A stretch of 32,000 bases of DNA. It comes from an archaeon (GTDB lineage: Archaea; Asgardarchaeota; Thorarchaeia; Thorarchaeales; Thorarchaeaceae). The stretch is from the NCBI GenBank assembly GCA_024275415.1, contig JAJRZD010000034.1, forward strand, positions 30,001 to 62,000, in the 5' to 3' direction. Under the pieces are notes generated by a model that did no database searches, was not told where the DNA came from, and saw nothing but the letters and a program-made list of their open reading frames with translations. Below are positions 1 to 32,000 of the stretch, one piece after another (within the stretch, counting starts at the first letter, position 1; each line of letters opens with the position of its first letter). Both the position numbers and the translations under genes were made by a program.

Positions 1-154
1 GCACCCAAGTGCTAGAAATCTCAGATATGTGGATGAATCCCTCCTTGTTCCCATATTCTGGGAGTACTACATATGCTCCATAGGGTGCGACTTTGGTAGC
101 TACGGCTACTGCATACTCGTCTGGAGTAGGCCATTTTGCACGCTTTCTGACCAT
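1..154 (-). CDS. eif2a: Translation initiation factor 2 alpha subunit (aIF2alpha), N-terminal S1 domain; runs off the left edge
   Basis: Manual translation from ATG at 154: MVRKRAKWPTPDEYAVAVATKVAPYGAYVVLPEYGNKEGFIHISEISSTWV. Matches the aIF2alpha S1 signature (YGAYV..EY..KEGFIHISEI...WV). GGAAGGTGA SD-like site upstream; canonical position after rps27e. Not in the supplied ORF track. Confidence 0.95.
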   Translation of the reverse strand, partial: MVRKRAKWPTPDEYAVAVATKVAPYGAYVVLPEYGNKEGFIHISEISSTWV

Positions 155-196
155 CGATATCACCTTCCTTGAGAACCTTGTCCGAGCATCCTTGTC

Positions 197-397
197 CTAT
201 GGAAGAACCTCGATTTCTCGCGCTATTGGCTCAAGCTTTGCTTTACCCCCGCTTGGTTTTGCAAGGGTCCTTCCACATTTCAGACAGGTTACTTCTGTGG
301 TCGCATGTCCGAATATGATTTGCTCATGCTCACATTCCAGGCATTTCACCTTCAGGAATCGTGATTTTGGCATCTGAACTATGTCACGTTTGGGCAA
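197..397 (-). CDS. rps27e: 30S ribosomal protein S27e
   Basis: MPKSRFLKVKC..C...Q.IF.HA...V.C..CG..LA.P.GGKAK zinc-finger signature; TTG start; operon context. Confidence 0.97.
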   Translation of the reverse strand: MPKRDIVQMPKSRFLKVKCLECEHEQIIFGHATTEVTCLKCGRTLAKPSGGKAKLEPIAREIEVLP

Positions 398-569
398 TTA
401 TGTTCACCGCTGTATCTTGAAGTTTCACTACCACCCTGTGAGGCGGAAAATCACCCACCAAGGGCTTCTTTCCGTCGGGGTTAAGTATCATTATAACTCT
501 ATCGACATACCACTTGTGATTCCCGTTAGAGTTAGTTTGTATCAAATGCAACCCGTGACTTTCTGTCAT
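384..569 (-). CDS. Possible 61-aa hypothetical protein between rpl44e and rps27e
   Basis: ATG at 569 overlaps the rpl44e stop (ATGA); the frame ends 14 nt inside rps27e. No recognisable family. Confidence 0.25.
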   Translation of the reverse strand: MTESHGLHLIQTNSNGNHKWYVDRVIMILNPDGKKPLVGDFPPHRVVVKLQDTAVNIIAQT

Positions 570-847
570 CCACGCGCAACTTCGACCTTCTTGAGCCTCA
601 TGCCTTTGCCCTGAACGATATGTCCGCACTCAGTACACTTGTACTTTAACATCGTCTTCTTGGTCGTCTTGGCAAATCGCTTCTGGATCGGCTTCGGGAA
701 CGACCCGTACCCTCTCGTCTTTCTCTCCATCCGCCTCTTTCCTTCAGCCATACTCCTCTCCTTCCCTTTTTTGTAGACCGAAATTTGATGTACCTGATGT
801 GACTTACATCTTGGGCAATACTTCCGAAGCTGATTTACCATTTTCAT
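566..847 (-). CDS. rpl44e: 50S ribosomal protein L44e
   Basis: From ATG 847: MKMVNQLRKYCPRCKSHQVH...YKKGKER...GKRR..RK..GYG..PKP...AKTTKK..LK.KC..CG, 93 aa. The upstream part of the 566..1093 ORF is probably not coding. Confidence 0.96.
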   Translation of the reverse strand: MKMVNQLRKYCPRCKSHQVHQISVYKKGKERSMAEGKRRMERKTRGYGSFPKPIQKRFAKTTKKTMLKYKCTECGHIVQGKGMRLKKVEVARG

Positions 848-1050
848 AATCTTCACCGATTCCAAGGAGATATATGTTGATGGTGACGCGCTAGGACACT
901 TCTTAACCTTATCGCTTTGGCAACAGTGCTCGATATCATGTTGTTTCTGGCCTTGCTCAAGCTCATGGTTACAGTGGGATGATCTGGCATTGCCGGATGA
1001 TGGATGTTGAACATTGCCGTTTATTGTATGTTGTACAACCTTTGACACCC

Positions 1051-1110
1051 GAGTGTTGCACTCCCAGATAACGGCACTGGGTGGAATCTGCAAGGCCGTT
1101 TGTGTGTCAT
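1051..1110. repeat. Dispersed diverged repeat, copy A (core 1051-1081), with CCCAG-N9-CTGGG hairpin
   Basis: GAGTGTTGCACTCCCAGATAACGGCACTGGG matches 29847-29877 at 28/31 nt, with patchy similarity out to a TGTCAT hexamer. Confidence 0.75.
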
Positions 1111-1491
1111 GTCGTCTTCATACTCCTGTGAGAGTGGTAGAGTATATACGCCCCAAAAATTACTTCAAGTGTCCAATCTAAAGGATGTCTAAGTTCGCGT
1201 AAGTTTGTGCAGCTGTTTGCAATCCTCGATCCCACAGTTGTATCTTGGAAGCATTCCATCAAGGAACAGCTAATGTGTGGGCAATGTTCTGTTGCTGCGC
1301 ATATATCCATCTGGAGCAATTGTGACTATTCGGTTGTACACTTCTGTGAATTCTCAAAACGAATCGTTTGGTTCCCATTTTATTTGCCTTTTAGGCCAGA
1401 CAAATCGCGTTCGCTGTATCGTACATCTTGGATAACATGTTCCGACTTGTATGTTCCCTATCCTGTAAGGAGCAGTTCTCATTTCTCAACA

Positions 1492-1686
1492 TTATGCTCC
1501 CGTCGCAAAGACATGCGCCAGAATTGTCACAGCCACAAGTATAGATGAAAAGATGATAACGAGGGTAGGACCCACCTTTATCCCAGGTGTTTCATCTTCG
1601 AAGAACCGAATAAGACCTGCCCCGCCGCTTGGCATGCCAGCTCCACCGTCTCGTTTCCTCTTCCGTTTGCTTCCAGTCTTGGGCAT
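1492..1686 (-). CDS. secG: Preprotein translocase subunit Sec61beta
   Basis: From ATG 1686: basic N-terminus, MPSGGAGLIRFFEDE..GIKV.P motif and a single C-terminal TM helix; 64 aa. Confidence 0.92.
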   Translation of the reverse strand: MPKTGSKRKRKRDGGAGMPSGGAGLIRFFEDETPGIKVGPTLVIIFSSILVAVTILAHVFATGA

Positions 1687-1750
1687 AGTTATTGCCTCCT
1701 TAGGCAGGAGTGTCCAGCAGGGTTTGACATTTAATCCTTTTGACGGGACA

Positions 1751-2053
1751 TCAAATCTCACAAGTACAAGGAATCATCCCACACTTTGAACAAGCATTTT
1801 GATACTTGCGGGTCAAAGAGTCGCCAATATCAACGTCCATCAGGTTAGCAATAGAGCACAGCCATGCAAACACATCAGCAACTTCTTCTTCTATCGCTTC
1901 AGGTTCCCCTCTGGTTACTGCCTCACTTAGCTCTGCCAGCTCTTCAAAAGTGCGCAGGATGGCGATTGAAACGCCCCGTTTCTTATCTCTCTCAAGATAA
2001 ATACGGCGCATCAAGTCTTGAGCATCCTTCGTGTCCATCCTGCACACACTCAC
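1751..2053 (-). CDS. MazG-like NTP pyrophosphohydrolase
   Basis: EExxELxEA...EEExADVFAWLxSxAN motif and C-terminal CxxC..PCxC typical of small archaeal MazG-family proteins; start may be a later ATG. Confidence 0.85.
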   Translation of the reverse strand: MSVCRMDTKDAQDLMRRIYLERDKKRGVSIAILRTFEELAELSEAVTRGEPEAIEEEVADVFAWLCSIANLMDVDIGDSLTRKYQNACSKCGMIPCTCEI

Positions 2054-2076
2054 TTGTAATCCCTATGGTGCGCTGA

Positions 2077-3399
2077 TCACCTGAATCTCAGATGTGCATA
2101 GGCGTCAGTTTCATTATCAAAAGCATAATGCACTTTTTGATAATCCCTCTTGAACTGTGCAACATCTGCAGCAACTTTCTTGACATCTTCCTCCTTCATG
2201 ACTACGCGATGAATAAACTCGGCGATAGCATCCATCTCTGACTCTTTCATGCCAAGTCTTGTGGTTTCGCTGGTTCCCAAACGTATCCCACCAGGTGTCT
2301 TGTAATCTCTACCCCGTTTTTTGTCCCAAGGCAAGAGATTTCGGTTGATAATAATGTTCGCGTCTTCCAATGTCTGTTCAACAACACTCCCGTCTTTCAA
2401 AGGGGTTTCGGTGATATCGACAAGGATTGTGTGTGATTCTGTGAAACCCTTGTGCTCCGCTATGACATGGAAGCCTCTTTCGTGGAGTGCCTGTGCCAAT
2501 GCCTTGCTGTTCTTGAGTATCTGTCCTGTGTAGTCTTTTCCGAATTCCATCATTTCTGCGAAAGCAACTGCAAGGCCTGCAACATTATGCAAGTGGTGAT
2601 TGCTCATCATGCCGGGGAATGCTGCCCGTTTGATTTTATCAGCGAATTCTGAACGTGACAACACCACTCCGTGTTGTGGGCCGAACAATGTCTTATGTGT
2701 GCTAAGCGTGACCATATCTGCCCCTTCTCTCAAGGGGTCCTGAAACCGTCCTGAAGCAATCAGACCAGAAACATGGGCAGAGTCGTATCCTATCGTCATC
2801 CCATACTCGTCAGCGATCTCCCTGAACTCCTTTACAGGATGCGGGAATGGGAATACGCTCCCTCCGAAAAGCAGGAATTTGACCTCGTCGCCCTTTTCTT
2901 GAAGTTTGCGGATCTTCCCAATGCTTGCATCTACATCGATATTGAACTCCTTCTCATCAAAGACCCAGTTCTGTACCTTGTGTCCCCGTATCTGTCCTGC
3001 AGTCCCACCAAGGTTCGCTCTGGCATGGGAGATGTGCCCTCCGTGTGCGATAGAGAGTGCCATCATCCGCTCTCCAGGGGCCATCGCGGCTGAGTACATC
3101 ATGAGATTGGCAACAACGCCTGAAATAGGTCTGACATCTGCAAACTCTGCCTTGTAGAGCTTCTTGGCAAGTTTCATACAGATTATCTCTACCTCATCTA
3201 TGTACTTGCATCCAGCGTAGACTCTCTCCCCAGGCCAGCCTTCTGCATAACGATCCCTGAAGTCGCTGACAATCGCAGACCTCACAGCTGGTGACGATAC
3301 ATTCTCTGATGCAATGAGATTGATGGTCTTACTCATCCAATCATCATGGCGTTCAAGTAGCGTGAAGATCTCATCGTAAACTTTCTTATGCTCGCTCAA
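2077..3399 (-). CDS. glyA: Serine hydroxymethyltransferase, archaeal type
   Basis: INLIASEN, RYAEG, GCKYIDEVE, GGHISH, DSAHVSGLIA, STHKTLFGPQ (PLP lysine), GIRLGT. Confidence 0.97.
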   Translation of the reverse strand: MSEHKKVYDEIFTLLERHDDWMSKTINLIASENVSSPAVRSAIVSDFRDRYAEGWPGERVYAGCKYIDEVEIICMKLAKKLYKAEFADVRPISGVVANLMMYSAAMAPGERMMALSIAHGGHISHARANLGGTAGQIRGHKVQNWVFDEKEFNIDVDASIGKIRKLQEKGDEVKFLLFGGSVFPFPHPVKEFREIADEYGMTIGYDSAHVSGLIASGRFQDPLREGADMVTLSTHKTLFGPQHGVVLSRSEFADKIKRAAFPGMMSNHHLHNVAGLAVAFAEMMEFGKDYTGQILKNSKALAQALHERGFHVIAEHKGFTESHTILVDITETPLKDGSVVEQTLEDANIIINRNLLPWDKKRGRDYKTPGGIRLGTSETTRLGMKESEMDAIAEFIHRVVMKEEDVKKVAADVAQFKRDYQKVHYAFDNETDAYAHLRFR

Positions 3400-3524
3400 A
3401 TCATGGGCCTCCTTTTGTACCCAGAGGATGTTCGCGATTGGAACTGCCTTCGTTATATGACTTGCGACCTAGCCCTGTGAAATCTCGTCTTCTATGGCAC
3501 ACTCACATTGTGGTGCTGTACGAT

Positions 3525-3842
3525 TTAATCAGAGCTGTTCGCTGACTGAATCTCTACAGAAAGAGCCGCGCCACACTCCATGCATCTCAAGACCATTACC
3601 ATCGGTGGGAGTTCTATCAATGCCTGCATAGTGCGAAGCATCATCCCATGCATACTTTTTGCCATTCCTGCTGCCATTCTCATCATCCCGCCAAACATTC
3701 CCCCTTGGGCGTCAGCGCGTTTCTGAGTGCGTTCCAGCTCGTCCGAGTATATCTTCACTATATCTGGATCAACGCGTTCCACGAACTGAGCTGTCATTTC
3801 GATTCTCAATCTCTCATTGCAGTATGGACATTTTGTATACAT
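3525..3842 (-). CDS. Hypothetical split zinc-ribbon protein with Met/Gly-rich insert
   Basis: CPYC near the N-terminus and CMEC near the C-terminus; 14 Met in 105 aa. ATG 3842 preferred over GTG 3857. Confidence 0.7.
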   Translation of the reverse strand: MYTKCPYCNERLRIEMTAQFVERVDPDIVKIYSDELERTQKRADAQGGMFGGMMRMAAGMAKSMHGMMLRTMQALIELPPMVMVLRCMECGAALSVEIQSANSSD

Positions 3843-3931
3843 AACCTTCCACTCCACTGAGAGGTTGAATTTGAAACGATATATATTCTCACTACTGCCC
3901 GCAATGCCATTCTAGCTCCCACCACAATCTC

Positions 3932-3937
3932 TATAAA
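3932..3937 (+). promoter_or_regulatory. Putative TATA box for tRNA-Lys
   Basis: TATAAA 27-32 nt upstream of the tRNA 5' end at 3964. Confidence 0.5.
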
Positions 3938-3963
3938 CTGTTGATGCTCACTTCGCCGAACGT

Positions 3964-4129
3964 GGGCCAGTGGCTAAGCCAGGTATAGCGACAGGACGTT
4001 CGGAACCCCTCCGGCGTGTTGAAGCTCTTAACTTGTAGAGTCTGGGATTCCCCCTGGCTCGAGGAATGGTCGAGGGTTCTTCGCTATTGATTTCCAGTAG
4101 CAAGCCCAAAAATCCCTCCTGGCCCGCCA
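3964..4129 (+). tRNA. tRNA-Lys(CTT) with three introns (30/31: 3995-4023; 43/44: 4037-4066; 56/57: 4080-4109); CCA encoded
   Basis: Exons 3964-3994, 4024-4036, 4067-4079, 4110-4129 join to GGGCCAGTGGCTAAGCCAGGTATAGCGACAGGCTCTTAACTTGTTGGTCGAGGGTTCAAATCCCTCCTGGCCCGCCA. Cloverleaf: acceptor GGGCCAG/CTGGCCC, D-stem GCTA/TAGC, anticodon stem ACAGG/CTTGT, loop CT-CTT-AA, T-stem GAGGG/CCCTC, loop TTCAAAT. Each intron folds into a BHB-like junction. Confidence 0.93.
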
Positions 4130-4221
4130 TCTTATATTTTCCGTTCATTCAGTGTCAGGTATTCGTAATTCGCACACTCGCAACAGCATATTGACTGGTT
4201 AGCTTGCACACCTGCATTAGC

Positions 4222-4839
4222 TTATACATATCGCTTCTTTCTTTTCATCTCGTGATATTCTTTCTCACCAATCACCGAAACAAACATCTCATTGATTGTC
4301 AGGAATTCGGCAAGATATGTAGGATTTTGTATTCTCAAGTATATTTCCTGATTATCAGACCTGAATCCAATTATTTCAAAGGCCCTCTGAAAAGGTCTCG
4401 GATAGTGGATGAATGCAGTGAGAGCAGAAACAGTACCTGCGACCAGAATCAGTCCGAATAGGTTCAATAGAACATCACCACCATAGTAAATCGCATTTGT
4501 TGTACCATAAAGGAGGAACAAAATCGGGGCAATTGATATGACACTCATTAGGAACCAGAATGTTTTGAACGCGTCTCGTATCTCCTTGTGTTTGTGCAAC
4601 TCACAAGTAGGCACTCTAATGATCCGTTTCGTCCCTGAAGATGATGTGTAGTTATGATGCCTGTATCTCCCTGCAATACTAGGAATCTTGACGAGCATTC
4701 CACTAGATGGTGATACATCAAGGAAGGTGTTATCGTTCAGAGTCATTGTTGTGACATCATCAGCTACCTGTGTGCAGACTGGGCAAATCTCTGGAAATTT
4801 GACCTTACCAATCATCACTTTCATTATGCTTTTTGTCAT
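4222..4839 (-). CDS. Hypothetical membrane protein with putative Zn-binding motif (PEICPVC...VPTCELH) and two TM helices
   Basis: 205-aa ORF, GGAGGTGA SD upstream, two hydrophobic segments. Confidence 0.75.
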   Translation of the reverse strand: MTKSIMKVMIGKVKFPEICPVCTQVADDVTTMTLNDNTFLDVSPSSGMLVKIPSIAGRYRHHNYTSSSGTKRIIRVPTCELHKHKEIRDAFKTFWFLMSVISIAPILFLLYGTTNAIYYGGDVLLNLFGLILVAGTVSALTAFIHYPRPFQRAFEIIGFRSDNQEIYLRIQNPTYLAEFLTINEMFVSVIGEKEYHEMKRKKRYV

Positions 4840-5037
4840 TCATATCACCTCCATTACTCTTCATTAACACAATCGAATTAGTTCGTTCGTAGTCATCAAT
4901 GGCACGAAATGAGATTAAACATTTGAAACACACCAAGTCATAATCTATGATGGCGTCATGTCACTTCATCAATATCTTGCATTACATGTGAGAAAGGAAG
5001 CCACTCGAAGTCTGCTCATAGAGGAACACTTATGTGA

Positions 5038-5081
5038 TAAGTTAGTCCCATCTAACTTAGTAATGTTAGAACCGTCTAACA
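5038..5081. promoter_or_regulatory. Two tandem GTTAG-N6-CTAAC palindromes; putative DtxR/MntR-family operator for FTR1
   Basis: TAAGTTAG-tcccat-CTAACTTA (5038-5059) and TGTTAG-aaccgt-CTAACA (5064-5081), centres 24 bp apart, directly upstream of the iron permease. Confidence 0.65.
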
Positions 5082-5115
5082 ATACGGATTGGATTAACTA
5101 GTGAGGTTTGCACTA

Positions 5116-6009
5116 TTGATAATTGCTCCTACGATAATTTCTCTGAGAGAAGGGATTGAAGCCGCCCTTATCATCGCGATAATGTTGTCCTATCTGCGCA
5201 AGTCGAAGCAGATGCATTTACGACGATACGTTACCGGAGGCGCGGTACTTGCAACCCTATCAAGCATCGGAATCGCCATCATCATGGCGTTCGTCTGGAA
5301 TCTTTTTGAAGGTCCGCCCCTTGCCGTATTCGAAGGCACCGTGGTTCTGATTGCAGCATTTCTCCTCACCACTATGATTGTCTGGATGTGGGGTGCAGGT
5401 TCTAACATCGCAGAGGAAATTGAATCGGCTGTTAAAAAAGAGGTCGATACACGCCGTGGGTTTGGTCTGGGACTAATTAGCTTCGCTCTCATCCTGCGCG
5501 AGGGCGTTGAGCTTGTGCTGTTCACCATTGCCCTTGCAGTTCAAGATGCATCTCAAACATATGCTGGAGTAGCCTTGGGCCTTGTTCTAGCCTTAGTTAT
5601 GGGCATCGGAATATACAAGGGTTCCTTACGAATACGCCTCCGAACTTTCTTTAACTGGACCTCCGTCTTCCTTATCCTGTTCGCAGCCGGGATGATTGCC
5701 TACGGAATACATGAATTACAAGAAGCGGGGTTATTGTTGATTGGTCCCCTCGAAGTCTGGAATATTAACCCTCCACTTCTGCAGGATGGAAGCTATCCTC
5801 TTTTCCATGAGAATGGACTGATTGGTGGAATGTTGAAGGCATTATTCGGATTTAACGGGAACCCATCGGCTCTCGAGGTCGTCGCATATGTGTCTTATAT
5901 CGCATTCATCTCTATCTTCTATCTTTGGAAGAGAAAAGTGCGTGTATTGGATATGCATGAATCGACCTTTACTGAACCTGAGATCCCTCTTGACACAGCC
6001 ACTCACTGA
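5116..6009 (+). CDS. ftr1: FTR1-family iron permease
   Basis: Two REGxE motifs (REGIE, REGVE), multiple TM helices, AAGMIAYGIHELQEAG. TTG 5116 chosen because of GAGGT upstream; GTG 5101 is the alternative. Confidence 0.93.
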   Translation: MIIAPTIISLREGIEAALIIAIMLSYLRKSKQMHLRRYVTGGAVLATLSSIGIAIIMAFVWNLFEGPPLAVFEGTVVLIAAFLLTTMIVWMWGAGSNIAEEIESAVKKEVDTRRGFGLGLISFALILREGVELVLFTIALAVQDASQTYAGVALGLVLALVMGIGIYKGSLRIRLRTFFNWTSVFLILFAAGMIAYGIHELQEAGLLLIGPLEVWNINPPLLQDGSYPLFHENGLIGGMLKALFGFNGNPSALEVVAYVSYIAFISIFYLWKRKVRVLDMHESTFTEPEIPLDTATH

Positions 6010-6031
6010 GTAACGTCTTGGTTGTTGCACC

Positions 6032-6068
6032 AGACGATTGAGTTCCTCTGAATATGAGGAACTCGTCT
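6032..6068 (+). terminator. Strong stem-loop downstream of FTR1 (terminator or 3'UTR structure)
   Basis: GAGTTCCTC-tgaatat-GAGGAACTC, 9 perfect bp (6040-6064), extendable by AGAC/GTCT. Confidence 0.4.
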
Positions 6069-6200
6069 CTTAACATGCAGAGAGTCAAACACTTACAGCA
6101 ACTTGGAAAGTATATATGTCTAGGTGTATATGTTCTTGGACATAGCATGGATTTCCTGTTTCAAGGTAATTCTTGACAACGCATCATCAGAGGTTTGCGG

Positions 6201-7841
6201 ATGAGTAATGTGGTGACCCGTAACAAGTTCATTGTCGTCGCGTTCGTGATGACGATAGTGTTGAGCGGACTGACCTTTGGTAATCTTCCTGGGCAACCGG
6301 TGCCTCCTGATATTCAAGTGGTCGATGGGATAGTCTATAATTTCGCTGACTATGCAGCAGTAGATCATGAGATGTTAGCGATTTTCAACTATCTTAACAC
6401 ACTAGTAAGCCGCGACTATCAGGGATATGGTGAATGGGACGGATGGTATGCCGAAAACTTCCACGGTCTGCAACATTATGTTATCGCTTTCATGGCATAC
6501 TCGGTATCTTTTCTTTTCGAAACGACTTCAGGGTATCGCACTGCATACTATCAGAACTTCCTCTATGACCTTATCAAGAAGATGAATACAACAATGGAAG
6601 AATGGGGCGAGAACAGCATAGAGTACAATGAATGGCTGCATCCAGACTATAATTATGTTGATTACTATTACCCCAATGACCCCAATGATACCACCGCAGT
6701 CTATACTGGTGGCTTCAGGGGTCCTGCAAACATCATGTGGACAGGACATTATGCGTTGATGATGTCTTTGTATGAACGATTGTTCAATACTGGAGAGATG
6801 AAAGATGAGATTACATGGTTCATGAATGACTGGGAGAACTCGCTCACAACAGATGGCAGAGGAAATCCACAGGATGGTGGGATTTGGGAAACCGGTCTGA
6901 TTCCTTGCGAGCCATACATAGTCTTTGTACAATGTAACTCCGTCCCGATTACGACTACACGTCTTTACGATAGCATGTATGGGACGACCTACTTCGACAG
7001 TGGAATGTGGGACTATGGACTTGACTTCATCAACAATGTAATGCAGGATCCATACGACCTGTTCATGGATGGATACTATGTAGACAGACCCACCTCGCTC
7101 TACTATGATCAATCTCGACTGCCCCCTGATCCCCGAGGCCCCGCACAGTCCCCCTATGCCGATGGACGACCGAAGGTGTCTTCTTACTGTGATGCATGGT
7201 CGCTTGCTTTCTTGGATTATACTCAACCCGAAGAAACTCAGCGTGACTACCCGATATTCAAGGATCTTTTCCTGAAAGATGTCAGTACGGACATGGCTTA
7301 CATAATCGACACCTACAACAACCCCCAAGGTTTTGGGACATATGATATCCTTGGAACCCTCTTTTCCATGCACCTTGCGAATCAGATGAAGGATTATGCG
7401 ACACTTGACAGGTTGACTAATTTCTTCTATAGCATTTTCAACAAGGTGTGGTCATCAGATGGCCGGATGATGTATTTCGATGCGTCTGACTTGGAGCCGT
7501 TCCTCACACCTGTGGCATCATTTGGATGGATTTATGGACACTCTTCATATACAATAAAGGACATCACAGAGGCACGCTCAGCCGAGTTCTGGGACTACCC
7601 ATACATCAGTGCGGCTGATGACTCGTCCATCTGGGTGTATCAGGCGGTATGGGACGAGCACAAGAACGCCTTCATCTTGAACATCAAAGTGGATCAGGCT
7701 GCAACCCTCTCATTCAGTAATTTTGAGTCAACCCCAACGGCATATATCAGTGGATTGAGGTTCAGTGAACTTGTTTTGTCTGGTGAAGGACTCTATGATC
7801 TCATCCTTTCTCCCGGGACATATCAGATAGTTATAATGTGA
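6201..7841 (+). CDS. Secreted linalool dehydratase/isomerase (Ldi)-like protein with C-terminal extension
   Basis: N-terminal signal/TM segment. Collinear Ldi motifs: HYVIAFMAY, ANIMWTGHYALMMSLY, GLIPCEPYIVFVQCNSV, YDSMYGTTY, SSYCDAWSLAF, YPIFKDLF, LFSMHLANQMKD. GAGGT SD upstream. Confidence 0.85.
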   Translation: MSNVVTRNKFIVVAFVMTIVLSGLTFGNLPGQPVPPDIQVVDGIVYNFADYAAVDHEMLAIFNYLNTLVSRDYQGYGEWDGWYAENFHGLQHYVIAFMAYSVSFLFETTSGYRTAYYQNFLYDLIKKMNTTMEEWGENSIEYNEWLHPDYNYVDYYYPNDPNDTTAVYTGGFRGPANIMWTGHYALMMSLYERLFNTGEMKDEITWFMNDWENSLTTDGRGNPQDGGIWETGLIPCEPYIVFVQCNSVPITTTRLYDSMYGTTYFDSGMWDYGLDFINNVMQDPYDLFMDGYYVDRPTSLYYDQSRLPPDPRGPAQSPYADGRPKVSSYCDAWSLAFLDYTQPEETQRDYPIFKDLFLKDVSTDMAYIIDTYNNPQGFGTYDILGTLFSMHLANQMKDYATLDRLTNFFYSIFNKVWSSDGRMMYFDASDLEPFLTPVASFGWIYGHSSYTIKDITEARSAEFWDYPYISAADDSSIWVYQAVWDEHKNAFILNIKVDQAATLSFSNFESTPTAYISGLRFSELVLSGEGLYDLILSPGTYQIVIM

Positions 7842-7848
7842 GGTGGTC

Positions 7849-8487
7849 ATGACAATGGAAATAAACACAGATACTGTTGCACAGCAAGATGAACAAGTAA
7901 AGTCCTCAATCCGTGAGAAACTCCATATACAGTACAGTCATGCTGCATCGAGGACGTTACTTTTCGCAGTCGCTGGAGTATTCCTGTATATTGTAGTCTC
8001 CATGATTCCTATGCCTTTCAGAATGGTTGGTATACTGAAGTTCGGCCTATTACCTGCGGTCACCATCATTGCTCTCGTAGGAGCTACCCGAGGTTCCTTA
8101 GCCGGGTTCATTACTGGTTATCTGGGAGAGGTGCTCTACGGTCTGCTAGTCTACAACGTAGTCGTCACAATGACTCTCACGGCGGTTGCTTATGGAATCC
8201 TAGGGCTTGTAGTAGGCTTTGGCACATATGATTTTACAAACGGACGGTCGCTGGCAAAGCTTTCCATACTTGCGGTTATAGGATTTCTAATCACGATATT
8301 GCTAACTGTAGTTATTGGGATTGGCGTTGAGAAATACTCGTTACTGACCGCGATAGCATACCTCATGCTTCCCCTTGTGACATTAGGGCTTCCCACCCTC
8401 TTCTTCTTGACCCCTGTGCTTGCTAAGCTGTGTTTTGCAGTATCTGAGAAGGTGGTTTCCCTGTCGTCATATGATCCCACAGAATAG
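7849..8487 (+). CDS. ECF transporter S-component-like membrane protein
   Basis: About 5-6 TM helices, GATRGSLAGFITGYLGEVLYG pattern typical of S components; SD overlaps the stop of the upstream gene. Confidence 0.65.
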   Translation: MTMEINTDTVAQQDEQVKSSIREKLHIQYSHAASRTLLFAVAGVFLYIVVSMIPMPFRMVGILKFGLLPAVTIIALVGATRGSLAGFITGYLGEVLYGLLVYNVVVTMTLTAVAYGILGLVVGFGTYDFTNGRSLAKLSILAVIGFLITILLTVVIGIGVEKYSLLTAIAYLMLPLVTLGLPTLFFLTPVLAKLCFAVSEKVVSLSSYDPTE

Positions 8488-8573
8488 TTCGGCGATAGAA
8501 GCCCACTTCCACTACCTCTCGCTCTCCGTCCATGTGATAACGCTTTTCACGTCAATGATGAATTGATGTAATC

Positions 8574-8993
8574 ATGAAAAGCTATACAAAGTACCTAACC
8601 TTCCATGTCAATGCCCGGATGGATTTCATACACATAACGCCACAGGTACAGACTGCCGTGACCGAGAGCGGGGTCAAAGAGGGACTGTGCCTTGTGAATT
8701 CAATGCATATCACATCAAGCATATTCATCAATGACAATGAACCTGGTCTCCATTCAGACTATAAGCGTTGGTTGGAAAAGTTGGCGCCTCATGATCCAAT
8801 CAGCAACTATCGGCACAATCGGACAGGCGAAGACAATGGTGATGCCCATCTTAAACGACAGATTATGGGCCGTGAGGTCATCATCGCCATTACGAACGGG
8901 AAGCTCGACTTGGGAACTTGGTAACGCGTTTTCTACGGGGAATTTGATGGTCATCGGGATAAGCGCGTGTTGATAAAAATCATTGGTGAGTGA
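8574..8993 (+). pseudogene. yjbQ: YjbQ (UPF0047) family gene with an in-frame TAA at 8922-8924
   Basis: [38 protein letters not shown], then the frame continues [25 protein letters not shown], the conserved YjbQ C-terminus. Confidence 0.85.
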
Positions 8994-9010
8994 TGGCATT
9001 CTTTAGGCGC

Positions 9011-10219
9011 CTACTTTGTCAATTCACTATAGACCTCAAGCAGCCTTGGAACATGGGATTTAAGGTCAAATCTCTCTTTCACAGTAGAACGTGAATTCTG
9101 GCGAATCCTATCATACAATCTGTTGTCTGTTAGAAGACGTTCAATCGCATCCGCGAGAGCCTTTGGGTTCCCGGGTGTGATTGTGTATCCGTCTTGCATA
9201 TGTGTCACTATCTCACTGGGTCCATACACGTTTGCTGTGATGACAGGGACTTCACACGCCATCCCTTCCAACACAGAAAGGCCAAAAGGTTCTCTTCGTG
9301 AAGGGTACAGGAATATCCGACTGGCATTGATTATTCTAGGCACTCTTTCCGCCTCAATGACCCCAAGATAGTCAACACGGTTCTTGACATCTCTCTTCTC
9401 TAAATCATCCAGAAGTATCTGCCTTAGAGACCCCTCTCCAGTCATCACCATTCGGATATGGGGATATCGCTTCTGTAAAATGTCAAGCATCTCTGGGAAG
9501 GTATCGACCCCTTTCATATGCTCAAGTCGCCCTAAGAATGCAATATCCCATTTCTTTTCAGCCGCTGGGTCTGGAACGAACACATTGAGGTCGATTCCTA
9601 TGTATAGTCGCTGAACCCGATTGTCTTTTCCTTGGCTTCGAAGTAGATTACGAAGGGCAACTGCGACGGTTTCGCTTACACCAATGATTCTGTCAAATGG
9701 ACAATATGCTGCAAGCTGCTCATAGTCTGTCGTGTGGACATTTCCTGGAAGGATTATGGATTTTGGTAATCCGTGAATTGTGATCAGACAAGGGATTTGT
9801 TGAACCTTATTTGTCAGTGATAATGCGTGGAGTACTCTGTTGAAAACGATGTATGTGCTATGTGCATGAATGACATCAGGTTGAAGTTGTCTGATGATTT
9901 CTGTGAGCTGCTCGGTCAGGGCAGCAACATTCGTTTCAATGTCGTTATTTGTGAATAACCGACTAATATGTGAAGCACGCTCTTCTTCTGGGATTGCAAG
10001 GAATTCCCATTTTCTAGCCTCAAGATAGTTGCCGGGGATATTGAATATCGTGTACAATCCCTTGTGTTCCTGCGCAGGCGTATTTTTTCGGGAAGCCTGA
10101 GTTACTATGAACGACTCATGTCCATACAAACTCATCTCATTGGAAAGATAGTGCAGATACGACTCGTAGCCCCCCAAGCCAGCAGGATTAAGGCTATCAC
10201 ATAGATGAACGATGCGCAT
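9011..10219 (-). CDS. GT4-family glycosyltransferase
   Basis: GGYE N-terminal motif, DVIHAH, FLGRLEHMKG, PSRREPFGLSVLEGMAC. Confidence 0.93.
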   Translation of the reverse strand: MRIVHLCDSLNPAGLGGYESYLHYLSNEMSLYGHESFIVTQASRKNTPAQEHKGLYTIFNIPGNYLEARKWEFLAIPEEERASHISRLFTNNDIETNVAALTEQLTEIIRQLQPDVIHAHSTYIVFNRVLHALSLTNKVQQIPCLITIHGLPKSIILPGNVHTTDYEQLAAYCPFDRIIGVSETVAVALRNLLRSQGKDNRVQRLYIGIDLNVFVPDPAAEKKWDIAFLGRLEHMKGVDTFPEMLDILQKRYPHIRMVMTGEGSLRQILLDDLEKRDVKNRVDYLGVIEAERVPRIINASRIFLYPSRREPFGLSVLEGMACEVPVITANVYGPSEIVTHMQDGYTITPGNPKALADAIERLLTDNRLYDRIRQNSRSTVKERFDLKSHVPRLLEVYSELTK

Positions 10220-10286
10220 AAGAGGGAACTGTATTCCAAAGTCTTGTACCTTCCGCTATATATCAATCACAGTTGAGTGTGTAAAA

Positions 10287-11339
10287 ATGAACGATAACCC
10301 TCGACAGCAGCGGTTCCGCGATCGAGATGTCCTATTGGATAATGAAGGACGGGTCTTTGTTGTGTTGGGGCACATCCAACCCCGAGACCGAGTGATTTCT
10401 TTTCTAAAATATATCCCTGACCCACAAGGAAGATGGGCATTAGGTTCTCAGAAGTACCGCCGGGTTTTTTGGGGTGGGGTCGATTCAGTGGTCAACGGGA
10501 TTGACACAGTCCCGAAGCATTATGTGATACAAGATTCTCATTTCGGAACTGACCTGCTTGAAGTCCCGACCGAGGATATCCAACGCCATTTTCTACCCGA
10601 GGAACGACTTGGTGCAATCATGGAGGAAGGCCCTGTCGATAGATTGGAAGCGTCAGCAATGGGACTTGCCGTAGCCCTCCATGAAACACTTGGAATTGAC
10701 TACTCGGATATAGGGGTTGCAGGGAGTATCCTTTGGAAAGCACACAATCCGAGTTTTTCGGATGTCAATATGAATATCTACGGGTTCGATAATTCATGGC
10801 GTCTGAAACAGAACTGTGATTTGGTCTGTTCGGCTGATAAGGTGCGACTAAGAGAATCTGGAGAGTGGCTCAAAGCTACTGAGAGAATTCGAGAGCGAAT
10901 ACCTACCCTTGCACAACGTGATATTGATCGATTATTCAAGCGGAGGTTCGCCTTCTATTATGGGGATCAGTGTATTGGGGTCACACCTGTCCTTCGTCCT
11001 GAAGAATGTCCAATCCGATATGGGGAGGAGTCTTACCAAACCCTCTCTAATGAACCTATCAAAACCTTATTTGATGTGGCGGACTCTAGATACGGTCTTT
11101 TCTGTCCGGGTATAATCAAGGGCACGTCGCCTTCTCTAGACCGATTTCACGGGATTAAGGTGTCGCGTTTGCTGATTTATGACGGTGTATTCGCCGGCTT
11201 GATTGAAGAAGGAGATACCATTGAAGTCGTTGGAACTCTGCAACGAGTGAATCCCGTCGGAGAAATCGGAGAATCTTTCTATCAGATTATGGTTGGAACA
11301 AAGGAAGGTGGAGGGAAGGAGCTTGTTCGGTTCCTGTAA
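10287..11339 (+). CDS. Predicted archaeal nucleotidyltransferase (COG1665-like)
   Basis: FRDRD...EG..F.VLG..QP.DRV..FLKY.P N-terminus; GVAGSIL...SDVNM nucleotidyltransferase-like motif; OB-like C-terminus. ATG 10287 avoids overlap with the divergent GT4 gene. Confidence 0.75.
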   Translation: MNDNPRQQRFRDRDVLLDNEGRVFVVLGHIQPRDRVISFLKYIPDPQGRWALGSQKYRRVFWGGVDSVVNGIDTVPKHYVIQDSHFGTDLLEVPTEDIQRHFLPEERLGAIMEEGPVDRLEASAMGLAVALHETLGIDYSDIGVAGSILWKAHNPSFSDVNMNIYGFDNSWRLKQNCDLVCSADKVRLRESGEWLKATERIRERIPTLAQRDIDRLFKRRFAFYYGDQCIGVTPVLRPEECPIRYGEESYQTLSNEPIKTLFDVADSRYGLFCPGIIKGTSPSLDRFHGIKVSRLLIYDGVFAGLIEEGDTIEVVGTLQRVNPVGEIGESFYQIMVGTKEGGGKELVRFL

Positions 11340-11391
11340 GGCGGTTTGTCGAATCACAAGTGTCTTAGGTGTACACTAGACTGATACTGTG

Positions 11392-12453
11392 ATGAGCGAA
11401 GAAGTTCCTTTCCTGAGTGTGCCATCCAAGTATGGTGAAGAGATACGCCAAAGGCTTCTGAGTTTGGGCATATTTGACCCCAACTACAGACTTGTTTCCA
11501 AAGATGGCAGGCTTTTCTTTCCTCTCAGAAGGCCGCTTATTGTTAATGAGCTGATTCCAGAACTGAACTCAATTGATTATCATATTGGAGTTATGGACTT
11601 CCCCAAAGCGCGAATCGACCCACGCACATTAGCAGAAGCACTGAGAGGGATCCTTCCTGACGACGAATTGGCTCTTCTCCCTAGAGCTTATGATTTGATT
11701 GGCGATATTGCGGTCTTGGAGATTCCTGACGAGATTGCTCAGCATGGTGCCCTAATAGGTGAGAAGTTCCTCAAGATACATCGTAATTTCGTTACGGTCT
11801 TGAGAAAAAAGAGTGCAATAACTGGCATCGTCAGAACCCGAAGATATGACCTCCTAGCAGGTGTGGATAAGACAGATACTATTCATACAGAATATGGCTG
11901 TCGTATTGTAGTGGATCTTTCAAGAGCATATTTCAGCCCACGTTTGTTAGAGGAGCATCGTAGGGTTGCGGCTCAAGTAACCGGTTCAGAATATGTAGTA
12001 GATATGTTTACAGGTGTCGGACCGTTTCCGCTGCACATAGCAAAGCGTACCACTGCCAACGTGATCGCAGTCGATGTGAATCCTAGCGCAATTGATTTGT
12101 TGAGGAAAAGCATGACTCTCAACCGTCTGAAGGGGATTATCATGCCTGTGGTATCTGATATCAAACGATATGTCGCTTCGGTTAAAACAGGCACCGCCGA
12201 TCGAGTGATAATGAATCATCCATCAGATGCTATCAGTTTCATAGATGAGGCATGTACCCTACTCCGAGCAGGAGGCATCATGCACTATTACGATTTCATC
12301 GGTGGTAACGATGTTGAAGGCACAGTGATTGCAAAGGTTCAGAAAGCCGTAGAATCGTCAGGCCGAAGGGTTCGAGATGTACTACTGGTTCGCAAGGTGC
12401 GGGACAGCGCGCCCTACGAGTATCATGTGGCAGTAGATGCGGTCATAGAGTGA
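11392..12453 (+). CDS. trm5: tRNA (guanine37-N1)-methyltransferase Trm5 (Met-10+ family)
   Basis: YDLIGDIAV, TIHTEYG, YFSPRL..E..R, DMFTGVGPF, DRVIMNHP. Confidence 0.9.
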   Translation: MSEEVPFLSVPSKYGEEIRQRLLSLGIFDPNYRLVSKDGRLFFPLRRPLIVNELIPELNSIDYHIGVMDFPKARIDPRTLAEALRGILPDDELALLPRAYDLIGDIAVLEIPDEIAQHGALIGEKFLKIHRNFVTVLRKKSAITGIVRTRRYDLLAGVDKTDTIHTEYGCRIVVDLSRAYFSPRLLEEHRRVAAQVTGSEYVVDMFTGVGPFPLHIAKRTTANVIAVDVNPSAIDLLRKSMTLNRLKGIIMPVVSDIKRYVASVKTGTADRVIMNHPSDAISFIDEACTLLRAGGIMHYYDFIGGNDVEGTVIAKVQKAVESSGRRVRDVLLVRKVRDSAPYEYHVAVDAVIE

Positions 12454-12874
12454 CAAAATCGAGTTCACACTGTATAATGGCTTCACGGGTCTGAATACTC
12501 CTAATGAACTCCCTATCCAAATCGGAAGCCGCCTTGTCAGCCTGTACCATCAACGTTCGCCCGCACTCGTAGGAGCTTGTGCGCACAACCATACTTGTAT
12601 TACTTTCATATGTCAGCCTTGGACTCCCATAGCCTGTTATTTCCTCTTCGATTGAATCTAAAACTAACCTGAGTCGTATCTGTGTGTCTGCAGATTGTGC
12701 GAGTATCTTAAGGCTGCTGTCTAGATTTTTAAGGGTGATTTCAGAATTGATCCCAATTATGCATGTCCCACGTGGAGTCAGGTATCCCTCACTAGTGAGT
12801 TCTAGTGTTGTCTTGTGTTTGCCAACGATATTTTCATGGCCATAGGCTCGAAATGAAACACGAGGCATACCCAT
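12443..12874 (-). CDS. DUF371 family protein
   Basis: AYGHENI.G.H.TTLELT.E..LTPRGTCIIG ... RT....ADKAA.DLDR. Confidence 0.9.
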   Translation of the reverse strand: MGMPRVSFRAYGHENIVGKHKTTLELTSEGYLTPRGTCIIGINSEITLKNLDSSLKILAQSADTQIRLRLVLDSIEEEITGYGSPRLTYESNTSMVVRTSSYECGRTLMVQADKAASDLDREFIRSIQTREAIIQCELDFVTL

Positions 12875-12926
12875 CAATTTTTCTCAATGCTTTTATCAAT
12901 GCATGTATAGTACTCGACTGATTCCA

Positions 12927-13616
12927 ATGTCTGATGAACATCTTCAAAGGCAGAAAGAGCAGCTCATTTCTAGCTTGAAGGCTAGAGGATATTTGGTGTC
13001 TGACAAGGTCGAGAGGGCAATCCGTGCTGTACCCAGGGAAGAATTCGTACATCCAGGCAATAGGAAACATGCGTATCGTGACAATCCCCTTTCGATTATG
13101 CATGGGCAAACGATATCTGCCCCTCATATGTGTGTCATCATGTGTGAGGGACTTGATTTAGATGAAGGAATGGTCGTATTGGATGTAGGGGCTGGTTCAG
13201 GTTATCACGCAGCATTGTGTGCCGAAATCGTTGCCCCGACAGACGCAAAACATCTCGGGCATGTCTATTCGGTTGAGATTGTGAAGGAGCTTGTTGAATT
13301 TGCCCGGGCAAATCTTGAGAGGTCTGGATACTCTGATAGAGTGACCATTATTCATGGTGACGGTGGGCTTGGGCTAGAGCAATACGCTCCCTTTGACAGG
13401 ATCCTTGTCGCTGCTGCTGCTCCGTCTGTCCCTGTTCCTCTTACTGACCAGTTGAAACCCAATGGGATCATGCTGATACCAGTAGGCTCCCCAGGATTCT
13501 ATCAAGAACTGATGCTCGTGAAGAAATCCGAAAGCGGTGACATCACCCAGAAAAGATGGGGTGGTGTGGCTTTTGTCCCCCTTACCGGGAAATTCGGTTA
13601 TGACTCACATCGCTAG
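12927..13616 (+). CDS. pcm: Protein-L-isoaspartate O-methyltransferase
   Basis: AY.D.PL.I..GQTISAPHM, LDVGAGSGYHAA, GDGGLG....APFDRI.V.AAA, L.IPVG. Start may be 12903. Confidence 0.95.
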   Translation: MSDEHLQRQKEQLISSLKARGYLVSDKVERAIRAVPREEFVHPGNRKHAYRDNPLSIMHGQTISAPHMCVIMCEGLDLDEGMVVLDVGAGSGYHAALCAEIVAPTDAKHLGHVYSVEIVKELVEFARANLERSGYSDRVTIIHGDGGLGLEQYAPFDRILVAAAAPSVPVPLTDQLKPNGIMLIPVGSPGFYQELMLVKKSESGDITQKRWGGVAFVPLTGKFGYDSHR

Positions 13617-14285
13617 ATGGAGCGGGATTATGGTAAGTGTGATAGGATCCGAGTCTGTCAGCTTGAGCTTCTTTCTAATATTCACAGGCGCAATGATTTC
13701 AAGAATATCTTCGCTATGATGTGTCCGTTGGGCAATCACAATGGCTGCCTCTATCTTATCATTTACTATGGCTCTATAGCAGATGACATCACCAAATGTC
13801 CTACCTTCGTGAGTGAACCCGGTCACTACCTGAGGTGGAGTGTGTCGCATTCGTCTTATTGCATGTCTTGCATCCTCAGTCGTTACTCTGATATTCAACG
13901 TACCGAGGAATGGTTCAAACCCAAGGGCCTTTTTGAAGCGCTCTGCATAAACCTCAACATAATATGCCCCTTCTCCCAATCCCCCAACGACATAGCCTTG
14001 GATTTTAATCTCATCTTTTGGAGGTGCGAATGCAATCTCAAGCGTGCTGAACACCCGTTGCAGTTGATCTCTGCCTGTTTCTGTAATTCTGAGTTGCATC
14101 CCGTTTACAGTATGAGCACGCATGATATACCCCTCATTCACACAGTCGTTGATTCGCCGCGAGGCAGTTTGCTGACTGACACCGAGATCTTTCCCCAGAT
14201 CGCTAGTCTTAAGCAATATGACATCGTGCAACGCACCATATTTTGCCAATGACAACAAAGTGAACCATGTTTCAGGCCGAATCAT
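13605..14285 (-). CDS. ribK: HTH-fused CTP-dependent riboflavin kinase (RbkR-type)
   Basis: N-terminal winged HTH (LGVSQQTASRR), then G.V.GGLGEGAYYV, PFLGTLN, RTHH...LEIIAP..IR..L.L.D.D. Confidence 0.92.
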   Translation of the reverse strand: MIRPETWFTLLSLAKYGALHDVILLKTSDLGKDLGVSQQTASRRINDCVNEGYIMRAHTVNGMQLRITETGRDQLQRVFSTLEIAFAPPKDEIKIQGYVVGGLGEGAYYVEVYAERFKKALGFEPFLGTLNIRVTTEDARHAIRRMRHTPPQVVTGFTHEGRTFGDVICYRAIVNDKIEAAIVIAQRTHHSEDILEIIAPVNIRKKLKLTDSDPITLTIIPLHLAM

Positions 14286-14298
14286 CCATAACCTGCTC

Positions 14299-14940
14299 CT
14301 ACGAAGAATCCTTTTGCTTCATTCGTTCTTCAAACTCGCTGAGTTCTTGCATCATCTTGTTCTGCCGCACAGCATTGGTGACATCTCCTCTGGTTCTCTC
14401 AATTAAGTTTCGTGCTATGTCGCATTTCCTTCTGAGATCTGGGATAAGTGCATTCGGGAAGTCGAACTCTTTCAGCCCCTCGAAAATGTGCTCCATCAAC
14501 GCAAGTAATTCAGTGGACTTGTTGATATCATCACGCCTCAGGCTCTCTAGCACGGCCCTTCTGAGTTCCCCGATGGTGTCACCCATCCCCGATAGGTATG
14601 CTCTTGATGGGATGTCATACTCTGATGGTGTGGTGATCTCACCTCTCTCTAATATTGAAAGGACATTCGCAGCCTCTGCCAGCTCCTGAAATGCCGTATC
14701 TAGGATGTGCGATTTGAGCAAGTACTCACTCTCTGCAATCTCGGTCTTTACCTCCTCAATGATCGAGTTCGCTTCATCGAGGGCAATTTTAGCCAGTTCA
14801 AACTCTCCTCTATGGGACATCTTGATGGATTCTGAGCACTTCCTTACAGCCTTCCGCGCAAGAGGGAGTGCCTTCTCTCGGACAGCATCATCTTTCTCAA
14901 TTTCCTCTCTAATCTTGCCTAATACGCTCTCAAAATCCAT
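14299..14940 (-). CDS. Archaeal translin/C3PO-family RNA-binding protein
   Basis: D.VRE.AL..AR..VR....I...HRG, QELAEA, AYL.G.GD.IGELRR, LRRK.D.AR...ERT. Confidence 0.88.
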   Translation of the reverse strand: MDFESVLGKIREEIEKDDAVREKALPLARKAVRKCSESIKMSHRGEFELAKIALDEANSIIEEVKTEIAESEYLLKSHILDTAFQELAEAANVLSILERGEITTPSEYDIPSRAYLSGMGDTIGELRRAVLESLRRDDINKSTELLALMEHIFEGLKEFDFPNALIPDLRRKCDIARNLIERTRGDVTNAVRQNKMMQELSEFEERMKQKDSS

Positions 14941-14946
14941 ATCCAA

Positions 14947-15945
14947 TCACCGTTGTTCGTTCTCCAGTCGCTTTATGTGTTTTCCACGCGCCAATAATAC
15001 TACTCTGCTCTCTGTTTGCTCGTCGACAAGATAGTACCCAGTCAATGATGCAATTTTTTGTCCAAAGGCCCTGATTTCTGATTGCGGTGTGGCATTGTCT
15101 GGCGAGAGCCGTTCCCGTGAAAGGCCAATGTGCATGTAGCCCTTTACCTCTATGAAATCGGGCTCTCCAAGATTGATTAGTTTTGCATACTGTCGTATTC
15201 CATGCATGTTCCGTCCGGTAACCATCGTCAATCGGTTAACGGTTCGACAATCTAGGGATTGCAGCATCTCCTGAGATTCTAACAGCTTTTCCCATGCATT
15301 CTTCACCCCTGGTTTTAGCAACTGGGAATGCACCTCCTTGTCAGGTGATGCCAGTGTGATGTATAATTGGGTCGGGAGAGTGATGTCTGCGAGAACATCA
15401 GGACGTGTGCCATTAGTGACAAGAAATGATGTCATCCCACGTCGGTCTATCTCTTCTATGAACTCACTTAAGAATGGATACAGGGTGGGCTCACCAGCCA
15501 AGGAAATCGCAACATGCTTTGGTTCTCGTGCTTCCAAATATTTGTCCTTTGGGACATTGGCTCCAGCATCCGGGTTATACCCTCCCAATGAACGAAGATT
15601 GGCCTTCAACGTTTCATCGAGAAGCTTTGTAGGTGACAGGACATCCTGAGATCCCACTACTGTCTGATTCCATCCGATACCAATATCCTTCGGAGTCACT
15701 CTCCAACAGAACTCACAGTTTTGCGTGCATTTGTCTACAACAGGGGTCATCTGCAGGCATCGGTGCGATTCAATACCATAGAACTTTTGTTTGTAACATA
15801 CATCTCCATGGAGAAGACTTTTTCTCTGCCACTGGCATGCTTTGAAAGCGCCTCTCACACCAAGTAAATGGTAACCCTGTTTTTCGAGCCTGTGTTTGAG
15901 TTCTTTTGGCAATTCCTCTGGCAATGTGACACTCACTTGGTGCAA
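14947..15945 (-). CDS. tyw1: 4-demethylwyosine synthase TYW1/Taw1 (radical SAM)
   Basis: K.C.W....L, CYKQKFYGI.SHRC.QMTP, CTQNCEFCWR, HVAISLAGEPTLYP, FLVTNGT, IEVKGYM..G.SR.RL. Confidence 0.95.
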   Translation of the reverse strand: MHQVSVTLPEELPKELKHRLEKQGYHLLGVRGAFKACQWQRKSLLHGDVCYKQKFYGIESHRCLQMTPVVDKCTQNCEFCWRVTPKDIGIGWNQTVVGSQDVLSPTKLLDETLKANLRSLGGYNPDAGANVPKDKYLEAREPKHVAISLAGEPTLYPFLSEFIEEIDRRGMTSFLVTNGTRPDVLADITLPTQLYITLASPDKEVHSQLLKPGVKNAWEKLLESQEMLQSLDCRTVNRLTMVTGRNMHGIRQYAKLINLGEPDFIEVKGYMHIGLSRERLSPDNATPQSEIRAFGQKIASLTGYYLVDEQTESRVVLLARGKHIKRLENEQR

Positions 15946-15968
15946 GACTCCTTCGTGCTTATCAGCAT

Positions 15969-17213
15969 TTAGTCATGCCGTTGGAGCTTTCTCCCTAGTG
16001 ATTCCTGATATCCCCACGACCCTGTGACCTTTTTCTTTCTTGCCAGCTCACCAAGCAATTGCCGTGTGCGTGTGTTCAATAATCCGGCAGGCATATTCTC
16101 CCACTCGCTTCCTGGAAGCGGCATGAACACATGGGCGTGAATCTTGGCACCTAGGTTCACCAACTCTCTACACATCTGAAGGCTTGCGTCAACGTCATCT
16201 TGACATTCAAAGGGTAAACCAAAGATCATGTCCACATGCGGGATGAACCCAGCATCTCTTGCGACCTCTACCGCATTCACTCCCTCCTGAACAGTGTGGT
16301 GTCTATTCGCCTGTAGAAGGATCCTGTCACTACCTGACTGCAACCCGATTTGCAGGGTTCTATTGGATACATATCTGCGGACCATCTCCAGTAACTCATG
16401 CGTGACAAACTCAGGTCTGACCTCTGAAGGGAATGAGCCAAAGAAAACATCAATCCCAGTTGCTGCGGTCACATTCTTCAGGAGCCTCTCAAGTTTCTCG
16501 GGTTCAGCCTTTCGTCCTCTCCCGCCATAACACAACGCATTAGGCGACAGGAACCATGTTCTCTCGAAACCCTTTTCCCTTACAGCTCTCTTTAGCCATC
16601 GGGTCACCGACTCCACACCTCTGTGTCGCACGACTCCCCCTGTAAGAAACGGCGTTGCACAGAACTTGCACCTGAAGGGGCATCCCCTTGTCACCTCGAC
16701 TGGACCAACAATGTTCAATCCGATCGCGAAAGGGGGATATTTGTCCAGCACTACTCGTTCGAGTTCTCTTGGGGCTGGGAATACGTGGCTGTCTTGTCCG
16801 ACGATACCCGGTATTGTTGTGGGATCCCTATCGTTATCCATGTGCCATAGAAACTCCCTGAATATGGATTCTCCCTCACCAATTGCAACGTAGTCAAATC
16901 CAATGTCTAAAAGTTCCCCTGGTCTTGAACTGGCATGAGGTCCACCTGCAATCATGACAACATCTTTCCCAAAGCGCCCTCTGGTCGTCTGTAATTCCTC
17001 TTTCACCCTGTCCAGCTGGGTACTCATCACCGAATGAGCTACAATCACACTCCCCTGCTTGAGGCCTTGTTCGATCGCGCGCTCAATAGAACCAATGGGT
17101 GCAATAACCTTGATATGCGTCAGCCGTGGATCCGTTTCGATAGAACCCAGCAAGGCTGCTATACTATATCTTGATGTAGAATGTGCACGGAAGATTAGAG
17201 AATGCAGTCCCAA
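15969..17213 (-). CDS. B12-binding domain/radical SAM protein (MJ1487/TIGR04013-like)
   Basis: IAGGPHAS, GEGE, VEVTRGCPFRCKFCATP, GSFPSEVRPE, IGLQSGSDR.L, H.FMPLPG. Confidence 0.88.
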   Translation of the reverse strand: MGLHSLIFRAHSTSRYSIAALLGSIETDPRLTHIKVIAPIGSIERAIEQGLKQGSVIVAHSVMSTQLDRVKEELQTTRGRFGKDVVMIAGGPHASSRPGELLDIGFDYVAIGEGESIFREFLWHMDNDRDPTTIPGIVGQDSHVFPAPRELERVVLDKYPPFAIGLNIVGPVEVTRGCPFRCKFCATPFLTGGVVRHRGVESVTRWLKRAVREKGFERTWFLSPNALCYGGRGRKAEPEKLERLLKNVTAATGIDVFFGSFPSEVRPEFVTHELLEMVRRYVSNRTLQIGLQSGSDRILLQANRHHTVQEGVNAVEVARDAGFIPHVDMIFGLPFECQDDVDASLQMCRELVNLGAKIHAHVFMPLPGSEWENMPAGLLNTRTRQLLGELARKKKVTGSWGYQESLGRKLQRHD

Positions 17214-17230
17214 TCGTCACACGCGCACTA

Positions 17231-17821
17231 TTATTCAACTACTTTTTCAGTCACACCGTCCTTTGTGACTACCAGCACGCGAATTGCTCCACCGGACTGG
17301 ACATCTCTTTCAATGCCAGCTCGGACTGCATTCACAGCAATCCCTTCTGCATCTTTGACGGTGAGGTTCGGTCGGTAGTCCTTCTCCAGCACCCCATAGG
17401 CAGTTCTTACACCAGTGCCTGTGGCAGTGAACTCATCAGGTATCAGCGAACCTCCCATATCAAGGGTATAAAGGGCTGGTCCATCCTTGTCCACGCCTAC
17501 AATGACCGTCTGAACATAAAGCGGCATGAAACGGCGTGCGTAAAGTGTGTTTGCTACCATCTTGGACAGGGCCTTTACTGTGATTGGTTTCTTGTTGTCT
17601 AGCTCATAGAGCCTGATCTGTGCCCTGAGCCGGTTGACCAGCATCTGGTAATCTGAGGTCAGACCAGCCGATGCCAACACTATCGTGTCTGTAAGTTTGA
17701 AGGCTTTCACTCCCTTGTTGGTGAGAACCAACGTTCCCCAACTAACGAGCGAGTCGGTGGCCACCACTGTTCCGTCCGTACACTTTATTCCTACTACTGT
17801 AGCACCTGTGGGTAGACTCAT
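17231..17821 (-). CDS. psmB: Proteasome beta subunit, predicted non-catalytic (Thr1 replaced by Ala)
   Basis: MSLPTG-ATVVGIKCTDGTVVATD...; FTATGTG...AYGVLE..Y; ERDVQSG. ATG 17821 gives a short propeptide. Confidence 0.93.
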   Translation of the reverse strand: MSLPTGATVVGIKCTDGTVVATDSLVSWGTLVLTNKGVKAFKLTDTIVLASAGLTSDYQMLVNRLRAQIRLYELDNKKPITVKALSKMVANTLYARRFMPLYVQTVIVGVDKDGPALYTLDMGGSLIPDEFTATGTGVRTAYGVLEKDYRPNLTVKDAEGIAVNAVRAGIERDVQSGGAIRVLVVTKDGVTEKVVE

Positions 17822-18018
17822 CTTTGGCCCAATCCTCCGTGGAGAATATTTCTCTAGTACCACGCCCAAATCTTTCAATCCTTTTAAAAGATATGACTTG
17901 TACGCCTTTTCAGCGAGTTCTTATCTTTGTACTTTTATTGACTTTACATGTGCCGATACAATAGTTTCTAAAAGATGTCCGATGAACTGACAGATGCCTC
18001 CTCGAGAGTGATGATACT

Positions 18019-19098
18019 GTGAGCGCATTGAATCCCTTCAAAAGAATCCCGACCATAATGCGGGCAGAAGAGATTGTTGAATACGCTCACAGCAGATCTG
18101 TCAAGGTCAGTGTGAAAAGCTCGAGGATGATTGAGAAAGTCGAAAGAGCAAGGATTCGCGAGGTAGCCAGACTTCAAGAGTTCTCACGCAATGTAAAGAC
18201 CAAACTCAGGGACGCAGTAGAGGAGTTCCCCAGTATCGACCGGCTCCATCCATTCTATCTCGAACTCACTGATATCCTTGTGGGAATTGATAGGCTAAAA
18301 CAGGCCCTTGGTGCTATTTACAACTGTATCCCCCCTATCGAGGAGATAACCCGCACCCATCTTGAGGCACTCAAGCTTGGACAAGATTACAAACAATTGA
18401 AGCGTACCCGCAGTGCTGCCAAGGGACGGATATCTTCTATCATACGCGGTACTGCTGACAACCTAGATTTTATTATTGAAGCCAAGAAAAAGCTTGCAAC
18501 GCTACCAGGTATCCTTCCAAACTCTCCAACCATCGTCTGTGCTGGGTTTCCGAATGTTGGCAAATCGACGCTGGTGAGGACCGTTTCTACTGCCGAGCCC
18601 GAAATCGCATACTACCCTTTCACCACAAAACGTGTCATCCTAGGTCACCTCAAGGTACGTGACTATAGGGTGCAGATTGTTGACACACCAGGGCTACTAG
18701 ATAGACCCATGAGCAAGCGAAACGATATTGAGCGACAGGCGGTCACGGCTCTGAAGTACCTCGCTCATGTCATCATATTCATGCTTGATCCTTCTGAGGC
18801 ATGTGGTTGGTCGATGGATGACCAACTCAATCTGCTCAGGGAAGTCCAACGGATGTTCCCAATAATCCCGATTCTTATCACGCTTAACAAGACCGATATC
18901 ACTCCTCCTGACAAACTGGCTGAGGCACGGAGGGCAGTGCCAAATGCCTACGAGATCAATGCTATTGATGGTACTGGAGTGGATGTCCTATTACAGGATG
19001 CTGTTGAGGAGGTCGACCTCGTTTCTCTTCAGGAAGAGATTGACGAACACATCGGGTCATTGACCGGAAGAGAATCCAATACCTTTGACCGTGATTAA
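18019..19098 (+). CDS. NOG1-family GTP-binding protein
   Basis: FP.IDRLHPFY.EL, GFPNVGKST, YPFTTK, DTPGLLDRP...RN.IE.QA, NKTD. Confidence 0.93.
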   Translation: MSALNPFKRIPTIMRAEEIVEYAHSRSVKVSVKSSRMIEKVERARIREVARLQEFSRNVKTKLRDAVEEFPSIDRLHPFYLELTDILVGIDRLKQALGAIYNCIPPIEEITRTHLEALKLGQDYKQLKRTRSAAKGRISSIIRGTADNLDFIIEAKKKLATLPGILPNSPTIVCAGFPNVGKSTLVRTVSTAEPEIAYYPFTTKRVILGHLKVRDYRVQIVDTPGLLDRPMSKRNDIERQAVTALKYLAHVIIFMLDPSEACGWSMDDQLNLLREVQRMFPIIPILITLNKTDITPPDKLAEARRAVPNAYEINAIDGTGVDVLLQDAVEEVDLVSLQEEIDEHIGSLTGRESNTFDRD

Positions 19099-20142
19099 AC
19101 CTGTACTACCAGGTGCCCCTTCAAGAGCAATGTCAACATCAAGGATTCTCTTTGCAGCCCAGATGTTTGTTTCAAGGTGAGATGTTATCCTAGTCACTCC
19201 TATCTTGCTTACTCCCTTTGCAAGCACAACATATGGGACTAGCATGTCCGCAATATGAGAATCCACTGCCCTCCTTGTTTCCAACTCATCAATCAGTTTC
19301 GATGCAGCTTCGACACCAACCTCCTCAGCACGTTTTCCCCTTGATCCCAGCAAATCCGCTCCAACCCGCAGCCCCTTTTCCGACTCTGCCCAAAGAACAA
19401 TCCCGCTTCCAGGACCCAAGTGTGGATCACTATTTCGAGGATAGGACTCTCTAACAATAGTGTCTATGGGCAGACCTTTTTTCACAAGGACTCGCTCAGC
19501 CGCTTTTGCTTGGCGATCTGCAATATGCGAAGGAAGCCTGACGCAATGTGATATCCCTGAGATTCCCTTCAGACGACCGAATTCCACAAGATCAACATTT
19601 GAGATACTATCACAAGGTGTGATGCCCACAGAAACTAGCCCTCCTCCCTTTGGATAATGTCCTCTTCTTCTCATGACGATTTCCACATCAGGCCCCATCC
19701 TCCTAATGATTGGCAAGAATACCTCTTGCACATAATCGATAGGGGGGCTCCACGACACATCAGTGCCTCCTTTCAATTCGAGTCTGATTGTCCCTCCTGA
19801 CAGAATGGCTGGAGGAAGGACAGCCTGTAGGAGTAATGATATCGACCCCGCTGTACCAATATCATACCTGAATCTCCCACTGGCTCTCTCAGAAGGGATA
19901 AACTCAATCTCGGTGCTACCCTCTTTAAGCCCTCTCACCTTTGCGTTCACTAGTTGAGCGGTCAGGTCTATAGATGCCATGTGCTGACGTTTCAGCCCTG
20001 GCTTTGGTCTTCCTGCACGAATCTTCGTTATCCGTACGGGTTTGAGTGTCAGAGCAGATAGGGAAACAGATGTTCGAAGAATCTGTCCGCCACCTTCTCC
20101 GTATGAACCGTCAATCTCGATCATTTCATTGAAACCTGCCAT
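19057..20142 (-). CDS. rtcA: RNA 3'-terminal phosphate cyclase
   Basis: IDGSYGEGGGQILRT, IRA.RP.PGL..QH, GTAGSI.L..Q, GGTDV.WSP, RGHYPKGGG, SHCVRLP.H, D.H..D.L. Confidence 0.96.
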   Translation of the reverse strand: MAGFNEMIEIDGSYGEGGGQILRTSVSLSALTLKPVRITKIRAGRPKPGLKRQHMASIDLTAQLVNAKVRGLKEGSTEIEFIPSERASGRFRYDIGTAGSISLLLQAVLPPAILSGGTIRLELKGGTDVSWSPPIDYVQEVFLPIIRRMGPDVEIVMRRRGHYPKGGGLVSVGITPCDSISNVDLVEFGRLKGISGISHCVRLPSHIADRQAKAAERVLVKKGLPIDTIVRESYPRNSDPHLGPGSGIVLWAESEKGLRVGADLLGSRGKRAEEVGVEAASKLIDELETRRAVDSHIADMLVPYVVLAKGVSKIGVTRITSHLETNIWAAKRILDVDIALEGAPGSTGLITVKGIGFSSGQ

Positions 20143-20209
20143 TGTAGGAGTAACCTTGCTGGTTAAGAATCCTTATTTACTACCTATTCTTCTGACTTGG
20201 GCGATAGCG

Positions 20210-20734
20210 ATGCGTTCTATATTCATTGGAAGATTCCAACCATTTCATCTAGGACATCTTCACACCATAAAGCAGATTATTGACAAAGGAGAGTCACTCA
20301 TCATTGCAATTGGCAGCTCCCAGCACTCTCACACACCCAACAACCCGTTCACGGGGGGAGAACGAGTGATGATGATCAAGCGTGTACTTATGGACGAAAA
20401 CATACCACTGGAACGAGTTGATATAGTTCCCATCAGTGACATCAACATCAATCCCTTATGGATTGCCCATCTCAAGACATACGTTCCCTATTTTGACAAG
20501 GCATACTCGCACAACACCCTTGTCCAACGGCTCTTCAGAGATGCTGGCATCAAACTTGATGAAACCGCACTCCTGGAACGCACCTCCTACAGCGCAAACC
20601 ACATTCGCGACCTTATCCGATGGGGCAATGATGAATGGAAAACACTGGTTCCGCCTGCTGTGGTAGAGATTATGGAGGAATACGAACTTGACCAACGAAT
20701 TCGGGATGTGGGGAACAATACCACCAAACGATAG
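20210..20734 (+). CDS. nadM: Nicotinamide-nucleotide adenylyltransferase
   Basis: From ATG 20210: FIGRFQPFHLGH, IGSSQ.SHT..NPFT.GER, SANHIR. Confidence 0.94.
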   Translation: MRSIFIGRFQPFHLGHLHTIKQIIDKGESLIIAIGSSQHSHTPNNPFTGGERVMMIKRVLMDENIPLERVDIVPISDININPLWIAHLKTYVPYFDKAYSHNTLVQRLFRDAGIKLDETALLERTSYSANHIRDLIRWGNDEWKTLVPPAVVEIMEEYELDQRIRDVGNNTTKR

Positions 20735-20884
20735 GTTGCCTACAGCAGACTTTAAATAAGAACCACATGGACACATAACTTGGTGAACGTTATGCTAGGT
20801 GATTGCGTTCCGAATACCCACTAGTCTGATTTTCTGTCCTAGCCGATTCCAGATTACTCAGAACAAAGCAAGTGAGAAGATACT

Positions 20885-22369
20885 ATGAGCGGTCGTGACG
20901 AGAAACCCGACACAAAACAGGTCATTTTCAACATCAGCAAAGAACATAATTTTCCCGAGTGGTACAGTGAGATCTGCAAGGTTGCTGAACTGGCTGACAT
21001 CCGTTATAATGTCAAGGGGTTCACACCGTTCTTGCCTTGGAGCATGATGTCCATGAACCTTATGTTCGACTATCTCGAAGCAAACCTTCAAGAGAAGGGG
21101 CATCTGCCCATGTTATTTCCAACTGTGATTCCTGAAAGCAATCTGACCAAGGAAGCAGAACATGTAGAAGGCTTCACTCCTCAAGTCTTCTGGATTAGAG
21201 AGATTGGCGATGGACAGAAATTGGAAGAAGCACTCGCATTGAGACCTACTAGTGAAACTGCGATATATCCCATGTACTCACTATGGGTTCGAAGCTGGCG
21301 AGATTTGCCAATGAAAAGATATCAGCGTTGCACGGTGTTCCGATCAGAAGTCAAGAGTACACGACCATTCCTCCGAGGAAGGGAGTTCCTATGGATTGAA
21401 AGCCACAATGTCTTTGCTACTCATCAAGATGCATTGAATCAGGTAATGGAAGACCTCGAAATCACAAAGGAAGTGGTCACAGGCGATTTTGGTATCCCTG
21501 TCATGGTGTTCAAACGAACTCAATGGGACAAATTCCCAGGAGGTCTCAATACCTATGCAGCTGACACCCTTATGCCTGATGGAAAAGTGATTCAATTGCC
21601 ATCCACTCATGACTTAGGTGACAATTTTGCAAGAGCTTTTGATGTTAAGTATCTCAACGAAGAGAACGAGATGGTGTATGCTTGGCAGACATGCTATGGG
21701 CCTGCCATATCACGAATCTACGGTGCGATGATTTCAATCCACGGGGATGACAAGGGTCTCAGGATTCCCTATAAGATTGCACCCTATCAGGTCGTCATCG
21801 TGCCAATCTTCAAGGACAAGACCAAGGATGAAGTTATGAAGTATTGCAGGAACATCGAGAAGACCCTCCGGAAAGCTGGCATCCGTGTACACCTTGATGA
21901 CACTGATCAGACACCAGGATGGAAATTCAACTTCTGGGAAATGAAGGGGGTTCCCATCAGGATTGAAGCTGGTCCTCGAGACCTCAAGGAGAAAAAAGTT
22001 GTAGCACTACGCAGGGACACGATGGAACGAGAGAGTTTCGACCTTACATCTCTCAAGAAGAGGATTCCCAAGCTTGGCGGGGCGATTGATGCCAACCTTC
22101 GTTCGATTGCCGAATCCAAGTTTGAGGGCCTTATTGTTGATGCCGATTCAATAGGCGCCATCGAGGATGCTCTCAGCAACGGGAAAATCGCGCGGGTGCC
22201 ATTCTGTACCACCGAGATGGAAGGTCAGGGATGCGGCGACGAAATCAAAGATCGGACGGGTGGAGAGGTTCGCGGTACTAGGATTGACATTGACGACCCT
22301 CTCGTTGGAGTTTGTGTTGTATGTGGCAAGGCAGCAAGTGAAATGGTCTATGTTGCACGCTCCTACTAG
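20885..22369 (+). CDS. proS: Proline--tRNA ligase, archaeal/eukaryotic type
   Basis: KEAEHVEGF.P, LRPTSET, SWRDLP, FR.E...TRPFLR.REFLW.E, H.LG.NF, C-terminal Zn domain ending ARSY. Confidence 0.97.
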   Translation: MSGRDEKPDTKQVIFNISKEHNFPEWYSEICKVAELADIRYNVKGFTPFLPWSMMSMNLMFDYLEANLQEKGHLPMLFPTVIPESNLTKEAEHVEGFTPQVFWIREIGDGQKLEEALALRPTSETAIYPMYSLWVRSWRDLPMKRYQRCTVFRSEVKSTRPFLRGREFLWIESHNVFATHQDALNQVMEDLEITKEVVTGDFGIPVMVFKRTQWDKFPGGLNTYAADTLMPDGKVIQLPSTHDLGDNFARAFDVKYLNEENEMVYAWQTCYGPAISRIYGAMISIHGDDKGLRIPYKIAPYQVVIVPIFKDKTKDEVMKYCRNIEKTLRKAGIRVHLDDTDQTPGWKFNFWEMKGVPIRIEAGPRDLKEKKVVALRRDTMERESFDLTSLKKRIPKLGGAIDANLRSIAESKFEGLIVDADSIGAIEDALSNGKIARVPFCTTEMEGQGCGDEIKDRTGGEVRGTRIDIDDPLVGVCVVCGKAASEMVYVARSY

Positions 22370-22458
22370 GTTGTGGATAAGGTCAGATGGCTGTTTCATG
22401 CCTCTGACCAAACCTTTTCTTGATGAAGCCATCTCATTCATAATGGAAATCACTCCCT

Positions 22459-23457
22459 ATGGCGATTATCATGAAAATCCTCGTTCCCTATCCTGATGAA
22501 ACCGCCCAAAAGATCAAAGATATTGTTGGGCATGAAGCTGAGGTTGTCGTGTCTGAGCGGACTGTAGCGGACATGCTTAAAGTAGGTGGTGATGCCGAAG
22601 TCATCGCCTCTGGCAGAGTTCCCGCCGAGTTCATCCGCAAAGCGAGATCCCTTCGGATGATACAATCTTTTGGTGCAGGAATTGACAAGATTGACCATGA
22701 TGCTGTTCTTGAACGGGGGGATGTGATTGTCTGTAACAATCATGCGAACGCGGCCGAGGTCGCAGAATACGCGATTATGCTCCTGTTGGCGACTGCGAAG
22801 CATATCGTCTTTTCTGACCGTCAATTACGACAAGGGGACTGGGCGATGGCATGGGGTGGCCCCCTGCCCAACCACGAGCTACGTAACAAGACCTGTCTGA
22901 TTGTAGGTTTCGGGCATATCGGACGAGAGATTGCAAAGAGGCTTCGAGCGTTCGATATGTATATGGTTGCAGCAACAAGATCCGGGCGCACTGACCATCA
23001 AGAATTAGTAGATGAAGTCATGAGCAGTAAGGACATTATCCCAATTCTCAAAGATGTCGATTATGTCATCCTCTCTCTCCCCTTGACCACAGAATCGAGG
23101 CATTTGGTCGATAGCAAGTTTCTTTCCGAGATGAAGAGTAGTTCGGTTCTTGTCAATATTTCCCGTGGCCATATCATTGAGGAATCTGCCCTTTATCGAG
23201 CTCTCAGTGAACGAACGATTGCTGGGGCTGGTCTTGATGTCTGGTGGGACTATCCATCTAAATGGGGTTCTTCAGGGAAATTACCCTCCGAGAACTACCC
23301 GTTCCATGATCTTGATAATGTGGTGCTATCTCCTCACCGTGCTGCATATTCTGAGAACATTGTACAGGAACAGTTCCAGTTCGCTGGAGAGAATATTCTT
23401 CGATTCGTCCGCGGCGAAACGCCACTCAATATTGTAGACTTGACGCTGGGCTACTGA
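22459..23457 (+). CDS. D-2-hydroxyacid dehydrogenase (NAD-binding)
   Basis: GAGIDKID, VAEYA, IVGFGHIG, LPLT.E...L, NISRG..I.E.AL, GAGLDVWW, SPHRA. Confidence 0.93.
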   Translation: MAIIMKILVPYPDETAQKIKDIVGHEAEVVVSERTVADMLKVGGDAEVIASGRVPAEFIRKARSLRMIQSFGAGIDKIDHDAVLERGDVIVCNNHANAAEVAEYAIMLLLATAKHIVFSDRQLRQGDWAMAWGGPLPNHELRNKTCLIVGFGHIGREIAKRLRAFDMYMVAATRSGRTDHQELVDEVMSSKDIIPILKDVDYVILSLPLTTESRHLVDSKFLSEMKSSSVLVNISRGHIIEESALYRALSERTIAGAGLDVWWDYPSKWGSSGKLPSENYPFHDLDNVVLSPHRAAYSENIVQEQFQFAGENILRFVRGETPLNIVDLTLGY

Positions 23458-23512
23458 ATCAGCGAAAACAATGAGGAGTTTTTCAATAGTTTTACCTAAT
23501 CTAATGGCAAGC

Positions 23513-23542
23513 AGGTACTCTTAGAGGTCATTCCGAGTACCT
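23513..23542. repeat. 8-bp perfect inverted repeat AGGTACTC-N14-GAGTACCT in the intergenic region upstream of the MutS-like gene
   Basis: Seen directly; function (terminator or operator) unknown. Confidence 0.4.
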
Positions 23543-23640
23543 AAAGGAGGCAGACCACAATATCTCATTTCGTCCGAGAGTCAAACCTTTTAGGGCAGTC
23601 CCTTGACAAAACATTCGAACGCTACTCAGGGGAAGTCACG

Positions 23641-25830
23641 TTGAACATAGAACAAATCTCTGATATTCCTGGTGTTGGTGAGAAAGTCCGAGGAGCTTTG
23701 GTGGATCACTTTGGGTCAGAGTCTGTGGCATTGAAGGTCATCTTAGACTCACGAGTGGATCTTGTTGCAGCCGTCCCGGGGATTGGTGCACGGCAAGCTG
23801 TTAACATCGTGAAAGCCGCATATGAATCACGTTTCGGCGTGAGTTCCAATACCATTCTCAGGAGCCCTGACATCAGAAAAATATTCGAGCAAGTGCTTGA
23901 CATCATCAGGAGCTACGCCAATACAGTCTATGCCAAAGACAAGCTTTTCCTGTACTTTCCGCTACCCCCTGATAGATTAGAGGAGATTGAGAATCGACAG
24001 GCTTACTTTGCTGATGCATCAGCAATGGCCAGATCATTGTCGCCCGAGCAGCGAGAAATCATCTGCAGAAACCTTTCCCAGATCAGAGGGTTGTTCAGGA
24101 GAATAAAACCAAAGCGCATCGAAGGGAGAGTCGTACTCACCAATGATGACAAGACTTTCGACAAGCTGATTGCTGAAGGAGTTGAGAAGTGGTGTCCAGC
24201 ATATCTCCTTTCTGAAGGTGAGAGCGCAGCTGATTATGCCCAAGGGTACGATCTTGTCTTCTACATCTCGCCCTTCGGGTTCTACGACAGCTCTGTGGAC
24301 ATGCTTGACAATGTAGAGGCACTTGGGAAGGATTGGAGCATTGCAGATGTTCTCCCAGAATACACTGTCGGTTTCTATTCCCGCAACTATAGGGTCATTG
24401 ATGCTGCTTGCAAACTGGCAGAGGAATTCAAAGAGATTCCTACGAACGAGTCTGTGCGGAAGTTCATCCAAGACATAGACTTCGAGGATTTGATGAAAGT
24501 AGGAGAAATCCTGAGCAACCTGAATGAAGATGGGGACATCGCGACCGGCGTTGATCCCGAACTCGATAGATACAGGAAAGCGGTCAAGGCATATCCTACC
24601 GCCATTGCGGAAATGGAATCATGGCTAAATGAGCAAATTACCACTCGTATTTCAAAGAGCCAAATAACTCTCGGCGGTCAACAAATCATCAGCATCCTGC
24701 AGTCCGCAGATATGGAAGGCGCAGATGCAGGTGCCATGAGAAATATGCTTCCTGCTGAGATCATTGAAACATTTGCCAATACGATTCAAGAGGCTGAAGA
24801 GAGGCTGGTCAACGAGCTGGGACTCACACCACGAGAAGCAGATTGGGTGACAGGAATAATCAGTGAGGAAATCGCGTTGCCTGTCAAGCTAGTAATGACA
24901 CAAGTCAATGACCTTGAGGACAAGCTGAGACGGAAATATGCCGATAAGCAATTCCGACTTATTAAGAAGTACGCCAGCGATTTGGAAAAACTCCGCGAAT
25001 CTGTCACCAAGGCTGTCCAAACACTCTTGGAATTTGATTTATTCCTTGCTGTAGGGCTTTTCTCTGCGGACTATGATTTGAAACGCCCGACCCTAACCCT
25101 AGAATATTCTGGAATCGGGGTCAGGGGTGCTAGGAACATATTCTTGGTTGAGAGTATGCTCAAGGGACGCCATGGCACAGTGCAACCGATTGAGTATGTA
25201 ATAGGAAACACTCCACTACGCCTTCCCGGGACGAATGGTGAGAACTGTGCAATACTTTCGGGCGCAAATAGTGGAGGGAAGACAACGACAATCCAGACCC
25301 TAGCTCAAATAGCGACGCTCGCCCAGACTGGATTTCCCGTCCCCGCCGCCGAAACGATACTAAGCCCCTTTGAGGAGATCTTTTTCTTCTACAAAAGCAG
25401 AGGAATGGTGAGTGCGGGTGCTTTTGAAACGACACTCAAGCAGTTTGCTGACATTGTGGTATCAGAAAAGGCCAAATTGGCGCTCTTCGATGAGGTCGAA
25501 GCCATTACAGAGCCTGGCAGTGCGGCCAATGTCATTGCCGGACTGATAGAGATCCTTCAACAGGATCCGAAAAGCTGCACTGTCATATGCAGTCATCTTG
25601 CGAAGGAGATCGAAGCAGCTACTAGCGTGCCCATCAGGATAGACGGGATTGAGGCGCAAGGGTTGGACGAGAATCTTGAACTGATAGTGGACAGGACTCC
25701 CCGTTTCGGTGTTCTGGCAAGGAGTACTCCAGAACTGATTGTCGAAAGGCTATCGAAGCTCGCAAAGGGGAAGAAAAAGGCAGTCTATGACAAGATTCTT
25801 GAGAATCTTAGCAAGGAGCGTATTGAATAG
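23641..25830 (+). CDS. Archaeal MutS5-like ATPase (N-terminal helix-hairpin-helix, C-terminal MutS ATPase domain)
   Basis: IPGVGEK and VPGIG HhH motifs; Walker A GANSGGKTT; SAGAFE; Walker B LFDEVEAITEPG; SHL. No mismatch-recognition domain or Smr domain evident. Confidence 0.88.
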   Translation: MNIEQISDIPGVGEKVRGALVDHFGSESVALKVILDSRVDLVAAVPGIGARQAVNIVKAAYESRFGVSSNTILRSPDIRKIFEQVLDIIRSYANTVYAKDKLFLYFPLPPDRLEEIENRQAYFADASAMARSLSPEQREIICRNLSQIRGLFRRIKPKRIEGRVVLTNDDKTFDKLIAEGVEKWCPAYLLSEGESAADYAQGYDLVFYISPFGFYDSSVDMLDNVEALGKDWSIADVLPEYTVGFYSRNYRVIDAACKLAEEFKEIPTNESVRKFIQDIDFEDLMKVGEILSNLNEDGDIATGVDPELDRYRKAVKAYPTAIAEMESWLNEQITTRISKSQITLGGQQIISILQSADMEGADAGAMRNMLPAEIIETFANTIQEAEERLVNELGLTPREADWVTGIISEEIALPVKLVMTQVNDLEDKLRRKYADKQFRLIKKYASDLEKLRESVTKAVQTLLEFDLFLAVGLFSADYDLKRPTLTLEYSGIGVRGARNIFLVESMLKGRHGTVQPIEYVIGNTPLRLPGTNGENCAILSGANSGGKTTTIQTLAQIATLAQTGFPVPAAETILSPFEEIFFFYKSRGMVSAGAFETTLKQFADIVVSEKAKLALFDEVEAITEPGSAANVIAGLIEILQQDPKSCTVICSHLAKEIEAATSVPIRIDGIEAQGLDENLELIVDRTPRFGVLARSTPELIVERLSKLAKGKKKAVYDKILENLSKERIE

Positions 25831-25853
25831 ACTTGATCATGGACGTGTGATCA

Positions 25854-26432
25854 TTGAGAGTGCTAGTCTTTGGAGACGCTCACATTCCAAGCAGGCGCGA
25901 TTCAATCCCTGAAGCCTTCTACTCTCGTATATCTGACACCCCATATGACCTTGCTCTTGTCACAGGCGATCTCACTCGCGAACATGATATGCGCAAGGCA
26001 CTGCCGCCATTACCGCGAACCATAATTGTTCGGGGGAATATGGACTACTATTCAAGTGAATCTCGACACCACGAACAATTGCGGTTGGGTGCATTTGACG
26101 TATTGCTCATACATGGCACCCAGCTCCGTCCACGGGGTAATATCAAACAGCTCTGGGAGATTGCAACCACCATTGGTGCGGACATCGGGATACATGGGCA
26201 TACACATACTGCATCAATTGATTTGTTCAAAGAGAAGCTTTTCTTGAATCCTGGAACCATATCCGGTGCTACTGGGGGGTGGGTTGGTCGGCAAGAGGCA
26301 AGTTTCATCGAGCTGGACATAGATGATGCCAAGATCAGTGTCACACTCTTCAAGAGTGACTGGAATGTCCAGAAGACCTCTACACTTGCTTTCACCATAG
26401 AGGATGGTTGTGTGAAGCGGTCATCTTCCTAG
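25854..26432 (+). CDS. Vps29/YfcE-family metallophosphoesterase
   Basis: GDAHIP, TGDL, RGNMD, IHG, GHTH, NPGT metal-binding motifs. Confidence 0.88.
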   Translation: MRVLVFGDAHIPSRRDSIPEAFYSRISDTPYDLALVTGDLTREHDMRKALPPLPRTIIVRGNMDYYSSESRHHEQLRLGAFDVLLIHGTQLRPRGNIKQLWEIATTIGADIGIHGHTHTASIDLFKEKLFLNPGTISGATGGWVGRQEASFIELDIDDAKISVTLFKSDWNVQKTSTLAFTIEDGCVKRSSS

Positions 26433-26980
26433 CACTCGTTCTCGATGTCCTGCCACGGGTCAGGACTCAGCAATCGCAGGTATACTGCCTTGACAATCGT
26501 ACTAGATAGGTTTAATGTCGCATTGAGCACCTTGTCTGGATTTCCAGTCAGCCCTTCCTCGGCATATGCCTTCTTGATCTCCTCCTCTGGCCAGATATCT
26601 CTAGTCCATCTGATAGAACGCAAGAATGCTTCTGTGGTCTTTACTACATCCGGATGCTTTCCTTCCTTGACGCGTCCCAAGGACAACAGGCAGCTTGTTC
26701 TCAGGCATTCAGATATGATAGACTGTAAGGAATCTGAGAGCTTGTGATTTGAGGCACATGCAATTCCGATACCCATCAATAACATCCGTATCCTGTCAAG
26801 GAGAACCCCGACATGTACGTTGACAATCCTCTTAGTCCTCATAGATGCCTTCCAATCATCATATCGCTCATTCACCCTCTCAAGCTCCACAATATGGTGT
26901 GAAAGCCTGCCAAGCTTGCGTGAGGGTACCAAAGGACACCAGACTTGCAACATCTCATCACTGGCATCCTTGGTCTGCAT
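26429..26980 (-). CDS. Hypothetical protein
   Basis: 183-aa ORF with helical character, stop overlapping the convergent phosphoesterase; no family recognised. Confidence 0.6.
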   Translation of the reverse strand: MQTKDASDEMLQVWCPLVPSRKLGRLSHHIVELERVNERYDDWKASMRTKRIVNVHVGVLLDRIRMLLMGIGIACASNHKLSDSLQSIISECLRTSCLLSLGRVKEGKHPDVVKTTEAFLRSIRWTRDIWPEEEIKKAYAEEGLTGNPDKVLNATLNLSSTIVKAVYLRLLSPDPWQDIENEC

Positions 26981-27199
26981 TTTCCATATCTGACTCCTTA
27001 TCGTTTGCCTTCGGTGTTAACGCCGGCTGTTTCCTTTTGAAACTAGCTCGCCTGTAATTGTGGTGTTTGTTTGTCACACTTGCAGTTGTTTGGTAGTTAC
27101 TATATTGCAATCTATGTGTGCCATCTTCAATAAGAGGCATGAGGATTTCTATGACCAACTTGAAATCGAGGGGCTGACCTTTTTGATAAGGTAATTATC

Positions 27200-27569
27200 A
27201 TGGAACTCGATGACAAGTATTCAATAAGCACAGAGGTCATGTTCGAGGCACTGACTCTGATCGATATTCCCAAAGGGATAGAATCATGCTCTAAGAAGGC
27301 AGAATCATACGTTGTGCGAAGTGAATGATTCTGTCATCCGTCTAGGAGTGATCCACGGCGAATTCCATTGGCATAGACACATCAATGAGGACGAGCTCTT
27401 CTATGTCGTAGACGGACAACTCCTTGTCGATTTGGAGGGGCGTACCATTGAGGTCAATTGTGGCAAAGCGCTTCTTGTTCCCCGCGGAGCCCTTCACCGA
27501 ACATGAGCACCTGTAAGGACTGTCTTCCTCATGGTTGAAGGATGTGGTGTGAAGCCAACAGGTGACTGA
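27200..27569 (+). pseudogene. Cupin-domain protein pseudogene (frameshift near 27295; in-frame TGA at 27504-27506)
   Basis: Frame 1 MELDDKY...LIDIPKGIESCSKK; shifted frame QNHTLCEVNDSVIRLGVIHGEFHWHRH..EDELFYV.DG...VPRG..HRT*APVRTVFLMVEG.GVKPTGD, the usual cupin C-terminus. Confidence 0.85.
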
Positions 27570-27609
27570 AAAAAGAGCATAGGAGGCGGGGTATGCCTCC
27601 CATCAAAAT

Positions 27610-28554
27610 CTATTTCCTGAGCTTTAACCAGATAGCGACGATTGCCACTACTGCCACTCCACCAACAACCATCAGTGTGGTTGTCGAATCCAATGGCAGG
27701 GTATCTGCTGATGCGATTCCCAACACAGGGTCGTAGATCAACGTGTCATTCCCGAAGTACTCAAATGCTAAATATACTGACTCTCCTCTTTCACCGCCCA
27801 TGCCTTCACCGTAGCTGGCTCTGACTTGAAGGGAGTTCTGAGACTCCAGTGCGAGGGCTTCCTCCTCATAATGCATGTATGCATTGTCGAAGTTGAACTT
27901 AGTTCCTACCTTGTGGAACCCTCTAGGATTCCTCTCGGGCATCCCTTCGCCATGACCGCTCTCAGTGATGGTGAATTGTAGGACTAGGATTGAACTATCA
28001 TATGTCCAGTTCCAGCCATCGATAATGACATCGAACTTCACTTCTCCCGGGTTGTCCATGTATAGATGGACTCGGATTTGAACCATGACATCAAATGCCA
28101 CCATGTCAGGTATCTGCCAATTTTCGCCCATGGGCCGTGGGTCGAACTCTGTGGTCGTGGTGAAGTTGAAGTGGACAGCTGTAATGTTATCGCCTTCACT
28201 CTCGGTTTCAAAACCGCTGAACTCCCAGCCCGATGTTGGGAGCATGAAACGAGCTCCTATGACCTCGTCCACCCCGCGAGTGAAAACGTTGTCCCCGTCC
28301 GTGTCATTGGCCTCGAAAAGACTCACAAAGAGCATGTGATAGTCTATGGATTCGTTATTCGGATCCCACCAGAAAAAGTGTGGCACCTGATTTGCACCGA
28401 CCACCTTGACGCTCAATTCGTCAGTGCTTAGAGTGACGACGCCTGCAGAATGGTTGTACTGCAATCCGTTGCCCTGTGCGGAAGCTGCCGGAATGCTTAT
28501 GGCCAACATGCCGACCGCCAGCAGCGAGAGTATAATTTTCATGTGATTATTCAT
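27610..28554 (-). CDS. Predicted cell-surface glycoprotein (signal peptide, beta-rich domain, C-terminal TM anchor)
   Basis: N-terminal signal peptide, seven N-x-S/T sequons, DTDGD acidic loop, C-terminal TM followed by KLRK. Confidence 0.8.
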   Translation of the reverse strand: MNNHMKIILSLLAVGMLAISIPAASAQGNGLQYNHSAGVVTLSTDELSVKVVGANQVPHFFWWDPNNESIDYHMLFVSLFEANDTDGDNVFTRGVDEVIGARFMLPTSGWEFSGFETESEGDNITAVHFNFTTTTEFDPRPMGENWQIPDMVAFDVMVQIRVHLYMDNPGEVKFDVIIDGWNWTYDSSILVLQFTITESGHGEGMPERNPRGFHKVGTKFNFDNAYMHYEEEALALESQNSLQVRASYGEGMGGERGESVYLAFEYFGNDTLIYDPVLGIASADTLPLDSTTTLMVVGGVAVVAIVAIWLKLRK

Positions 28555-28745
28555 TTTATCACCAAGAGCAACTGTCCTTACAGGTAATATAATGACTCTT
28601 AGAAACGATGGTTACATGAGGTAGAAAAACAGCACTCATAACATCCTGCTTCACAAAGCAAGTTTTATCAACGGTTCTAAAGGTCGTACTCATTGTTATA
28701 TCTTTGAGCCACATATTAATATCCCTCTGAGAATATAGCCGGGGC

Positions 28746-29327
28746 ATGGTCGCCATTCAGTGGGGCTTTGAGGATGGTCACAGATTGCAAATCGCAGAGA
28801 TACTGTATGAATCTCTTGGAAAGAAATTCATCCCCGTGTTCGGTAAGCGGGACTCATGCGTTCCCTGTATCTCTGCTATCCTCCGACCTGAAAGAACCCT
28901 CACTGCAACAACCGGTAATCAGGTCGCTGGCATCGCGGGATTGCAATTCAAAGGCTCTGGTTATCTTGACACAAGACTCAGGACGCTTACACACTATCTT
29001 CGTTTTGGCGTGCTGAAAGCCATCTTCAATGGCTGGCTTCTTGAATCAAAAGTACGGGATGACGAACTCCATTTTGACACGATTGCAGTCACACCACGCT
29101 TTCGCGGACTAGGGATTGGCAGTCAATTGATACGACACGTGATCGATTTTGCCGGTGACGAAGGATTCTCATGCATCAAGCTCTTTGTCATAAATACAAA
29201 CTCACGTGCCAAGCGGCTCTACGAACGACTCGGGTTCGATTCCCGTGCGCATACTGCCATCCCCTTCCCTTGGAGTCGCACCTTCGGGTTCTCTGAGGCT
29301 GTAGAAATGGTCTTGGCTCTGAATTAG
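28746..29327 (+). CDS. GNAT-family N-acetyltransferase
   Basis: IAV...FRGLGIGSQL acetyl-CoA motif; V..TN..AK.LYERLGF. Confidence 0.9.
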   Translation: MVAIQWGFEDGHRLQIAEILYESLGKKFIPVFGKRDSCVPCISAILRPERTLTATTGNQVAGIAGLQFKGSGYLDTRLRTLTHYLRFGVLKAIFNGWLLESKVRDDELHFDTIAVTPRFRGLGIGSQLIRHVIDFAGDEGFSCIKLFVINTNSRAKRLYERLGFDSRAHTAIPFPWSRTFGFSEAVEMVLALN

Positions 29328-29846
29328 TCTGCCAATTCCTTTTCCATGCTCGTGTCCCCTTCGGGATACCTGCAGATGGTTATGTCTGAAGCACAATCTA
29401 TCTCATTGATTCCGCAGAAAAAAGACCACGTCAAAGGGCGGTATCGTGAGTTGTTGATTGAACTAATCCCTCACAATACAAAATATCTGAACTTCTTGGA
29501 TTCCACGGGAGGTGGGGCAATCTCTGGAATCCGTCTATTCTTCTTCGACCCCCTCCTTTCCGTTGACTGGGGTTTAATTGAAAGGATTGCGAAGCAGCGG
29601 ATCACATACCCTATCATTCCGGGACTCCAGTGGTTTGAAATCAATTAACTCCTGGTTTTTTACTTTCGATGTAACGCAATCGAATGCGCGGTCGAGGCCA
29701 TCCATATTCACCAATCCCCTCTTTTGTTCTTGATATTCGTTTCTTCTTGCTGCGCCTTGCAGGAATTAGTCCAGTGTCTTTTCTCTTTTGCATGTATGTA
29801 TTGGTGTTCATCGGATCTCGCACCGTTCATCGTCATCTGGTCTCCA

Positions 29847-29909
29847 GAGTCTTGCCCTCCCAGAAAACGGCACTGGGAATGACTCTGTGTGGACCGCATC
29901 GCCTGTCAT
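29847..29909. repeat. Dispersed diverged repeat, copy B (core 29847-29877)
   Basis: GAGTCTTGCCCTCCCAGAAAACGGCACTGGG, 28/31 identical to 1051-1081, same orientation. Here it sits inside a longer hairpin CAGAGTC...TCCCAG-N9-CTGGGA...GACTCTG. Confidence 0.75.
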
Positions 29910-30090
29910 TCGACCTTATGTCTTTGTACTGTCCGGTTCCATTTAACCACCTGCCACGAGATGTCCAACTCTCACGCAGCTCGTACCAACCCTCCAGATA
30001 TCATTTGGGCGAGTAGTAACTCCCTCGCACCTCCCAAATCCGACACCCCACAGCAATGTTAATATTGCATTCATTATTGACTCCTCCTTA

Positions 30091-30252
30091 GCCGCCGTGG
30101 CTCAGTAGGTAGATGATACCTATTTTGGTATCAACCGAAAGCGACAGCCTGTTACCTTTCGGTCAACCAGACTGGGAGCCAGACAGTTGTTGGTCGGAGG
30201 TTCGAGAGACCGTCAAATAAAACATAGCGGTCAGAAAACCCTCCCGGCGGCG
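30091..30252 (+). tRNA. tRNA-Asn(GTT) with three introns (22/23: 30113-30139; 37/38: 30155-30184; 59/60: 30207-30238); CCA not encoded
   Basis: Exons join to the 73-nt GCCGCCGTGGCTCAGTAGGTAGAGCGACAGCCTGTTAAGTTGTTGGTCGGAGGTTCGAGCCCTCCCGGCGGCG. Acceptor GCCGCCG/CGGCGGC, D-stem GCTC/GAGC, anticodon stem ACAGC/GTTGT, loop CT-GTT-AA, T-stem GGAGG/CCTCC. Each junction is BHB-like. Confidence 0.93.
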
Positions 30253-30369
30253 CTATTCCACTTTGTTTCCATAGTGTGTATCTAGTTTGGGGCCAAACTG
30301 GTGGCACTTCTATCTACTGCGCAACCACTCTTGGACAGCCCGTCGCTTCCTGATATCATTGGGAGGGCA

Positions 30370-31998
30370 TTATATGGCCCAACGAATCGTGTCCTCAAGC
30401 GAGTCAGTAGTGGCAATCCAGCAGACTGAAACCCTGTCAGTTCTTGGATAGTAAGATACACGTCTAGGAAAGAAGGAAACAGCAAAGCCCAATCCTTCGG
30501 CAAGGCGGCACTCGTCTCTGATGAGGTTATTGATTGACATATTCACGACGTTAAGGAGGTTTGTGACAGTTTCGGCAATGGCAGGGTCGTTATCTTCCTG
30601 CAGTTCCTTAAGCTTATTGATAGACAGGGTGGACTTTGGGATCAAGCCTCTGATGGTCTTCCCCTCTTTCTTTATGAGTTCAATCTCCTCTTGTCCTATC
30701 ATCGACTCCATATCATAGTGCTCCTTCTCCATATTGACATGGATGGCATGGCTACGAGACCACATGAATCTCCCACGCCCGAAGCTTCCATCTTCGGGAA
30801 TAAGCTCTTCAAGATAGGCGCGTTTGGACTCGTCTGACCAATCAACATACGTGGGAGGAAGTCCTGGGTTGTTGATGGTTTTGTTACCGGGAGTCATCCC
30901 GTCATCCAAAAGAACCAATCCAATCTGGCAATGGATATGAATGTCATATTTGCCTTTGCGGTATTTAGGTTCGAGCAAAATAGTCCCAAACTCACTAATG
31001 GTATCCTGTACTCTCAGAATCCTTCCCATGTGTGCCTCGTTATACGCAATTCGGCCAGTCGGCCATAGATGACAATCACTGATGACCACCGCCGTAAGCC
31101 TTGCCTTTAATATTTCAAGTTTTTTTCCTTCAGGAAACCGTGGATTCTTAATTCCTGCTCGTCCGCTTATTCCTGCTATCTTGACTACTAGTCCTTCGAG
31201 ATTCGACAATCTTCTTCGGGAGCCATCAAGATACATCCTGATGATTTTCCCTTCGAGGCGAGTGCTGTAAACGTCGAGAGGTCGTTTCCTTGCGGGTTGT
31301 CCCTCGTCGTTATCCATGAACTGTCTGACAATCTCGTTGATGCGTGGCAAGTCCCTGCGTAGAGTCCCATTGAGTCCTAGTGTCTTCCGCAGTTGGTCGA
31401 TTATCCTGACGACGTCGCCTCGATGTCTGAAATAGAAGAACTGATCCTCATAAGGTCGCACGAGTTCATCAGGTCTGTGCATGGGCACCCATGCGTACAT
31501 CGTGTTCTCGACCAGCGCCAAACGAGCTCGCACATGGACAAGTCCGAGAGCAGATGAAAGGGAATCCTCTATCCGTTGTTTGTTTGCGCGAAGGTATTGC
31601 TCGATCTGCCTGATCCTACCGGTTTCAAGTTCAGGATACAAGATTGCACGATAAAACCTCTCATTGACAGTAGGACTGTTTCTTATCATCTCTGCAATCG
31701 CAGAAACTAGATTCATCTGAGTGAGTTCTTTCGCGTTTTTGATGGTTTCAAGGGCATCGTGGACGAGATGTTTCTCTATCGTGTGGGCGGTTAGCGACTC
31801 AAAGAGGTCTAGACTTGTGGTGTCATACATTCTTTCGAGGGTGGCTCTGTCTATCTCTGGGTTGCTCTTCTGCCACCCACTGATGATACATTCTTCCTCA
31901 TGCTTTCTGAGGTCTTTGATCTGAGCTGGTTCGATGGCATTCCACGAATTGGTCACAAATCCCTTGCTGACGCCGTATTTTACCGCAATCTCATCGCG
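30370..31998 (-). CDS. HTH + LAGLIDADG-like (homing endonuclease fold) protein; 5' end lies beyond the window
   Basis: Frame is open to the edge (RDEIAVKYGVSKGFVTNSW, HTH-like). Degenerate LAGLIDADG-like helices ARLTAVVISDCHL and KRAYLEELIPEDGSF lie about 95 aa apart; no intein splice motifs seen. Confidence 0.6.
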   Translation of the reverse strand, partial: RDEIAVKYGVSKGFVTNSWNAIEPAQIKDLRKHEEECIISGWQKSNPEIDRATLERMYDTTSLDLFESLTAHTIEKHLVHDALETIKNAKELTQMNLVSAIAEMIRNSPTVNERFYRAILYPELETGRIRQIEQYLRANKQRIEDSLSSALGLVHVRARLALVENTMYAWVPMHRPDELVRPYEDQFFYFRHRGDVVRIIDQLRKTLGLNGTLRRDLPRINEIVRQFMDNDEGQPARKRPLDVYSTRLEGKIIRMYLDGSRRRLSNLEGLVVKIAGISGRAGIKNPRFPEGKKLEILKARLTAVVISDCHLWPTGRIAYNEAHMGRILRVQDTISEFGTILLEPKYRKGKYDIHIHCQIGLVLLDDGMTPGNKTINNPGLPPTYVDWSDESKRAYLEELIPEDGSFGRGRFMWSRSHAIHVNMEKEHYDMESMIGQEEIELIKKEGKTIRGLIPKSTLSINKLKELQEDNDPAIAETVTNLLNVVNMSINNLIRDECRLAEGLGFAVSFFPRRVSYYPRTDRVSVCWIATTDSLEDTIRWAI

Positions 31999-32000
31999 TT

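Follow-up and report, generated by a model that had tools for sequence, protein, structure and literature searches.

The locus examined here raises the question of whether a 166-nt segment in which no tRNA is called by the usual programs can be a tRNA gene, and if so where its introns lie and how they would be removed. The window, by which we mean the whole 32-kb stretch of DNA that was analyzed, corresponds to C10:30001-62000 in an assembly of 3.53 Mb (127 contigs, 47% G+C, 92.9% complete). The assembly is a MAG with 4.5% contamination. The original prediction held that removal of segments of 29, 30, and 30 nt from window positions 3964-4129 would leave a complete tRNA-Lys cloverleaf ending in CCA, with introns at positions 30/31, 43/44, and 56/57 and none at 37/38.

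Results

Three excisions yield tRNA-Lys(CUU)

Neither ARAGORN nor Rfam model RF00005 called a tRNA at any place in the 32-kb window as it stands, unspliced. A whole-genome search with RF00005 also gave no match at the locus, nor did ARAGORN with introns allowed, in line with the expectation that default annotation would easily miss the gene. Once positions 3995-4023, 4037-4066, and 4080-4109 were excised, the remaining 77 nt were called by ARAGORN as tRNA-Lys(ctt), in agreement with the predicted cloverleaf. The spliced molecule has a 7-bp acceptor stem, a 4-bp D-stem, a 5-bp anticodon stem with one G.U pair, and a 5-bp T-stem, and carries the T-loop UUCAAAU, G73, and the CCA end. The anticodon loop is of 7 nt with CUU at positions 34-36. 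The D-loop has nine bases, one of them extra (17a), and for this reason linear positions 31, 44, and 57 are Sprinzl positions 30, 43, and 56. With this numbering, and by comparison with the orthologues described below, the three introns fall at 30/31, 43/44, and 56/57, with none at 37/38, as predicted.

The gene (3964-4129, plus strand, 166 nt, CCA encoded) begins with exon 1 (3964-3994), which holds positions 1-30, comprising the 5′ strand of the acceptor stem, the D-arm, and the start of the anticodon stem. The 29-nt intron 1 (3995-4023) at 30/31 is followed by exon 2 (4024-4036; positions 31-43), in which the anticodon CUU occupies 4027-4029. Intron 2 (4037-4066, 30 nt) at 43/44 precedes exon 3 (4067-4079; positions 44-56), which contributes the variable region, the 5′ strand of the T-stem, and U54, U55, and C56. 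Intron 3 (4080-4109, 30 nt) lies at 56/57 within the T-loop, and exon 4 (4110-4129; positions 57-76) supplies the remainder of the T-arm, the 3′ strand of the acceptor stem, G73, and CCA. A 66-aa open reading frame runs antisense to the gene (3948-4148, minus strand). It had been taken to be spurious, and it is, because orthologues carry stop codons in that frame (G022, AMARA_8, and HM6_B34).

The gene is flanked by genes for serine hydroxymethyltransferase upstream and an FTR1 permease downstream. An upstream block at 3921-3937 (plus strand) ends in TCTATAA (3930-3936), which lies 28-34 nt before tRNA position 1 and is invariant, together with its flanking bases, in the six three-intron orthologues that share the window pattern; the rest of the upstream flank diverges among them. 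From its position, we infer that this block is a putative BRE/TATA promoter. On the 3′ side, a T-rich tract follows the CCA (4130-4141, plus strand, with TTTT at 4137-4140) and is a likely transcription stop; most orthologues are T-rich there but cannot be aligned.

A second three-intron tRNA gene was found in the window by the enumeration described next. Excision of approximately 30103-30130, 30155-30184, and 30207-30238 from 30091-30252 (plus strand) gives a 73-nt tRNA-Asn(GTT) by ARAGORN. Its first intron can be placed only to within a few bases, and CCA is not encoded.

Parsing of the single sequence

We applied a SPLITS-like enumeration of BHB-like excisions, combined with ARAGORN, to the single sequence. 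When three contiguous h′ pairs were required, intron 3 was missed and no tRNA resulted. When one mismatch was allowed, the true parse was recovered as one of 160 combinations accepted by ARAGORN, alternatives among which folded as Ala-GGC, Tyr-GTA, or Arg-CCG tRNAs of 73-80 nt. Applied to 20 shuffled versions of the region, this enumeration gave zero tRNA calls, which excludes chance. The parse obtained from the single sequence alone is ambiguous, and it is the comparative data that decide.

Orthologues fix the junctions

An exact-pattern scan for exon 1, using one genome per species, yielded 47 loci. Nearly all are from Candidatus Thorarchaeota, some are labeled Promethearchaeota or uncultured archaeon, and one is from Hodarchaeota; the orthologous loci thus place the host among the Asgard archaea, as had been supposed. 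A spliced-alignment script run over all fetched loci gave 44 distinct complete orthologues, every one of which splices to 77 nt with 0-8 differences and contains 0-3 introns. All 44 end in GCCA, and their T-stem differences are compensatory (GAGGG/CCCTC, GTGGG/CCCAC, GGGGG/CCCCC, and GCGAG/CTCGC).

Three of the orthologues (L037, L046, and L052) are free of introns. The L052 gene matches the predicted window-gene product at every base (0/77 differences) and scores 67.5 bits against RF00005 (gathering threshold 29), equal to the best tRNA of the host genome. Cuts after the second bulge base would therefore give exactly the mature sequence, as proposed. Because the intron-free and fewer-intron orthologues show the Lys(CTT) exon order, the junctions and the parse are settled. 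The intron 2 junction is unambiguous against orthologues lacking that intron, and position 30 is G in the orthologues. The segment at 3964-4129 is thereby confirmed as a genuine tRNA-Lys(CUU) gene with three introns.

Two other placements of the cuts were tried. Cutting intron 1 at 28/29 or 29/30 would give an all-Watson-Crick stem (ACAAG/CTTGT) and was ruled out, as the intron-free orthologues read ACAGG. An intron 2 of 28 nt with the helix CUUG/CGAG was likewise rejected, as it adds two variable-region bases absent from all orthologues.

Intron patterns were counted over the 44 distinct orthologues, with positions other than 30/31, 43/44, and 56/57 approximate to 1-2 nt. In addition to the three intron-free genes, single introns were found at 30/31 (6 orthologues), 37/38 (5), or 43/44 (2). 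Pairs of introns occurred at 30/31 and 56/57 (7), at 30/31 and 53/54 (2), at 37/38 and ~42/43 (1), at 37/38 and in the T-arm (8), and, in the Hodarchaeota gene, at 30/31 and, as aligned, 35/36, which is likely 37/38 (1). Three introns are present in 9/44: six have the pattern of the window gene, which is counted among them, two have introns at 37/38, 43/44, and 56/57, and one has introns in the D-arm and at 37/38 and 56/57. A further gene, L019, looks like a D-arm, 37/38, and T-loop pattern.

The window pattern is shared by L002 (G003), L003 (G022), L004 (G006), L036 (SDNZ01000120.1, AMARA_8), and L059 (JABCTV010000002.1, HM6_B34). The six genes are ~80% identical across the full gene length, and since they align end to end, the orthology of their three introns extends over at least two GTDB genera. 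The genus of the window genome is itself variable, with an intron at 30/31 only in G004 and introns at 37/38 and ~42/43 in G001. In two other members of the genus, G002 and G005 (the latter 95% complete), BLAST gave no match to any part of the Lys(CUU) gene; in these genomes it may have diverged further, have other interruptions, or be missing from the assembly.

In the Hodarchaeota locus (L051, JBHLKN010000002.1), the intron at 30/31 is of 22 nt and ends in GTCGAA, resembling GTTGAA in Thorarchaeia, and a second intron lies near 37/38. In the copy at L018 (G027), a normal 3′ acceptor strand seems to be missing.

One strict and two relaxed splice motifs

In the canonical BHB, the 4-bp central helix includes the first two anticodon bases, and the 3-nt bulges hold the cut sites; a relaxed motif type, HBh′, is also documented (PMC4090602). 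We used the rule for the canonical case, in which cuts fall after the second base of the 3-nt stretch beside the central helix (PMC4090602).

By its predicted pairing, intron 1 is a complete hBHBh′. The outer helix is of 2 bp (A23-U33 and G24-C32, both invariant pairs), C25-C28 pair with GUUG in the central helix, AG|G and AA|G are the bulges, and a 7-bp hairpin forms within the intron. Over 21 orthologues, 98.9% of the cells of the alignment were paired, versus 23-55% with the partners slid by 1-3 columns, and compensatory changes were seen in 4 pairs. Introns 2 and 3 are, on the same basis, of the relaxed HBh′ type. Both have the layout 1 + 9 + 5 + 9 + 4 + 2 = 30 nt, with the 5′ bulge closed by H and h′, and the 3′ site not closed by an outer helix, which both lack. 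In intron 2, the central helix is formed by three pairs (C39-G, U40-A, and U41-G/A) beside an A38.G mismatch invariant in 10/10 orthologues, and a 5-nt loop caps the 9-bp hairpin; over 10 orthologues, 83.8% of cells were paired, with 3 pairs compensatory. In intron 3, the central helix of G51-U54 with GCCC was 100% paired, and the 9-bp hairpin, also with a 5-nt loop, had compensatory changes in 8/9 pairs. Pairing over 16 orthologues was 96.6% of cells versus 27-48% when slid. The four pairs of the central helices of introns 1 and 3 were kept in 100% of cells.

The original prediction had assigned each intron a 4-nt central helix. This held for CGAC/GTTG and GGGT/GCCC, with four pairs each, one of them G.U, but ACTT/GAGG forms three pairs only. 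The prediction of a helix with two bulges for every intron was likewise correct in the strict sense for intron 1, while introns 2 and 3 are without an outer helix and their 3′ "bulges" are unclosed.

With pairing far above the slid controls, the intron hairpins (h′) are maintained by selection. From the six three-intron genes, RNAalifold recovered the three hairpins together with the acceptor stem, and 13 pairs covary. There is no overlap among the exon bases that the motifs occupy (23-33, 38-44, and 51-57), and the acceptor stem and all three motifs together make a legal fold of -44 kcal/mol, or -51 when the rest is free to fold, compared with an MFE of -65 kcal/mol; nearest-neighbour energies handle 3-nt bulges poorly and leave out the enzyme. 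A blastn-short search of the three introns against the genome gave chance-level matches only and no paralogues, and there is thus no sign of recent transposition of these introns.

Truncated 5′ copies in relatives

In many relatives, the intact tRNA-Lys(CUU) gene has beside it one to three truncated 5′ copies ("stumps"), which often include intron 1. We observed them at L002, L006, L025, L027, L028, L033, L037, L039, L040, L044, L045, L048, L050, and L063. Truncation points are found at 33/34, inside intron 1 or at its end, at 47/48, and at 50-54. Some relatives have arrays of two or three, and some stumps are inverted. They are spaced by ~0.6-2 kb, and the gap is mostly a single unrelated ORF encoding an alpha/beta hydrolase, a Kelch, TPR, beta-helix, or BPL_N protein, or a protein of unknown type. 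Pfam identified no integrase or transposase among the ORFs between stumps and intact genes, and searches with exon patterns found no stump in the genome of the window.

The varied break points and the cargo ORF suggest elements that insert into the gene, bringing with them a promoter and a front part with its introns. In that event the intron set might be exchanged in blocks, rather than introns being gained or lost singly, a possibility to which we give a minor though real weight. If this is true, a mobile-element mechanism for gaining introns and splitting genes would lie behind the striking intron differences within a genus, and behind the recurrence of position 30/31, at which tRNA-Lys(CUU) is split in Nanoarchaeum and Staphylothermus.

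Splicing enzymes of the host

The genome encodes two PF01974 (EndA) paralogues, each with N- and C-terminal EndA domains: an alpha-like protein of 190 aa on contig C69 (C69:17555-17809) and a beta-like protein of 213 aa on contig C117 (C117:29346-29603). The 190-aa protein is most similar to 3P1Z_B (E 1.1e-43), the catalytic alpha subunit in the (alpha-beta)2 EndA from Aeropyrum pernix. Its catalytic triad is kept, with Tyr in FAVY, His in DHAPF, and Lys in SVRKRF; the residue at the position of this His is Ala in the next-best chain, 3AJV_B. The alignment is gapless through the K44 loop, with a lysine aligned to A. pernix K44; broad substrate specificity requires K44 in this Crenarchaea-specific loop (PMC3488258). 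The 213-aa protein can be aligned to EndA folds, but its catalytic position is not occupied by His, which fits a structural beta subunit. An RtcB gene is also present.

The EndA type, which the original prediction had left to be identified, is therefore predicted from sequence to be two-subunit, the (alpha-beta)2 form. Asgard archaea have been described as having an (alpha-beta)2 EndA with an L1 insert/loop (PMC5829648). The host enzyme would be able to cut relaxed motifs, and RtcB would be at hand to ligate the exons. As introns 2 and 3 are without an outer helix and intron 2 has its A.G mismatch, cleavage should depend on such a broad-specificity enzyme, an activity attributed here from sequence.

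Near the beta-like EndA gene on C117, within ~1.5-2 kb, are two ARAGORN tRNA calls (27617-27694 and 27888-27985). A 457-aa ORF adjoins the same EndA gene and overlaps its 3′ end.

Lysine decoding and gene copies

Whether the genome has another tRNA-Lys(CTT) had been raised as a check. The assembly, 92.9% complete, gave none, intron-free or otherwise, when it was searched by ARAGORN in a mode that allows introns, by RF00005 at E<=1, and by patterns for exon 1 and the 3′ end; a second copy may lie in the unassembled DNA. AAG makes up 59.7% of lysine codons in 852 long ORFs; it is the major lysine codon on this count, and hence tRNA-Lys(CUU) would be heavily used.

The tRNA-Lys(UUU) gene lies on C117 (~14790-14960, minus strand) and has two introns. 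One, of 35 nt at ~43/44, starts with AGAG like intron 2 of the Lys(CUU) gene at the same position, and the other, of 30 nt in the T-loop at ~59/60, has the 1 + 9 + 5 + 9 + 4 + 2 layout. In half-spliced form, the ARAGORN fold of this tRNA used the wrong acceptor stem. Since tRNA-Lys(UUU) might read AAG by wobble, the Lys(CUU) gene is not necessarily essential.

Proposed maturation and alternative explanations

We consider it very probable that EndA and RtcB splice one strict and two relaxed BHB introns from the only Lys(CUU) gene found in this genome. Transcription would start from the TATA-like box ~30 nt upstream to give a precursor of ~170 nt containing the introns of 29, 30, and 30 nt. Each intron would fold its own hairpin (h′), and the last intron bases before the 3′ cut would pair with the four exon bases upstream of the 5′ cut to form the central helix H. 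Both cut sites would thereby lie after the second base of a 3-nt single-stranded stretch, in the geometry of a bulge-helix-bulge. An (alpha-beta)2-type EndA would then cut the six sites, and RtcB would join the four exons into the 77-nt tRNA with its encoded CCA. As the exon bases of the motifs do not overlap, the introns should in principle be removable independently, and the sequence forces no order of removal. The motifs borrow bases of the D-, anticodon-, and T-stems, and the cloverleaf would consequently form only after splicing. Transcription, EndA cleavage, RtcB ligation, and the independence of the three events are thus expectations that we infer from the sequence features described above.

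A pseudogene in decay that is no longer spliced or used, in a cell where tRNA-Lys(UUU) or an unassembled copy reads AAG, is the alternative with most to commend it. Two of the three splice motifs are relaxed, the triple-BHB fold lies above the minimum energy, a tRNA-Lys(UUU) gene exists, and the truncated 5′ copies common in relatives show that pseudogenisation occurs at this locus in the lineage. Decay is, however, hard to reconcile with exons identical to those of a functional-looking intron-free orthologue (0/77 differences), a conserved promoter block, and intron helices kept by compensatory changes across 10-21 genomes, or with the finding of no other CUU gene in a genome in which AAG is the major lysine codon. 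We regard this explanation as very improbable.

Less credible still are two explanations that deny the parse or the sequence itself. A different division into exons and introns, for instance two longer introns leaving Ala(GGC) or Tyr(GUA), draws on the 160 combinations acceptable to ARAGORN, but such parses need weak motifs (H3, short h′) and are supported by no orthologue. Orthologues without one, two, or three of the introns all keep the Lys(CTT) exon order, by which this reading is already refuted, and we assign it a negligible probability. The insertions might instead be assembly artefacts or chimeric joins, as the MAG is in 127 contigs with 4.5% contamination. Yet the same insertions at the same positions, with ~80% identity and compensatory changes, recur in five independent assemblies from different studies, and an artefact is accordingly almost inconceivable.

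Discussion

The tRNA-Lys(CUU) gene belongs to a kind already known, though uncommon among most archaea; it is a further case, in Thorarchaeia, and involves no new element or mechanism. It would indicate that Thorarchaeia, like Atabeyarchaeia and Freyarchaeia, rely on an (alpha-beta)2 EndA for a heavily used tRNA. Standard finders miss the gene entirely, which implies that the tRNA complements of Asgard MAGs are systematically under-called. The series of 44 genes, in which 0-3 introns are arranged in roughly a dozen ways around a near-invariant mature sequence, is a natural data set for the gain and loss of BHB introns, and is useful for choosing EndA substrates in vitro.

The nearest published parallels are in Atabeyarchaeia and Freyarchaeia, where 92-95% of tRNA genes have introns, over half of them several, and many at non-canonical positions (PMC11291895). 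Supplementary Data 4 for Atabeyarchaeia-1 includes a three-intron tRNA-Lys CTT gene of 168 nt (Valentin-Alvarado et al. 2024, PMC11291895). The superphylum and the phenomenon are the same, and 168 nt there compares with 166 nt in the Thorarchaeia gene. The Atabeyarchaeia gene is, however, from another class, and its tabulated positions, which are hard to read, show no obvious match to 30/31, 43/44, and 56/57. The same study is without Thorarchaeia, covariation, or an orthologue series (PMC11291895). The suggestion that a three-intron tRNA would be notable in an Asgard genome was therefore overstated, since Asgard tRNA genes with several non-canonical introns had already been published (PMC11291895).

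Outside the Asgard archaea, the original prediction pointed to Thermoproteales as the best-known source of multi-intron tRNAs, which agrees with the literature: Pyrobaculum and Thermofilum have up to three introns per tRNA (PMC8450103, PMC4033280). Three-intron genes in Thermoproteales were reported by Sugahara et al. 2007/2008, as summarized in PMC4090602, PMC4033280, and PMC8450103. The published non-canonical positions include 30/31 and 56/57; 43/44 is not among the positions compared from PMC4090602. The Thermoproteales genes resemble the present one in their BHB or relaxed-BHB introns, in the (alpha-beta)2 EndA with the Crenarchaea-specific loop, and in rapid turnover of introns between close relatives. 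They differ in belonging to another phylum and in that the introns of different genes are often alike in sequence, a pattern that has been interpreted as transposition, whereas the three introns of the window gene are without detectable paralogues in its genome.

A further parallel in tRNA and position is a split gene. Nanoarchaeum equitans and Staphylothermus have a tRNA-Lys(CUU) that is divided at 30/31, and the junction is a canonical hBHBh′ (Chan et al. 2011, PMC3218864); the tRNA and the exact position are those of intron 1. In those organisms two genes are joined in trans, whereas in the window gene the position is occupied by a 29-nt cis intron, and a 30/31 intron is also found in the Hodarchaeota locus L051.

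Follow-up and report, generated by a model that had tools for sequence, protein, structure and literature searches.

A standard 30-nt BHB intron design in Thorarchaeota tRNA, RNA polymerase and non-coding RNA genes and its possible arrival with DNA-cutting gene cassettes

How intron DNA enters the tRNA genes of Asgard archaea was termed a "central open problem" in a 2026 preprint surveying these introns (10.64898/2026.10.13.758758), which states that no general copying, mobile-element or reverse-transcription route was found for them. As in that survey, single genes hold several non-canonical BHB introns, gains have recurred, EndA is of the two-subunit type and copying between tRNA types is almost absent, but intron length differs, a median of 22-23 nt being given there. 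Within the part of the survey that is accessible, neither a fixed 30-nt design nor a loop consensus, mRNA or ncRNA copies or a link to endonucleases is mentioned, and no route of arrival is settled on. The intron transposition reported for Thermoproteales (Fujishima 2010, as related in PMC4033280) likewise concerns a large number of non-canonical introns, each with a tetramer matched to the exon at its site; as that account has it, however, the case is defined by similar intron sequences across tRNAs and positions, which across positions are not seen here. Another arrangement was described for Caldiarchaeum (Sugahara 2012, PMC3293823), where, as in the loci reported below, a 5' tRNA stump, foreign DNA and an intron-bearing gene follow one another, and where the intron blocks reinvasion. 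The Caldiarchaeum element is predicted to encode a recombinase, whereas no integrase was found in the cassettes scanned here, and the present loci further differ in having genes of endonuclease type, introns of one design and targets that include protein genes. In phage intronless or collaborative homing (SegB, MobE; PMC2988022), a free-standing homing endonuclease lies by a conserved target and the intron is devoid of an ORF. The introns concerned there are group I ribozymes, unlike the 30-nt protein-spliced introns of an archaeal chromosome treated here, where endonuclease cleavage is proposed. Finally, a BHB intron inside coding sequence is known from the cbf5 pre-mRNA of Crenarchaeota (PMC2738675; PMC7714728), besides which a literature search covering few subscription papers found no archaeal mRNA introns. 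There, one gene is affected, whereas here the tRNA module is also present in rpoA2, rpoA1 and a non-coding RNA and is tied to cassettes. By analogy, the route proposed below would work like the phage systems and resembles the Caldiarchaeum model.

The window, i.e. the whole stretch of 32,000 nt that was analysed (G000:C10:30001-62000), belongs to a Thorarchaeota host genome of 3.5 Mb and contains a tRNA-Lys(CTT) gene (3964-4129, plus strand). ARAGORN and Rfam missed this gene and returned no matches in the window, and since both were blind to it, a parser was built on a tRNA profile that allows for introns and scores BHB motifs, by which, together with intron removal, the gene was delimited. 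Twelve genes of the host genome were curated by hand; badly parsing type II tRNAs of relatives were left out, and the tRNA sets of relatives are partial. A putative promoter, the TATA-like element CTCTATAAA (3929..3936, plus strand), lies about 30 nt upstream, and similar elements also precede Lys genes and stumps in relatives. All on the plus strand, exon 1 (3964..3994, tRNA positions 1-30) is followed by a 29-nt BHB intron at 30/31 (3995..4023; 8-bp bulged stem, loop ACCCC), exon 2 (4024..4036; 13 nt, holding the CTT anticodon), a relaxed 30-nt BHB intron at 43/44 (4037..4066; 9-bp stem, loop ATTCC), exon 3 (4067..4079; 13 nt), a 30-nt BHB intron at 56/57 (4080..4109; 9-bp stem, loop ATTTC) and exon 4 (4110..4129), in which CCA is encoded. 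The central helices of the introns have 4/4, 3/4 (relaxed) and 4/4 pairs, and each is accompanied by an intron-side helix, as is BHB geometry. Removal of all three introns results in a 77-nt cloverleaf with 21/21 stem pairs, anticodon CTT and encoded CCA, and thereby confirms the lengths of 29, 30 and 30 nt given in an earlier, sequence-only reading of this DNA, which had also named the three loops and the terminal AA correctly. Its stem of about 9 bp holds for introns 2 and 3, each with one mismatch per nine stem pairs, but not for intron 1 with its 8 bp and bulge; the four exon-complementary bases it assigned to every intron were found in introns 1 and 3, whereas in intron 2 an A38.G mismatch leaves 3/4 exon-facing bases paired. 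The gene is the sole match for tRNA-Lys(CTT) within the assembly, database matches to its 5' half are mostly Thorarchaeota records, and a real tRNA-Lys(CTT) with BHB introns at 30/31, 43/44 and 56/57 is confirmed. The equal length of the two inner exons is probably due to chance, other combinations being found in relatives. As a separate observation, introns at 43/44 and 46/47 nearly always possess a 3/4 central helix with an A.G mismatch at its outer end, and the rpoA2 intron of the host genome described below carries a similar G.A mismatch.

Two EndA genes with subunits of ordinary length were identified in the host genome, consistent with the two-subunit type, for which broad specificity and the ability to cut non-canonical sites were described (PMC5829648). 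As drawn in Fig. 1 of the Asgard survey (10.64898/2026.10.13.758758), EndA cuts two bases into each 3-nt BHB bulge, so that a single unpaired base at the start and, at the end, four bases that pair with the exon followed by two more are common to all BHB introns. Of the features noted in the Lys introns, the first base, the tetramer and the AA at the end thus reflect ordinary BHB geometry and are uninformative on common origin. Thus, three of the five shared features that had been taken as one architecture are generic, while the length and stem as well as the loop are not. Terminal AA was found in 24/50 introns of the host genome as compared to 21/34 in a sister-family genome that lacks the 30-nt design.

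The non-generic part of the architecture proved to belong to a Thorarchaeota family-wide module, consisting of 1 nt, a 9-bp stem, a 5-nt R-Y-U-Y-C loop, 4 exon-pairing nt and 2 further nt. Lengths of 28-32 nt are found in 41/50 host introns (19 of them having exactly 30 nt) and in 74/102 introns of seven other genera, as opposed to 2/34 with a median of 20 nt in the sister family, for which a single genome was available. The shared micro-intron design claimed for the Lys gene is thus substantiated well beyond it, although the same host genome also has 18-, 20- and 59-61-nt introns. The AYYYC loop was likewise found enriched outside the introns from which it had been derived, occurring at intron positions 11-15 in 4/12 other non-canonical 30-nt host introns (0.11 expected) and in 7/21 such introns of the seven other genera (0.18 expected; P<1e-4 by shuffling in both cases), so that neither loop nor length is randomly distributed in the intron set. 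Among 63 non-canonical 30-nt introns, many of which are orthologues, a purine is found at position 11 in 57 cases, T at position 13 in 55 and C at position 15 in 57, from which the loop consensus R-Y-U-Y-C, usually with a G-C closing pair, follows. The 30/31 loop of Lys in relatives is mostly ACTTC or ATTTC, of which the ACCCC of intron 1 is a drifted form. In 16 distinct orthologous Lys 56/57 introns the outer stem is highly variable with compensating changes while the loop is kept. Stem mismatches comprise 56 G-U pairs as compared to 17 A-C, which shows that selection acts on the sense RNA fold, i.e. on the transcribed strand; these mismatch types rule out the opposite-strand (DNA or antisense) hairpin as the selected form. 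The design occurs at 44 tRNA-site combinations, conformity to it amounting to 54-59% at 3'-half sites, 21% in the D-arm and 15% at 37/38.

To our knowledge, the splicing enzyme reads only the BHB shape, and a conserved loop is hence unexpected. Several simple sources of the loop were considered and rejected. It does not appear to help weak BHB motifs, as 59/60 introns with a full motif conform equally; derivation by copying from the tRNA T-loop or from the sequence at the insertion site gave a weak signal (P=0.04, in one of several tests); the CRISPR repeats of the genome are unlike the module by inspection; and an extra EndA domain is absent as judged by subunit length. Apart from the module, a GGGGTCA motif, which may act as a guide or bind a protein, recurs in the 59-65-nt introns at 37/38 and in a number of Trp and Leu(TAA) introns, examples being tRNA-Met(CAT) on C43 and tRNA-Trp on C82 of the host genome and Leu(TAA) and Met genes in relatives.

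A shared design may result from copying, and spread of the introns between positions by reverse splicing or translocation had indeed been suggested. This suggestion found no support. A cross-position comparison of 206 introns (17,898 pairs), evaluated against a null that keeps loop and pairing, identified two pairs with at least 70% identity, where the null gives about one, and none with at least 80%. The Lys introns are pairwise 48, 30 and 43% alike, the genome mean being 24% and the 95th percentile 43%; they lie in the upper tail of similarity, yet are far from copies. Each of them sits in its own same-site family among relatives, which shows one intron lineage per site, contrary to the idea of spread within one tRNA, and no donor copy of the Lys introns was found elsewhere in the genome. 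The further expectation of near-identical introns elsewhere did not hold for other positions; in another tRNA a single case was seen, the 30/31 intron of tRNA-Met in the relative G075 being 95% identical to the Lys 30/31 intron. This sole near-identical transfer preserved the position and thus points to DNA recombination. According to the Asgard survey (10.64898/2026.10.13.758758), families spanning tRNA types account for 28% of Thermoproteales introns versus 1.5% in Asgard, a contrast with which the absence of cross-position copies agrees. Across 55 distinct Lys-CTT genes, zero to three introns were counted in many combinations at sites from 22/23 to 59/60, a distribution by which gain and loss of introns is supported.

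A scan of the host genome for the design revealed two sites outside tRNA. One of them lies in an unannotated, conserved RNA, non-coding and about 120-150 nt long (G000:C28, about 640-830, on the minus strand; L122 and L333, relatives L334-L346). A TATA element precedes this RNA, its core is rich in CCTCCT, it has a terminal stem, and an Rfam search gave no match. Its insert has exactly 30 nt, a 4/4 central helix and no target duplication and is missing in the 14 relatives aligned, one of which has nearly identical flanks; by this comparison, it is a recent gain. An inverted partial look-alike of the 5' part of this RNA was observed directly downstream of the host copy. The other site is rpoA2, in which a 30-nt intron (L121:3984-4013, minus strand) splits the Phe codon of the trigger-loop motif MTLRTFH and introduces two in-frame stops. 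It is present in 3/30 loci read, and in five rpoA2 introns, two of which were read from metagenomes and are also linked to cassettes, the loop and closing pairs are invariant and the stem covaries. The 5' arm and loop of the rpoA2 intron resemble the intron-free target codons Arg-Thr-Phe, which is not general among tRNA introns. A frame-repairing hairpin scan for further mRNA introns in the host genome yielded 60 candidates, of which rpoA2 alone was convincing; in the relative G063, the start of rpoA1 bears a 30-nt intron. Two metagenome scans yielded nothing.

In two relatives (G006 and G007), rpoA2 is interrupted: its native 5' half stops where the intron site lies, and downstream come a cassette of 5.5-7 kb, a replacement 5' half with 70-75% identity to the first, then the intron and the remaining, native 3' half. 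The intron hence marks the cassette junction. The cassette encodes a protein of 1,314 or 1,437 aa, and three more relatives of this gene that were looked up each precede a split rpoA2. In G063, a cassette-like 1,198-aa gene is followed by the intron-bearing rpoA1 start (L354:271-4213), the contig beginning too close to show a stump. The host genome gave no match to the large cassette gene but retains a 46-bp remnant of cassette-type upstream DNA at rpoA2, so that its intron looks like a cassette leftover. The large protein itself matched nothing in Pfam, PHROG, Atlas or by fold and its model is of low confidence; no nuclease domain was recognised in it, which counts against homing. Its N-terminal motif is common to members of a free-standing double-LAGLIDADG family. 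A 1,129-aa protein of G003 (L350:5164-8550) also has this motif together with a PD-(D/E)xK-like stretch and perhaps belongs to another endonuclease cassette. Neither integrase nor HUH domains were found among the cassette proteins scanned, and no tyrosine recombinase was thereby identified between a tRNA stump and the restored gene; three integrase matches of the host genome lie on other contigs.

The free-standing double-LAGLIDADG family is present in 48/86 family genomes. Its members have two motifs and a predicted fold with a pLDDT of 95, which matches I-Tsp061I best (E=1e-7) and further PI-SceI and I-DmoI in the PDB, and a homing endonuclease fold is confirmed for them at the level of the structural model. 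By a hand count, about 10/31 copies lie within about 2 kb of a tRNA where about 6% would be expected, the nominal P of 8e-6 being overstated as genomes are related and tRNA lists incomplete. Copies were found near intron-bearing Lys (G046, G048), Asn (host window, G007, G014) and Ala (G009) genes, and in G075 the distance between a copy and the Met gene with the Lys-type 30/31 intron is about 2 kb. In G046, the LAGLIDADG gene, which encodes an intact protein of 599 aa, is flanked on one side by an inverted Lys stump that lacks introns and breaks off at position 33, and on the other by a Lys gene bearing the 30/31 intron. Within the window, a degenerate member (30307..31956, minus strand) converges on a three-intron tRNA-Asn(GTT) gene (30091..30252, plus strand); its frame runs past the window end, stops occur near 30372 and 30312, and the first motif reads SDC for SDG. 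The Asn introns at 22/23 (30113-30139), 37/38 (30155-30184) and 59/60 (30207-30238) are looser members of the same design and conform to the earlier description, having 27, 30 and 32 nt, a terminal AA in two cases and a TATTTT loop at 22/23. Following this tRNA (30250-30255), CTA is found and not an encoded CCA as in almost all other host tRNA genes. Further host copies of the family are located on C118 by tRNA-Thr(GGT) and, as a fragment, at C10:67446.

Part of these data counts against homing: neither an endonuclease gene nor a stump lies beside the Lys gene within the window, most LAGLIDADG copies adjoin protein genes and show no intron in the surrounding 1.5 kb, and introns are lacking in some of the neighbouring tRNAs, e.g., the host Thr-GGT on C118. 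Moreover, both the end points of Lys stumps (position 33, within the 30/31 intron or at its end, 47-54) and their cargo genes vary; together with the inverted G046 stump, this fits ordinary integration as well. In the genome-scale Asgard survey (10.64898/2026.10.13.758758), no enrichment of mobile elements near intron gains is reported, with low power stated, which also speaks against homing. The Lys-CTT locus of relatives (L067, L082, L090, L095, L164, L355-L366) can hold up to three stumps of promoter plus 5' half at a spacing of 1-2 kb, some of them inverted and every one with another cargo gene behind it, so that the whole looks like a gene-capture array. A 368-aa gene in a Lys stump of G003 (L099:1549-2652) was set aside as cargo, as it has an RxxxxH motif and its relatives lie mostly off tRNAs; this HEPN-like family is scattered as cargo over nine genomes.

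Considering the evidence for both sides, the introns more probably arrive with selfish DNA-cutting gene cassettes than as copies of one another, and spread by DNA homing as endonuclease-resistant alleles is assigned a probability of about 0.5. According to this reading, a free-standing endonuclease cassette would cleave a conserved site of the intron-free allele, whereupon homologous repair from a donor would copy in the intron-bearing allele, either alone or along with the endonuclease gene and a replacement 5' half. As the intron would split the recognition site, the new allele should be resistant to the endonuclease, which may later decay or be deleted, leaving the intron alone. The two-subunit EndA would cut the introns and a tRNA ligase would join the exons; the three Lys introns would then represent three separate homing events. 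Such homing would explain a patchy, position-preserving spread without cross-position similarity. Left unexplained by it are the first making of a new intron and the fixed loop and stem length, for which, as a guess, a host factor may be invoked, as an alternative or a complement, that binds RNA and recognises the loop at a fixed spacing from the BHB. Combining both, a dedicated factor may recognise a standard mini-intron (9-bp stem, R-Y-U-Y-C, 30 nt) that fits any RNA and spreads as an immunity allele with endonuclease cassettes, an extended reading that is tentative and, taken as a whole, doubtful.

Rather unlikely, yet also able to hold alongside homing, is that the host acts as a filter only: miscellaneous insertions or integrating elements would supply introns, from which the splicing or turnover machinery keeps 30-nt hairpins with the loop, the elements having an intron-bearing attP as in the model of Sugahara 2012 and the endonuclease genes being bystanders at recombination hot spots. 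The better conservation of loop than stem in the 16 orthologous 56/57 introns, the selected sense RNA fold and the many Lys stumps with unrelated cargo agree with such a filter; it has to contend with canonical 37/38 introns, which use the same machinery but conform in 15% as compared to 54-59% in the 3' half, with the 18-, 20- and 59-61-nt introns of the same genome and with an EndA without an extra domain by length, and it does not predict a stump that breaks exactly at the rpoA2 intron site. Sites of integron-like or HUH-type elements have variable arms with a fixed spacer and in this may resemble the hairpin, which might accordingly be the DNA recombination site of a mobile element whose intron disguise keeps the target gene alive. 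The hairpin does lie at the right junction of the rpoA2 cassettes, and the break point of some Lys stumps falls within an intron or coincides with its end, but the cassettes scanned have no integrase or HUH domain, the hairpin is whole after insertion and not divided between two junctions, and the mismatch types favour the sense RNA strand, which renders this idea improbable.

Transposition at the RNA level, by which excised introns would reverse-splice into BHB-compatible sites and, after reverse transcription, return to the genome by recombination, perhaps inside a single tRNA, would account for a single design across 44 tRNA-site combinations, for the recent ncRNA insert that fits its site 4/4 without target duplication and for the upper-tail similarity of the Lys introns, and a Lys 22/23 versus 30/31 pair with 67% identity is suggestive of it. 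Against this stand the lack of any cross-position pair with at least 80% identity, with a negligible excess over the pair-shuffled null, a genome without a donor copy, the at most 57% likeness of the recent ncRNA insert to any sampled tRNA intron and the contrast between Thermoproteales and Asgard given in the survey, so that RNA transposition is considered improbable.

The link of the proposed homing route to the three Lys introns is circumstantial, but the open question of intron arrival becomes directly testable, as candidates are now at hand: endonucleases identified by name, matched alleles with and without an intron, a cassette located precisely where the intron lies and a recent gain whose flanks are unchanged. 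Occurrence of the module in RNA polymerase genes implies the splicing of essential mRNAs and the splitting of these genes by gene callers. If true, the combined reading of a loop-recognising factor and spread with endonuclease cassettes would provide a concrete route of intron gain in Asgard archaea together with an intron-internal recognition signal in protein-spliced archaeal introns.

Follow-up and report, generated by a model that had tools for sequence, protein, structure and literature searches.

A tRNA-Asn(GTT) gene with four exons and three short introns in a Thorarchaeota (Asgard) genome

Positions 30091-30252 (+) of the window, the 32,000-nt stretch of DNA that was analysed, are a genuine tRNA-Asn(GTT) gene of a Thorarchaeota (Asgard) archaeon, composed of four exons and three short introns. 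Excision of 30113-30139 (27 nt), 30155-30184 (30 nt) and 30207-30238 (32 nt), the segments between tRNA positions 22/23, 37/38 and 59/60, leaves exons of 22, 15, 22 and 14 nt that together make a 73-nt tRNA-Asn(GTT). This partition, which had been proposed in an initial annotation of the sequence, is exact by ARAGORN, by pair-aware dynamic programming and by motif-free alignment. The gene is very probably the single functional Asn gene of the archaeon, with three BHB-type introns that would be removed by protein enzymes. Its parts are as follows:

30091..30112, + strand: exon 1, tRNA positions 1-22 (acceptor 5' strand, D-stem 5' strand and D-loop)
30113..30139, + strand: intron 1, 27 nt, site 22/23; 7-bp inner hairpin, with an ACCG segment that pairs with D-loop nucleotides 18-20
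30140..30154, + strand: exon 2, tRNA positions 23-37 (D-stem 3' strand, anticodon stem 5' strand and anticodon GTT)
30155..30184, + strand: intron 2, 30 nt, canonical site 37/38; 9-bp inner hairpin, with a CCAG segment that pairs with nucleotides 32-34
30185..30206, + strand: exon 3, tRNA positions 38-59 (anticodon stem 3' strand, variable loop, T-stem 5' strand and most of the T-loop)
30207..30238, + strand: intron 3, 32 nt, site 59/60 in the T-loop; 6-bp inner hairpin, with an AGAA segment that pairs with T54-C56
30239..30252, + strand: exon 4, tRNA positions 60-73 (T-stem 3' strand, acceptor 3' strand and discriminator G73)

The universal nucleotides of tRNA are U8, A14, G18G19, U33, T54-psi55-C56, A58 and C61. 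ARAGORN identifies the joined exons as tRNA-Asn(gtt), and the 73-mer is the textbook molecule that had been foreseen: the pair-aware spliced-profile dynamic programme forms 21 of 21 stem pairs (acceptor 7, D 4, anticodon 5 and T 5 bp), and the conserved nucleotides include U8, A14, G18G19, U33, a TTCGA T-loop and G73. With stems of 7/4/5/5 bp, the anticodon GUU and the universal nucleotides in place, the product has the defining features of tRNA-Asn(GUU); the CCA end is not encoded at the gene. Two other kinds of interrupted gene were considered and excluded. A split or permuted tRNA gene does not fit four exons that are colinear on one strand within 162 nt. Group I and group II introns are built on a ribozyme core that is hundreds of nucleotides long and recognised by Rfam models; the segments here are only 27-32 nt long, and no Rfam family matches in the window.

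The lineage of the host is given by the ProRS encoded in the window (20885-22369), which is 71-85% identical to the ProRS of ~60 MAGs. Most of these are named Candidatus Thorarchaeota and some are labelled Promethearchaeota, Hermodarchaeota or uncultured archaeon; the genome is therefore placed in that Asgard group, a lineage different from the Thermoproteales, as had been supposed. In many of these relatives a tRNA-Asn gene lies a few kb downstream of ProRS, and further orthologues were collected by a pattern search in 40 related genomes. Each orthologue was aligned to the compact 73-mer with cheap long gaps and without use of the splicing motif, and the intron boundaries obtained in this way are identical to the proposed ones. 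The 21 distinct full-length orthologous genes show 13 different intron combinations, drawn from sites 22/23, 28/29, 37/38, 43/44, 50/51 and 59/60, with from one intron (37/38 only) up to four per gene. Exons are nearly identical throughout, and each of the three window introns is precisely missing from some orthologue: intron 1 (22/23) from 14 of the 21, intron 2 (37/38) from genes of the L064/L067/L089 type and intron 3 (59/60) from genes of the L055/L080/L076/L038 type. Three combinations occur in the genus to which the window belongs: 22/23+37/38+59/60 in this genome, and 28/29+37/38+59/60 and 37/38+50/51 in relatives. No intron-less tRNA-Asn occurs among the 21 distinct genes sampled.

Splicing motifs were read in a fixed geometry. 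Bulge 1 is made of the last two exon bases and the first intron base, the central helix (H) pairs the four exon bases before bulge 1 with intron bases n-5 to n-2, and bulge 2 is made of the last two intron bases and the first base of the next exon. Lengths of the central, inner (h') and outer (h) helices are:

Intron at 22/23: H 3, h' 7, h 2; mismatch A17.G
Intron at 37/38: H 3, h' 9, h 7; mismatch U35.C
Intron at 59/60: H 3, h' 6, h 5; mismatch G57.A

The initial annotation had given each intron a stem, paired 3-nt bulges and a central tetramer helix. The stems (inner helices of 7, 9 and 6 bp) and the 3-nt bulges exist, but the central tetramer is in fact three pairs and a mismatch. None of the three introns thus reaches the strict hBHBh' form, although bulges and cut positions fit; all three have the relaxed BHB form, in which bulges flank a short central helix, one or both of the helices h and h' are present beside it and excision restores the cloverleaf. 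Most other introns of the genome have four central pairs. Intron 2 resembles the canonical archaeal 37/38 intron in its site, in the use of the anticodon stem as outer helix and in both 3-nt bulges, and differs from the canonical strict hBHBh' motif in its central helix of three pairs plus U35.C; introns 1 and 3, unlike the canonical intron, lie at non-canonical sites.

Comparison with orthologues separates the three mismatches. The U35.C position is unpaired in 17 of 17 distinct orthologous 37/38 introns (U.C in 16 and U.U in 1), so this mismatch is evidently tolerated. The G57.A mismatch is private to this genome, the position being paired in 10 of 11 orthologous 59/60 introns. A17.G is likewise private, as the sole unpaired case among seven distinct 22/23 introns (C-G in four), and for this reason the 22/23 intron could be cut less efficiently. 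The inner-helix positions of the introns covary, with many compensatory pair types among orthologues: at its third pair the 37/38 hairpin has CG, GC, TA or TG, with pairing in 17 of 17, and the hairpin stem of intron 1 covaries among the orthologues that carry the 22/23 intron. The introns of this gene are thus insertions relative to compact homologues that show compensatory helix changes, and the covarying helices imply selection on the fold. The three motifs can coexist with the acceptor, anticodon and T stems in a single fold of -53.3 kcal/mol; without constraints the MFE structure is a different one, at -65.2 kcal/mol, ~12 kcal/mol more stable than the three-BHB structure.

The outer helix of the 22/23 motif, only 2 bp long, uses G24 and C25 of the D-stem and so competes with that stem; the D-arm would form only after removal of the intron and would have to refold for the 22/23 motif to form. 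It is conceivable, though very unlikely, that the gene is functional and that its 22/23 segment is handled unlike a standard BHB intron, which would make it a kinetically limited or regulated source of tRNA-Asn: the segment might be cut inefficiently, might be cut only after the other two introns leave and the RNA refolds, or might be subject to a relaxed HBh'-type recognition. The borrowed 2-bp outer helix speaks for special handling, as do the A17.G mismatch, which is missing from relatives with a 22/23 intron, and the report that D-arm insertions often lack canonical motifs (bioRxiv 10.64898/2026.10.13.758758). Standard splicing is nevertheless favoured by the motif itself, which keeps both 3-nt bulges, a 7-bp inner helix and three central pairs; by the D-arm introns at 22/23 and 23/24 in other tRNAs of this genome, which have four-pair central helices; and by the broad-specificity (alpha-beta)2 EndAs, which are reported to cut relaxed motifs (PMC5829648).

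For all three introns we favour, with high confidence, the usual archaeal route of EndA cleavage and RtcB ligation, acting here on relaxed BHB motifs. The genome encodes two paralogues of EndA (tRNA-intron endonuclease), one alpha-like (190 aa, on C69) and one beta-like (213 aa, on C117). The 190-aa protein matches the Aeropyrum pernix catalytic chain 3P1Z_B over its full length (1e-43); the match extends across the part that aligns with the loop region of the crenarchaeal enzyme, and the context of Y...H...K is kept. The 213-aa protein is divergent, its alignment lacks the His-containing motif, and it would fit a structural beta subunit. Homology to the A. pernix EndA, and the agreement of the two paralogues with the L1-loop (alpha-beta)2 EndA that has been described in Asgard archaea (PMC5829648), suggest an (alpha-beta)2 heterotetramer of the corresponding specificity. 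An RtcB ligase is also encoded (9e-175), so that the host has both RtcB and an EndA that appears suited to non-canonical sites. Transcription, cleavage at the relaxed motifs and the order of splicing are inferred. The gene would be transcribed from a conserved BRE/TATA box ~30 nt upstream, and each intron would fold into its hairpin (h') in the precursor. Immediately before the 5' splice site, 3-4 nucleotides of the exon would pair with the 3' flank of the intron (H), and this would put both splice sites in bulges on opposite strands. A heterotetramer-type (alpha-beta)2 EndA would cleave after the second bulge nucleotide, RtcB would ligate the four exons, and RNase P and the CCA-adding enzyme would mature the ends to give the 73-nt tRNA.

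Two elements flank the gene:

30050..30066, + strand: putative archaeal promoter, a BRE-like ACAGCAAnn followed by a TATA-like TTAATATT, 25-41 nt upstream of the mature 5' end
30261..30268, + strand: T-rich tract CTTTGTTT just 3' of the gene, read from the sequence

The upstream box, ACAGCAAnnTTAATATT, stands at the same distance in 17 of 17 orthologous loci amid diverged surrounding sequence and is probably a BRE/TATA promoter; the T-rich tract is a possible archaeal oligo-T terminator. No second tRNA-Asn gene or Asn exon fragment is present in the assembly, which is 92.9% complete in 127 contigs. This degree of completeness leaves room for a decaying or silenced tRNA-Asn pseudogene from which the segments are not removed, with a working Asn tRNA in the ~7% of the genome that is unassembled, and such a pseudogene would also agree with a mismatch in all three central helices and with a locus that neither ARAGORN nor Rfam recognises. 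It is very unlikely, since the exons pair perfectly (21/21) and hardly differ from those of 20 other orthologues, all of them interrupted, the promoter box is conserved, the intron helices covary in a way that implies selection on the fold, and no stray Asn exon lies elsewhere in the assembly.

Standard searches do not see the functional gene proposed here. ARAGORN finds no tRNA genes in the unspliced window, Rfam gives no matches in the whole window at gathering thresholds, and none of the 36 matches to RF00005 over the whole genome (E<=1) falls at the tRNA-Asn locus. BHB-like candidates, scanned on both strands of the 3.5-Mb assembly under loose criteria, number ~470,000 per strand, and SPLITS-style removal of all such candidates was dropped because of this number. 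The search that was used is a spliced tRNA-profile dynamic programme in which jumps are allowed only at BHB-like candidates, followed by a pair-aware refinement that also admits relaxed candidates and motif-free jumps; refinement with motif-free jumps yields the same three introns in tRNA-Asn. The locus reaches a profile score of 37.1 bits with 21/21 stem pairs. Background alignments of the spliced-profile programme centre on 9 stem pairs, and in a decoy made of the reversed, non-complemented genome (7.1 Mb) the best score is 26.5 and the maximum 17/21 pairs, so chance is excluded for tRNA-Asn. That the cloverleaf is an artefact of a free choice of deleted segments in random sequence, for which the very large number of BHB-like candidates could be cited, is refuted by this decoy and by orthologues that fix the boundaries independently, and has next to no probability. 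ARAGORN, Rfam and Infernal are blind to the interrupted gene, and a tRNA-Asn 'missing' from Thorarchaeota annotations is therefore an artefact; the gene is a concrete case of the essential tRNA genes of Asgard genomes that escape standard tRNA finders.

The genome-wide, BHB-aware count of introns that the initial annotation had proposed was made by intron-aware search and refinement, with some parsing by eye (several class II tRNAs). ARAGORN -i was left out of this census, as it forced every insertion into the anticodon loop and mislabelled many genes. The census holds 46 tRNA genes and 49 introns (1.07 per gene):

0 introns: 12 genes
1 intron: 22 genes
2 introns: 9 genes
3 introns: 3 genes

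Thus 34 of 46 genes (74%) are interrupted. Eighteen introns lie at 37/38, and the other 31 (63%) are non-canonical, at the D-loop, 10/11, 12/13, 22/23, 23/24, 30/31, 43/44, 44/45, 51/52, 53/54, 56/57, 58/59, 59/60 and the variable arm; the majority of the 49 are 27-33 nt long, and intron-to-intron similarity within the genome nowhere exceeds a shuffled null. The genes with three introns are Asn GTT, Lys CTT (window 3964-4126) and Trp CCA (C82:8872-9094). The tRNA-Lys(CTT) gene (+) is, as had been noted, a second triple-intron tRNA of the window, with introns at 30/31 (29 nt), 43/44 (30 nt) and 56/57 (30 nt); it has 21/21 stem pairs after splicing and is followed by an encoded CCA, and in two of its motifs the outer helix is absent or the inner helix (h') contains a mismatch. 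The proliferation of introns that had been extrapolated from these two genes is real, at about the level of the Thermoproteales, but two of two is a poor guide to the genome, where three genes of 46 have three introns; that both tRNA genes of the window are among them is a local coincidence. A genome of mostly intron-less tRNAs with an intact tRNA-Asn elsewhere, the case named at the outset as contrary, is not what is found: most tRNAs are interrupted, and the Asn gene has no second copy in the assembly.

The novelty implied by the initial annotation does not stand, because heavy interruption of Asgard tRNA genes is already published (PMC5829648; PMC11291895; bioRxiv 10.64898/2026.10.13.758758); the tRNA-Asn gene adds a good example and not a new kind. 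Kaneta et al. (2018) predicted the tRNAs of four Asgard genomes, including Thorarchaeota SMTZ1-83, mapped multi-intron genes and took incomplete tRNA sets to point to undetected disrupted genes (PMC5829648). In Atabeyarchaeia and Freyarchaeia, 92-95% of tRNA genes are interrupted and more than half contain multiple introns (Valentin-Alvarado et al., 2024; PMC11291895). A census of 90 Asgard genomes (bioRxiv, October 2026, 10.64898/2026.10.13.758758) gives 2.2 intervening sequences per gene, with 97% of genes interrupted, in extreme focal families and 0.91 per gene in other Asgard families; it also reports that D-arm introns escape annotators and that most genomes have two EndA paralogues, and it concludes that introns were gained repeatedly, without a general route of arrival being identified. 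By its ProRS relatives, its three introns and the 49 introns in 46 genes around it, the tRNA-Asn gene belongs with these heavily interrupted genes. Like the multi-intron tRNAs of Atabeyarchaeia, Freyarchaeia and Jordiarchaeia, it has several short introns (~20-30 nt) in D-arm, anticodon loop and T-arm; in both cases genes or introns are missed by standard annotators, and intron content varies between close relatives. This genome (1.07 per gene, 74%) fits the other Asgard families of the census (0.91) and not the extreme ones (2.2, 97%), and its intron density, the rapid turnover and the lack of within-genome copying agree with the published Asgard picture. The known mechanism of splicing is unchanged by the finding; what the gene offers is a well-controlled example of an Asgard interrupted tRNA, with boundaries that come from orthologues and not from the motif.

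The Thermoproteales, as they are quoted in PMC11291895 and bioRxiv 10.64898/2026.10.13.758758, have ~70% of their tRNA genes interrupted, with 1.54 introns per gene in P. calidifontis; multi-intron tRNAs are cited for Pyrobaculum, Thermofilum and Caldivirga (Marck and Grosjean, 2003; Sugahara, 2008; Fujishima, 2010). So far as these quotations extend, the likeness to this genome lies in introns of BHB or relaxed-BHB type that occupy many sites (22/23 and 59/60 among them), in up to three introns per gene, in the ~70% of genes interrupted and in an (alpha-beta)2 EndA of broad specificity that has the L1/Crenarchaea-specific loop. The Thermoproteales belong to the TACK superphylum, whereas the present host is an Asgard archaeon, and related introns recur between their genes, whereas no intron similarity exceeds the shuffled null here.

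Introns at 43/44 (L053/L046) and at 50/51 (L056/L038/L110) of orthologous tRNA-Asn genes are up to 80% identical (median 0.63, against a shuffled-null maximum of 0.57), and 28/29 introns are also weakly similar (0.60). The 3' segments that pair with the exon differ between the two sites (GACT vs GGCC in the examples read), and the pair looks like one intron that was relocated and re-fitted to a new site. If this likeness reflects movement between sites 7 nt apart with a re-fitted exon-pairing segment, it would give a concrete handle on how BHB introns spread, which is the central open problem according to the census (bioRxiv 10.64898/2026.10.13.758758). The suggestion that introns have been gained, lost and relocated very fast at the Thorarchaeota tRNA-Asn locus, which would make it a natural series of such events, is a tentative one, more doubtful than not; the orthologue series could be used to test ideas about intron turnover. 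In L079, the second-closest relative by ProRS (83%), the stretch from 17864 onward holds the conserved promoter box and 19 nt from the 5' end of tRNA-Asn; the remaining 1.3 kb of the fetched locus is unrelated sequence, and the gene is either reduced to a 5' stump or split by a very long insertion. The closest relatives (L031-L034) have no tRNA-Asn within the fetched ProRS flank.

Several other tRNA loci of the genome stand out in the census. The tRNA-Trp(CCA) gene at G000:C82:8872-9094 (+) is 223 nt long, with introns at 12/13 (~32 nt) and 59/60 (31 nt); its middle insertion, 85-90 nt around the anticodon loop and variable loop, was not parsed into clean introns by the solver and may be two adjacent or nested introns. 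A tRNA with anticodon CAT at G000:C43:83648-83788 (-) carries two introns (D-loop, ~32 nt; anticodon loop, ~29 nt) and appears initiator-like from its A1:T72 and GGG/CCC anticodon stem; it is missed by Rfam and called Leu by ARAGORN. At G000:C69:8832-8944 (-) ARAGORN reports a 91-nt tRNA-Sec(tca) candidate, a type that the class I/II profile is not suited to judge. In the window, the tRNA-Asn region is flanked by ORFs at 30370-31956 (-), 528 aa, and 27610-28554 (-), 314 aa, neither with a Pfam match, and just downstream of ProRS a 729-aa ORF at 23641-25830 (+), with an N-terminal HhH and MutS domain V, encodes an archaeal MutS-like ATPase.
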